Assembly: GCA_965644295.1 (NCBI GenBank)
Contig: CBFFRP010000096.1
Span: 62,001-126,000 of the forward strand
Direction of reading: 5' to 3'
DNA length: 64,000 nt
Origin: Paraphysomonas bandaiensis
Taxonomy: Eukaryota > Protista > Chrysophyceae
Shown here: positions 1 to 64,000 of the stretch, in pieces
Numbering within the stretch: position 1 is the stretch's first letter
Layout of the letters: the number at the start of each line of letters is the position of its first letter
The notes under the pieces: generated by a model
The model's database searches: none
What the model was told of the DNA's origin: nothing
Seen by the model: the letters and a program-made list of their open reading frames with translations, nothing else
Program-made: the position numbers and the translations under genes

Positions 1-652
1 TCAGCCACTCTATGACCAACAACTCGAACTTCTTGCAGCCAAGCATTCCCGATCATCAGAGTTGGAGAATGCGCTATCACGAATGACGAATTTGCAGAAC
101 CGATATATTCTTAATATAGTATCACTTGAATTGCAGTGCGGAATACTTCACAGACGGTGTGAAAACCTCCTATTACAAAGTAACAGGAGTGGGATGTGCA
201 TGGAAGATGCCTGTTGTAGATATGCTTCTCTCTGTGACCGTTTCAATAGTAGCTGCCTTACTATATCGCAGCTGACAGAGGATTTGAGAGTAGCACGTAC
301 AGCTGAACCGTTTGCAGTGAAAAAATTAAACTTCATGCTATCGAGACTTCTGGGAGAGAAAAATCATTACGAAAACAAGGTAATGTGCACTTTACATCTA
401 AGTTTGTCTCATTTTTGGATAGGCTAAATCACTCTCGAAGGACTTACAGCGCAAACTGCTAGCAGGTACGCCTCTACAGAGGGAGTTAGGTCGCGTGTCA
501 CAGCGATTAGAAGAGGTGCTGTTTGTATGGATATTATCTCCATTTTCTAAGTGCTAGTGCAGGTCGAAAATGAGAGAAATGCTTATCGCGACGCGATGGT
601 TCTTGCGTGTGAAACGTACGGTGTCAAGAGTGAAAACCAGTCCTGGTTTTAG
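1..652 (+). CDS. 3' end of a spliced gene, probable coiled-coil protein of unknown function (5' part outside window)
   Basis: Frame-consistent exons ~5-379, 423-514, 563-652 with GT-AG introns give ...HYENK|AKSLSKDLQRKL...RLEE|VENERNAYRDAM...QSWF*; heptad-like composition. Confidence 0.55.
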
Positions 653-997
653 ATTGCTGTAATTTCATGTTTGTAAAAAGTATAATTGCAATTTGTAATT
701 AATGGAATGTAATAAATATATATAGCTAACTTTGGTAGCTTATGTATACTTAAACGACAAAATGAGCATCTATGCTACAAATAACAAGTATTAATGGGAT
801 TCACCAGAGTAGTATAGCTATAATATTGTACCACCATCATCTGCATTGATTTACCTATATGCACGTACCATATATATATATTGAACAAGCACCGAAAGAG
901 TAAAAGTTTGTCCATATTCAATAGTGAATGTTTGCTTACTGCTTATAAGCAAAGGCGTGTAAGAGTCACAACCAATATGTAGCAAACCAATATATCT

Positions 998-1245
998 AAC
1001 TAGTGCTTAACTCTGATATCTGATATCCTACTATTTAGCGCTATGAAAGCTGCTTGTGCGTTGTGCGTCACCGCAAGCACCAAGGTGCAACCACTTTCGC
1101 TCTCTGTTAAGGTTAACTAGCCCGAATGCTTGACTTCAGTAGGAAACTCAATGCACAGGATGCCTTTGAGGTGGGCCCATTTCCGAAAGTCTGTTTATTT
1201 GGCAAGGCTCAATGACGTCTACACTAGCATTTGGCTATGAGTGAC
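998..1245 (-). mobile_element. Dispersed SINE-like/non-autonomous repeat, copy A (contains structured motif at 1045-1098)
   Basis: Reverse complement aligns by eye with 8905-9110 (ctcatagccaaatgct...tgggcccacctcaa.ggcatcc...gtggttgcac...gttaagcactag) and with 7988-8075. Confidence 0.75.
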
Positions 1246-1514
1246 TGTAAGCTGGTAACTATATCATGCATAATGCAGGCTACATATACTACATAACACA
1301 TCAGCCAAGTATTTTAGCTTTTTCAATCACGTCAGAGCTTGAGATGCGTTGTTTAGATCAATAAAATTCAAACTTCTACACAACAGCTGAAGTAGCAACC
1401 AAACACAAAGTAATGTGACCCCAGTTGTGCAAAAACCACATATTTTTTAATTGTACTACTCAAAAAAGTATTTGTGTGACAAAGCAAAACATGTAACCAA
1501 TAAGAGCATACAAC

Positions 1515-4500
1515 CTACGACTGAATTTCCACAATAAGGTCGCCAACACCCAGCTGCGCTCCTTCGACGACATGCAGCGCTTTCACCACACCCTCTATTG
1601 GTGAGCTGACCATTGTCTCCATTTTCATCGCTGATATGACAACAAGAGGATCACCTTTGGCAACAGGATCACCTTGCTTAACTCTCACATTGAGAATAAC
1701 TCCAGGCATGGGAGACCCAACCGACCCGGGAACCAAGGGGTCAGCCTTCGGATGTGCCCCAGCAGCTGACCCACTGATTGATCGATCTACAACTTTCACT
1801 ACACGCTGAGTACCGTTCAATTCGAATGTGACCTCTCTACATAAGTCAGGTGAAAAGAAATATACACTCCAATGATTAATACATTACCTGGCGCCGAGAG
1901 CATTAGGCTCCGAAACGTGTTTCAGACTGATAATCAGAGTTTTACCTTTCTCAAGTTCAACGGCGATCTCCTCTCCAACTTTCATTCCCTCCACAAATGT
2001 CCTCGTGTCAAGGACTGAGAGATCACCATATTTTGCCTGGTTTTTCATGAACTCATCGAACACCTGGGGGTACTGTGAGTAGGACACCGTCTCCCGCTCG
2101 GTGACTCTGGGACCATACTTTTCGCGTAGGGAGACAGATAGAGCGTCGAAGTCAACAGGGTCCATCTCTGCTCCAGGTCGCCCGTCGAAACAATCTTTGT
2201 CATTAGGCAGCTTCCGACCGGAAATTACTCTAGAGCGCAATGGCTCTGGGAACCCAAAAGGAGGAATGCCAAGGTACCCCTGGAAATACTCTACCACTGA
2301 GGTGGGAAAGGATAGAGAAGAGGCCCGCTCTACTACATCCTCTTCAGAGAGCTTATTCTGAACCATGAATTGCGCTAGGTCTCCTACTACCTTAGAGCTC
2401 GGTGTCACTTTGATGATGTCGCCCATCAGCCTATTTGCCGCGGCGTATGCTTTCTTAATGGCTGGCCACTCGCCTGAAAGACCCAGCTGTCTGGACTGGA
2501 ACAATAGGTTCGTGTACTGTCCACCAGGCATCTCGTGTGCATACACATCAGCGCTACCGCTCTTCTGACCCGATTCAAACGGGGCATAGACGTTGCGGAC
2601 GTCCTCCCAGTACTCATTGATGGCAGTGATCTGCTTGAAGTCTAGACCCGTGTCCAATTCTGTTCCGCGCACAGCAGAAGCCACAGCACCCATGGAGGGC
2701 TGAGAAGTCAGGCCAGACATTGCATCAAATGCAACGTCCACAGCATCTGCCCCTGTGTAGTCAAAATATCGCACGTCAGAAATCTAACGTAGACACTTGC
2801 AAAAACGCACCTGCATTAGCCGCAGCAAGCATGGATGCGACCCCGGTTCCCGCAGTGTCGTGAGTATGAACGTGGATGGGGACATCAGGAAATTCCTTCC
2901 TCAAAGCGGATACAAGAATGTGGGCCGCGCGAGGTTTCAGCAAACCAGCCATATCCTTGATGGCAAGGACGTGTGTCCCTAACTCCACCAGTCGACGAGC
3001 AAATTCCAGGTAATAGTCAATATTGTACTGCGAATTTTTGTCAGTAACATCACCCGTGTAGCAGATTGCTGCTTCTATAATACCACCCGAAGCACCAACG
3101 GCATCTATGCCAAGCCTCATGTTCTCCACGTAGTTCAAACTGCGAAGAAGTGGGACTCAATATTATACATGTGATGATGATATAAACGACTTACCTATCG
3201 AACACACGAAATACATCCATGCCATTTTTCTGTGCAACCTCACAAAATTTGAAAACTACATTGTCAGGATATGAAGTATACCCCACAGCGTTGGCGCCGC
3301 GGAGGAGCATTTGGAATGGAATGTCAGGAACTGCCTCTCTCATCTGCTGTAGCCGCTGCCAGGGGCATTCATTAAGGAATCGCATGGAAACATCGAAAGT
3401 TGCTCCGCCCCAGTTCTCTAAACTGTAGGCGCCTGCCAAACCCACTGCGGTAGCAGGGGCAATCTTGAGTATATCGTGGGTGCGTAGGCGGGTGGCCAGC
3501 AGTGACTGATGGGCGTCTCTCCAAGTTGTGTCCGTTACGAGCAAGCCATTGTGAGACCGCACCGCCTTGGCGAATGCTTCCGGCCCCTCTGACGTATACA
3601 CTGAACGCAAACTGCGCAGAGGAGCTGTTTTAGCATCCTTGAAAGGTGGTTCCATGATATTCGGTACCACTGGAACCACTCGGGAGCAAGGTGCGCCCAC
3701 TGCGCCTAGCCCTTTTGGAGGTCCATTGACAATCACGTCCCCGATGTACGATAGCAGCTTGGTACCTCTGTTATCAGTACTCTCTCGGGCAAGGACTTGT
3801 GGGTTGTCTGCAATAAAAGAGGTGTTTACCACACCCTCTGTGAAGTCGGGATGTTCCAATAATGCCAACAGAAATGACTTATTGGTTGACACTCCTCGAA
3901 CTCTGAATTCCTTTAAAGAACGGCGTAGCTTGCGTACGCAGTCTAAACGTGACTTGGCGTGAGCGGTGACCTTGACCAAAAGTGAGTCGTAATGAGGAGT
4001 AATTATAGCCCCAGGAAACCCGGGACCATCGTCAAGCCGAATGCCCATTCCTCCAGGCATACGAAATACCTCCAGCACACCAGTATCAGGGTTAAAGTCA
4101 TGCGCTGGGTCCTCTGTTGTCACTCGACACTGCATAGCCACGCCATTTACCTGGATAGCGTCCTGGGTCAGCCCGAGGTCTTTCAGAGTAGCGCCCGAAG
4201 CAATCTTGATCTGAGACTGGACAATATCTATACCTGTTACTTGTTCCGTGACAGTGTGCTCAACCTGCACTCTGGGGTTTACTTCAATAAAATAGTGTCG
4301 GCCTTCACCATCCACCAAAAATTCCACAGTACCAGCGTTCTTGTACTTGGCTGCGGACATAAGACGAAGGCTATCTTCCAACATAGCCTTGCGAGTTGCC
4401 TCAGGAAGATTCATAGCAGGAGCGGTTTCCACCACTTTTTGATGCCGGCGCTGCACGGAGCAATCCCTGTCCCAGAGATGCACAACATCTCCAGTTCCAT

Positions 4501-5433
4501 CCCCCAGTATTTGCACTTCGATGTGGCGAGGCTTGTACACATATCTGGAACAAAACAGCAAAGTTGAACACGGTAATAATAGGCAATATAAAAGAAATCA
4601 ACCTTTCAATAAATACGCTCCCTACACATATGAAAAGGATGTGTTAATTTTATATAAGGTAAGGGGCGCAACGTAGCACATACCGTTTCCAAAAGCTGCC
4701 AGTGCTTCAGACGTGGCGCGGTCGAATGACTCTTTCAGCTCGCTTTCTTTCATTACTACACGCATGCCTCTTCCGCCCCCACCATGTGCAGCCTTGATTA
4801 TCACCGGATAGCCGACACCTCCATCAATGAAGCTTTTGGCTTCCTCGAAGGTGGTGACGAATGTTTCCGTCCCAGGTACTACAGGAACATTGCAGGATAT
4901 AGCAAGATTCCTTGCGGCAGTTTTATCACCAAATGTAGCTAACTGGTCCGCTGTTGGGCCAACAAACATAATTCCATTCTCAGCACACTTTCTAGCAAAA
5001 GTAGTATTTTCAGAGAGGAAACCATAGCCGGGATGAACAGCTTCGACACCATTGGTGACAGCAATGTTGATGATACCATCAATATCGAGGTAAGCACCAA
5101 CCGGACTCTTGCCCTTTCCCACAAGAAAAGCTTGATCACATTTATATCTGTGTTGTTGGAGTCTGTCCTCGTGGCTGAATATGCCCACAGTCTTTATTCC
5201 TAATTCAGTTCCTGCCCTGTACACACACATAACAACAAACACAACACAGCAACCGATCCACCCACTCACCTCATTATTCGAGTTGCTATTTCTCCTCTAT
5301 TTGCTGCCATTACCTTTGCAAAGGGTGGCTGTGAGTTGTCATATGCAAGCCCTCTGACGATGTTTCCTCTTGCAGATATACTCACACCTCGAGGCAGATA
5401 ACTCCTTTGCAACGGTCTACCGAACCTCAACAT
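1515..5433 (-). CDS. PC: Pyruvate carboxylase, probably mitochondrial (multi-exon, includes a 19-nt microexon at 4603-4621)
   Basis: Biotin carboxylase motifs [37 protein letters not shown]; carboxyltransferase motifs [24 protein letters not shown]; biotin carrier AMKM. Arg-rich, acid-free N-terminus [16 protein letters not shown]. Confidence 0.97.
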
Positions 5434-6192
5434 AATGAATAGAAAATCCGATGAATTGAATAATGCACTGGAGGTTGATGTGCTTGTGTCGAGCTCGTTT
5501 GGTTTGATCTGAGTGCCAATATATGGTACAGTGTGTGTGAGGTTGCTGGTTTGGATCCTGTAGACTGTATTTTCATGAGTACAACGACACACTCGGACCA
5601 ACTGCAGTGCAATCCTGCCGACGTATGCATATGACAGAAACCACGTAAACCATCGTGTATCATTCCTTCCATAATACAGTGATTTGATTGGCTAAATTGA
5701 TCCCACAGAAACCCATCACAGAATACTGAAAGATTCAATTTCGAAATCTGCATGTGGTCTGTCTGTATAACGAATAGGAATACATAGAATACATATGGAT
5801 TTGCACTCTCATGTTGCACTGCAACATATCCATATCTACATCTAGTTTGGTACAGCAGTACATCACTGCCGTATACTGGTATACCTCTACGTAGTACAGA
5901 ATACAGACCTGCTGGAAAAACTTGTATGAGGTGCAGTGTGTGTGTAGGTGTGTGTAGGGTGTGCGTGAGGATGATGTGGGTGCGTGTGGGTGGGTGTGGG
6001 GGTGTGTAGGTGATGTGGGGGTGTGGGTGTATCATATGATGCAGTTACAGTGCCGTATTTGCAGTGCAGGAGGGAGTATCTTCAGACATGGCAGCATTAT
6101 AGTGAACTTGGAGTGTTATCTCTGTGCTTTAAAGACAGGTGTGTGAATACCATGAGATCTCTCTCTGTTCTCATGTTTCACAGGAAGATAAG

Positions 6193-6965
6193 ATGACTGT
6201 TCGAGTGCTTAAGACAGTTGTGTTTATGGGCAGTGCCAGAGATATGGCAGCAGCCTGGGGAGGTCTGTCTGCGCTGTCGTATGATCATAGTAGAGGTCAG
6301 TGTGTCTACAGGTGACTCAAGATTGGGCACAAGAGTGTTGGAGTGGGTGAAAAGCGTATTATCTGCACGCTCAGAGGAGTTGGGAGGAGGTACTCACCCG
6401 CTCATAGTGTCTTATCTTCACACTGTAATTATTAGAGACTATCAAGCATGACGTCACTGTTTTTGACCCATTGGATGTATTTGCCAAGGAAGGGGCACTC
6501 GCAACGAGTGGAGGAGAGTTAAGACATCCTCATTTTTTCTATCGTAGTGGTGAAGCCCCGAGTGAAATGAATGCAATGGCTGATGTCATCAGAGCTGCGG
6601 ACTGTTTCCTCGTTGTGACGGCAGAATATAATCATACTATTCCTCCTGCTTTATCATCTATGATGGGTCATTTTGGTGGATCGTGCTATGCATACAAGCC
6701 GAGTGGTATTGTGACTTACTCTCCTGGACCATGGGGAGGATCCCGAGTTGCCGTTGCCCTTCGTCCTTTTTTAAGTGAGCTTGGCTGCCTACCAGTATCC
6801 AAACTGGCATGTTTTCCTTCTCCTACAGATTTGTTTGAGGCTGACGGGACGCCCAAAGATCCTTCACACAGAATGCTGAAACAGCTTCCCGCCATGCTCT
6901 CACAGCTGGAATGGTTTGCGGTTGCCCTGAGTAACCAAAAGTCCGCGGTTGGTATTCCTTCCTAG
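6193..6965 (+). CDS. NADPH-dependent FMN reductase (flavodoxin-like, SsuE/ArsH/azoreductase family)
   Basis: Spliced N-terminus [16 protein letters not shown]..., then [19 protein letters not shown] and [17 protein letters not shown]; two short introns (~6263-6311, ~6390-6434). Confidence 0.88.
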
Positions 6966-7887
6966 AGTTTTGCACATTTCAGGCGGTATAGTTGGTATTA
7001 TAATATACCAGGGTATGTAATTTGTTAACGACCCTCTTCTCGTGTTTGAGCCTCAATAATCAATTAAAAAATTGTGATAGACATCTCTCATCACTTATGG
7101 TCATTCAATAATTCTATAGCACCACTACTACCGACCAATATTATGATATCATAGATGGGCATGATCTTATATAGTGAATTTATTTCAGGTTCCCTAGCGT
7201 AGTGCATATCATTTCATTGAATTCATTGAATCCTGTTTTCAGCTACAGTATTCTTCAAGCAATTGGAAGACCTCATTATGCAGCTTTAAATTGCTTACAA
7301 AGAAGTAAAAGTTACTCCTTCTCAATTCAAAGTTGTAGATGCATATATTCTTCACATCCACAAGTTATAACTGGTGGATATACAACCGCCAAAAACTTAA
7401 CAGGACAAACTGGTAGACTTGTGGCTCCGACCTCCGACATTTTAGCTAGCCTCTCACCACAGTCAATTCTTCTTGTGTGAACAACTTTTTGTAATAACTT
7501 TAGTAGAGCTTTCTTTGATTGTCCCATGAAACATTTTTGATGCTTGTCGTATATATATAGCATGAAGTCTGATCATCATTTCCAATATGGTGCAGTGGCA
7601 CAGGTTGGAAATTGGAAAAAGGGCCATCCTGCCCAACTTGTTCCCTCCCAACTCCCAATATTACTTAATTTTGACATTTTGTTTTCATAGTTAATTAGGG
7701 TTAGGATTTAAGTTAAAATTATTCAAATGTGAGAGTTTTACGATAATTTGGGAAATTTAGGAGCATTTACAGTATTTAAGTAGAAATGTTTAAAAAAACT
7801 ATTCTATTTGTGGTATTAGAATATACTAAGTGAAATGCCAAATCACGCACACTCTGACTGTTCAAGAAAAATTAAGTGGGTTCGCTG

Positions 7888-8078
7888 CCCTCAACAAAGT
7901 TGGACTTGCACCTTTTTGTGGTGTTTTGGGGATAAGCACCGGAGATATTTCTCCAGGAAACTTTCGTACAGCAGATATTGTTCTACCCACTCATAGCCAA
8001 ATGCTTGTGTGGTACAAGGGACACTAATAAGTGTCACTTGTGTAGACGTCTTTGGGCCCTGACGAATATAACACAGGT
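7888..8078 (+). mobile_element. Dispersed repeat copy B (5' part of the same family)
   Basis: Aligns with 8791-8938 (cctcaacaaagt.ggact.gcacctttttg...gggataag.accggagatatttct...cagcagatattg...cccactcatagccaaatgcttgtgtggtacaagg). Confidence 0.75.
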
Positions 8079-8790
8079 ATGTTCCTGTTTATTACCCATA
8101 TCCGACATAAATTTCATTTTTTAGAACATTACGATCAGAGCATTACGATCAGTACAGGCAGGTTATGACTACATCATTAACATAAATTATAGACAGACGA
8201 TATAGTCTTCATGACTTTCATATAGAGCAAAAATTACAGACAGCGTTTAAATATGGCAACGATTTAATGACGTAAAGTAGTCTTACACTAGAATCGTGAA
8301 GAGCCATGCAACTTGAGGAAGCACTCCGTGGCGGTAATAAGAAGTTGGGTAGCAGATCCATATGTAGACAGTTCTCTCTCTATTTTTGCGTGACAGAAAG
8401 AATTTGATATATTCAACGCATGTACATGCGTATTCAACATAAAATGTTAGCGCAATGATCAGTCAACAGTGATAGACTTCATTATCGGAAAGAATGTATT
8501 CTCCACGTCTATATACCTCTGTCCGCTGTCCATTAACCGAGCCCCTATAATTCTTCGTTATTGATCCATCTCTGCTGTACTTTTCTTGAAGACAAGATTT
8601 AGATCCAGGTGGAGTCTCTCAACATCTAAAGCTTCATGCTTGAATATAGTGCATCTCTTGACTCATTCACGGATTCATTACTCATTGATGTCATGGGAAA
8701 CACTTGTCTTACGATTATCCCCACTAGAAACAAGGGGAAAGGACATGCTGTCTGATGTACGTGATAAAGATTTAGCAATCACATAATCTC

Positions 8791-9140
8791 CCTCAACAAA
8801 GTCGGACTCGCACCTTTTTGAGATGTTCTGAGGGATAAGTACCGGAGATATTTCTTCTTTGAAACTAACGTGAGCCGCATATATAGTCAGCAGATATTGC
8901 TCTGCCCACTCATAGCCAAATGCTTGTGTGGTACAAGGAATGGGCCCACCTCAAGGGCATCCGGGGTATTGGGCTGCCTGCTGATGTCAAGCATCCGGGC
9001 CGTTCACCTTAAGGATAGAGAGCAAAAGTGGTTGCACTTGGTGCTTGCGGTGACGCAGAAGCAGCTTTCGTGTGGCTAAATACTTGGATATCAAAGTTAA
9101 GCACTAGCTCTTGTACGCCTATTACTAATAATCAGACATT
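8791..9140 (+). mobile_element. Dispersed repeat copy C (longest; links B-type 5' part to the structured LINE-like 3' tail)
   Basis: Shares 5' part with 7888-8020, 3' part with copy A; tail ctag...tgtacgc...taataatcagac also present at ~32149-32187. Confidence 0.75.
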
Positions 9141-9350
9141 CCCTACCGTCTATATGCAACTTCCAGATAACAGCGGATGGAGTTCTCACCGACAGCTCAT
9201 GTCAAACATGTTTGTATGGACAGTGTGTATGAAACAATGAAAGTTCCATAAAAAGTAGGTGCACACAAAAAGGTGATCATTGGCGATATTAATATTAAAC
9301 TCTTAAACAGTTGGACATACATCACTACAACTACAAGTGGCACAGTTTGT

Positions 9351-12300
9351 TTATTGATACATTTCAATTTTATCACTAACACACTTCTCAACTTCTATCA
9401 GCTGCTGTAGCTTAAGTGCTCTCAGGTTTTCTACGCACGCCACAGTATCTGGATGATCACTACCAAGGTGTTCAGTTCGAATTTCGCGACAACGGATGTA
9501 GGCGTTTTTAGCGTCCTGCAACCGACCCAACGAATGAAGCAGAGCGGCTAAGTTGTGTAATGAAGACGCATACGCTGGATGATTCGCCCCATACACACGT
9601 TGCTTTATTTCAAGGGCACGATCATATACCGATTCTGCCTCTTCATATTCGCCTTGAGAAAATAATAATATTCCAAGATTATTCATGGTATCGGCTATAC
9701 AAGGATGAAAGTAATCGAACAACGACGTTTGAATCGACAGAGCTTCCTCATATAACTCCTTTGCACGACTATAGTTTTGCAAGCTCTGATAAACCCCACC
9801 AAGATTATGCAAAGAAGCTGCAACATTGGCGTGGTCACTTCCAAAGCATGTTCTTTTCATCTCCAGAGACTTTTGATAGTATGGAAGAGATTCCGCGAAC
9901 ATTCCTTTAGCGAAATATACAGCGCCGATATTGTTCAAAGATGACGCAACATCGGGATGAACCGCACCATACAACTTCATTTGGATATTCATAACTTTAT
10001 GAAACATTTTAAGAGCCTTATCATAGTCCCCTTGTGCCTTCAGCATGAGAGCAAAGTTACTCATACATGTCGCGACTTCAACATGTGATGTGCCGTATGT
10101 CGCCTTTTTCACTTGTAATGCATGCTCAAACAAACCGCTCGCCTTCTCGTGGTCTTGGAGAGCGAGATATATATTGGCAAGCATATGTTCACTCTGAGCA
10201 GTTAAAAAGTGGTCTGAACCACAAACCTGGCGGCGAATAACAATAGATTCTTCACAAGGAACGATGGCGTCGTGATACAAGCCTCTGTCGAATAATACAG
10301 AGCATATACCTAATTTAGATTCTGCAATAGATACGTGAAGTGGCATGCCATCTCCAGAATTACCGAATGCATCAAATCGCAACTGTAATGCTTGGTCATG
10401 ATAACTTTTCGCATCTTTAAGATTTCCTCGAAGGCGATAGTTCTCTGCTAAACCAAAAAGAGTAGTAGCAAGTAAGGGGTGTCCATTACGTAGAGCGCGC
10501 AAGCGATTCGCGTAAGCTTTTTTGTACAGGACATGACTTTCATCAAAATCTCTTCTGTTTCTCAGCAGTTCTGCTTTTCCGAACAATATATCACCTGTAA
10601 ATGGGTGAGGATATTTGTCAGACCCGTAGAGCTCAGTGTGCAAACGCAGTGCAATATCATAGATACGACTGGGCTCGTTAATCATAGAGGTCATTTCTTC
10701 TTCGTGTCGGTTTCGACGACTCCCTGTACAAGACCATAAATTAGCATGCAACCCATATGTAGAATAATAGTTCATACCATAGTCTTTCTCTCGCAATGCC
10801 ACTTCAATTTCATTGAGAATAACGTGATCAATGGGTGCAGAGGGATCCAGATCGCGACTCTTTACGTCAGGGTATTCATACCCCATATATCCCATCTTAG
10901 TCTTCTTTATAGAAGAGAGTGACGTGCCCATTACAGACGAAATTTTCGGAAGGGTGCCTGACTGATTTCTAGTGGATGCCCGTGAAGGTGTACGGCTTCC
11001 AGTAATCCCTTCAACCGAAAGATTAGGCTTACCAACGTCTTTGAAAAGTTTTCTCTTTGGTGCAACTTTTCCCATATACCTCTCGACTTCCGCTAGCCCG
11101 AAAAGAACTGGAGCCATATACATGTACTCCTTTTCATAGTGCAACTTGTATGCAGATATTAACTCTCTGTACAGACCTAAAGCGTCATTAAATTTTCCCA
11201 GCGATAATAGCATGCTAGCCAAATTTAATTTCGCATGAAGTACATCATAATGGCGCGGCCCATACAATTTCAAGAGTGTGGCATAAGCCTTTGTCAAAAT
11301 CGGATACGCTAACAGATTATCAATATTTTCAGGAACAAAGTCAAAATTATCCTCAGTCAACGTGTCGCCTTCCATAGAAGGGTATGGAACAACATCATCA
11401 CTTGAGTTTATGGTGTAAATAAACCCTTCCATTTTCCTGTTTTCAGCAAATCCGATCATCATTTTAACAACAGTTGGGTGCTCCATTCCTAGTTCTTTCG
11501 AAACAATGTGTACAGCTTTGAAATAAGTTTCTTGAGCTTGAGCATAGAAACCCATTTCCCGCATACACTCCGCCACACCATAATAAGACTCACCAATCAC
11601 CGGGTGGTACTCCCGATGGAGTTGTCTATTAAGCGTTAAACTCTTCTCGAACATACCTATCACAATATCATTAGAGCAATAACAGCATAGCAATTTCATA
11701 CCTTTTGCAACATCATATTTACCCATTTCCATGAGAACTTCGGCCAGAGCTTGATAACTCAGAGCAACCAGCGGGTGTCGGCCGCCTAAAAGTTTCTGCC
11801 GCACTTGTAAAGCTCGTTCATGCATAAGTTTAGCCTGGTGTAATTTTCCCTTGAAACGAATAGTATCAGCCAAGCGTGACATGGCAAGTGAGCCTAATAA
11901 ATTCGCTTTATTTCCACGAAGCTCTTGCGATTGCGTGAGGGCTTCATCTTGAAACTTTTCAGCTGTCAGAAGGTTACCTAATAGCCTCTCGGTCTCGGCC
12001 AAACCACTAAGGGCCGCAACAGTTTCTACGTGGTCACTTCCCAAAATTGTCCTACGAATTTCCAGGGCAGCCAAATAATGATCTTTCGCTTCGCTGTTTC
12101 GCCCCAGAGAATTCAGGCACATGCCGACGGCAAAGTAACAGTCTGACACAACAACGTGCGGACCATCTTTGGGATCAAACGTCCTCTTCATAAAGTCCAA
12201 AGACCGCTGAAAATATGGCAAGGTTTTGCTATATCGACCAGCCATATGCAATGCACGGGCGATGCACATCAGCGCCCCAATTGTGCAAGGGTGATCGGCA

Positions 12301-15300
12301 CCGAAACATTTGTTGAATATTTGAAGCGCCCGCTGAGCAGAAACTTTAGACTCCGGGTAGTTTCCTAATATCGCCAAGTTGGTTGCATGACCGATGGCGT
12401 ACAATCCAACGTCAGGATGTCCCTCTCCATAAGCAAGAGCAGTGACAGAGACAACCAAAGTATATAATACACCAGCGTCGTCATATCGCTCTTGCGCCCG
12501 GTAATTCTCTGCCAGACCGAATAGAGTTGGGCAAACAGCGACATGTGCTTCACCAAACAGTGGCTTTATGCACTGCAGGGCTTTTAAGTAGTTGACCTCA
12601 GCGCTGTCATAACGGCCTAACTCCCTTTCTACGTTCGCAATGTGTAAAAAGGAATCAGCCGACTTTGGATGGTCAGCTCCAAATATATCAGTTCGTATTT
12701 GGAGTGCAAGTTGAAAGTTAACCAAACTTTCTTCAAATCGACATTGATTTTGACGGAGACAGCCGAGGCCTACCAAAGACTCTGCGACAGAAGGGTGGCA
12801 CTCCCCAAACACGCGTTGTCTCATTGCAAGTGCACTGCCGTGTAGTTGGTCAGCATTGGAAAATTTTCCGAAAAGTCTGTAATTTTCGGCTTGACCGAAC
12901 ATAACATCTGCAATAGCGGGGTTATCGTGCCCCTGAAATATCTCATTGTACATCTTCGCAGATTTCAAGTACAGCTCTGCGGCAAGTTGATACTTTCCAT
13001 CTCTCCGAAGTGCTTCAGCTTGACCAAATAAGGATACCGCAACAGTCACATGCACGAATTCAGCCGGATCTACCACTGAATCTTGGCCTAAATCTCCCTC
13101 TGAGTCCCCAGTTTTTTTTGTAGACAGGAAAAGGCGCATTTTCATCGCAATTGCATGGCCAAAGTTGCGAAGTGCTTCTTTATTCTTACACTGGGCCATT
13201 CTCAGGTCCCCTTTTAAGCTGTAGCAGTCAGCTACAACCATGTGGTCTTGATCGTTTAATTTAGATCTCACAGTTTTTAACGCCAGTTGAATGCAGCTTT
13301 CAGCTTTATCGTATTTACCGAAAGCACTCCAAAATGATGCCATTGTGTTGTACGTTTCACCGATCTTCACTATGACGTCGAGATCAGAATGGGCTTTAAG
13401 TAGTCCAAGTCTTGCATCCAATACATATTGACACAACTCAAACCCTTCGTTGAACTTGCCAGTTTGGAACAGGACAATTACTTTACGGTACAAGCAATCA
13501 ACAACACTGTCATGTTTTTCACCAAGTAGCCGCTTCTTGATAGCAACAACTTTGTCAATATTTTCAGAGCTATCAAAGTATTCTCCCTCTAAACACAATA
13601 ATTCAGAATATCCTAGCAAAGCATCTCCATACTGAGCAGTTTCATTGTCTCCTGATACCTTTCTTAGGATATTAAGACTTCTTAAGTAAAAGTCTCTGGA
13701 ATCGGCAAGCCGACAGTGAATTCGTGCAATATCTGCCAGCCCATTTAAACACTCCCCCGCCATTGCGTATGAGAGGGTATCCTCCGGTCTGAATTCTGCA
13801 TCTGGCAGTCTCTCCAAAGTTTCCTCATAGTATCTCTTCGCTGCGTCATAAAGACGTTGTTTCATTTTCTCCCTCGCCTCCATGAGCTTCCTGTTAGCCT
13901 TTAGCTGAGCAGCATTTTTTGGCTCCGCGTCTTCAGGAATCTCAGTTGATGACGCAGAAATATGTTCTTGAAACTTTCGAAGCCAAGGGTGTTGGTGACC
14001 ATAACCGCGGGATTTGAAGTAATCAATGGCAATCGTCAGCCTGACAGTTCCAGCGGGTGCGTCGGAAAAATCAGCGCTCATGTTGGCGAACTCCTCGCTT
14101 AGACGTTTCTCTTCTGCCTCTCTGAACAATGCTCTTTGCTTGGTTGAAAGTCGCAATATGAAATCCCTCTTCCCTTCATCCTCTAATTTTTCTATTATTC
14201 CTATATTTCCTTCAATGTTCGCAATTGTAGGATGGTGAAAATCGTTTTGGTCGGGAAAAGTTTCCCTTAGCATTTCAATTGCAATGTTCATGTCTTCTAT
14301 TGCTTTCCTGTACCTATGATTTACGAAAACAGGAGTTTGGTCAACAGCACCATCATAACTATCAGTTGGGGGCTTTGGGGCTGTGTCAGTCGACGAAGTG
14401 GCATTGGCAGCAGGTCCCTCTATATCATCACTATCTGCTAATTTGACGGCCTCTTTGCCTCTGTCAAGAGGGATTTCTTCATCACCACCGTCACCAGCAC
14501 CTTCAACAAGGGATGCTTTAAGCAGAGCAATATTGTTTTTCAGCTCCGCAATAGCATAGTGCTTGGGGTCTCCAAGCTCCAGTCTAAGTTTCAAAGACTC
14601 ATTAAACTTTTCAAGCGCATCATGAAGTTTATTCTGCTGACGAAGAACAAGACCTAATGTATTGAGGGCATTAGCAATTGTCAAATGATCTTCGCTATAA
14701 AAATTTTTATTTGCTTTTAAAATCCGCTTGCACAATGTCGCCACTTCTTCCATATTTGAATCGCAATTAGAATCCAGATCAGCCTTGCCCTGCATACTTT
14801 TAACGAAGTCGGGATGATCTTTCCCGTAAGCATCACGTCTTATTTTCATGGCTTCTGCGTGAAGAGCACGAGCCTTTTCAAGCTGCCCATGAGAGCGTGC
14901 ACATTCAGCCTCTGCAAATCGAACATCAGCAAATTTAGGGTGATCGTGCCCAAAGAGTGGCTTTATGATTACATGGGCCATTTCATTATGCTGCTGCGCT
15001 TCCTCAAACTTCCCCATTACCCTCATACACTCCCCAACAAGCAGATGGTTATCTGCTACAACCGGATGGTTCGCACCTAACATATCCTCACGACATTTTA
15101 ATAGTTCCTCAAATTCGCCCAATGCTTCTCGAATGTGCCCCGCCTCCATCTGTAATTTTGCAATGCTGCAGCGACAATTGTACACAGTCGGATGATCTTC
15201 ACCAAGAAAGTTCACGAAAACTTCATAAGCGGCATCATATCGAGCCTGAGCTTCTTTCTGCTCGCCCATAACTGAGAAATATTCCGCCTGCTCGTACAGA

Positions 15301-17587
15301 GCGTTGGCGAAGTAGAGATGATCTTCCGAGATGATATTTCTCAGAACGACAAAAGCCTGATCGAGGCACGATTTCACCTCGTTGTGGTGTCCCCTGCCTC
15401 GCTTCGCCCTTGCCAAGAGCAGAGCTACATGTGCAGTCATAATATGTAAACTGCCCAGGTCTCCCTTGACTTTATTATTCAACCTATCAAGTTGACGGAG
15501 AGCTTCTGTCCACTTGCAATCTGCCACCAAAACCTTACACAGACCAAGCTCCGCCAAATAAGTATCCACACCCTCCACTCCCAACTGGATTTGATTCTTT
15601 TGAATCAACAGTGCCTCGGAGTACTTTGCCTTGGCTTCCACCAAATCTCCCAAGCAAAGAAAGCACTCCGCCCAACCGCACAGTGCAAAAGAAAGGGCAA
15701 GTTTGTCTCCCGCATTCTCAATATACAGATTGTGTGCCTGTGTGTATAATAACCGGGCTTCCGCATAGCACCCCAGCTCACGGGAGGCATCTGCGAGTCG
15801 ATAGAGTGCACGTAATGTCGAGTTGTGAGTAGGACCCTTGTTCGCAGAGAGGAAGTTATAGCATTGCTGAAACAGTACCTTTGCGCTGTTGAAATCACAC
15901 TCAACATCTAGCAGATGATTTCCCCGCTCGGTGAGAAAATCAGCTGGCCCACCAGAAGATGAATCTTCTGTTCCTCCTCGAGCGGTGCCTCTTGCAGAGC
16001 TCCCATCTTTACGGTTCGATATTACCTTATGGTTGTCGTAAAATAGATTCCTGATGTATGGAAACACATAAGGCATCATGGGGTTGAACGGTGTTCGAAA
16101 TGAGCGTTTTAGCTCGATGTGAACCATTTCCACACCATCCCCCGATGTTTCAAGCTACAAAAACGAAAGATCAGTCACAACCAATAAAAGTAATACTAAC
16201 GCACCTGAAAAGCAGCGCGCTCGTAAATAGTGATTCCGAGAGACCCCACACATGCCATAGTCACGGGGTCTTTTTCTCCATATAGTGTCTCGAATATGAA
16301 TATGGCCATGTGGTGATAATGAACCGCTAAATGATAGGCGTGTAGGCGTTTGTGAGCAACAGCGAGGAAGTGGCATGTTTCCCCAACAAGGGGGTGCACT
16401 TTACCACACTGTTCCTGTCGGAATCGTAGGCAGTCCATTAGAAGTGTACATGCTTTCTCCATGTCGCCCCCCTCCTCTGCAATCATCACTTTTGCCAGAG
16501 TCACCTCGGCATCCACAAGGGGATCACCGCCGTCGCGGTTGAGAGTTTCCTCCAGAGTAACAAGTTCCAATGCCTGTTCTCTAGCATTCACAAGCCTCCT
16601 CGTCATAAGGTTCGTCTCTGCAAGACCTCGAAGAGCCGTAGCCCGAATGATCCGTGTTTCACTTGAAGTGGCGGCCTTGGCGACTTTCTCATAGAAATCT
16701 CGGCTGTCATCCAGGCTGCCAGCCTCGCCACAGACTTTTCCTAATTGCAGCAAGGATTGAGCGCCTTTATCAGTAGATGCATCAAACTGTATAACCATTT
16801 TATTAGTGAGCAAACAAATTTACGGGCGGCGGTTCACCTGCGTGACTATAATCTTCTGTTGTAGCTCATCGGCCATTCTCTTGAACATCTCACCTTCTTC
16901 TTTGTTTTCTCGCGCAGCTGTTACAGTAATCAATTTCATCAGACATTGCAATTTCCCGATTTCTCCTTTTTCACCGAGTTTGGAATATTCTCCCATACCT
17001 TCCATTAGGTGCCTGTGTGCTCTGTCGAAGTCTTGTCGGGCATATGCCAACTGACCCTTAATACAGTGACAAGTACAAACAAGAAGATTCACACCACCAT
17101 CAGTACCATACGCATTGTTCATTCCTTCTTCCAATGTCTGCTCTGCCAAAGTCAGGTCACCATTCTCCATTGCCATCACAGCAAGCGCAACTGTAGCTTC
17201 TGCAATTTCGATACTGTCTCTTCGGTATCCGGCCTTTCGGAGAGAACTGATTATCTCCATTTGTGCTTTGTATCGTTTCCCATACTTTTCGATATGAGTG
17301 TCATTGGCTTCGCTGGGTTTGCGCTTTACTTTCAAGGTAACTTGGTCGATATTGAAGTTATCTGATGTGGAGAAGACGATATCAGCCTCTGACTTCACTT
17401 CTCTTCCGTCAACTGTCAAAATTTCATCACCGACTTGTAAGAATCCCAATTCAGCTGCCATACACGGCTCAATAAAGCCACATACATATAAGCCTCGCCC
17501 AACTACATGCTCCTCCCAATGAACACGCAGCCCAAGTAGACCCTGAGCTCTGGTGATGCTAAACTCAAATGTTTCTTCAGTTGCCAT
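9351..17587 (-). CDS. Giant (~2,700 aa) N-terminal PDZ + kinesin-light-chain/NPHP3-type TPR repeat protein
   Basis: PDZ signature LLGLRV...GLYVCGF...AAELGFLQVGDEILTVDG. Exons 17587-16838, 16786-16205, 16154-9351 join in frame. Dozens of ~42-aa TPR units of the G.DHP.VA.SLNNLG type; two stop-free 3n introns probably read through inside the long ORF. Confidence 0.85.
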
Positions 17588-18196
17588 AGTATGGTAACGA
17601 CACGATCAGCAAAGCTCCATTTCAACGCCTAAATATAAAACACGTTGAAGACTCGTACAAATCAGTCTCTCTGATTAGGATTGATTCCACTGCAATGAAA
17701 TCATCACAGAGCAGTAACGAAACTCTCGTACATATGAGCGATGGCAGATACACACACAGGCTCCATATACAGTTAAACTACATACATACATATACATACA
17801 GTACAGACATATACATATACATATATGTGTACAGAGCAGGCTGTATATGTGCATGTATATACGTGATGTGTAACTGAACAACACCAAACTACAGACGTAT
17901 CCATGAATACGCTCCCACCTACACTCGTACCTACCTACTGTACCTACCTACACATACGCATATATACAGCAGTACACACACACCTCCTGGTACGTACAGC
18001 AGACATCTTCATGTGCGGAATCGTCCGGATTCTTTCCAATACTCGAGAATGTCGCTTGTATATGATATCTAGATATGTACCGTATATACCACAGAGCATT
18101 GCACACGACAATCATCATTAACATTATCATCACTTTCTATATATCTAACTCACTCAAAACTGCTGTTTACACTTCCAATCTTACAACCTAACAACC

Positions 18197-19001
18197 ATGA
18201 AACTTGAAATAAGCGGATTCAAAATCCAGAATTTCTATAAAGATAATGAGTTTGAATGCGGTGAATATCAATATTACAGAGACATGGGTGGAAAGAAAAC
18301 AGGGGTGCAATTTACTGTTTTACTCAAGGATGACAATGGAAGGGTTGTTTTTGTTGAGGACTATGGTGCACCGGTAAAGTTCAAGTAAATATATCGAATT
18401 CATTCCTGACATGAGCTCTGTTCAGATAGAGTTAAATGTTACTTGCTTATACGAAGATGGCAGCAAGCCCAGCAGTGATGAAGTTATTGAAATTGATGGT
18501 AGAGTTTCTGTACGCTATATTAGTAGTACCGCAGCTGTTTTTAGAATTCGTTTCAACGAAATTTCTAAAAATCACAAAAATCGTAAATTTATCTTGCGAG
18601 TTCACTGTCCCGACCGACGAGATATTTTATCGGCGGATACCATGGGTATAGAAGTACTCACCAAATTCAAAGTGGATGACGGATCGGGCAAGCGGAAAAC
18701 GCTGCCAGAATCACCTGAACAACACGGCAAAAAGCAAAAAAGAGAAATTATGGCATCGCCGAAGAAACTGCGGCAAGGGAGTGATATGGCAGGGGACAGG
18801 ATTGACCACAGAGAAAACCGCCTTCTTCTATGTGGATTAGAATCATACCGAAACAATATATTAATGGAAGTTCGTCACAGTCTTCTGCAACGGAAAGGTC
18901 TTAATGTCGAAGAGAGAGAAATTTATACGCAAGAAATGAATGAAAAGCTAAACCGCATCACAGAAGTTCTAATGCTTGAAAACAAGTTAGCTAGTTCATA
19001 G
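18197..19001 (+). CDS. Putative CudA-like (STAT/p53-type Ig-fold) DNA-binding protein
   Basis: Two exons (intron ~18374-18426). YYRDMGGK...LLKDDNG...LYEDG...FRIRFNEISKNHKNRKFILRV...IEVLTKFK resembles the recalled pattern WYKDEGG...LLYE...RIEEVSKNH...VRSK; basic NLS-like KRK/KKQKR follows. Confidence 0.6.
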
Positions 19002-20310
19002 CAAGTTAAGTAAGCCATATAATGAAGCGCAGCACGTATGTGAAATAAATACGCATATGCTGTGCAGTGCAACTTTTTAATGTCTTGAAGTTAATTATTC
19101 GATAGTAGGTAATAAATGATGTTATAACAGAAGATTGGAATAAATTGTGTATAGCTAAGTAGCTAAGTATCGTGATGTATAGGTAGTATACGTGCACACA
19201 CGACATTGCAAAAACCTCGGGATATTTTATGTATTATTTCGCACATATGCACAAGTAGTAACTCAACTTTTAAGGTATGCTAAAATATTTCAAACGCCTA
19301 TAATGCTTCGAGGAGCGGGATAAATCTTATTCATTCAACCATTCTATGCAAACAAAACTGTAAGAAACCATCAGTGAACACTATCAAGGTGATACAAGAG
19401 TAAACACTATCATTTATTTCTGAGTCCATTATGTGCTCACTTCTTAAAATTATTTGTCTTTTTTACACTATTATAGACTCAATGAAGGGGCATTACACTA
19501 ATCCTATTCTTCCCATAATCTTGGGTGATTTATGCATCAACTTCATCAGGACTGCAGAATTTTCATTGGCTGGTAAATACTCAGCACTCTCCATAAGCTC
19601 ATCGATCTAGTGACGAACACTAAACGTATACTATCTCAACCTTGGCACAACCAACATCACAGTCATTGGGGTCACGCGGAATGTCGGGTTCTTCACAACT
19701 TCTGATGAGAGACATCTTAAGCAGCAAATCTCCAAACTGCTAGTCGATGCAGGTCATTGACGTAGGTACAATGACTTAAGTCTTTAACTCTCATTGAGCC
19801 AATTCTCAAGCATTAGAGTAGTTAGGAGTGTCCGTACAAACACAGGTCATAATAAATGTAAGAGCCCGTGACGACTGATGCATTAATACGTCAGCTTCCA
19901 AACTACGTAGAATACAAGGCCCCTTTTCTTTACCGCTAGAGGAGTGACCACTGAAGCAGTTGCTGCAACTACCTGGGTGCTTGTTATCTTATCTGGGGTG
20001 GATGATAGATCAATCCATATTATAACAGTTTCAGACAAAGAGTTGATGAGAGTATGTCCTCATTCGCAATAGTGTCACGTGCATTCATTCTCTTCTACTC
20101 TGCTGTGTGTTGAGTCGGAGTCCTTATGTACTAGTGTACTCTGTACTGCTGTATCGTCGACGTGTACAGCAGTACTGCTGTACTCTGTGTGATGTGCTGC
20201 AGTACGTGCGTACACTGGTGTTTCTTGTCGTCTATGATGTTATCCAGGTATCGTTCCCTGACAATAGATTCAAACATGCAACTGATTGATGAGCCGTCCT
20301 CTGTTCCCCG

Positions 20311-21244
20311 ATGACCCCCCTCCCCTTCTCCTTCTCTTTCCTTCTAGCGACACTATGGTTGCTGTTGCTACAGAGCATATGGTTGTGTGAATCCAAGTCA
20401 ACGAAGCACGACCTGCTGAAGACTGTAAAGGCATGTGTCGGTGACTCTCACTATGAGGGAACACATGGGTACTCCATTCAACAGCGAGAGGAGTTTGGAG
20501 TTAGTGTTTCTCGAGTGCTTGATGCCACTCATATGCAACAAGTGTTCAATCTCGCGAAGTGTGTTAAGAAAGTTCAACCAGACAGAAAATTCTTTAGGTC
20601 AGTTTGTGTGTTATTTCTTGTCGTAGAAGTCTTGACATACTCATAGGAGATTCAAAGGGTTAGAGGGTGGAAATACCGTGAATTATCTAGGCAGTTACTT
20701 GGTGAACATTTTGCCAAATGTCTATCGACGATTGCATGATGCCGTTCAGTTTTCCGCTAATCATATGCGATGGCCCGACAATGTCGATAATTTAGGTGTC
20801 CGCACCGTTGAATTTGTTGAATATGACCTTGGTGGTCGGTTTAAAACCCACCGTGACAAGAACTCTACATATACTATTGTTGTATTGCTGACAGAGCGGT
20901 CTAATTTTACAGGTCTAATATTTCTGTTTTGGCTGTACTGCTATGTCTTAATCAGAAGGATTTGATTATTTCTTTCAGGTGGTACTTTTGAAATAGAGGA
21001 TAGCACTGGAAAGAGCACAGAGATCTGGACTGAGCGGGGAGATGCAGTGGTGTTTCTGAGTGAGACGTACCACCGTGTGAATCCTGTAGAATCTGGGTCT
21101 CGCATTATTCTAACTGTAGAATATTGGAAATATGCGTCAGGGAGGTTTCATGAAAATAGAATCCTCATCGAGAACTCTCGTTCAAGACTTCCTTCGTTGA
21201 AGAAATGTAGAAGTATTGATCAGGACCCGCTTTTTATTCCTTAG
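20311..21244 (+). CDS. Secreted/ER 2OG-Fe(II) oxygenase (prolyl-4-hydroxylase-like)
   Basis: Hydrophobic signal peptide; HxD motif FKTHRDKNSTYTIVVLL, F.GG.F, distal H...R motif YHRVNPVESGSRIIL; three exons. Confidence 0.82.
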
Positions 21245-23127
21245 ACTCCTGGTATACCACTAACGTGTGCTATGGCACTATGATGACGAGTACGATGCCC
21301 GTATTATTATATATGTAGCTTTTTCTTAAACAAAAGGATTAACTACATGCAGCTATGAATCGATATGTGGTGGTTTCAGGTTTTGCACGTATCACCGTGT
21401 GTAGTGTGTATGCATCACGTTTTTATAACCCTGCGTACTGTACTGTTTATAATTGTTATTTCGAAAGTAGTAGAATAGATTCGAAATATATTTATTTCGA
21501 TATATAGATAACAGGGGCGCTGTGTTGGTTCTCTTTCGTGAAAAGTAAGCTAAGTTACTTCTTGAGACTCCTTTAGATGCTCTACAGCGTTCTCTAGTGT
21601 AGAAGCTCTCTTCTTTGTTAGAACTAGAACGCCCAACCACGGCAACGAGTACGGGAAAATATGATTTACATAGTAACACATAACTAACATATGTATTCAG
21701 AAGTATTAATCGCATCAAATAATATTCTATTACTTATCTCAGTTGTGTTTCGGTTTCTATTTGCGTACTTGATAATTGATATTGGCTTTTGAGCATTTTG
21801 TTGGTTTAGATCGTTAAAAAAAGAGTATTGCCTATGCAATAATAATATTATATATAACAATCATCGATCTAGTTTAACGACATAATGTTACTCTAAGCAA
21901 CAAATGTTCAAAAGCCAATTTTAGCATCAAACGATAGTAGATTGTAGCGATGACAAGAAACGTTTAGTAAGAAAATATTGTCATAGAAATAAAGTAATTT
22001 CAAAACTAAGATGAAGGTGGTGACCTCATTATTCTCTCACATATCAGCGTGTACTAGTGAAACATATAGCTAAGCTTAAGAGAAATTTAGACTTTGACTA
22101 CACAGTTAATTATTTCTCGAGCTGAACATACAATACACTATAAAATTAGTATTTAGCATTCTAGCAGCAATCACTTGATACACCTTCCGGAAGGTAAATA
22201 TTAAATGTTTTGTCGAGATGTGACAGTTCCTTTTCACATGGTCCGTCTGGAGTCTGAAGAGCCCATCATCGGACTTTAAAGACCCGTCGTGAGGATATGA
22301 TGCACCAAGTAGAGTGTTTAATGCGGTATCTAAAAATATATCGAGCTTGGTACGACGAGATTCGAATACAGCGTCTCTAAGTTTTATCAGTCTGTGTATG
22401 GGCATCGAAGCGGCATGTATGTGACTGAAATTGCCATCCGCATATGGCACTCTCTCCCATGCGCCTTCATAGAAGCAGGTTTCCATTGGCTCTGTCGGAG
22501 AAGCATGTCGGCATAAGCACTATATGCTCTCCATCAGTGCAGTTTATAGTCAATTATGCTGTAAGTGGTGTGTACAGGGGACTACACATCCATCTCCTCA
22601 TATAAACTAATTAACTGAACACTCTCTGAGACCGTACCCTGAGTTCTGTTCAGTAGAATGACTCACAAGAGATCGAATCATCAGAACAATAGACTGAATT
22701 CATACAGAGGGAAGATATGCAGTACACTCATACACATACAGCAGAACCTACATGTATATGTACGGCAGGACCCCATGCTGTACACGGTTTACCATATCCA
22801 GATATGATCCGCAGTGGTATATCATGCATATACAGTACCGTCGTATACGGCGGTACACTACTGCTATGTACAAGTGGAAGATCTAGCGTAGGTAATCACT
22901 GTATATATGAAGTTGGATATTTGACACTGTGTATGGTATGGTGTCGTGTATAGGTCTATACTGCTGTAGTACAGTGTGGAAGGTATACTGCTATACATAT
23001 ACATATATATATATATAGACCCACAAGAGAGCAGAGCACTGAGAGTGTATGCAGATCAATACTGATAGAGTAATAGAGTGTATTGTTTAATTTCTGAAGA
23101 GATTTAGCGTCTGATACATCATATCTA

Positions 23128-26100
23128 ATGGGTGGATCATCAAGTAGAGAGAGCTTTGATCAGATATTAGCTCGTCTGATCAGTGAGGATGTGGATCCTC
23201 AGGATCATGATTTCTGGGACGATATGTGGAAGACAACTCTCACAGTAGAGGTGCTTATATATGCATAGAGATATATAGACGTATCCCTCGATATCGTTAA
23301 TGTTATTGTGTGTGTGTTATTAGGATATCTTTCAGTTGATTACTCCTGATGCGGTTCGTAAGATCATACGGCAGAGGCCACTTAACCTGCAAACACTTTT
23401 CACTCAAGCTGTGGCTCAACTATACCAGGTACGTGATCAGAAACCTGGAAAGGCTATGTGACTGCTGCTGCAGGTGGTTGAAACCCCATACCCCGTGTAT
23501 TTTGATCAAGCATTGAATTGTGCTCGAATTCTGGCCCGGTTATTACCTTTCATGCTGGAGAGTAAGTCGAAAGCCATCATGGAACTTTTCTGGAACAAAC
23601 AGATAATCCCTAAATCGGCGATTCACGAGGATGATGGAACTGAACCCGGTAATGAATCTAAAAATGACTCGGGGCAGGAGGAGACTACGGAGGAACTACA
23701 AGAGACAGAGCCACTGGCGGTCATTTTGATCAACTCCGTGTTTCACCTTCTATTTTTACCAGGTCTTACCCTGTCTGTTATGTATATTTACATTTCATTA
23801 ATTTGTTCGTGTTATTAGATTTCACTATAGAGGACCCAAACATAGATTTTAACGAAGAAGATGTACGGACACAGGCATTCAAATCTGCCCTAATGTGGGC
23901 TCCTGGTGTGGGCAGCCGGGAGAAGGCAGTCGCAAACTCAACACAGTACGACAGGAATCGAATTGACATACTGCGCCTCATGATTGCTTCTTTTTCTGAT
24001 TCTCTCTACCAAAGTCCTGACTCCTATGACTCGTGTGCTAGCCTTTGGCTAGAAGTAGGTACTTCTGCTGAGGCTCCCTATGCTGAGATCGTCTTCTACT
24101 CCCTCATGAATGTCGTTCTCGGTGAGAAACTTTTGCGTCATCATGATGTGGTAATGTTCTCCCTGTAGGATATGATCCCGTTGGTTGGGGGCTGCCCTAT
24201 GGCAACTTGGTGAGTACCGACACTGCGAAACCTTTGATGGAAACTGCAGTGCAAGCGCTTATCATTCTCCTGGACTACGGACATCCGATAGGGACACCTT
24301 CACCAGCGTCCCCCAGAGATGCAGACCACGCAATGTCCCAGCCTGTGATGTATGTAGATAGTGAAGATGTAGACGCCCAGGGTTTCAATATATTTCGACG
24401 TCTCCTGAGTAGTATCGAAGCCACAGACCAGTTGAATTTTATTTTCCGTGGTTTCTCTCGTCTGCTAAACAATGTTCACCAAGCTCAGTGCACATACCTC
24501 CCCTACTCTGTCACAAAAATAGATATAGAGCAGGTGAGTTTGTCCGTGTATAGAAGCACTTTTAAACTAATAGACCTAGGAGCTGATGGTGCTGTTATGG
24601 AAGTGTCTTGAAGAGATACCGCGCTTCATGCCTTACGTACTAAGGTGAGAGGGTTAGCAAAAAGTGTGCTCTAATAGTTCTGTGAGCAGGAGCTGTGATG
24701 TGACTGAGCTACTGGTTCCCATCTGCTTTTTCATGTTGGAGGGGCGACGGGATCCCCCTCGTCTGGGTATGCTCTACTTGTGCACGTTCACTATACTGAA
24801 GCTCTCGGGCGAGAGGAATTTCGGCGTTGCTTTGAATAAACCCTATCAGCTGCGTCTTCCAGTAGACATGCCCCTCTTTTCCGGCAATCACGCAGATCTC
24901 CTTGTCATTGTACTGCACAAGTTAATTGTGAATGGTATTTATAATCCTGTCGTTATTGTCTCTTTTTACTCATATATCTGAAGGAATGGATAAGCTGTCG
25001 GCTCTGTACAACTGTTTCTTAACGATAATATGCAATATAAGTCCTTACTGTAAGAGTTTAGGGGCGGTGAGGTTAACGCACAGTCCGTATTATTCTTACT
25101 GTGGCATAGGTTGCATCTGTTAAGCTGGTTAATTTGCTTCAACTCTTTACATCTCCCCGATTTCTGTACGCTTCTGAAGGAAACCATGCATACGTCGCGT
25201 TGCTGTTAGAGACTTTTAACAATATCGTTCAATACCAATATGAGGGTGAGCTGTGTACTACATTTGCAACACATGTCACTTGTTATGTAGGGAACGTGAA
25301 TTTGGTGTATTCAATAGTCAGAAGGAGAGAGGTATTTGAAAGGCTAGCTGCACTGACTCTTCCCGCCGCTATAAAAGTAGCCGCTGTGAATAATGTGTAT
25401 ACGTATATAACTCTGTTGCTGCAGAATGCGACGGATCACGCAAAGAAGAAAACAGGTTCTTCATTAGTTTCTGAAGCATCAGCCACAGCGAATACAGCTG
25501 CTAAGGAAGGAACAAGCGCGGAGTCTTTACATGGCGACCCTACCGCTGCACCGACGGTGAGTTCTATCTGTTTTTCTGAAGCACTGTGCCGACTGAACGT
25601 TGCATCTGCAGGATTTGGTATCAACTCGGAAGATAGAGCGGCTTGCAGATGGCGATAGAGACGCCGATGGAAAGACTGAAGGTTCATCTGGGCCACCTGA
25701 AGAAGAAAGCGCGGACAATCGGATTCAAAACACTCCGTCAAGGTTCATACCAACTGAGGTTTATACACACTGTGGCGGTCAATGAAAGTCTTATTTTTCA
25801 TGTAGGCGTGGTTACAGTCTGTTAGAGCGGAATTACCACTTAACACTATAACAAGGTTGGTATACATGACAGTGCTATACATTATTACGATCGCTATGTA
25901 AATGGACGAAATATAGGCTGTTGAAGCACCTTGTTCCACAAGTGGAAGAACTCATTGGCCAAGGAAATGTCGTCGATGAAGCTCAGGTTCGAAATATATT
26001 TTTATACTACAGCTTTGATGTATATCTAGGTGATAGATTTCATTCAGCGCACTACGATGGTTGGTCTACTTCCCGTTCCTCACCCCATCGGTACGTTTCC

Positions 26101-26342
26101 ACCATAGAGCATTGAAATATATGACTAATCTCTTCTTTTCAACCCAAGTGATACGAAAGTATCAGCCGAATAAGTATACATCACTGTGGTTCACGGCTTT
26201 TATGTGGGGTGTCATATTTATGCACAACCAGGCAAGTTAATAGTCAGTATATGTTAGGTATTGCACTTACATTTTGCCGCAGACGATTCCTCTCTTTGAC
26301 GGTAAGACGGTGCGCTTATTCATGGTCCAGAGCAGTGACTAA
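23128..26342 (+). CDS. HID1: HID1/Ecm30 (dymeclin superfamily) Golgi protein, many exons
   Basis: Myristoylation-type start MGGSSSR; QALNCARILARLLPFMLE, WAPGVG, GYDPVGWGLPYG, KLSGERNFGVALNKP, ETFNNIVQYQYEGN, VGLLPVPHPIVIRKYQPN, LWFTAFMWGVIF. Confidence 0.93.
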
Positions 26343-26985
26343 TAGCAAGTCTAATCAGTTATCATTTCGAAATACACGGAATTTGTGTATATAGAAGTAT
26401 TTGGTAATAATATAGTTTGAAAACATGATTACTATATTAGGAATTAGGAATATATTACTTTGCTCGCTTTTCTAACTCAGAGGAGTGGTAACTAGTTTAA
26501 CTTGTACGGATAGCATCAAATAGGTTCTAATATTCTATCTCCTTAGCTTGCTTTACTTTTACTATCACTCGTGTCAAGCGATATTTCTACAGTGTTGCGA
26601 TGGTTGAAGTCAATTACAATTATTATTTGCTCTCTCAATTTCAATTATTGACAATAATGTTAGACCCTGGCATTTCGACATGATTGTTGGACAACTAAAC
26701 CTATAAAATATTGATAAAATAGAATATATGATGATATATTCACCCTCCTATAAGGTCGTGAAGTGTAGCAAATTTATTACTGAGTAAACACAAGTATGTC
26801 ACCTTTAGCTGTAACCATTGAAATTGACTTGGGGTTACCACTAAAAGAGTGCCTAGCTGGCTTCCAACCACTATAAATAAAAAGTTGATTCGGAAATATT
26901 ATACTATATGAACTGGGACCAAAATATTAGTTATTCAGAGCAGGATAAACCCCCAAATGGATACATCACATTAATCTGCATTCAA

Positions 26986-27365
26986 TTACTTCTTTTCAAG
27001 CTTCTGTAGTCTACTTTCAACACTTCGCTGAAAGTTTTCGAGCTGCTTATTCGACTCTTTGATTTCCTGATACAACAGTGAGCAGAGAGGCACTTACCCA
27101 AAACAAACAAAACTCACCTCATAAACCATATAAAAACTCACGCTGCATACATAACAACACAGTTAGAGATAGACAGACATATATATGAAGAGTTATCGCA
27201 CCTATAACCAACTGCAATACCCACCAGACAAGATGACAGACGCTCAGCGAATGTTGAGCCCTTTGAAGACGCTGTCGGCTGACTGGCAGGCGACTTCACA
27301 GACTCCGTACAAAACCTGTTAGCGCTAAACCTTAGCGGTCTCGTCAATACTCTCGAGCTAAACAT
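26986..27365 (-). CDS. Small probable mitochondrial single-pass membrane protein (~90 aa, 3 exons)
   Basis: Transit-like MFSSRVLTRPLRFSANRF, TM segment LSSCLVGIAVGY|SVSFYMVYE, coiled tail EIKESNKQLENFQRSVESRLQKLEKK*. Confidence 0.7.
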
Positions 27366-27445
27366 AATGCTGTTACTTATAATCCTTCACGGCAATGATT
27401 GCTACTAATTTGCACACAAGCACTTAACATCTCCAGCAGTACAGT

Positions 27446-27706
27446 GTATGTATGTATGTATGTGTATGTATGTATGTATGTGTATGTATGTATGTATGTA
27501 TGTATGTATGTATGTATGTATGTATGTATGTATGTATGTATGTATGTATGTATGTATGTATGTATGTATGTATGTATGTATGTATGTATGTATGTATGTA
27601 TGTATGTATGTATGTATGTATGTATGTATGTATGTATGTATGTATGTATGTATGTATGTATGTATGTATGTATGTATGTATGTATGTATGTATGTATGTA
27701 TGTATG
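27446..27706 (+). repeat. (GTAT)n tetranucleotide microsatellite, ~260 bp
   Basis: Directly visible. Confidence 0.99.
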
Positions 27707-27827
27707 GTTATTCCCTCAAAGAATTTGAAAATGAAGTGTGAAGTGTGAAGTGAGGGTGAGGTTGTGTACGTGTGGTATGGTGTCTAGTGCAGTGGATCGC
27801 TGTAACAGTCTGTGCGTATGGTGTAGT

Positions 27828-28804
27828 ATGGTATCTTATAGCCTAGAGGTGAATGCCGATGACTCAGATCCCTTTAATTCTCACCACATCAATACTTGTC
27901 TCTGCATCATTTCACTCTAATGTGGAGCAGATGCAGTATGGGGTTAATCTCCTGAGTGTGATCGACTCTGCTAGTAGAGCACATGGACTGGAGTTCTCAT
28001 ACTTTATGTTCTACGGCACACTACTAGGATCCTATAGGCACCACTCGTATATCCCCTGGGATGATGATGCGGATATCGTTGTCATGTATGAGGAGGGGGT
28101 GAGTGGATATGAGATCCATCAGAGAGTATCTGCGGCTCTTAAGACTATTGACTCACAGGTTATGATCATGCCTCTAAGATTACGTACAGAGAGCTCGTAT
28201 AAGCCTTGTGCATATAAAATATAACATTGATATCGCTGTTGATATATTCTTTGAGCCTGTTATTAAGGACGAAATGTCTTTTCGCTGCACTGAAAGGAGA
28301 AAGAATCAAACTATACACGTTCCTACTGTGGACATATACCCATTGGTTCGACGTCCCTTTGGTAACATAACTCTTAACGCTCCAAGGAAAGGAGCTGAGA
28401 TATTGAGATCATGCTATCAGCGGCACTTTTTGGAATTGTGTTCCTATTCAGCATACGACCACACTAAATCTAGACAACGGAGAGTGCGCCAGAGGGACAT
28501 TGCTCCATGCTCTTCCTTGTATACGACTTTCCATTTTGCAAAAGTTAAAACGAGATCTCGTGAAGGTATGCTCGGGATGGAGTACTTATTTGTCCGTGGC
28601 CAGTCCGTGCTCCAAACAGTTTTGATGTACCGAGAAAATGAAATCTACAGAACTTCTGGTAAGCTTAAATGGCGGGATATTTTAGTAACCAAATCAGCTG
28701 ATGGCATTGATGTTAACATTCGTGACAATATACCCATTTCTTTTTCATGTGGACTTAGCAAGTGTCTTATAGTAAGTCCAGAACAGCGGAGTGCGAGTTT
28801 ATAG
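27828..28804 (+). CDS. LicD-family nucleotidyl/phosphotransferase (fukutin/LicD fold); start approximate
   Basis: YGTLLGSYRHHSYIPWDDDADI motif, then VDIF and DIYPLVRRPFG...LNAP. Confidence 0.85.
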
Positions 28805-29599
28805 ACTGGCAAACAGTATATTCGCCGTATGTGGTATCTATGAAGGATCTATGCGAGAGTCAAATCTAAATTCTGCAATTATTCTTCCAGTCCAGATTTT
28901 TTTGACTAGTGTTTTTGAAGTCCAATATTTCAACAATTTTATGTAGCGGTCCACTATTTAATTATTGAATAATTTTTTTATTGGTAGCCAATAAACTAAA
29001 CTATCTAATGATTTTTTACATATGATAGTCAATTAGAAGTGAAACTAATTAAAGCTAGTTGAAATGAGAGATTTAATCTTCGTTAAGCCCTTTTAGAGTG
29101 AAACCCTACTAATAGTAAGAAGGAAAAACATAATATTGAACTATCCCCATTCTGCCTTAAAAAGTGTTTTTATGACCTGAATTGCTTTCAACTGAATGCT
29201 CATATTAGTACAGGTCAAATGTAGTTATTCAACTTCAATATTCGGTTTGATGTTGAAAGTCATCCGTAGTATGTGACTTCATTATATTACACTACTATAA
29301 GGGACCCACTTTCAAAATCATATCATCGAACACTCGAATAGCTAAAAAGCATTTGCAATTTAATTAACGCCCTGATTGTGACGCCTTGGTGTTAAATATC
29401 CTTCCTGTCACTGTTCAGCTATTATAGTTTGGCCATGCCGAGATCTCATGTGCTAACACTGTGTGAGGTGTGAGCTATGGAGAATCTATGGTATCTACTT
29501 ATAGTTGGAGTGGCATGAGTGACTATATGCTACTGTGGAGATCTGGTGACTATCATATGATTGCTAGGAGCTCTGGGAAATGGAAACGCCCAAGGGTGC

Positions 29600-30104
29600 T
29601 AAGATTACTAGGAACCCACAGCCGAACCGAGACTGGAACACCGCCCACCGCACATATGAACCCCACCAATCATACACATAGGACCATAGCACCGGACCGC
29701 ATAAAACCATCAGGCCCTAGAGAGCGACAACGCCGTCTCCGGCAACTCCACATATGCCTGACGCCCAGACGGTGTACGGCGACACCGCCACATTCCACCA
29801 CACCATGAACCTCTCAGCACACACATCTAGTGCTCGGTACACTCAGGACCTTAATACAGAACCCTGTACCTCAGAGCCTGGCGGAACCTTATCCCAAGGG
29901 GAGACCCCCGGACAACTCGCGCCAGTGAGTCTTAAGACACACAAGCAGGGCGAAACTCACAAACAACATTAAGAACGGAAGTGGTTGCACCTTGGTGCTT
30001 GCGGCGACGCACAAGCAGCTTCTGTAGCGCTAAATAGTAGGATAATGGAATTTGTACGGATTAGTTATGGGTAGAGGTCTAACTAGTAGATCTAGCATAC
30101 CACT
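29600..30104 (+). mobile_element. Short 3' fragment of a non-LTR retrotransposon (copy D); 5' boundary approximate
   Basis: C/A-rich degenerate coding sequence containing PKGRPPD (29893-29913), as at the end of the ORF in 30641-32197, followed by the shared structured motif at 29976-30024. Confidence 0.65.
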
Positions 30105-30640
30105 AGCCACTATTATCGGAACGAGTTTTTAACGCCTGTTGCTAAATAAAAAGACTTTCAATATAGGAGCTCCGAATAAACATGACTTCGAGAAATACTT
30201 AATTCAGGGTTTGGGTCAGGTCGTGGTTGTTGTGTGCCTCGTACCATACATACGAGGATACGAGGTGATAGAGGTACATTTGTTGTAGCGTTGTAGCTAA
30301 AACTGAAATTTGAGGCTTTATTGTTTCTTTAAGCTATTCTAGAACCTAGAAGAATTAACATTCCATAACGTATAATGTAGTAGATAGGATTGATTAGTAT
30401 AAACAATACTTTTATATTTCATATGTTTTTGTGATGTTAATCAGGAAACAGCTATTTCCTCTTACAACAAGCAAGCTACATATAGCGCAATACAATCTAG
30501 ATACACCAGGGTTTCAACATCATGAGGCTAAGCTACAATTCAGCCTGGGAAAAAGAAATATTGTCTCACTTTTTAACTCATGTTATACTCCAATATTACA
30601 TCCTCATTACCCATGGAGAAATATAACCAAACACTTTTTG
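30105..30640 (+). repeat. Direct repeat R1 (~535 bp), near-identical to 32198-32728
   Basis: agccacta(t)tatcggaacgag...aaacactttttg occurs twice, differing by only a few substitutions and small indels. Confidence 0.97.
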
Positions 30641-32197
30641 ACTGCCAGGCGGTACAGACGCGGACCAAAGAGGCCCTCTCACACAGACGGCGCGCCCTCG
30701 GAACAAAGCCCCAGGGATATTTTACGAATGCCTCGCCACCACAGCTCTTAAACAGCGCTCAATAAAATGGACGCGCTCGCACCCCGAACGTAGAACACAA
30801 GATCAAAGCAACTGGACCTACACTGACCACGGCATTTACATAGCTGACGCCGCCGCCAGTGGCGATTGGAAGACACTAGACAAAGTGCTCGGAGCCTCCA
30901 ACTACAGTGTTGCCACAACTGACGCTACTACGCACATACTGGAAGAATTCTTCACCACGGGTCAATGGCACTGGCGTAGATACGATACACACCTCCTCAC
31001 AGACCTCGGTCCTATGCTAGGAGGCTTTACAGATCTCCACCACCAGTGGGACCTACATCACTACACCCTCCGACGAGATAGCATGTATGCTGCACAAACG
31101 CAACGAGACCCGCAGTATTGGACACGCAGCGGAACAAGGCTCCCACACAAGCTTCATCCCCTCCGTACCCATAACTCCTCCAAACACTACATCCCCCTCG
31201 CAGAGCGTATACGCGAGACGGCATACGTATGGGACAAATCCTTTGCAATGGGTAGAAACCGAGCCAAAGGAAAATCCGGATATGATCGCACAACGGCTTC
31301 CACATGCGCAGACTGTGCACACCCCACAGACAACATGGCCACATGCTTCTCACCTGCACTCACCCTGACATCATTCACATACGTGAAGATGTCCACCAAG
31401 CACACCACAATAGGCTTGACAAACTTCGCACACGCACGCTCCCCCATCCCTGGTTTTACACCGCCATAACCAAACTAGCCAAAGCCGCATGGAACCCAAC
31501 CACCCCCTAGGTTGAGCGCTACTGGACCGGCCACATTACTGCCACACAAATGGCCGACGCATTCGGACGCCACATATCCAGCTCACTGCTCGAACATCAA
31601 TTCTACGCCCTAGAAAAATCCATCGCCTCTATCCTACTCCCCCTATATGATGGAGGGCTCCGCATGCTTCGCAATAGGGGACACAGACACCACAACGTAG
31701 ACACGGCACCGGCGACACCGATCCCGACACACGCAAAGCAACGCCAGCCCCAGGATACCCACCCGACACCAAAAGTACTCCAGCTACTCCAGGCGACATC
31801 CACCCCACGAACTACACTCTCTGCAAGAGCCCAGACCCGACAGAGGCAAGCGCAACCACTCCGGAAACAACTCATCCTTACTTGTGGCCGAAACCCCACC
31901 TCAACAACCAGCACCATCTCCACCACCGACTTGCACTCTCATATACATCTCGCCTCACCCACCCCCCACATAATCCATGGCACAGGCCCGCCAGACACAT
32001 TGCCCAAAGGTAGACCCCCCGACTAACCTCACTACAAGGGACGGTTGCACCATGGTGCTCGCAGCGATGCACAAGCAGTCCCGAGACGGTTTCCCGCCAC
32101 TAGTAGTATATAGCAAATCTAGTTATTAGCTAGTCTATAGACATAAACTAGTTTCTGTACGCAACCGTACTCATGTAATAATCAGACTTTCATATAG
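30641..32197 (+). mobile_element. 5'-truncated, degenerate non-LTR (LINE-like) retrotransposon (copy E)
   Basis: C-rich broken ORF with C-terminal CCHC finger across a frameshift (CADC...DNM/HMLLTCTHP), YWTG motif, terminal LPKGRPPD* at 32026; structured motif at 32038-32082; flanked by R1/R2. Confidence 0.7.
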
Positions 32198-32728
32198 AGC
32201 CACTATATCGGAACGAGTTTTTAACGCCTATTGCTAAATAAAAAGACTTTCAATATAGGAGCTCCGAATAAACATGACTTCGAGAAATACTTAATTCAGG
32301 GTTTGGGTCAGGTCGTGGTTGTTGTGTGCCTCGTACCATACATACGAGGATACGAGGTGATAGAGGTACATTTGTTGTAGCGTTGTAGCTAAAACTGAAA
32401 TTTGAGGCTTTATTGTTTCTTTAAGCTATTCTAGAACCTAGAAGAATTAACATTCCATAACGTATAATGTAGTAGATAGGATTGATTAGTATAAACAATA
32501 CTTTTATATTTCATATGTTTTTGTGATGTTAATCAGGAAACAGCTATTTCCTCTTACAACAAGCAAGCTACATATAGCAATACAATCTAGATACCAGGGT
32601 TTCAACATCATGAGGCTAAGCTACAATTCAGCCTAGGAAAATGAAATATTGTCTCACTTTTTAACTCATGTTATACTCCAATATTACATCCTCATTACCC
32701 ATGGAGAAATATAACCAAACACTTTTTG
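32198..32728 (+). repeat. Direct repeat R2
   Basis: Second copy of 30105-30640. Confidence 0.97.
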
Positions 32729-32954
32729 TGAGATGCAACGGGGATATTGTCATTGCTTCTTAGCCCTGATTCATTGATGTCAAATGGTATGATCACTTAA
32801 AGAGAGCCAGTGAAAGTTAACATCAGCCCTTGCTCATTAGATTTTATGACGTGAAGAAAAATCTAGCAGGAGACTATACAACGCGCGCTTATTGTATTCA
32901 ACTATTACTACCATTAAAAATCAGCAGCCCAATGCTGATTACACACGGACTACT

Positions 32955-35290
32955 TTACGCTATCATTTGTTCCTTTGAGCTAACAATTGTTTCCTCGAGC
33001 TACAAAGAATTCTTAAGAATATACTGAAGTATAATAAGAATCTTACCTTGATAACGACTTGATAATTGGAGTCATCATCGGAATCATATCCATCTCTGAG
33101 TGCGATTCTTGCCGGCCGGGTGGCTTCAAATGCTGCACGCCTTACAGCCATTCTATTAAGGAACTCCTCAGCCAGTTGTCTTCTCTCAGCCTGTACAGCG
33201 GTGTTCAGTTGCTGCATTCGCTCCTGATCTTCCTTTTCGAATATCTTCTCGTACTTGCGTAGGTTTTTCACGATTAGCTTCTTCTGCTCCACCGACAACA
33301 AATCCTTAGGGCGAGGTCGCCAAGCGAACTGGTAAAGCTTCTCCTTGCGAACTTGGCAAATTGGGGTGCCTTGGAAAGTGTATAAATTGTATCCGTCCTC
33401 CGGCATACCACGGAGGTTACTTTGGCGCAACGGAGTAATAGTAGCAGTAGCAAGGATACGGCCGGAGGGATCCCATACTATACGATTGCATCTATCATGA
33501 CGGCGGGAGGCCATTGTCACATTGTTATCGACATCATGCAGATCAAAGTGTGCCGAATCTTGCTGCACGTACGCTATACAGACTACCCCACCTGCAGGCG
33601 ACCATATCACTTCATTGCACTGCTTGCCTTTGAGTGAAAACAGAAGCGACAATTCCTTGGTAACTGCTTTTTTCTTTCCAGCTACCCCGGGGCCGTAAAA
33701 CGATATCGTTGGTGAACGAGCCTCTCCATGAACCAAACAAAGACGTGACCCTGAAGGTTCCCATTGAACGTCCAGCACGGTATCTGCCAGTTCTTCTTGC
33801 TCAACGGGAACCTCCGGTTCGCATACTCGGAAGAACATAAGTACATAAGAGCGTTTCTTGCCAGAAATCTTAGTCATACGAACGCAGAGATACTTGCCCT
33901 CATTCTGCCATACCATGCGCCCGTCCTGTACATCGAATACCTTACGAGAGCAAATCGGTGTTCGATCAGGCATTTGAATAATATTTATCATTGCAGGATG
34001 ATTTCCGAACGCTGGTGACCAGTAGGAAATATAGTTCCCCTTTGGAGACCAAACAAAATCCAAAGCATCCTTGGCTGCGAGAGACTTCTTGTCGAGCAGG
34101 CCCATTGAGGGAAGAGAATATACCTGAATGATTCCTGTTCCGAGTCTGGCCACGTAATTGCCATCAGGAGACCACTTGAGTCTATTAGGATCCTGGAGCG
34201 CTGTGACTTTACTGAGCGGTATGTTGCTGTGATTGGTGTTACCCTCTGCAATTGTGCATATTCCTCTGCCATCTAGAGATACAATCCGCCCCCTCATAGG
34301 TCTCTCCACTCTCTTCCCACCTGGTTTCTCCTCAGATATCTCAGCCTGAACCTGGAAGTCTTTGTCTAAGGGATTCTTGAGCTTGAATGTACGCAGTTTC
34401 TCTCCACTGCGAATATCCCAAACAATAATGGCTTCGTTGGATGAATGGTCCTGAAACATGTAGGTGACCATGAAACGCTCACATGGGGAGAAGTCAACGA
34501 GTTCAACACCGGCATGCATGTATCGCCCCTGCGCCTCGAAATCTGGACCGCCCCAGAGCTTCACGCCTGGAGGGTGGAAGGTAGCCAGGTAGCTTCCATC
34601 AGGAGACCATTGTGTGTAACTCTCGCACCAGTGGCGGGGTTTCTCCCTCTCACCTCCATACACCAACTCCGGCTCATCACCTTGCACCTGGGTGCTCCAG
34701 GTTACCTCAGTTTCCTGCGCGTAGCGAACAACGAATTGGTCACGGCAGTGCTTATCACTCAACCAGCTAGTGGGGTCAGGGGATGGTTTAAAAGGAGGAA
34801 TAGGAGGGGGGCTAAATTCATCAGGGACGGCCTCTAATGTATCCATGTCACTGTACAAGTACACTTTGAAAATGTGATTTTTGTCAAGTGCATAGTTGTT
34901 TACAGTCTTTATAGCATGCTTGGCATCTGCAGCGGAAGGATACGTAACAAATGCACATCTGATAAGTAAATAAAATGATTATCAGGTAAGATATGAGTCA
35001 ATGAAGTCCACATACCCGGCAGTCTTTCCAGTCTCTTCATCTTCAGGCAGATAGAGTTCCACATTCTGATTAACAGCAGAGAAAACTTTATTAAGGAGCA
35101 AGTTTCTGAGCTTATCTATCCTCTTGGTGTCATTGAGAGCCACTACAGGGACATTATCTACTACTATAGTCGAGCTAAAGTCAGGAGCGAAGGGGGCCTT
35201 ATTAATCTCAGGCTCAAAGCCCTCTGGGTCCTCTGTGAGGTACTCGGCAATGTCGTTATAGTCAGGCAGCTGAGTGTAGTAGCTGTCCAT
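32955..35290 (-). CDS. EIF3B: Eukaryotic translation initiation factor 3 subunit B (PRT1)
   Basis: RRM (IVVDNVPVV...GKTAG|CAF), beta-propeller WCESYTQWSPDGSYLATFHPPGVKLWGG, C-terminal YQFAWRPRP...IVKNLRKYEKIF; last exon LEETIVSSKEQMIA*. Confidence 0.96.
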
Positions 35291-37431
35291 GGTCTAGCAG
35301 GTTAGCTATATATATATGAACAGGTGGAATGAGACAACTGCAGGGTTATGGAATGGATGAAGGAGGTCTACAGGTGTTTTCATATGTTAGCATCTCATCA
35401 CGAGCCGTCCAGTCAGTGTATGTGTCGAGGGTCTGTCTACAGCAGTATTGTATACGTGTATAGTAGCAGGCAGTGTATTCTCACCACCCACATCATCATA
35501 GTGTCCTGTATCTTTAGAAGATACTCACTCGTATTTCAGTTTTTCATAAAGACACACGGTATTATGATATACAATACCACTACAGCCTAATAATATATGC
35601 AGCATGTCCCGTATAATGTGATGCAGTATACCGCCGTATAATGAGATGTATTCTCATTCCAAGGTTTTGCTTGTAAGTTATCATGCATATATGACTGTAT
35701 GCAGCAGTTAAGAGTGATGTGATGTCATGTGATGTGATGCAGTGTTTCATTGCAATCCTAATGTTAACAAAGAAGATAAATGGTCTTGATTAGGGTTAGG
35801 GATATACAGTTAAAAGGATATACGGTCCCCATAGCTTTTTGAGGTGCAGTAAAGAGTGTAGTGGCTGTTAAGTGTTTCCGTCTGGTAACTGTCATTCATT
35901 GATCACAAACACATACGTGAAACCACTGACCTCACGATTCGCTGAGTTTTCTTTCTGCTTTATAAGAACACGAGAACTTTCACGCTGGGCGCGGAACCAA
36001 CTCTCCTTGGTCACTCGAAGCTGTTGACTATCTAAAAGCTGCCAAAAAATACTTAACAAATCCACCCGATAAAAATATATAGCATACCTCGACTATTCGA
36101 TTAGGGTTAGGAATTGACTATATATAATCTTTATTTCGCTATCCTATGTATGACACAATTTTTATTCATAGGGAGGAAGATCAGTGTAAATGGACGCTAA
36201 GAATAAGTTGAGAGATATAATGTGGAAGCCGCCGCATAAGTAGTAAGAGCAAATGTGATATGCGATACAATATTACGCCAATTAATCAGTCGTCTACTAC
36301 CTTGGCTGACCATATATATCGCGCAAGACCCTGCAAGCACCATCCTTCCGTCCCTGTCTTGTTCGCCTTCTCATAGCCCATAATTTTCCGTATATGTATT
36401 ATGTAGAATGTAGGCCAAACGGCCAAACCAGGCATTTGTTTAGCCCTTCGATAATTTTTTCGTAGCGATATATTGGCCATGCAAGTAGAGTTTAGATTTA
36501 GCTGGTGCTTGCATGGCTTCAGACACAAAGAATGTGCCGGAGTTTTGATAAATATTCTTTGCATCAGCACTATATTAGGGCAATCTCTCCGAATCAGGCA
36601 GGAGTAGTGGGTGGTAGCAGGTAGCAGACATTCTGTATTCAGGTGAATTCTGCATTACAGAGATGAAATGAAACTATTTAAATATTGCTAAATTAACATT
36701 TTATTTTCGCAAGTCAATATTTCATCCATTTGAAGTCTACGGCTAACATAGACACAGATATTACATATAGTTTTTGGATGTTATATACGACTTCGGATAT
36801 TTCATTTAGAAATTTAGAACAACCAGAATACATTCTTTTTTATATATTCAAAATTAATACTGAGAATACGTAGGGGTAGTGCTAATCAAGTTTGACATTT
36901 TATGAGAAGTATTAACTTAACAACAGAAGGTAACTTATACTCAATGCTGATAATTTTATAAATAATCAATTTCATGTTACCTCTACTACCACTCATTTCT
37001 CGTACGACGATCTTACGTCGTCACTACAACTTGCATCGTCACTATATTCCGTTTTACCGCTATATACTTATCGTCGTTCATACTCACAATACGATTAACA
37101 AGACTACAACTGTATACTACAGTAATTTAAATACCTTATAACTACAGCTTTCAATTGCTCTCATATAGCAGAACTCAACAGTGCTGTAGTTTGTACTTTA
37201 CTTAATAGAATGTCTCTTCTATAGTCCTCATAGCCTACTTCAACATCGCTACAGTATGAGAATGAAATAAAATATTTTATATGCATTATAAAATAATCCA
37301 ATTTCTAATACATAATAGATTAGAATGAATATGAGAATGGAAAAATAGCTCTGGACAACGCAATTAACAATGCAATTTTCAGGTACAGAGAGCATAGTCA
37401 CAAAATACTCTTTGCAGTCCCCAAAAGCGCT

Positions 37432-39353
37432 CTATTGATTTCGCTTACTTTTTCTACTGGGGCTGGACTGTGTAGAATTCATTTTGTCTTTCTTAGTAAC
37501 AATCAATTTGGAGATGTTCTTCACTGTACTGCGGTCAATATAATCGCTGCTACTAGTTACTTTCTTCGACGAATTCGATATGCCTTCGTCATAGCTCAAC
37601 GCCTGACGCGTGAAGTCACTCTCTGTTTTCACCTGCGCGGCAGGAACACGGACATTTTTCTCGGAGCAGTCGGGTACAGCAGTCATCAGGTTCATGAACA
37701 GTTGTTTCTGCAAACGATTATACCCGGGCAGTTTGTGAAGGCGCGATGTCTCAGAAGTATTGTCAGAGGAGGGGAGGGCGGAGTACTCTTGTACACTCGC
37801 ACTCATAGTGGAGAGGTCCTCTGGAGTTGCGTCTTTTAGCATGCGTTCACCGATCTGCTTGATGAGCTTGTTAATTTCGTCGTCCAATTTGTGCACCACA
37901 TCAGGAAGCTGCAAATCAAGATGATTACGACATGTCGAACAACTCATGTACAAAGACATGCAAATAGCCTCGTACTCACCATTTCAACCGAAACTGGTCT
38001 TCCACCATCTGGTATGAGGTCCTTGTTGACCTTCTGCAGAAATCTGGGGACTGCTCTCCGCAGACTCTCCACACCCTTGCGCATTCTCTGATCTCGCTCC
38101 CTGCAGTCGTCGCCTTCTTTCCGAGCAGAGGTAAGAGCTGCATCTTTCATGTCTACTTCCTGATACATTTGGCGATTAGAAGCCAACATTTGTAGCTTTC
38201 TTTGAGACCGCTCCAACAGATCTTCGATGCTTTGCTTCTTTGACTTGTGGTTGGCTAGCTGCTCCTTGAGGTCGGCCTGCACTTGATTGAGTCGCTCTAT
38301 TCGAGATGACTTGGAGTTGTAACTCGTAACTATGTCCTCGATCTGCTGGCGTGTGAGAGAAAATGAGCCATCCCGAGAGCTCGATATGTCAGTGGGAGAA
38401 GCACAGCTCTCGCCCCGTGCCCTTGGACTACTCTGTATCGCCGACTCGTGCCCATCCAGCATTCTGTGTCCCATCTTTGTCTCCAATTCTTGGTTGCCTT
38501 TAATTCTATCAAGAGTACTATGCAGACTTTGCCGCACGCGTTCCACAGACTGCTTTCCCTCCATCACCATGCTCTGTAGCTCCTGCATCTTCTGTTGACG
38601 CTGGTCTGTGCGGCTTTTAACAGTTTTGGTCAATACCTCTACATGGCGCTCCTCGGCCGCTAACTCGTGTTTACTCAGTCGTAAAGTACTTTCCAGTCCC
38701 GTATATTCCGCTTTGGCCTGATTCAATTGCTGTGTTAACACATGGGACTGGGCCTTACAGTCCATGATATCTTGCTCCAGTCGATTCGATAGGTACGTCA
38801 ACATGCTACGAGTTCTCGCCTCTGCTTGTATACTGTCCTCTACTGCATCAAGATCACTCTCAATTCCAGCAATGGCACGATTATGACTCGACATATTTTC
38901 TTCCTGAGTTACCATAAAACCTTCCAGTACCTTTTTGCTATCCAAAACATCAGCAAGCTCTCGTTCCTTAACAACATTGGCAGTCCGTATACCATCGTAT
39001 TCCTTTTGTAACGCCGCTAAAGCAGTGCGGGCTTTTTCCATTTCTGCAGACTGCGCTTGATTAATTTCTTTTTTCATGTTTAACAGTGCCGCAGCATCAT
39101 TTTCAAGGAGCTTATCTAGATCGTCAATGTTAGAGTTCATTTTTTTCCCTCTGGCTCTGGAATCCAGCTCCGCAGACTGAGAACCCTCTGACTCCACAAA
39201 TTTTCTCCCTTTGAATGTACCAGGCTTAGTAGCAGGGTTTCGGATTCCTAGTGTAAATTTGGATTTGGAAATGGAACTCTTAGATAACTGAAACTTTGAT
39301 GACGGTTGTTGTCTAGTGGACCCTCCACCGGGAACAATAGAAGTCATTGCCAT
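37432..39353 (-). CDS. Long coiled-coil protein (2 exons); function unknown, possibly axonemal docking-complex-like
   Basis: 469-aa ORF spliced (intron ~37912-37979) to LPDVVHKLDDEINKLIK...; heptad-rich central region. Confidence 0.65.
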
Positions 39354-39955
39354 CTTATAAGTGAGTTTCCTTTGTGTACTTTACTATAAGTCACTAGGAA
39401 TAGTTACAGTGAGGTTATGTTTGTGTATGAGGTGGGGCTGATATATATATATATACTCTGACAGTTACTGACTGCAGTAACAGTCACAGTAACCGTTTTT
39501 TTTCTTGAAGTACATGTGTATGTGTATGTGTATGTGAATGTATGCATAGTGTGGTGTGTATGTACTGCTCTCTACGTATGCATGTCTACGTATATCTCTG
39601 TATATGTCTGTATATGGATTAGTCGAGAAAATTTGAGGAAAATTTATGACTAGAACATCACACACAGCAACTCATCTGTCCATCTACCTCCCTGGGTAAC
39701 CCTGTAATACGGCCGTGGACTACAGCAGGTAGGAGTATGTATATGATACAGTTACATAGAGATCCAGTGCATGTATATACATATACACAGTACAGAGTCG
39801 AGTCTGTGTTGCACTCTCATCACTCCACACAATACACACTAACATCGGAACTATCAGACATATGTAAGGAAGTAGCTGGTGCTGTAAGGTTCGTTGAACA
39901 TGTGATGCCCTATTTGATCTGATGGTGGTGCATACAGAGCTATTAACAGATAGAT

Positions 39956-42900
39956 ATGTCAGCTTATGTTGTAGACGGTGAGACTTGTATACATATGATA
40001 CCACTCCATATAACTCATTATTCAGGAATGGTGATTGCAAGAGAAATATTTAACGAGTTAAAGGAAGAGATTTCTTCTAATGCAACGGCTCCCTGTTTGG
40101 CGATAGTGTCAATTGGATGCACAGATGACACTTTGAAGCGCATTGCTGCGAAAAAGACACTATGCAGCGATCTTTCCATTAAGACACTGGATATATCGCT
40201 CCCATGTAATGTGTCTCGTGAAGAAGTTCTTGCAAAAGGTATGCTGTATGCTACTTGGCATATACATTGATGCACTAACGTATATACTTTAAGTTGATGA
40301 GCTAAATATGGATCGTTCTGTTCATGGCATTGTACTAGAGCAACCTTTTCCAGATAGCATAAACATCCAAGATGTGGTAGAGAAAATTTCTAGAGGAAAA
40401 GATGTTGAAGGGCTACACTCTAGTAATATCGCGCAGCTGACAAACACGAAGGTTGACTGGTCTGCTAAGCGGTCGGCCTGGGACTCCCCTCAATCGGATT
40501 ATCACGCGATGTGCATACCTCAGGCTTGCATCGAGATACTAGATAGGCTTGGAATAGATATCGAGGGTAAAGACGCAGTGGTTGTTGGGAGGGCACACAA
40601 TGTTGCAGTTCCTTTGAGCCTTCTTCTAATGCATCGGAATGCCACAGTTACCATTGCACACTGCTGTACCCGCAACCTCCCAGCTGTTATTGGTAGGGCA
40701 GACATCCTGGTTAGCGCACTAGGTCGACCAGAATTTATCAAAGGCGCATGGTTGAAACCGGGTGCAACCGTCATCGATCTTGGTACTACCCGTGTGAACT
40801 CCACGGAGTCTACTTTCAAGGTGGTGGGTGACTGCGAATTCTCTTCGTGTAAGAGCAAAGCTGGGTTCATGACAGCACCAGGTCAAAACAATGGAATTGG
40901 TACTCTAGCCTTCTATATGGTTCTCAGAAATCTTCTAAACTGTACAACTGCTGGACCTGACACTGATAGTGTTGATGGCGCGGTTGATCCGTATTTGCGT
41001 TACGGTGGGGCGTACCTTGGTGACCCCAAAGACACCACGAACTTCAAGTATGTGACTTTCTCTGAAATGCCTAAGTTTACAGATGAGCACAAGTCAGCCA
41101 TGAGTCGTCACCTAACGCCAGATCTATTCAATCAGCTAAAGGACGTCAAGTCTTCTCGCGGGTACACCCTTTCTAATGTGATCATGACAGGTGTGGTCAC
41201 ACCTCACCTTGGGGTAGGTGCAACTGCTGGGGATGAGAGCTGCTGGGAGGTATTCAAACCGTTGTTCAACCCAATAATCAAAGACTGGCATGGATATGAC
41301 CCGGAGACACAGACCCATCCCAAAGACTTGGATCCCTCGAAGTTGGTGTTTACAGAGGAGCAAAGGAAGTTGTTTGAGGATTTTGTGGTGTCCACTCGCA
41401 TACGGGCTGCCCGAAACATATCCGGTTACTCTTTACCAGCTGGCACTGATGATAAAGATCGTGCAGCGGTAGAGGCGGTACTCAAACAGGCATTTGATGG
41501 CCTTGATGGGGAATTGTCGGGTACTTATTATGAGTTAGGAGATCTGACCACTGAGCAACGGGATTTCTTGCTTGAGAAAGGATTTCTCTTCCAAATCCCC
41601 TCTGCAAGGAACTTACTCACAGGGGCAGGTGCAGCACGCTCGTGGCCTAACAACAGAGGTATCTTTCACAATTCCGCACAAACAGCCCTGGCATGGGTCA
41701 ACGAGGAGGACCACTGTCGTATTATCTCCATGGAGATGGGCGGAGATATTCCCTCAGTGTTTACTCGCTTCTGCGCACTTTCTGATGCCCTGGAGGCCTC
41801 TGCGAAGAGAAATGGTACGGAACTAATGTGGAATGAACGTTTAGGCTTTTTGGGTACCTGTCCCTCTAATCTTGGAACTGGGCTACGGGCGTCTGTAATG
41901 ATTCGACTTCCTGAGTTTAATAAACTCTTGGAGGGCGGGAATCAGGAGGACAAAGAACTGCTAGACCAGGTATGCTCCGCATACGACCTACAGCCGCGTG
42001 GTTCAGCTGGAGAGCATTCTGCAGCCGTTGGAGCGAAGTTTGATATATCTAACAAACAGCGACTTGGGTTTTCAGAAGTGCAGCTGGTTCAAAAGATGAT
42101 AGACGGTGTTTCGAAAGTAATTGAATACGAAACTTTACTGGCTCAAGGTGTCGCGCCTGGTGATATACGCCGTCGGCTTTCAGATAGTATGGCTGATCCG
42201 TATTTGCGTTACGGTGGGGCGTACCTTGGTGACCCCAAAGACACCGCGAACTTCAAGTATGTGACTTTCTCTGAAATGCCTAAGTTTACAGATGAGCACA
42301 AGTCAGCCATGAGTCGTCACCTAACGCCAGATCTATTCAATCAGCTAAAGGACGTCAAGTCTTCTCGCGGGTACACCCTTTCTAATGTGATCATGACAGG
42401 TGTGGTCACACCTCACCTTGGGGTAGGTGCAACTGCTGGGGATGAGAGCTGCTGGGAGGTATTCAAACCGTTGTTCAACCCAATAATCAAAGACTGGCAT
42501 GGATATGACCCGGAGACACAGACCCATCCCAAAGACTTGGATCCCTCGAAGTTGGTGTTTACAGAGGAGCAAAGGAAGTTGTTTGAGGATTTTGTGGTGT
42601 CCACTCGCATACGGGCTGCCCGAAACATATCCGGTTACTCTTTACCAGCTGGCACTGATGATAAAGATCGTGCAGCGGTAGAGGCGGTACTCAAACAGGC
42701 ATTTGATGGCCTTGATGGGGAATTGTCGGGTACTTATTATGAGTTAGGAGATCTGACCACTGAGCAACGGGATTTCTTGCTTGAGAAAGGATTTCTCTTC
42801 CAAATCCCCTCTGCAAGGAACTTACTCACAGGGGCAGGTGCAGCACGCTCGTGGCCTAACAACAGAGGTATCTTTCACAATTCCGCACAAACAGCCCTGG

Positions 42901-45900
42901 CATGGGTCAACGAGGAGGACCACTGTCGTATTATCTCCATGGAGATGGGCGGAGATATTCCCTCAGTGTTTACTCGCTTCTGCGCACTTTCTGATGCCCT
43001 GGAGGCCTCTGCGAAGAGAAATGGTACGGAACTAATGTGGAATGAACGTTTAGGCTTTTTGGGTACCTGTCCCTCTAATCTTGGAACTGGGCTACGGGCG
43101 TCTGTAATGATTCGACTTCCTGAGTTTAATAAACTCTTGGAGGGCGGGAATCAGGAGGACAAAGAACTGCTAGACCAGGTATGCTCCGCATACGACCTAC
43201 AGCCGCGTGGTTCAGCTGGAGAGCATTCTGCAGCCGTTGGAGCGAAGTTTGATATATCTAACAAACAGCGACTTGGGTTTTCAGAAGTGCAGCTGGTTCA
43301 AAAGATGATAGACGGTGTTTCGAAAGTAATTGAATACGAAACTTTACTGGCTCAAGGTGTCGCGCCTGGTGATATACGCCGTCGGCTTTCAGATAGTATG
43401 GCTGATCCGTATTTGCGTTACGGTGGGGCGTACCTTGGTGACCCCAAAGACACCGCGAACTTCAAGTATGTGACTTTCTCTGAAATGCCTAAGTTTACAG
43501 ATGAGCACAAGTCAGCCATGAGTCGTCACCTAACGCCAGATCTATTCAATCAGCTAAAGGACGTCAAGTCTTCTCGCGGGTACACCCTTTCTAATGTGAT
43601 CATGACAGGTGTGGTCACACCTCACCTTGGGGTAGGTGCAACTGCTGGGGATGAGAGCTGCTGGGAGGTATTCAAACCGTTGTTCAACCCAATAATCAAA
43701 GACTGGCATGGATATGACCCGGAGACACAGACCCATCCCAAAGACTTGGATCCCTCGAAGTTGGTGTTTACAGAGGAGCAAAGGAAGTTGTTTGAGGATT
43801 TTGTGGTGTCCACTCGCATACGGGCTGCCCGAAACATATCCGGTTACTCTTTACCAGCTGGCACTGATGATAAAGATCGTGCAGCGGTAGAGGCGGTACT
43901 CAAACAGGCATTTGATGGCCTTGATGGGGAATTGTCGGGTACTTATTATGAGTTAGGAGATCTGACCACTGAGCAACGGGATTTCTTGCTTGAGAAAGGA
44001 TTTCTCTTCCAAATCCCCTCTGCAAGGAACTTACTCACAGGGGCAGGTGCAGCACGCTCGTGGCCTAACAACAGAGGTATCTTTCACAATTCCGCACAAA
44101 CAGCCCTGGCATGGGTCAACGAGGAGGACCACTGTCGTATTATCTCCATGGAGATGGGCGGAGATATTCCCTCAGTGTTTACTCGCTTCTGCGCACTTTC
44201 TGATGCCCTGGAGGCCTCTGCGAAGAGAAATGGTACGGAACTAATGTGGAATGAACGTTTAGGCTTTTTGGGTACCTGTCCCTCTAATCTTGGAACTGGG
44301 CTACGGGCGTCTGTAATGATTCGACTTCCTGAGTTTAATAAACTCTTGGAGGGCGGGAATCAGGAGGACAAAGAACTGCTAGACCAGGTATGCTCCGCAT
44401 ACGACCTACAGCCGCGTGGTTCAGCTGGAGAGCATTCTGCAGCCGTTGGAGCGAAGTTTGATATATCTAACAAACAGCGACTTGGGTTTTCAGAAGTGCA
44501 GCTGGTTCAAAAGATGATAGACGGTGTTTCGAAAGTAATTGAATACGAAACTTTACTGGCTCAAGGTGTCGCGCCTGGTGATATACGCCGTCGGCTTTCA
44601 GATAGTATGGCTGATCCGTATTTGCGTTACGGTGGGGCGTACCTTGGTGACCCCAAAGACACCGCGAACTTCAAGTATGTGACTTTCTCTGAAATGCCTA
44701 AGTTTACAGATGAGCACAAGTCAGCCATGAGTCGTCACCTAACGCCAGATCTATTCAATCAGCTAAAGGACGTCAAGTCTTCTCGCGGGTACACCCTTTC
44801 TAATGTGATCATGACAGGTGTGGTCACACCTCACCTTGGGGTAGGTGCAACTGCTGGGGATGAGAGCTGCTGGGAGGTATTCAAACCGTTGTTCAACCCA
44901 ATAATCAAAGACTGGCATGGATATGACCCGGAGACACAGACCCATCCCAAAGACTTGGATCCCTCGAAGTTGGTGTTTACAGAGGAGCAAAGGAAGTTGT
45001 TTGAGGATTTTGTGGTGTCCACTCGCATACGGGCTGCCCGAAACATATCCGGTTACTCTTTACCAGCTGGCACTGATGATAAAGATCGTGCAGCGGTAGA
45101 GGCGGTACTCAAACAGGCATTTGATGGCCTTGATGGGGAATTGTCGGGTACTTATTATGAGTTAGGAGATCTGACCACTGAGCAACGGGATTTCTTGCTT
45201 GAGAAAGGATTTCTCTTCCAAATCCCCTCTGCAAGGAACTTACTCACAGGGGCAGGTGCAGCACGCTCGTGGCCTAACAACAGAGGTATCTTTCACAATT
45301 CCGCACAAACAGCCCTGGCATGGGTCAACGAGGAGGACCACTGTCGTATTATCTCCATGGAGATGGGCGGAGATATTCCCTCAGTGTTTACTCGCTTCTG
45401 CGCACTTTCTGATGCCCTGGAGGCCTCTGCGAAGAGAAATGGTACGGAACTAATGTGGAATGAACGTTTAGGCTTTTTGGGTACCTGTCCCTCTAATCTT
45501 GGAACTGGGCTACGGGCGTCTGTAATGATTCGACTTCCTGAGTTTAATAAACTCTTGGAGGGCGGGAATCAGGAGGACAAAGAACTGCTAGACCAGGTAT
45601 GCTCCGCATACGACCTACAGCCGCGTGGTTCAGCTGGAGAGCATTCTGCAGCCGTTGGAGCGAAGTTTGATATATCTAACAAACAGCGACTTGGGTTTTC
45701 AGAAGTGCAGCTGGTTCAAAAGATGATAGACGGTGTTTCGAAAGTAATTGAATACGAAACTTTACTGGCTCAAGGTGTCGCGCCTGGTGATATACGCCGT
45801 CGGCTTTCAGATAGTATGGCTGATCCGTATTTGCGTTACGGTGGGGCGTACCTTGGTGACCCCAAAGACACCGCGAACTTCAAGTATGTGACTTTCTCTG

Positions 45901-47018
45901 AAATGCCTAAGTTTACAGATGAGCACAAGTCAGCCATGAGTCGTCACCTAACGCCAGATCTATTCAATCAGCTAAAGGACGTCAAGTCTTCTCGCGGGTA
46001 CACCCTTTCTAATGTGATCATGACAGGTGTGGTCACACCTCACCTTGGGGTAGGTGCAACTGCTGGGGATGAGAGCTGCTGGGAGGTATTCAAACCGTTG
46101 TTCAACCCAATAATCAAAGACTGGCATGGATATGACCCGGAGACACAGACCCATCCCAAAGACTTGGATCCCTCGAAGTTGGTGTTTACAGAGGAGCAAA
46201 GGAAGTTGTTTGAGGATTTTGTGGTGTCCACTCGCATACGGGCTGCCCGAAACATATCCGGTTACTCTTTACCAGCTGGCACTGATGATAAAGATCGTGC
46301 AGCGGTAGAGGCGGTACTCAAACAGGCATTTGATGGCCTTGATGGGGAATTGTCGGGTACTTATTATGAGTTAGGAGATCTGACCACTGAGCAACGGGAT
46401 TTCTTGCTTGAGAAAGGATTTCTCTTCCAAATCCCCTCTGCAAGGAACTTACTCACAGGGGCAGGTGCAGCACGCTCGTGGCCTAACAACAGAGGTATCT
46501 TTCACAATTCCGCACAAACAGCCCTGGCATGGGTCAACGAGGAGGACCACTGTCGTATTATCTCCATGGAGATGGGCGGAGATATTCCCTCAGTGTTTAC
46601 TCGCTTCTGCGCACTTTCTGATGCCCTGGAGGCCTCTGCGAAGAGAAATGGTACGGAACTAATGTGGAATGAACGTTTAGGCTTTTTGGGTACCTGTCCC
46701 TCTAATCTTGGTACTGGGCTACGGGCGTCTGTAATGATTCGACTTCCTGAGTTTAATAAACTCTTGGAGGGCGGGAATCAGGAGGACAAAGAACTGCTAG
46801 ACCAGGTATGCTCCGCATACGACCTACAGCCGCGTGGTTCAGCTGGAGAGCATTCTGCAGCCGTTGGAGCGAAGTTTGATATTTCTAACAAACAGCGACT
46901 TGGGTTTTCAGAAGTGCAGCTGGTTCAAAAGATGATCGACGGTGTTTCGAAAGTAATTGAATATGAAATGTTGCTTGCTCAAGGTGTCGCGCCTGGTGAT
47001 ATAAGAAATCGCTTTTAG
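39956..47018 (+). CDS. Fusion protein (~2,320 aa): degenerate FolD (methylene-THF dehydrogenase/cyclohydrolase) domain + five tandem phosphagen (ATP:guanidino) kinase domains
   Basis: Exons 39956-39977, 40026-40238, 40294-47018 in frame. FolD-like VVDG, VHGIV, KDVEG, GKDAVVVGR, NATVTIAH, WLKPGATVIDLG. Each kinase unit has STRIRAARN, WPNNRGIF, WVNEEDH, CPSNLGTG, RGSAGEH, DISNKQRLG. Confidence 0.93.
40985..47015 (+). repeat. Tandem array of 5 x 1,209 bp (403 aa) coding units
   Basis: Units start at 40985, 42194, 43403, 44612, 45821; internal units look identical by eye, with variants only in unit 1 (accacg vs accgcg) and the 3' part of unit 5. Confidence 0.98.
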
Positions 47019-47297
47019 TATTGCTAGATTGAAATTTGATAATGGTTTCGATCTTTCTGATTTTGATGAGTTGTACTCTGTGCATGGAGAGGCCGTCGAT
47101 ATTTAAATCTGTGCTTAGCAGAATGGTATATGCATTACTTAAATAAATATTCCGTAGATTCTACCTGCTAGCATTTGTGGAAGACAATCTAGAATGTGAA
47201 TTTTATTTCCGAAGCTAGGAAAACGTATATATGTATTCGGAAGCTGAGATTTATTAAAACAAGACTGGACATTTAATTGTCTAACGAGTTCTTTGGA

Positions 47298-47685
47298 TGT
47301 AAATGATTATCAGTACCTGGTGGGCCTCAGACATCTTGATGGACACCTGTATTATGTTACCACCAGAGTGATAGAGAGAAGAGGAGTCATTGTTGCATAT
47401 AGGAAACTAGATACGGAAGGAAATACTACCGAGGAGCAAACTCCAATTCATATCAAAGATGTAGTAAAGATGACTCACTCTACAAAGTGTCCGACAAATT
47501 TGTAGAGTGAGTATCTTTACTACATCTTTGATATGAATTGGAGTTTGCTCCTCGGTAGTATTTCCTTCCGTATCTAGTTCCTATATGCAACAATGACTCC
47601 TCTTCTCTCTATCACTCTGGTGGTAACATAATACAGGTGTCCATCAAGATGTCTGAGGCCCTCCAGGTACTGATAATCATTTACA
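47298..47685. repeat. ~188-bp inverted repeat (fold-back) of Copia sequence with ~12-nt spacer
   Basis: 47298-47486 is the reverse complement of 47499-47685 apart from one substitution and two 1-bp indels. Confidence 0.95.
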
Positions 47686-50186
47686 CTCTCTGCTGTTTCT
47701 GAGGTGTCGATTTGTAGATTATCTATTTCGTCGAAATACTCCTGTGAACGCTCTGGAATAGACTCATCAAAGTTAACGTTTACTGTAACAATAATAGCAT
47801 CCAGCAGGTCTGGAATATATATTTGGTGTCCAACAGGTTGTTGACATTGTCCCATATAGTATCCAGGCTTTCCCTTTTCTTTCCACTCTTTGCGGCGCAG
47901 CTCCTTCGGCACGATAGCCCATGCCTTGCAGCCCCAGATCTTCAAGTCACTCACATCTGGTGCGGTTCCAGTAATATACTCAACAGGTGAGATGTATCCT
48001 TTCGTTGTCTTCCTAGGTAACCTGCTGATCAGATATACAGCATGCAAGACTGCTGAACCAAAATACTGATGGCATGCCACTATCGAGCAAGATAGCAAGG
48101 GCCATCTCCTTCACTGTACGATTAGTGTGTTCCGATAGCGAATTCATTTCGGGTGTGTCACGTGGAGTCCAAGTAACTTGTACAGTCTTTGTGCTGGTGG
48201 TTTCACGTAAGTACTGCCTGACATGTTGCCCTACTAATTCTCCTGCGTCATCTGCATGATATCGTCGTAGTTGCAATCCTTCTTTGACAAGTTGGGTCTC
48301 TACCATGTCCTTCATACACTTTAACACTTCACTCCCAGTCTTGTTTTTTAAGCCATAAGCCCATACATGTTTTGCATCACTGTGCTTGAATAGTAACACA
48401 TGTTTGTAGCCTTCCATCGATGGCGTGTTTAGGACTTCCATCGTATCTGCACTAAGCACCCCTCTCTCATTTGGGTTGTTGTCTAAGTTCATCAACTGGC
48501 GTGGAGTCCTGAAGTTCTTTCTGGTGAGTTTCGACCGCATGCAGGTATTACATTTGCATATCGTTTTTTTATGCTTTTTCCTGAAATATTTCTTGTCCAG
48601 ATTTATTCCATCAACGAGGCCTCGGCGGTCGGACTCAGTCAGTTTATCATAGTTGACATGGCCAAGTCTTTTGTGCCATAAAATTCGCTGGTCATCAAAT
48701 CCCTGCTCCTCAAGTGCTACTGAGGATTCTTCTCAAGCTGAAGTAAGTCTTCGAGTCGAACTGGATATAATCCATTAACACTTCTCTGTCTAATGAGTGT
48801 CTTCTTCGTAGTCTTATTTCGAATGACGACTTCATCATTATTGAACGTCACAACACAGCCCCTATCTGTGATGCTCTTGAGGTTCTTACTTGCTTCAGGT
48901 GCGTAGTACACCTTTTTAAAGCTTCCTACATCGCCAACACTGTGTATTGACAGTTTACCTTTGTTCGCTGTGGACATCTGCCTATCAGCGCGCTGAAGGT
49001 TGGTCATGTGGTTTTTGGAGGTGAGGATCATCTTGTTGCACCCGCTGTCTAAATAAATAACATCTGACATGCTCTGTGCTAGATTCACCTCTTCTTCCAC
49101 ACATATCATCGATTCATATCCCGCCTCATCTTCTGAATCATGTACAGACACTCGCGGTTTCTTCTTTTTCTTGTAGGGTGCCGTTTCACTTCTAGGGTCT
49201 CGCCCCCGTTTAGAACTGACCACTGCAGCTTTAGCAGTCTTCAAGTGGAAGCAGTCTTTAGTCTGATGGCCTGGGATATCACATATCTCACACACAGGTA
49301 GCTTAGTTTTGTAATCACCCCTGCTTCTGTGATCTCTATCTTTTCTCTGTGATCTTGTCCCCTTCATCCTCTTTATGACATGTTCTGGAGTCTTGCACTC
49401 CCTAGCAAAGTGGCCAAGTTTTTTGCACTTATTGCATCTGCCCTTTCTCTTGTGCTCTTTCCATTTACTGTCATCCACTGCTTGATTGACACTGTCTTCC
49501 CCTGAATTTTGCAACGCATGCTTGCCGAATGATGTGTTTTCATACCCTTTGATTAGGCTGCTTGCTCTTGCGTATGTCACATTGTTTGCTGTATACAGGC
49601 TGTGTGCTAGTTGGGAATATCTCTTGTCTGTGAGACCTTCCTTTAGTCGAGTGAGCTTGTCGTCTTCCGTGACTTCACGACCTAGATTCTCGAGAATCTT
49701 GGCCTGGGCTTCAACGCTGTCGACGAACTCTGCTCCTGACTGACTTGAGGTAATCTTCATTGAATTGAACTTTGTGACCTCTGCCTGTACTGTATTCTTT
49801 TCAACATTGAGAAATCTCTCTTCCAGTGCCTGTAGTAACGCTTTTGCTGTACTTCCTTCGTAGAGAGCCGCTGTTGTTCCTGCTTTTGGATGAGCATTGC
49901 ACACTTCCATCAGGAAGGAGTACGCGGTCTCGTTCCGGGTGTTCCAGAGTTTCTTCGCTTTGCGTAGTCGCTTCTTCTGTGCATCAGTCATATGAGCACC
50001 CGCTGAGACTGTAGAGTCTAGATCATGAATGTGCCTTGGTTTATCCTTTGAGAGGACAAGATGAGCTCGATTGTGTCTCATGAGGAATGAGGTGAAGAAC
50101 TTCTTGAATTTCTTGAAGTTCAGTTCCTCGAAGGGAGGTACCTTTGAGCCTGAGGCGACATTCGCGAAATTTCCATCCGCTACCAT
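47499..50186 (-). mobile_element. Degenerate Ty1/Copia LTR retrotransposon (gag-protease-integrase), truncated before RT; no LTR identified
   Basis: Gag Zn knuckles CNKCKKLGHFAREC and CEICDIPGHQTKDC, protease YLDSGC, GAG-pre-integrase WHKRLGH...C.C..C, integrase D..D..E region (ADTM, YHADDAGEL, PEMNSLSE), SH3-like WGCKAW; PR-IN order; frameshifts. Confidence 0.92.
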
Positions 50187-51221
50187 ATTAATTTAAGCTT
50201 TTAGTTAGTGCAGTATTGACTGATTGATATAGTAAGTTTATGATGTTGTAGCACTGTGAGTTAGGAACCACGTCATTCACCAACATCAACATTCTGTTCT
50301 ACAAATCATATCTTTAACAGCTACCATATTTTCAGTTTCTTTGTATACTTGTAGTAGCTACTCCTATAGTGTAGTCATGTATATTCTGTATTTCATTTCT
50401 ACATAGAATACAGGAAACTACTAGCGATTGGCTTTACCAAACTTCAAGTACGCACGTAGGAGTTGGTTGTAGTTCAATATTGGAAAGCTGAAAGCGAAAA
50501 CCTCTTTCAGTAACTAGAATACAATATAAAAGTGGTGTTGGAGGTACATGACAACATCAATGTCCTTTGCTGCTATGCTACATCTACTATTTGCTTGTAC
50601 AACACAACATTTTTATAATGGTATGACTCTATCGTTCAACTTAAAAGGGTTGTTCGCATGTAATGTATAACTATTAGTTATGATTCCATTGTAGAATGTA
50701 GTCGCAATATGTTAGAATAGAAGTATACAGAAACCCAAATAGTAGTGTGGGGGTGCTGATTACTTTCCTTGATATGTAGTGGTCATCTATCATACCGATC
50801 ACTCTTTTCTCAAGCACATAAACTTTACACACAGAAGAATTCTACACTCAACTGCGCATCAGTATGTCGGTCTCCATGAAGCGAGAGTTGTGGAGATCTT
50901 CTGGCGATTCTCAACAGCAGTGTACTGATTCTTATGAAGCACTGGAATATCTACTTGAGGGGTGTGCAGGATGATTCATGGTCGAGTTGTCAGTGTGGTA
51001 TGTACTATAGACTGACGTGTGTCTTGAGGCGGGTGTATCTCTGAGTGTTGTCTTAGTGGGGACAGGGAGTGATTATTTCCTGTTGTTGTAGACTTATGTG
51101 AGTGTTAGTGATGGTGTGAGGTGAGTGGGTATATATGGGAGGTCATGGGACTGTATATATGAGTAGACTGTAGAGATAGCTACAGGATGTGTCATAGGTA
51201 CGATATGCTGTATGGTATGCT

Positions 51222-51283
51222 GTATGGTGGTAGTCGTATGGTGTGAGTCGTATGGTGGTAGTCGTATGGTGTGAGCCGTATGG
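51222..51283 (+). repeat. Short minisatellite of alternating 14-bp units gtatggtggtagtc / gtatggtgtgagtc
   Basis: About 4.5 units visible. Confidence 0.8.
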
Positions 51284-51629
51284 TATATAGATGTGTGTTC
51301 TTGTTTGATGTTAGCTACACTGCTGGTAGCTACAGCCAGCAGGATATGGTGGGATGATGTGTGTGTCTGGTGCCATGAAGTTTGCCATAAAAGGAAGTCG
51401 AAATCTATCCTCCAATAGTATTATCTCATAATAAAATAGAGAGGTATTATTGGCTATTCAGTACAACACTATGTTTGATGGAGGTGTGGCTATCAGTATT
51501 GTACTATATACTGTACACCAGTACATCAGTGTACAGGTACATGTACAGGTGGAGTGGTATACCATACAGAGCAGGCTGATATATGCAAGCCACATGCATG
51601 ATATGGAGTGATATTGCTACACAAGTGAT

Positions 51630-53144
51630 ATGATGCATCGTATTGTCAACGGTCGTCACTCTGGAGGGTCTCTGCGGTATGCGCATAGACACTTAACGTC
51701 CTTACAAGAGCAGAACTCACAGGGCTTTGAGTTTACTATACTTAATGAAGGGAAGGCTGATAAGCAGCGATTGGGTGAATTAAAGACACCTCACGGCAGT
51801 ATTATGACTCCAGCATTTGTGTTTTGTGCGACTAAAGCTGCCATGAAAGGAATAACGCCTCAAACTCTTGTCGATGAAGATACACAGATAATATTATCCA
51901 ACACATACCATCTCATGCTGAATCCTGGAGCTGACTTAATTGATAGATTAGGAGGTTTGCATAAATTTACTGGATGGAACGGGCCAATGCTAACAGATTC
52001 TGGGGGCTATCAGATATTTAGTATGGGTCACGGGTCGGTAAGTGAAGAGATCAAGGGGAAGGGGGGTGGACGTCCTGTTGGATGGAACAAGACACTGCTG
52101 CGCATTGACGAGACGGGCGCGTCCTTCAAATCGTATGTGGACGGATCGATACACTACTTGACTCCTGAGCTATCTATTCAGATTCAAAGAAAGCTGGGAG
52201 CTGACCTGGTAGTGGTTCTGGACGAATGTACACCGTTTAACGTCGATAGGGAGTACACAGAACAGTCGATGCACCGATCGCATAGATGGGCGGACCGTTC
52301 CCTAGCGGAGTTCAATAGGAGTTCGCGGGATGATAGAAAGCAGGCTCTATATGGCATAGTCCAGGGGGGGGTGCACCGAGACCTGAGGGAAGAGAGCGCT
52401 GACTTTGTTAACTCTCGACCATTCTTTGGATCAGCGATAGGAGGTAGTTTGGGGGCAGACAGGGGCACCATGGGAAGGGTAGTTGCTTACACCAGGTCAT
52501 TACTTCGAGAGGATCGACCTGTGCATCTGCTTGGTATAGGGGGGGTGGGAGACATATTTCATGGTGTTAGACAGGGCATCGATACCTTTGATTGCGTGCA
52601 CCCGACCAGGTTGGGTAGACATGGGGGAGCGTTAGTTAAAGCTGAGTACTGGGAGAGAGAAGATGAGCACTTTGTTAGTAGTGACATTAGTAATGAAGGG
52701 TTAGTGGAGGAAACAGACATGACAGGAGTGGAGAAAGGCAGTCAGGAGGAGAGAGAACTTAGGAAAAGAAACAGTGTCGCGAAGGCGAAAAGAAGACAAA
52801 GAGAGCAGCAGGCAAAGGCCCTGGCTCATCGCAGTCCCCGACAACATATCAACTTGACGAAAGGTCCCTTTCGTGGCGATCCCAGACCAATCGATTCGTC
52901 TTGTCAATGCTACACATGTAGGAATTTCTCCAGGGGATACATTCATCACCTCTTTAAGAGTAATGAAATGCTTGGGCCTATGTTGGTTACTTCGCACAAC
53001 GTTCACTTCATGAATAAACTGATGTCTGACATCAGAACTGGAATTGCAAATGATACATTAGATGAGGTCGAGGCGCAATATGTTCCCGAGAATCTTCGTC
53101 ATAAGAAAATAGATGCAGCAGAATTGCCAAACCTTGTGTTATAG
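51630..53144 (+). CDS. tgt: Queuine tRNA-ribosyltransferase (tRNA-guanine transglycosylase), bacterial-like, intronless
   Basis: SNTYHL, TDSGGYQIFS, LDECTP, GIVQGG, AIGGSLG, HLLGIG, DTFDCVHPTR, Zn site CQCYTC...HN. Confidence 0.95.
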   Translation: MMHRIVNGRHSGGSLRYAHRHLTSLQEQNSQGFEFTILNEGKADKQRLGELKTPHGSIMTPAFVFCATKAAMKGITPQTLVDEDTQIILSNTYHLMLNPGADLIDRLGGLHKFTGWNGPMLTDSGGYQIFSMGHGSVSEEIKGKGGGRPVGWNKTLLRIDETGASFKSYVDGSIHYLTPELSIQIQRKLGADLVVVLDECTPFNVDREYTEQSMHRSHRWADRSLAEFNRSSRDDRKQALYGIVQGGVHRDLREESADFVNSRPFFGSAIGGSLGADRGTMGRVVAYTRSLLREDRPVHLLGIGGVGDIFHGVRQGIDTFDCVHPTRLGRHGGALVKAEYWEREDEHFVSSDISNEGLVEETDMTGVEKGSQEERELRKRNSVAKAKRRQREQQAKALAHRSPRQHINLTKGPFRGDPRPIDSSCQCYTCRNFSRGYIHHLFKSNEMLGPMLVTSHNVHFMNKLMSDIRTGIANDTLDEVEAQYVPENLRHKKIDAAELPNLVL

Positions 53145-53803
53145 TAGATGCACGTCGTTATCGAATTATACACTAATATACGGATATTGTTTTTACAACA
53201 AGGTCAACTGTGGATCGATATTAGGAAAGTGGATGTGTAACTGAATCGACAGAGCCTGCATGTCAATAGCGTAATAAACGTAACACTAAGTTGATGCCTT
53301 CCTTATGCTATGTATTATGTATTCCTCTGTATATTCTGTGATACATATCCCCTTATAATCATTCTTGATTCTTGCACTATGGTTTCATATAATAGTAATA
53401 TACACCAGACGTTACAGCATCTTCAAATTAGGGGGCTATACGGGCAAACATAGGTGTGGAACCTCTTACATATTAACCTCTTCTTTGTAAATATTAAATA
53501 CTGCAGTTGTAGAAATAGAAAACTATAGCCTAAAGCAGTAGAAAATTGAGGACTGCGTAACCCTGTGGCTATATCTTGTAAGTTGTAAGATAATGGCTAG
53601 TGATATAAATTTAAGTATTTCAGCGTTTACTATCTCTTACATTGTTACTCTACGGCATCGTAAGGAGATACGGACGGCGTATTACACTGTGCACAGCATA
53701 ACGATAAAAAAATACACAAATTACTATACAACACATGAGTAAAAGTTATTATTATAAATACAGAAATTTCAAAACCTAAATTACGAAACAAACATGTAAT
53801 TGT

Positions 53804-54433
53804 CTATCGCTTCGATCTTTTAGAGCCAGGTGCTGCGCTTCCCTTGCGACCATAGGATTCCTGTCCGTCTTTTCCACTTCTATTGTGCTTGTTGTTGCGT
53901 TTGTTTACAGTTCTCATGTGTATTATCTTATTTGCTTTCTTCATTGCACGATCTAAGGGTGTTATAACTTTGGAACGCTTATGGTTTGTAGATTGAGTAG
54001 TACATGATTCTTCGTCCATCTGTTCAGCAATATTGGAATCGATAACAACAGACACCTCACCACCAAACATTTCTGTCGTCCTTTCATCCGTAAAAGTTAC
54101 ATCTACTGCATCACCCTCTGTTTCTGTTTTATTCTCTACTTCAGAAACTGTGTCGTCTTCAGTAGCCTTCACTATATTCTTCATTCTTTTCTCCCGTGCC
54201 TGCTTTTTATCCTTAAGAACCTGCATTGCAACTCCGAATTGCCTGCGCTCTTTCTTTCTCTGACGAAATCCTGTTAAGTAACTAGCTCTAGCTTCTTCAT
54301 CAAATACAACTTCTTTCTTTTTCCCAACATGAGCATTATATTTTGCCTTCGCTGTTTTCTTTGCAAGCCGTCTCTCTCTTTTTTCTCGACTCTTCTTATT
54401 ATCTCGACCTCCTAATCCATGATCGATACCCAT
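53804..54433 (-). CDS. NOL12: Nucleolar protein 12 / Rrp17 (Nop25) family ribosome biogenesis factor
   Basis: EVVFDEEARASYLTGFRQRKKERR signature; highly basic protein. Confidence 0.88.
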   Translation of the reverse strand: MGIDHGLGGRDNKKSREKRERRLAKKTAKAKYNAHVGKKKEVVFDEEARASYLTGFRQRKKERRQFGVAMQVLKDKKQAREKRMKNIVKATEDDTVSEVENKTETEGDAVDVTFTDERTTEMFGGEVSVVIDSNIAEQMDEESCTTQSTNHKRSKVITPLDRAMKKANKIIHMRTVNKRNNKHNRSGKDGQESYGRKGSAAPGSKRSKR

Positions 54434-54884
54434 ATTCAGTTAATACTATTAATTAAATCACTCTTCTTATACACTAATTAGTTATAACACTGATTGGGAG
54501 CTCTGAATAACTAGCTAGACTGCTCATGCATGTGTGTGGTGGTTCCACATATATATGGATGAGAAGGGGACTGCTATTTATATGGACATAAAACCCTGTC
54601 ATCAGCTGCCCATACGAAAAATCAGTTCCATATGGATAGTAAAATTGTGGTATTTTATATTTTCTGATTAGAATATTGGGGTTTATTAGAGAAATTTAGT
54701 ATTCTTGTACGAAAAGGGTAGGAATTCCAAGGCCCGTTGATATATTTAAAATCTTGAGCATCAGATTCTGGACTCATATGTGTATATGAAGTGAAGTGAA
54801 GTGAAGTGAATGGCAGTATGTGAAGTGCTAGTGTTGAATATGCATATAGAGATGCTGTAGAGGTCTACTGGTCGTGTAGAGGCT

Positions 54885-57800
54885 ATGGAGGTATGTCAGT
54901 ATATATATATATATCTGCATCAGACATAACAAGGACATACAGCCAAACCCAGTTGACGTTTCGATTGATCTGTCATTCTTGATCCCTTCGAGTCCATGTG
55001 CTGCTCATCAAGAGAGCTCCTTGTCAACAGAGAGGAGCGAGAGAGACAAAGAGAATGTATCTGATACTGTTACTGCCAATAGTCAAACAGTGTCGGTTAA
55101 TGAGAGTCCTGTGGGCGATTGCTGTCCCTCTGTTCCTCATCAGATGAGCCCGACAGGAGATGTGTTGATACAACAGATGCCTAGTAGTAATGTGGTGTCA
55201 GAGACTCAGATATGCAAACCGAATCATAACAATCTGTGTGGGCTCGATCAATTGAGTGACAGCAACTCCAGTCACCCTGCCCCACCAAGCTCTGGTACGA
55301 CTCAACAGGACAGTAATCGAGTGATAACCCGGAGCCTTGGAACCTGGACTTTTAATAAAAGAAAAAGAAAGCGGTGCGATATGAATCGTGCTGTGTATGG
55401 ATTTAACTATGGTTTGATGTATGCAGGGTATATATTTCTCTCACGGGAAAGAAGCTCTGCGGCCCTGCTGCTATGCGACAGTGTCGTGAGGATAGAAAAA
55501 GCAGTGGTCACCCAGCTCAGGCAGCGAGGGCACACCTTGCGGAGGTTGGTGCATATATATATTTCCTTAATTCGCGGTTTTAGTTTTTATACCTGATATT
55601 TCTCAGCACGTTCGATTATCATGTCCCAATGCAGCATCACTCAGGTGGGGTGTAATACTTTGCTTCTGAATGTCTGTTGATAGTCAATGTTCAGTCTTGT
55701 TGAGTGGGGACTTCCCCCTGTCACAGTATCGCGGTATGCTGCAGCTGGAGTTTATTCACTCTTTCCGTGGCAAGCGCAGTGTCTTTTCTGTGAGGACGCA
55801 GAGGGTGGAAAACAGCCATTATCAGGAGGGAATCTAATATATACAGCACCTACCAGGTATTACGCTTTCTCAGACATGTGTATTGCCTATTTACTGATGC
55901 TGTTTTTTTCTACTGTTTCATATTCAGTGGGGGAAAGACCCTTGTCTCTGAGCTTCTAATGTTGCGGCGGCTAGGCGCGGCCATGGAAAATGCAGGAGCA
56001 GCAAACGGCACTATACTCTTTGTGGTACCATTTATTTCACTGGCAGAGGTGTGTAAACTTTTTTATTTTTGTATTCTCACTACTGTCTACATATATATCT
56101 TCACCGATATATATTGAATAGTATTGATTAAGTAGCATATATACTACCAAATGCAACTGTACACCAGTACTCCTCAGTTTTCAAACTGCAGTGTGACCGT
56201 GACACCTCAGGAAAAGGCAGCATACTTTCAAGAAATGTGGGCAGACCTCTTTATTGGTGTCAGAACCTTTCACGGCGAAGATGATGGTGACGTGCTATGC
56301 ATTGTATGTCAGTGTCACTAATGTGCCTTTCTCTCCTCTGTTTGATGCAGGGGCAACACTGACAGATGATGTGGATGTGGCTGTGTGCACCATTGAGAGA
56401 GCAAATGTGCTGTTGAATCAGTTATTAGATGATGGGGAGCAGAACAGGTTGCTAATGGTGGTTGTGGATGAGTTACATTTAGTCAGCGACTCCCGCCGTG
56501 GATTTATTCTTGAAGTCTTGTTGTCAAAGGTATTATACGTACCTGATACTGTGCGTAGGTTGACTAACCTGTGTGTGTAGATAAGATACACTGTTGGACC
56601 AGATGTTCAATTGGTGGCCATGTCTGCGACGCTACCCAGTGTTGAAGATTTAGCTGTGTGGCTTGGAGCATCGCTCTTCTCTACGTTATTCAGACCGGTG
56701 AATTTACAAACTAGGGTATGTTGTGGACGGCAGGTCTATCGCGTAAGCGATGATGGAGACCAAGAGAGCAAACTAGTGTTAGACCGCACCGTGGATCCAG
56801 CGACGGAGACTGATGAGGATGGGTTTCTTTCACTTTGTGACGAGACATTGAGGCTAGGAAAGAGTTTGATGGTGTTCTGTTCTTCGAAAAAGAGGTATAA
56901 ATTCGACTGTTCATGTATTATATGATCTAATACGTTCGACAGGTGCGAGATGTGTGTGGAAAGAATCTGTGAGCTTCTGGAGCGGAGAGTGGAGGAGAAA
57001 GAGCGGACGCTACGAATTGTGATAAATGAGAAGCGTGTGAATATGTTGGATGAATTGCGACAGACTCCGGTGGGCTTGTGTTCTGTACTTCGTCGTTCTG
57101 TGCTACAAGGAGTAGCCTATCATCATGCTGGACTCACTCTAGATGAAAGGAAGGTGAGAAATGCAGTCGTCAAATGTACCGTCATAAACATGCGACAGAT
57201 ATTAGAGCAGGGCTATCGCAATGGAGTTATATCAGTTCTCTGCACGACCAGTACTCTGTCCGCTGGGGTATGGGTGCACATAGAGTAGTTTAAATTAGAC
57301 TAACTCGTTGACTTTCATAGGTTAATCTTCCTGCCCACCGTGTCATTGTACGATCTCCGATTATGGGAAATGTAAACCTTTCAGTCGCCGCATTCCGGCA
57401 GATGTGTGGGAGAGCAGGACGTATGAACCTTGACACCGAGGTATAGTGCACACATGTCGCTAACTATGTAGCTCAAAGGTATTGGACCGCTCAGGGTGAG
57501 GCTATTTTGATGGTGTCAAACACTCGTCAGCAGAGAGACCTCGCTGTCCATTTAGTCTCAGCTCCTTTGGATGCTTTGAAGTCGTCACTAAATAACGCCT
57601 CGGGTGGTGGAATCGAAAAACTCTTACTGGAAATGGTGTATTGTCGAAAGATACAATCTCCAGCGGAGGTACATCATATGGCTGTGATATTTTCTCTATT
57701 CCGATGTTTGTGACATAGGTTGATACATTTATGAAGTGCACTCTGCTGTCGGTGCAACGCTCATCGAGTGAGGTATGTTTTTTGTTTGGTATTGCATCAT

Positions 57801-59138
57801 CTATAATAGTGTGGTGTAGATAAATGTTTGGGTGAAGAATGCCATGGAGTTTCTCCTTTCACAACAGTTTGTGGTGCTCAGCAACGATACCTCCTCTGAA
57901 ACCCGCAGTTGTACTGAGTACCTAAGGGCAACCCCCCTTGGCAAGGCAACAGCTCTTTCCGGTATTGCACCTAGAGATGCAGTTGTGGTACTTGCTTCCC
58001 TCACACAAGCCAGACGCTCGCTGATTTTACAATCTGGTTTTCACGCTGTGTTTCTCGTGACTCCACCATCGCCATCTGTTGAGCCGTGCTGGAGTGAATA
58101 TGAACGAATGTTGGATGGGTTTCTCACAGAGTATCCAGTATGGTCTCTCCGTGTTATACCTTATGCCAGTTAATATTAGTGCAGGATGTGCAGCTTGTTT
58201 GTGATCTATTAAAAGTACGCAGAGGAGACTTATGTGCTTTTAAAAGAAATCCTCCGAAATATGGTTGCACTAAGCCACAGGTCATATTTCGGTAGCACGT
58301 TGTACTTAACGTTAATGTGTTCAGTAGACCTGCTTCTACAGAAGGTTGTATTCTGCGATCCTACTTTTTAGTCTGATACAAGAAATGCCATTGAATAAGG
58401 TGGATTATTTTTTCTATGCATTTTATAATTTTAACTTCTTTCTTACAGGTATGTCTCTCTGTCAATGTACAGAGGGGACAGCTTCAGCAGCTCCAAAAAG
58501 ATGCCGCTGCCTTCTGCGGCATGGTGAGCGATGGATGTCTTTCTATACGATGTCTCACCTACTATTTAGGTATCTAATTTCTGTAGGAACTTGAATTGGA
58601 ACAGTTTGTCGTGTGTTCTTGAAACCTATAGCGGACGACTCTCTTTCGGTGTGCGGCCCGAGCTCCTTCCTTTGACGAGATTGGGGACAGAGGTGCCTGT
58701 ATGAGTGGCCCACTTCAATTATTTTGACTTTTTACATAAGATGCCCGGGTTCAGAGCGAGAGCTTTTTATCGGAGTGGTATTCAGTCACCAGAAGACCTG
58801 CTACGCACTGATCCAAGTGTTTTGTGTAGCATATTGGTAAATGATTTGGCTACGCTCTGATTTGTTTTATATAAAGTGTAGATGGATTGCTTGCCCTATG
58901 AAGACAAAGATCCAATCTTGGCGTCAACTGGTAATCAGCGTATGGGTGATGGGAACATGTCGACACGTAAGTCAGGGAAGGAAGAGAACTGTTTGAGATT
59001 AGTCGCAAGAATTTTGCATAGGTTGGTTTCTTCATATATCTGTGGCTAGTGTGATATTGTTTTTCCAGTGCGCGGAAAGCTGTACGAGATGAGGTATCAG
59101 CTTTAAATAGAGAAAGTGTACATAGTAGTAGTATGTAA
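54885..59138 (+). CDS. HELQ/POLQ-helicase-like Ski2-family DNA helicase without polymerase domain (~20 short introns; start approximate)
   Basis: LFPWQAQCL, YTAPT|SGGKTLVSE, CTIERAN, VVVDELH, MSATL, FRPV, YHHAGL, TSTLSAG|VNLPA, QMCGRAGR, ATPLGKA, RLSFGVRPELL; stop at 59138. Confidence 0.9.
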
Positions 59139-59851
59139 GACTAATGCTGAGTTATACGAAATACAAGACACGTTAGGAGCATCGAAACAATGAATTTAAA
59201 CTAAATGTAAACATTAAGACTGTATAAATAATTCGATTAATATGAGATGTGTTTTTATCGCCCTTTCATATTTGGGTTACAAGAGCACTATATACAAATC
59301 ATAACTACATAACTACAGATTCGTCAACCTAGAGCAGGGCCAGGTAACAGTTAAAGGTAATAGCATTAACGGCTATTAATGGTAATGTTATTATAATTGC
59401 CAGGAACTGGGCACCCATTAATGGCATTTACTATAGTACTGGGTACTTGATATATTGATTATTGATATATGCGATACATAGCATTAAGTGTTTCTAAAAT
59501 ATAGTATACGAAATCGTGATGTAAAATTGTGAAATATATTGATGTATTAAAATGTATTGTATTGCTCATTGAGGTTCACTCTGTTTGGCATATAAAATTG
59601 AGAATCAATGTTAGGAAACAGAAATATTGCTGCAAAATTATATCAAAAAACAGTTGTTACGTTTTACTACGTATGAAGCAATCATTTCAACACTTCCTGA
59701 GTGTATCGTTCCGCACGCTCGAAATATGCACTTTACGTATTGATGACTGTACTGAATTAATATATTTTCTGTTCACGATGCATACCTATCACTATTACAA
59801 CATAAACTGATTCGAAAATAAACCAGAAAACACAATCATCACATGTCCCAT

Positions 59852-60737
59852 TTATATGACCTTGGTCGATTTGAAGAAAAATTTCAAATGACGCGCCTGA
59901 AACACTCCAGCAAGGAGCAAAATTCCAATCTAGAATTCATATTACACAACGTATAAGATGAGCACGTAGTGGTAACAATCAAGAAATCGAATCACCTGGA
60001 CCATTGGAAACCAAAGAGCGGCGCTGTTCATGGCCTCGGTCTCCTCATGAAACTCCACCTCCTTATGCTGTATTTCCCACCCATATATTACTACAGCTTT
60101 TCTTATTATGTTATAAATCCCCTTACCTTCATGTAATCCGCTTCATTCAATATCCTGAAAATATAGACATGATACGCATCAGCATTGCAACCACACACTT
60201 ACAAACTCATTTCATCATTAATCTTCCGCATTTCTAAGTTTATTGGTTCAACGTTTTGATCCTTAGCTAGTTGTTCATAGTGTTCAGCATCATGACCATA
60301 CTCTATAGTCAGTTGGAAGCGCTACATGACGAATTAGGTGTGCGATGTAGACAGGGCAGAACATATCACATACCGTTACACGATCCTTAGCTGGCTTCTG
60401 TGAGAAACAAAGAGTATGAAACCCATCTCCTGCTGTTTCATAGTCGATGTGACCACTCTCTTTTAATATCTTTTGTTTTATACGAGCCTCTGCATTCACA
60501 ACAGCACCAGAGAACAACTCAAACTCCACTTCATCGCCTTTATCGAGCACTTCATATGAGAATGTCATAGGAGTGGAATCAGGCTGCTCGATGTAGAAGC
60601 ACTTCTTCTTCTCCTGTATATGAATGTATAAGTGTCAGCAGGAGAGTGTGTGATGTACATACAGAGTTGACGAGGAAGTAGAGGGACTGACAGACCGGCA
60701 ACAGACATGATACAAGCAGAATAATACTGCACTTCAT
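59852..60737 (-). CDS. p24/emp24/gp25L (TMED) cargo receptor; start unresolved
   Basis: Signal-like AVLFLLVSCLLPVCQS, GOLD domain LYFLVNS|EKKKCFYIEQP...GFHTLCF, coiled coil, TM and tail RHLKFFFKSTKVI*. Confidence 0.88.
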
Positions 60738-60851
60738 TCTTCTCACTACTGTATGACAGTATGGTGAGATTATATCAAATCACTGAACAACACCCGAACT
60801 CAGATATACACTGCAAGAAACATCCCACAAACTAAACACACACGCATACCG

Positions 60852-61265
60852 CATACATACATACATACATACATACATACATACATACATACATACATAC
60901 ATACATACATACATACATACATACATACATACATACATACATACATACATACATACATACATACATACATACATACATACATACATACATACATACATAC
61001 ATACATACATACATACATACATACATACATACATACATACATACATACATACATACATACATACATACATACATACATACATACATGCATACATACATAC
61101 ATACATACATACATACATACATACATACATACATACATACATACATACATACATACATACATACATACATACATACATACATACATACATACATACATAC
61201 ATACATACATACATACATACATACATACATACATACATACATACATACATACATACATACATACA
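60852..61265 (+). repeat. (CATA)n microsatellite, ~410 bp, one interruption at ~61087
   Basis: Directly visible. Confidence 0.99.
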
Positions 61266-61600
61266 GCAGAATACCGTAGTTGTGATTCAGTTGTGATTTC
61301 AGATGTAGTGTATCTGGGTTTTCGCTGCTGGTTTAAAAATACTGGAGTTTTGAATAAAATCAACCTATTCTACATATACAATCATAAAAAATTCAATTTC
61401 TATATAAAAACCTTCTAATTATTTAAAAAAGTTTTGTACGGTTAAGTTCATATATAACAAGCTTCAAAAATATTTCTATAGAGAACATACCTCTGTGTGT
61501 GTTCTCTATGAATATCCCTGTATAGACCATAGCACACTATACAGTCATGATAGTCGAATAAATCAGATTGATTCATTCTTTCTATAGTATCAGACGATTG

Positions 61601-64000
61601 ATGCCTCCTGCACGGAAGAAGTTTCGAGGTAATTCATTCTGTCATATGATTTATAGAGTCGTATACTGATCTGCTCGTATACCAGCCGCTGCTATTCGAT
61701 CTGGATACTCATCAGCATCTAAACGAGGTAAAACAATTCATTTTATTACTGTATTTGTCTTATACGGCTGTGTAGATGCGGCATGTTTGATACCAACCCG
61801 CTCTGAGTCTCCACAATCGAATGCACTGTTTCAAAATTATGGGAATATAACTCCTCGAAAGAAAGTCAGAAGACGATCAATACGCAATAAAGTTCACTGT
61901 CAATCTGCTTTACTTACACTTCCTGATGCTTTGTTGGTCTATATATTTTCTTTCTTCGTCTGTCCCAATGGTTTGGATATGGATAATTTCCATAACATTC
62001 AAGCCGTGAACTCTAAATGTCGAGCTCTCATAAATTCTCCAGTCATATGGCGTTTTATTCCAATTATTCAGCCTGGAGGAGCACTAAACATAAATGCATT
62101 TTTTCTTGTGAAAATGAAAAACAAAGGCACTGAGGGTACCTGCTACCATACCAGGAGGAGAAGTGACCAGGCAGAAGTAGCTCTGAAGCGGGCGAGGGTT
62201 TATCCTGATGTGAGTAACATACTTAATTCTATTTGTCATTCATATTAGCAACGTGTTGTGAGCAGAACGAAGGTGTTCCGTACTACATGATGAGGGAAAT
62301 ATCCGCTCTGAAGAAGCTATCACATCCCAACATCTGCTCACTAGACCTTGTGAATCTGAGTGACTTTAAACTCTACTTGGGTTTCCGTTATGTAGAGCTT
62401 ACTCTCCATGATTTGTTATATCCCCCGTCTACATCCGTAGCTCCCGTAAAGGCAAGCAAGGCTCAGACTCGTGAACTTATGAAGCAACTTGGCGGAGCAG
62501 TGGCCTACTGTCATCGGCGAGGAGTTCTGCATAGAAATCTCAAGCCGAAGCACCTCCTGCTCATTCCGGGTCCAGTCGCAAATGATCCTCTAGGTATGTT
62601 TTTTTAAATCCACAAATTATTGATCACTCTCCATGATGGTACAGAGGGTGCACGCATTCTTCTTTCTGACTTTGCTCTTGTGCGAATGATGAGCAACCCT
62701 CCTAAGCGCCTGACATCGGAGGTAATAACTCTCTGGTACCGTCCCCCTGAAATCCTCATGGGACAGAATAACTACACCGCTGCTGTTGACGTATGGTCGA
62801 TGGGGTGTATCTTCGCTGAGCTGTTACAAGGCAAGGCATTGTTCGAGGGACTCTGTGAAGTGGATCAAATATTTCAGATATTTCGAACGCTGGGAACCCC
62901 AACCACAGATGTATGGGATGAGTTTAAAAGTATGCCCTACTATCAGGACCCTCTTTTTCCGGACTGGCAAAAGGTGGGTATTAGTGCCAACACGGTGCTG
63001 TGAGATGATGCTTATTCGTGTTTTATGTAGTCGCGTTTGTGGAATATGGTAAGGAATGCCACTGCTGTGGAGTTCGATTTGCTTTCTCAGTGCCTTGTGT
63101 ACGACCCAAGAAAGCGACTCTCCGCTGCAGAGTTTCTCGGTCACGTCTACTTCATCGACTCTGATACGTCAGGTAGAAGCTTCTATCGTTACTTCACCAT
63201 GTTTTTAATTTATAAATTGTTAATTGCAGATTCAACTCCTGCGAACGATATTATATTGGAATCACCAGGAATTGAATTGTGTGCCGATGGTATGGAAATA
63301 ATTTTTTTCCTTCTGTATACTAACATGTATCAACTGTATCACTACAGCCCTCGTCAATGTACACAAAACCACCCTCCCACACTACGCTTTTTTGCGATCA
63401 CTAGAGCCCGGTGCAGTTGCCTCTTGCACTAACCACGATGGAAATAGGCCCGGAGCGAATGCAATGGGCACAAGTATTACTGATAAAAGAGGGGATCTCG
63501 TGTACTCTGAGGAAGATCTGTAAGTACTTAACATTATCGTGTACTCGTAATTATTGCTTTTCTGCCAGCGAGGTACGGTCTAGGGCCGTAGAATGGGTCT
63601 TCCACGTTTCTGGAAGGCGACACGACTCTTCACTCTCTGTGCGCACTACGTACTTCGCGATAGCTCTTCTTGACGCGTTCTTCTGCTCAACAGCGGGTGA
63701 TGCGAACAAAAAGGTTTGGACTGCAGTATCTACGTCTAGTATTGTGGGTGCGTGCTGCATGCATATCGCATCCAAGTGCGAGGATGTGTCGTACGCTGGC
63801 ATCAGAGATATATCGCGTTCCTTAGATTTTGCGTAAGTTGTTGTTGCTCTTGTACCCTTCCATATCCTCTTACAGTTGTTTATGCTAGCTACGAGCCAGA
63901 AGAGTTCTTGTTGACCGAAGAAGTTATATTGAATACACTCCAGTTTGATTTTTATATTCCTACTGGTAAGTGCTGGGCTACTATATGATGAATATGCTCA
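61601..64000 (+). CDS. F-box + CDK-like (pseudo)kinase + cyclin-box fusion protein (continues beyond window)
   Basis: F-box LLTLPDALLVYIFSF...VNSKCRALINSPVIWR; CDK VALK, EGVPYYMMRE, HRNLKPKH, DFA, TSEVITLWYRPPEILMG; frame-consistent splicing into cyclin YAFLRSLE...VRSRAVEWV...RTTYFAIALLDAF...GACCMHIASKCED...EEVILNTLQFD. Confidence 0.88.

Follow-up and report, generated by a model that had tools for sequence, protein, structure and literature searches.

A conserved branched RNA motif in the 3′ tails of LINEs and their non-coding partners in Paraphysomonas bandaiensis is a candidate recognition module

Retroelements and RNA viruses carry several kinds of structured RNA. In R2 and SART1 the reverse transcriptase recognises a folded 3′ UTR, which is sufficient to prime reverse transcription. 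Retrotransposons also contain self-cleaving ribozymes, HDV-like in R2, RTE and L1Tc and hammerheads in retrozymes, and viral xrRNAs stall Xrn1 via a ring-like pseudoknotted fold. The closest described systems to the one reported here are stringent-type LINEs, in which the ORF2 protein binds a stem-loop in the cognate 3′ tail, a structure also present in the partner SINEs (PMC4176376).

Here we describe a motif from the chrysophyte Paraphysomonas bandaiensis that, as in eel UnaL2/UnaSINE1 and zebrafish ZfL2-1/ZfL2-2 (PMC4176376), is a conserved structured 3′ UTR RNA shared with non-autonomous elements. Its elements likewise have defined 3′ ends that are independent of poly(A), and the presumed role, recognition by the LINE protein, is the same, here by analogy. 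However, where UnaL2 and ZfL2 have a single hairpin next to terminal short repeats, this motif is a ~50-nt branched module in which an outer stem encloses two hairpins, one with a C(NN)G and one with a GNRA loop, and it sits ~145 nt from the terminus; the host differs, and so, probably, does the LINE clade, which here combines APE and RT with an N-terminal SET domain. R2 and SART1 resemble the present elements in having no poly(A), but they are site-specific, whereas the elements here insert at dispersed sites with variable TSDs, and no Rfam R2 element matches.

The window that we analysed is a 64,000-nucleotide stretch of one P. bandaiensis contig (CBFFRP010000096.1, positions 62,001 to 126,000). 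An earlier note on it had reported four copies of the motif, and sequence inspection, pattern searches and a covariance model find all four. A 29-nt degenerate pattern gave three window matches against 0.00 expected, the fourth site (9030) lacking one C, and the covariance model (R1, built from 15 motif copies) scored the four sites at 62-91 bits, with the next window match at 16.8 bits.

Two of the copies lie in LINE 3′ UTRs on the plus strand. The first, at 29975..30025 (core 29983-30018; 90.9 bits), belongs to an F1-type LINE. Its outer stem, P1, is formed by 29975-29982 and 30018-30025 (ACGGAAGT/GCTTCTGT), and its core holds the hairpins GCAC-CTTG-GTGC and GCG-GCGA-CGC, the latter capped by a GNRA loop. 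The TGA stop of the LINE ORF is at 29926..29928, 55-57 nt upstream of the core; this ORF is degenerate in the window, and intact copies occur at loci L031, L032 and L033. The rest of the tail (30026..30165) includes GTAGCGYTAAATAGTAGGATA, which is conserved, and a long-hairpin domain, which varies; it closes with a terminal box that ends in ...AAAAGACTTTCAATATA and lacks poly(A). The second, in an F4-type LINE, is at 32038..32082 (core 32043-32078), with P1 strands at 32038-32042 and 32078-32082 (GGGAC/GTCCC), the P3 loop CATG and a P4 hairpin GCA-GCGA-TGC. It follows a TAA stop at 32024-32026, 17-19 nt upstream of the core, and its tail (32083..32196) ends in the terminal box TGTAATAATCAGACTTTCATATA.

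The other two copies are in SINE-like elements. The plus-strand copy at 9022..9071, in a non-coding element, has a core at 9030-9064 with one C deleted, a P1 of GCAAAAGT/GCTTTCGT with one mismatch, the loop GTGA and a tail end at 9145. The minus-strand copy at 1043..1100 has a core at 1092-1050, a P1 of GCGAAAGT/GCTTTCAT and a tail end near 922; the 7-nt internal duplication described for it is there, as ACGCACA within P4 and the junction.

Further features of the window deserve mention. The 16.8-bit match (9291-9356, minus strand; E 0.019) is a weak, AT-rich hit beside the SINE-like copy and may be a heavily decayed motif copy or a chance match. A direct duplication of ~530 bp, 99-100% identical between 30114-30640 and 32206-32728, flanks the F4-type LINE fragment; the duplicated DNA starts within the tail of the older F1-type element, and recombination could have produced it, or it could be an exceptionally long target duplication. 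Two long arrays of an 8-nt tandem repeat, at 27393-27762 and 60748-61300, are mutually 96% reverse-complementary and lie 33 kb apart.

The motif is abundant in the window's own genome (62.5 Mb, 669 contigs), where a strict pattern found 729 matches and a looser one 919, each against 0 for the reversed control; a chance origin of the sites is excluded. The best 150 matches of the R1 genome search were all near-identical, with no divergent copies among the matches listed. No Rfam family reached the gathering score in the 64-kb window or E ≤ 10 at 29800-30200, in keeping with the suggestion that the structure was undescribed. The kind of element, a structured LINE 3′ tail common to SINEs, is already known, and the specific motif, absent from Rfam, is new. 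Our literature search found no account of chrysophyte LINE or SINE tails.

Outside this genome, we found the motif only in ENA/TARA contigs encoding LINEs 63-99% identical to those of this genome. A pattern scan of JGI metagenomes gave six matches, a chance-level number for a 20-base pattern, and none of the six had the structure. The LINE proteins P0002, P0010 and P0016 come from ENA/TARA assemblies. P0002, from a TARA scaffold, shares 99% identity with one of the LINEs here, and the contig of P0016 bears an L75-type tail, so neither is independent of this genome. The motif was not found in the contigs of P0004 and P0013.

Searching the genome with P0002 revealed LINE lineages at ~99, 69-77, 63-67 and 42-43% amino acid identity. 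The motif core is present in the 3′ UTRs of at least five LINE lineages, whose reverse transcriptases are 42-99% identical, and it directly follows the stop codon in every lineage whose 3′ end was examined. Its reported position just downstream of the LINE ORF generalises: the motif sits early in the 3′ UTR, 17-56 nt past the stop codon. F1-clade ORFs close with TGA 55-57 nt ahead of the core; those of the F4, LA and L75 clades have a conserved C-terminus, PKGRPPD, and a TAA stop 17-19 nt ahead of the core. A further lineage (L024, region of G000:C17:187166) has an ORF ending in LKERPPD* ~60 nt upstream of a motif with a decayed P1, which indicates that motif-bearing lineages outnumber the five characterised.

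As expected of autonomous LINEs, the ORFs upstream of the motif have RVT_1 and Exo_endo_phos domains. Full-length copies carry a 1468-aa ORF with RVT_1, and at L033 the preceding ORF has SET and Exo_endo_phos domains. Intact ORFs and near-identical young copies show a LINE family that is, to judge from these sequences, active. SET is an unusual accessory domain for a LINE; in the L033 ORF (L033:4527-6836, minus strand, from G000:C25) the lysine methyltransferase-type SET domain lies ahead of the APE endonuclease (Pfam SET 9e-9, Exo_endo_phos 3e-10), and the same two domains occur together in P0005, an independent database protein.

Across these lineages the 36-nt core is nearly invariant, with just six positions that differ between lineages, and its UTR flanks are unalignable between clades, which bears out the view that the copies sit in partly unrelated contexts. 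In a cross-lineage alignment, the core and the terminal box are conserved islands in unalignable UTRs. LINEs swap 3′ modules, and exchange between lineages could be another cause of the invariance of the core. Taken further, the motif might have no function of its own, owing its distribution to recent tail exchange or serving in termination or readthrough of the upstream ORF, as its place 9-45 nt past the stop codon would allow. We regard this as extremely unlikely: the two clades differ in P1 and have unalignable flanks on both sides of a near-identical core, which argues against simple recent exchange, and SINE-like and tail-only elements retain the motif without any ORF.

The motif had been taken to mark the 3′ end of these elements, but the real terminus is ~145 nt further downstream, in the conserved terminal box. 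Copies of the same family share ~110-150 nt past the motif and then diverge at a fixed point after the common box. In F1 elements and SINE-like families the box reads AATAATCAGAC(A/T)TTCA.TA; F4, LA and L75 have GTAATAATCAGAYCTTTATATA or a slight variation on it. In all families the box fits the consensus AATAATCAGAY.TTC..TA, with the flank or TSD immediately after it and no poly(A). The elements thus share with stringent-type LINEs a defined 3′ terminus that does not depend on poly(A). Copies are 5′-truncated, a hallmark of target-primed reverse transcription, and TSDs of 9-19 bp flank the short ones.

A distant LINE suggests an order for the two conserved islands. At L088:2840-3080 (protein P0011, from an ENA metagenome contig), a LINE 32% identical to P0002 at the amino acid level has an ORF ending in PEGPPPD* (compare PKGRPPD*) and a similar terminal box, GTAATAATTAGAT. 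The motif sequence is absent after its stop, where an outer stem and two hairpins are predicted without statistical support. With a box and no motif in this LINE, the terminal box may be the older of the two.

Borrowing of the tail by non-coding partners, also proposed earlier, is borne out by SINE-like families, which have unrelated 5′ parts, and by tail-only insertions; both share the motif and the terminal box with the LINEs, as partner elements do in stringent-type systems. In the SINE-like elements the motif is retained together with ~25 nt that follow it and the final ~35 nt, and the long middle hairpin domain between them is replaced. As a natural series of deletions, these elements suggest a signal in two parts. 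Their 5′ parts (GGGCCCACCT..GGGTATTGGGCTGCC..GTCAAGCATCCGGG..) are found at L023:1300-1500, at L007:1250-1500 and at 8930-9020 of the window. ARAGORN found no tRNA in eight loci with these heads, and Rfam at E ≤ 1 found no tRNA, 5S, 7SL or other family; with zero matches, we rejected a tRNA, 5S or 7SL origin. Because no pol III-derived head was recognised, as a SINE in the strict sense would have, we call these elements SINE-like.

In the minimum free energy (MFE) fold, P1 encloses a short P2 and the hairpins P3 (GCAC-C(NN)G-GUGC) and P4 (GCR-GNRA-YGC). By itself the motif folds no more stably than shuffled sequences do (z -1.05 to +0.3, not significant), so thermodynamics alone lends no support to the fold; for the whole 191-nt F1a tail the folding z is -2.2.

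Support for structure comes from substitutions. P1 occurs as CGGAAGU paired with GCUUCUG or GCUUUCG, as CGAAAGU/GCUUUCG, as CGGAGGU/GCCUCCG (a subfamily of at least 13 copies) and as GGGAC or GGGAU (GGGAY) with GUCCC. The covariation claimed for the outer stem is real, with several independent compensatory changes and six P1 pairs with double changes, and that claimed for the GNRA hairpin consists of one G-C to A-U swap, a single P4 pair changed on both sides. Loops of P4 in active lineages are GCGA, GUGA and GCAA only, all GNRA; in the P3 loop the outer C and G are kept and the two middle bases vary (UU, AU, AA). The proposed covariation also withstood a larger alignment (A4, 70 distinct copies), in which 92.6% of cells are paired versus 26-46% with the partner strand slid, although these cells are not independent and the underlying events are few, one deep split and ~3 subfamily events, all in one genome. 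P1 and P4 thus display the compensatory structure expected of a stringent-type element, and the inner helices, being invariant, are uninformative. Among copies with a purine at position 2 of the 3′ strand of P1 there were 22 decayed single copies only, none of them a new P1 type.

The inner architecture proposed in the earlier note fared less evenly. Its sequence elements, the GGT bulge, the TGC/GCA stem and the AC/GT pairs, are all present, but their pairing is not favoured over two alternatives and the inner pairs are invariant: because P2 and P3 never vary in active lineages, the note's model, the MFE fold and the long-hairpin model from RNAalifold score alike.

The tail module extends from ~11 nt upstream of the core to the terminal box, and its 5′ boundary is sharp. 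In an unbiased sample, 20 of 95 copies have their 5′ end at most 12 nt upstream of the core; their TSDs prove such short copies to be complete insertions. We surveyed the 5′ ends at the first 100 exact F1a/F1c terminal-box sites, which represent young subfamilies, cross-checking them with upstream and motif-proximal markers. Sixty-seven of these elements reach at least 49 nt upstream of the core, and 14 start at -9 to -14, 12 of them at -10 or -11, that is, 2-3 nt before P1. At these 100 sites no start falls between -49 and -15, and the 180 nt downstream hold seven starts only, one at +27 and six at +82 to +119 (two exactly at +89). Two of the remaining sites have SINE-like heads, one (L164) is LINE-linked with a diverged upstream marker, and nine are unassigned. 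Genome-wide, the terminal marker occurs at 303 sites, compared to 100 and 96 for two upstream markers. We also noticed a second, weaker cluster of 5′ ends among TSD-flanked F1a/F1c copies, at +82 (L167), +89 (L163 and L166), +90 (L162) and +97 (L170), which falls within the long middle hairpin domain of the tail.

Tail-only copies arose from F1a, F1b, F1d, F4 and LA/L75 elements (the LA/L75-type 5′ ends rest on few copies). They belong to different subfamilies and share no private substitutions, so a single master copy is not their source. Starts in the clade whose P1 has 5 bp lie at -6 to -10, with two more at -1. The 5′ boundary is also the point of junction between SINE-like heads and the tail; conservation with the F1 LINE begins there at AGA(A/G)CG, position -11. 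This shared boundary implies that some process yields template RNAs or cDNAs ending 2-3 nt before P1.

One candidate process is a block to 5′-to-3′ RNA decay. The motif, bare or protein-bound, would act like an xrRNA and leave a stable ~190-nt tail RNA starting 2-3 nt before P1, which would be copied into tail-only insertions and would have seeded the SINE-like families by template switching at its 5′ end. Such a block would account for the cluster at -10/-11 and the empty interval upstream of it, for TSD-flanked tail-only copies in several subfamilies without common private mutations, for the shift of starts in the clade with a shorter P1 and for the junction with the SINE-like heads. In the xrRNAs of flaviviruses and plant viruses, too, a compact junction-type fold is combined with an RNA that apparently starts a few nucleotides upstream of the first helix, and the size and three-way-junction topology of the motif resemble theirs, although the 5′ end here is read from DNA copies only. 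Against it, no Rfam family is similar even at E ≤ 10, a search that would include the curated xrRNA models; no pseudoknot or ring-forming pairing was identified; and F4-type starts are more scattered (-10, -7, -1, -1). We consider a decay block possible but unlikely; it is compatible with recognition of the motif by a LINE protein. In our literature search we found no account of exonuclease-resistant, processing or protection elements in retrotransposons or their tails.

The sharp boundary would also be expected if the RNA were cut just upstream of P1, by a small self-cleaving ribozyme or by a host endonuclease for which the motif is a substrate. Retrotransposons do carry 5′-processing ribozymes, as in the HDV-like examples of R2 and RTE, and in these too a structured RNA within a retroelement adjoins a discrete 5′ end. 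Here, however, the site is in the 3′ UTR, and in at least 67 of the 100 F1a/F1c insertions the sequence continues uncut across the motif; cleavage would sever the ORF from the 3′ end it needs. The topology and conserved core belong to no known ribozyme class and match no Rfam ribozyme family, the stems are sequence-invariant, unlike typical ribozyme stems, and no known catalytic core corresponds to a 50-nt motif in which few conserved bases are unpaired. Cleavage is accordingly very unlikely in our estimate.

An internal promoter at the DNA level, for example a pol III-like one initiating tail RNAs ~10 nt upstream, could explain why tail-only copies start at a purine (A-11 or G-10), and by eye the core loosely resembles tRNA A and B boxes (AGTGG, GGTT..A.CC). 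Yet the spacing and register do not fit a type-2 promoter, which should initiate at least 20 nt upstream of the A-box-like piece; F1b-type tails have, ahead of their terminal box, a TTTTT run that would terminate pol III; the compensatory changes in P1 point to a constraint at the RNA level; and the weaker start cluster at +82 to +97 would be left unexplained. We judge such a promoter highly improbable. Since most insertions pass through the motif uncut, no ribozyme class matches, the promoter boxes are out of register and a T5 run occurs in some tails, we rank exonuclease or RNP protection above cleavage, and cleavage above an internal promoter, as the origin of the 5′ boundary.

For the motif as a whole, we find it fairly probable, by analogy with stringent-type LINEs, that it is a cis recognition module bound by the protein of such a LINE. 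The motif would then be the folded, sequence-conserved first domain of a 3′ UTR tail module in a non-LTR retrotransposon superfamily with an APE endonuclease and RT. The LINE protein would bind it, alone or together with the terminal box, and binding would lead to the start of reverse transcription on the element's own RNA at its 3′ terminus; SINE-like and tail-only elements, which carry the tail module, would be mobilised in trans. This recognition model draws on the location of the motif, its near-invariance across lineages with RTs 42% identical, the structure-preserving substitutions and the fact that all mobilised non-coding derivatives retain it. To the observed features of the module (location, copy number, sharing between LINEs and non-coding elements, P1 and P4 covariation, TSD-flanked insertions and a discrete 5′ boundary) it adds protein binding and a requirement for retrotransposition, which we infer. 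Several observations weigh against it: L2-clade LINEs have terminal stem-loops, but the motif stops ~145 nt short of the terminus; its folding energy alone is at the level of shuffled sequence, and the covariation events are few and from one genome; the inner stems, being invariant, suggest a constraint on sequence and not purely on structure; and the distant LINE at L088 keeps the terminal box without the motif sequence.

Read as a recognition module, the motif is a defined, very compact candidate from a protist lineage that has received little study and in which its LINE family is active, with natural 'mutants' available in the four P1 types, the three GNRA loops and the internal deletions of the SINE-like elements, and a single covariance model flags about 900 retroelement ends in this genome. 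The -10/-11 start common to tail-only insertions and SINE-like heads offers a testable model of SINE birth from LINE tails, and it bears on the question of whether retroelement tails carry RNA-protecting or RNA-processing structures. It is also possible, but unlikely, that the motif itself fixes an RNA 5′ end exactly 2-3 nt ahead of the outer stem, by exonuclease stalling or by cleavage, to give a ~190-nt subgenomic tail RNA. If that is true, this tail RNA would be the unit mobilised by the LINE enzyme, and the SINE-like families would have been born on its 5′ end via template switching.

What the first reader, a model, noticed from the sequence alone, without database searches (positions are those of the whole stretch)
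39956..47018. FolD-like domain fused to five tandem phosphagen kinases in one polypeptide
Seen: one reading frame joins a ~310-aa FolD-like domain to five complete ATP:guanidino phosphotransferase domains, with NEED, CPSNLGT and the Arg motifs intact. No intron separates the two parts (linker TTAGPDTDSVDGAV). Established: two- and three-domain contiguous phosphagen kinases exist (e.g. trimeric flagellar creatine kinase), and FolD is a homodimeric NAD(P)-binding folate enzyme. I do not know of a FolD-phosphagen kinase fusion. Inference: FolD could act as a dimerisation, anchoring or NAD(P)/folate-sensing module on a high-capacity ATP-buffering enzyme, coupling one-carbon/redox state to a phosphagen shuttle. 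There is no MG myristoylation start like that of flagellar CK. The short guanidino-specificity loop (TGVVTPHLGVG) is not creatine-kinase-like and fits arginine/taurocyamine-type enzymes better.
Basis: partly seen in the sequence, partly recalled or inferred. Interest (0 to 1): 0.9.

Follow-up and report, generated by a model that had tools for sequence, protein, structure and literature searches.

The report
Five-kinase energy enzyme with FolD-like head
A marine flagellate (Paraphysomonas or a very close relative) expresses one 255-kDa protein with five near-identical energy-buffering (phosphagen) kinases behind a degenerate copy of the folate enzyme FolD. The design is rare but conserved, and the FolD-like head more likely pairs or anchors the enzyme than does folate chemistry.

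Summary
One gene (ATG 39956, stop 47016-47018) encodes a FolD-like domain, a short linker and five complete phosphagen kinase units of 1209 bp. Units 2-4 are 100% identical in DNA.

Spliced RNA contigs from two studies correct the gene model. The same contigs run unbroken from the FolD-like part into kinase unit 1. The protein is 2,319 aa, 255.6 kDa.

The fusion is not an assembly accident. Three metagenomic contigs carry the same FolD-like + kinase layout with 1, 1 and 2 kinase units. They share an intron position, and both halves group together in trees.

All five kinase units keep every catalytic motif and sit nearest the creatine-kinase lineage, with a short specificity loop. The FolD-like domain keeps its fold and its catalytic Lys. 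It has lost the Tyr of YxxxK, the pterin-binding Asp and the PGGVGPMT loop. The genome keeps two canonical FolDs.

92 of 104 single-domain relatives start with an MGxxxS myristoylation leader, which the FolD-like domain replaces.

My reading: a dimerising or anchoring pseudo-enzyme head on a polydomain kinase. The unit number is unverified. This scan had already noted this same stretch in overlapping windows of this genome, not on other DNA.

The parts
39846..39888 (+). 5' UTR exon (at least this far upstream), followed by intron 39889-39937
   Evidence: Spliced RNA contig in run X6, joint 39886>39936 with GT..AG at cut +2. Boundaries GTTCG...ACAG read.
39938..39977 (+). Exon with the start codon (ATG 39956; an in-frame stop lies upstream). 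It encodes MSAYVVD and the first base of the next codon.
39978..40025 (+).
   Evidence: Joint 39976>40025, GT..AG at cut +1, in the X6 RNA contig. Sequence read.
40026..40238 (+). Exon encoding most of the FolD-like N-terminal (catalytic-type) domain. The catalytic Lys is kept; the Tyr of YxxxK is replaced by Arg.
   Evidence: Pfam THF_DHG_CYH 4e-06, below the curated cut-off. Alignment A2. PDB alignments.
40239..40293 (+). 55-nt intron (GTATGC...TTTAAG). The same phase-1 position is used in relatives L009 and L010.
   Evidence: Joint seen in RNA contigs of X6 and X10. Relatives' intron borders read.
40294..40982 (+). End of the FolD-like N domain, the FolD-like NAD(P)-binding-type domain (Pfam match at about 40503-40943) and the linker TTAGPDTDSVDGAV
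   Evidence: THF_DHG_CYH_C 3.2e-40. Human MTHFD1 DC domain E = 2e-35. AlphaFold2 pLDDT 83.7; Foldseek TM 0.72-0.79 to FolD/MTHFD1. Clade-specific substitutions in alignment A1.
40983..42191 (+). Phosphagen kinase unit 1 (403 aa)
42192..43400 (+). Phosphagen kinase unit 2 (DNA identical to units 3 and 4)
43401..44609 (+). Phosphagen kinase unit 3
44610..45818 (+). Phosphagen kinase unit 4
45819..47018 (+). Phosphagen kinase unit 5 (399 aa, diverged 3' end) and the stop codon TAG at 47016-47018

Best explanation
This is a genuine, spliced, expressed nuclear gene of a heterotrophic marine chrysophyte (Paraphysomonas or a very near relative). It encodes a 2,319-aa polydomain phosphagen kinase: five catalytically intact units of the creatine-kinase lineage, strung head to tail.

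In front of them sits a diverged FolD paralogue. It keeps the FolD fold and probably the FolD-type homodimer interface, but it has lost key folate-site residues. It most likely acts as a non-catalytic (pseudo-enzyme) oligomerising or anchoring head, not as a folate enzyme.

It occupies the position where single-domain relatives carry an N-myristoylated leader. The likely effect (inferred) is to concentrate many ATP/phosphagen transfer sites, ten per dimer, at one cellular site of high ATP turnover such as the flagellar apparatus.

The FolD-like + kinase fusion arose once and is conserved. The number of kinase units then grew independently by recent unequal crossing-over or homogenisation: 1, 1, 2 and 5 units in four lineages.

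Shown: architecture, splicing, transcription across the junction, conservation, motif state and fold. Inferred: dimerisation in vivo, loss of FolD activity, localisation, the guanidino substrate.
For: Architecture and motifs.

Transcription: spliced GT..AG contigs in two runs from two studies. One 1017-nt contig joins the 5' UTR, all FolD-like exons, the linker and the first 33 nt of unit 1. A poly(A) metatranscriptome contig also covers 40909-41014. The unit-to-unit joint is present in RNA in three runs.

Conservation:
- P0004/L001 has FolD-like + 1 kinase, with the frame open to the contig start.
- P0283/L009 has + 2 kinases; P0285/L010 has + 1 kinase.
- A phase-1 intron lies at the same site in the window, L009 and L010.
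- The fusion kinases form one side of a branch, SH-aLRT 90.
- The FolD-like domains form a clade with SH-aLRT 100 on a long stem.
- For the closest pair, dN is 0.26 (FolD-like) against 0.09 (kinase) with saturated dS, so the head is constrained.

Degeneration of the head:
- Asp of KDVDG becomes E or S in all six clade members, against D in all ten canonical FolDs.
- PGGVGPMT becomes PGQxxGxGxLxF with a 2-aa insert.
- CTP becomes CIP or CLP.
- Tyr of YxxxK is lost.
- The catalytic Lys is kept.
The genome has two canonical FolD genes with these motifs intact.

Fold kept: pLDDT 83.7, TM 0.72-0.79 to MTHFD1/FolD.

Homodimer model: ipSAE 0.47 against a best control of 0.00. That mark was reached by 21 of 30 proteins solved as pairs of one chain and by 0 of 23 solved as single chains. 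Contacts agree at 89% or more between runs; pLDDT is 57-60.

Leader replacement: 92 of 104 single-domain relatives start with MG (91 fit the MGxxxS-type test), followed by a roughly 43-aa leader before DPYLxYGG, where the units begin. The genome's own single-domain paralogues start MGAGAS.

Organism: the paralogue on contig C414 is 100% identical over 448 aa to an MMETSP1103 Paraphysomonas transcript.
Against: - No protein-level evidence shows a 255-kDa product.
- The RNA evidence consists of short de Bruijn contigs that stop at the repeat. No single molecule is shown to span the FolD-like part through unit 5.
- The dimer model may pass from memory of solved FolD dimers, and its pLDDT is only 57-60.
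- The catalytic Lys and much of the Rossmann motif are retained (GR[SA]xxV, HS/C-x-T), so a changed rather than lost activity, or NAD(P) binding, is not excluded.
- Two clade members lack a kinase (P0289 with a proline-rich tail; P0134 next to G6PD). The head therefore has a role of its own that I cannot name.
- Kinase contig depth is 7-9 times the FolD-like contig depth in two runs but about 2 times in a third. That does not fit a simple 5:1 expectation.
Confidence: 0.6

Rival explanations
1. The FolD-like domain is a working NAD(P)(H)-binding sensor or regulator. It tunes the attached kinases to redox or one-carbon state.
For: The Rossmann-type motif is largely kept in the clade: GRSxxV(G/S)xP and HSST in relatives, GRAHNVAVP and HCCT in the window. 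The fold is kept. The head is under purifying selection. One stand-alone member lies beside G6PD, an NADPH producer.
Against: The window's own copy has lost the Ser and Gly of the glycine-rich loop and the Ser of HS(R/K)T. The PGGVGPMT loop is rebuilt in all members. From my memory of the human DC301 structures, not tested here, that loop lines the nicotinamide and pterin sites. No tool here measures ligand binding.
Confidence: 0.12
2. The FolD-like domain is still an active methylene-THF dehydrogenase/cyclohydrolase. The protein would then be a true bifunctional metabolic fusion.
For: The catalytic Lys is invariant in all 12 sequences of A2. The Gln of VQLPLP is kept in three clade members. 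P0289's N domain still scores 103 bits against Pfam THF_DHG_CYH.
Against: The invariant Asp, the Tyr of YxxxK, PGGVGPMT, CTP and GIN are all replaced across the clade. The window's N-domain exons score below the Pfam cut-off: 27.4 and 19.1 against 32.8. PDB similarity of the N-domain exon is only E about 0.02-0.08. Two canonical FolDs elsewhere in the genome cover the housekeeping role.
Confidence: 0.08
3. The count of five units is an assembly or strain artefact. The array is real, but its true length in the sequenced cells differs, or varies between strains.
For: Units 2-4 are 100% identical over 3.6 kb, which short reads cannot resolve. The ratio of kinase to FolD-like contig depth is 8.7 (X6), 7.1 (X10) and 2.3 (X15). 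Run X1 shows three variant paths at 41037/41039 in roughly equal depth, including a variant (41039 A) that is absent from the window. The relatives carry 1-2 units.
Against: The assembly places five units in a contig of at least 126 kb with unique flanks, and unit 5 has its own diverged end. Depth of Logan contigs is explicitly a poor measure. At least two tandem units are certain from the joint contigs.
Confidence: 0.25
4. The long ORF is a polyprotein-like precursor, or hosts internal starts. The working products would then be single-unit kinases freed by cleavage at the RRRLSDSM|ADPYL junctions, or made from internal transcripts starting at the in-frame Met before each unit.
For: Every inter-unit junction carries an in-frame Met one residue before DPYL and a basic RRR stretch. 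P0283 also has a Met three residues before its second unit. RNA depth over the units exceeds five times the head in two runs.
Against: Contiguous two- and three-domain phosphagen kinases are known to work as single polypeptides (established knowledge; two-domain structures 4rf6 and 4wo8). There is no evidence for a protease site. Depth of contigs is unreliable. The unit-to-unit joints are transcribed.
Confidence: 0.08

Closest known systems
Sea-urchin sperm flagellar creatine kinase (three contiguous CK domains, N-myristoylated)
   Same: Several complete phosphagen kinase domains lie in one polypeptide, with an N-terminal device that is not a kinase. The units belong to the creatine-kinase lineage: the best single-domain PDB scores are CK-B at 305 bits.
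   Different: Five units rather than three, nearly identical in DNA. The N-terminus is a roughly 300-aa FolD-like domain instead of a myristoylated Gly. The specificity loop is four residues shorter than in CK, so creatine is unlikely to be the substrate. My knowledge of the sea-urchin enzyme is from memory (Wothe, Quest, Shapiro and colleagues), not tested here.
Two-domain arginine kinase (Anthopleura japonicus, PDB 4rf6) and two-domain taurocyamine kinase (Schistosoma, PDB 4wo8)
   Same: These are tandem contiguous phosphagen kinases solved as single chains. They have a short specificity loop like the one here. Review PMC12467219 calls polydomain phosphagen kinases a growing class.
   Different: The per-domain score is lower (204-243 bits) than to creatine kinases. 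They have no foreign N-terminal domain, only two units, and the units are diverged from each other.
N-myristoylated single-domain protist phosphagen kinases (for example P0003 of Paraphysomonas, and relatives in Mallomonas, Ochromonas, Ectocarpus and the Mesodinium transcriptome)
   Same: 75-83% identical to each unit, with the same motifs and loop. Two such genes lie in the same genome.
   Different: They are single units with an MGxxxS start and a roughly 43-aa leader. In the fusion clade the FolD-like domain stands in place of that leader.
FolD / MTHFD1 dehydrogenase-cyclohydrolase domain
   Same: Same fold (TM 0.72-0.79). Same two-domain layout. The catalytic Lys is kept. The same lineage-type insertion is present as in the genome's canonical FolDs. 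A FolD-like homodimer is modelled.
   Different: Replaced: the Tyr of YxxxK, the Asp of KDVDG, PGGVGPMT, CTP and GIN. A 4-aa deletion in the N domain is shared by the clade. The clade sits on a long stem branch and is fused to kinases.
Flagellum-targeted phosphagen kinases of protists (Trypanosoma brucei AK3; Phytophthora infestans kinases)
   Same: An N-terminal extension decides where a phosphagen kinase works (PMC4517888 abstract). Kagda et al. 2018 is cited in PMC12221091.
   Different: Those extensions are short targeting peptides, not a folded enzyme-derived domain. Localisation of the present protein is unknown.

Membership tests
Phosphagen (ATP:guanidino) kinase family | N-terminal helical domain plus C-terminal catalytic domain (Pfam PF02807 + PF00217) | tested here: met
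   Five copies of each in the ORF, E = 4e-126 and E = 0.
Phosphagen (ATP:guanidino) kinase family | Reactive Cys in CPSNLGT, the NEED(H) motif, and the conserved Arg residues of the nucleotide site | tested here: met
   All five units carry NEEDH, CPSNLGTGLRAS, STRIRAARN, QPRGSAGEHS and SNKQRLGFSE. These align with the same motifs in CK-B, arginine kinase and taurocyamine kinase.
Phosphagen (ATP:guanidino) kinase family | Reversible phosphoryl transfer between ATP and a guanidino compound | not testable with these tools
   Needs an enzyme assay. The substrate is unknown.
Creatine kinase proper | Full-length guanidino-specificity loop (no deletion), as in TGVDNPGHPxIMTVG | tested here: not met
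   The alignment to human CK-B shows a four-residue deletion: TGVVTP-H---LGVG. So the units are of the CK lineage by overall score, but are not filed as creatine kinase.
Contiguous polydomain phosphagen kinases | Two or more complete kinase units in one uninterrupted reading frame, transcribed together | tested here: met
   One ORF with five units. The unit-to-unit joint is present in RNA contigs of three runs.
Contiguous polydomain phosphagen kinases | N-myristoylation start (MG...), as in flagellar CK | tested here: not met
   The protein starts MSAYVVDG. This is a feature of the flagellar CK example rather than of the class.
FolD (methylene-THF dehydrogenase/cyclohydrolase) | Both Pfam domains above their curated cut-offs | tested here: inconclusive
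C domain 137.5 bits (cut-off 27): met. The N domain is split by an intron and its pieces score 27.4 and 19.1 bits (cut-off 32.8).
FolD (methylene-THF dehydrogenase/cyclohydrolase) | YxxxK motif (Tyr and catalytic Lys) | tested here: not met
   The Lys is invariant. The Tyr is replaced by Arg here and by Ser or a gap in clade relatives, while all eight canonical FolDs keep it.
FolD (methylene-THF dehydrogenase/cyclohydrolase) | Asp of KDVDG and the PGGVGPMT loop (substrate and cofactor site) | tested here: not met
   Asp becomes Glu here, and E or S in all six clade members. PGGVGPMT becomes PGQNNGIGTLAF. All ten canonical sequences keep both.
FolD (methylene-THF dehydrogenase/cyclohydrolase) | FolD fold and homodimer through the NAD(P)-binding domain | tested here: inconclusive
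   Fold: pLDDT 83.7, TM 0.72-0.79 to FolD/MTHFD1. Dimer: ipSAE 0.47 against a best control of 0.00, a mark reached by 21 of 30 solved pairs of one chain and 0 of 23 single chains. Contacts agree at 89% or more; pLDDT 57-60. The pass may be from memory.
FolD (methylene-THF dehydrogenase/cyclohydrolase) | Dehydrogenase and cyclohydrolase activity | not testable with these tools
   Needs an assay.

The most novel reading that the evidence does not exclude
The FolD-like head is not inert. It would be a repurposed NAD(P)(H)- or pterin-like-ligand-binding module that switches or localises a ten-site phosphagen kinase dimer according to the cell's redox or one-carbon state. Alternatively it would catalyse a new reaction in making the still unidentified phosphagen of these protists. 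Either way it would define a new class of enzyme-derived regulatory domain for energy-buffering kinases.
Probability: 0.12. Interest if true: 0.8.

Novelty: new variant of a known kind. Interest (0 to 1): 0.55.

Why it matters
Phosphagen kinases are the classic devices for buffering and shuttling ATP. In the work I know, polydomain forms have been studied with two or three units, in animals and a few parasites.

Here a free-living bacterivorous flagellate carries a five-unit version with a folded, enzyme-derived head. The layout is conserved in at least three other uncultured protists. The same genome also holds two other four-unit arrays, two myristoylated single-unit genes and one gene with a presequence-like N-terminus.

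This offers three things:
- a natural series (1, 2 and 5 units on the same head) to test what domain multiplication buys;
- a clean case of a metabolic enzyme turned into a probable scaffold;
- a prompt to identify the phosphagen used by chrysophytes and other marine protists, which is not known to me.

It does not overturn any principle.

Tried and rejected
- Tandem Repeats Finder found nothing because the 1209-bp period exceeds its 500-bp limit. The repeat finder and a script were used instead.
- A scan of JGI metagenome contigs with the FolD-like clade alignment returned 80 loci. Of these, 74 carry the canonical PGGVGPMT and none has the clade signature or a kinase motif. It added no new family members.
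- The representative-library search with the FolD-like part gave mostly canonical FolDs at 51% identity or less. Only P0134 was of the clade.
- Paper searches gave nothing specific. I tried the two Pfam names together, protist phosphagen kinases, polydomain terms, and Paraphysomonas with kinase terms.
- dN/dS could not be computed properly because dS is saturated in every pair. Only dN and a lower bound on dS for one pair are usable.
- RNA contig depth as a copy-number or stoichiometry measure is rejected as unreliable. The ratios are 8.7, 7.1 and 2.3, and the tool itself warns against this use.
- Minus-strand ORFs inside the gene (for example 40520-40870) were considered and dismissed as chance frames inside a conserved coding region.
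- Contamination or a bacterial origin is rejected: spliceosomal introns, retroelement neighbours and eukaryotic relatives.
Full report
**Observation**

The region holds an ORF at 39956-40270 and a 2236-aa ORF at 40308-47018 on the + strand. Translation shows a FolD-like stretch, the linker TTAGPDTDSVDGAV and five almost identical kinase units.

Pfam gives THF_DHG_CYH_C (3.2e-40), five ATP-gua_PtransN and five ATP-gua_Ptrans on the long ORF. It gives a weak THF_DHG_CYH hit on the upstream ORF.

The repeat period is 1209 bp. Units 2-4 are identical in DNA, unit 1 differs at 2 bases, and unit 5 at about 21 bases clustered at its 3' end. Each unit carries every motif I checked: NEEDH, CPSNLGTGLRAS, STRIRAARN, QPRGSAGEHS, SNKQRLGFSE.

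**Gene model and expression**

Twenty public runs hold this stretch or a part of it. I laid four of them on 39600-42190. Two runs of 'organism A', from different studies, contain spliced contigs. These define three GT..AG introns:
- 39889-39937, in the 5' UTR;
- 39978-40025, 48 nt and in frame;
- 40239-40293, 55 nt.

With the RNA-supported splices the protein starts MSAYVVDG|MVIAREI, a typical FolD N-terminus with no leader. It is 2,319 aa, 255.6 kDa.

I computed the joined translation only in local scripts, for frame, length and mass.

One 1017-nt RNA contig runs from the 5' UTR through all FolD-like exons and the linker to 41014, which is 33 nt into unit 1. There the de Bruijn contig must stop, because the repeat begins. 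A poly(A) metatranscriptome contig covers 40909-41014 as well. The head-to-tail joint of two units is present in RNA of three runs.

So the junction and the tandem arrangement are transcribed. No single molecule spanning the whole gene is shown.

**The fusion is conserved**

A search with one unit found P0004 (83% identical), whose precomputed Pfam list included the FolD C domain. Its 2.3-kb contig, L001, has an open frame from the contig edge through a FolD-like domain, a linker and one kinase to a stop.

A search scored on the FolD-like part found two more:
- P0283/L009, FolD-like + two kinases, on an 11.8-kb metagenome scaffold;
- P0285/L010, FolD-like + a 110-aa linker + one kinase.

Further points tie these together:
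- The window, L009 and L010 share a phase-1 intron at the same codon, just before the (D/N/S)ELN motif.
- In a tree of 52 kinase sequences the fusion kinases form one side of a branch (SH-aLRT 90). The window's units and P0283's two units each cluster by genome, so the multiplications are independent.
- L009's two units differ at only 5 of the first 1150 bases and diverge at the ends, the same pattern as here.
- The FolD-like domains form a clade with SH-aLRT 100 on a long stem. That clade also contains two members without a kinase: P0289, an MMETSP transcript with a proline-rich tail, and P0134/L011, which lies next to G6PD in a tandem duplication.

A scan of JGI metagenome contigs added no further members. 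The family is rare.

**State of the FolD-like head**

The C-terminal part matches the human MTHFD1 DC domain at 2e-35. The N-domain exon matches only at E about 0.02-0.08.

Alignments with eight to ten canonical FolDs show the following:
- The catalytic Lys is invariant.
- The Tyr of YxxxK is lost across the clade.
- The Asp of KDVDG becomes E or S.
- PGGVGPMT is rebuilt with a 2-aa insert.
- CTP becomes CIP or CLP, and GIN becomes GTT or GTS.
- A 4-aa deletion is shared by the clade.

The roles of these residues (pterin and nicotinamide site) are from my memory of the human DC301 and E. coli FolD structures, not tested here.

The genome keeps two canonical FolD genes with all motifs intact. 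The head still folds as FolD: AlphaFold2 pLDDT 83.7, and Foldseek TM 0.72-0.79 to MTHFD1/FolD. It evolves about three times faster than the kinase but is constrained: dN 0.26 against 0.09, with saturated dS.

A homodimer model of the exon-4 piece gave ipSAE 0.47 against a best control of 0.00. That mark was reached by 21 of 30 proteins solved as pairs of one chain and by 0 of 23 solved as single chains. The runs agree in at least 89% of contacts, and pLDDT is 57-60. The interface centres on the strand ATVTIAH pairing with itself. Because FolD dimers are solved, the pass may be from memory. It shows likeness, not binding.

**What the head replaces**

Of 104 complete single-domain relatives, 92 begin with MG, and 91 of these fit the MGxxxS-type myristoylation test. 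They carry a conserved leader of about 43 aa before DPYLxYGG, exactly where the units here begin. The same genome has two such genes starting MGAGAS, and one with a presequence-like N-terminus.

So the kinase's N-terminal device varies in this family. In the fusion clade that slot is filled by the FolD-like domain. This is my main reason to read the head as a localising or oligomerising module.

**Kind of kinase**

A unit scores 305 bits against human CK-B. It scores 275 against lombricine kinase and against the arginine kinase 3ju5 (from memory, the CK-derived sea-cucumber enzyme). It scores 204-243 against single arginine or taurocyamine kinase domains. It aligns end to end with CK, including the C-terminal helix, but has a four-residue deletion in the specificity loop.

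It therefore belongs to the CK lineage, with a loop suited to a larger guanidino substrate. The substrate is unknown.

**Organism and genomic context**

The paralogue on contig C414 is 100% identical over 448 aa to an MMETSP1103 transcript with taxon id 36769, the genus Paraphysomonas. The genome is therefore Paraphysomonas or very close to it: a colourless, bacterivorous chrysophyte flagellate.

The 62.6-Mb assembly holds 16 or more kinase domains: this array, two four-unit arrays with long acidic N-termini, and three single genes. The other paralogues are only 71% identical in DNA, so RNA contigs at 95% or more come from this array alone.

Other long polydomain kinases with 3-5 units exist among public predicted proteins, none with FolD. 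A 2025 review calls polydomain phosphagen kinases a growing class (PMC12467219). I found no paper on a FolD-kinase fusion.

**Open points**

- The unit count of five rests on the assembly.
- Contig depth ratios of kinase to head are 8.7, 7.1 and 2.3 in three runs. One run shows a unit variant that is absent from the window. Copy number may therefore differ between strains, or there may be internal transcripts. An in-frame Met precedes each unit.
- These depth figures are weak evidence, and the tool warns against using them this way.

**Verdict**

The protein is best seen as a new variant of the known polydomain phosphagen kinases, with a pseudo-enzyme FolD-like head that probably dimerises or anchors it.

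This same stretch had been noted several times by this scan in overlapping windows of the same genome, not on other DNA.

Noticed in passing
G000:C298 (L002:3881-8902, +) and G000:C78 (L007:2375-9643, -): There are two further polydomain phosphagen kinase genes in the same genome, each with four units of 1050 bp. Each follows a long acidic, repetitive N-terminal region (about 270 and 1000 aa); one starts MGKSRNS. Their units keep CPSNVGT but have NGNDH in place of NEEDH, so they may be catalytically altered.
   Followed up: partly
G000:C414 (L093:1568-2911, -), G000:C78 (L092:1439-2890, +), G000:C297 (L094:1575-2921, +): There are three single-domain phosphagen kinase genes. Two carry an MGAGAS myristoylation-type start and are 81% identical to the array units. 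The third has a presequence-like N-terminus (possibly mitochondrial). The C414 product is 100% identical to a Paraphysomonas MMETSP1103 transcript.
   Followed up: partly
proteins P0003-P0120: 92 of 104 complete single-domain relatives from many protist lineages start with MG (91 fit the MGxxxS-type test) and share a conserved leader of about 43 aa (LPQYxILGGDxKF...). This points to a widespread, apparently undescribed, membrane-anchored phosphagen kinase family in marine protists.
   Followed up: partly
proteins P0096, P0117, P0129, P0120, P0314, P0321: The same kinase family occurs fused to other modules elsewhere. These are adenylate kinase (P0096 and P0117; P0129 is inferred from its length of 671 aa only), a PH domain (P0120), MORN repeats plus adenylate kinase (P0314, source label 'Rmarinus') and a kinesin motor domain (P0321).
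   Followed up: no
L011:1534-8048: In an AT-rich metagenome scaffold a G6PD gene and a stand-alone FolD-like gene of the same degenerate clade are duplicated in tandem as a pair. No kinase follows.
   Followed up: no
window 47577-50186 (-): Directly downstream of the kinase gene lie fragments of a copia-type LTR retrotransposon. They include a gag zinc knuckle, a Pol beta-barrel and a retroviral-integrase SH3-like domain.
   Followed up: no
window 51630-53141 (+) and 32966-34864 (-): Neighbouring genes are a queuine tRNA-ribosyltransferase (TGT, 2.7e-119) and an eIF2A-like WD-repeat protein. The ORFs at 37435-39353 (-) have no Pfam match.
   Followed up: no
window 40985-42190: Kinase-unit contigs are 7-9 times deeper than FolD-like contigs in two RNA runs, but only about 2 times deeper in a poly(A) metatranscriptome. 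Run X1 shows three unit variants at 41037/41039 in about equal depth, one of them absent from the window. Possible causes are copy-number polymorphism, internal transcripts or coverage bias; this is unresolved.
   Followed up: partly
window 42186-42194 and the same place in each unit: An in-frame ATG (Met) lies one residue before DPYL at each of the four unit-to-unit junctions, after a basic RRRLSDS stretch. P0283 also has a Met three residues before its second unit.
   Followed up: no
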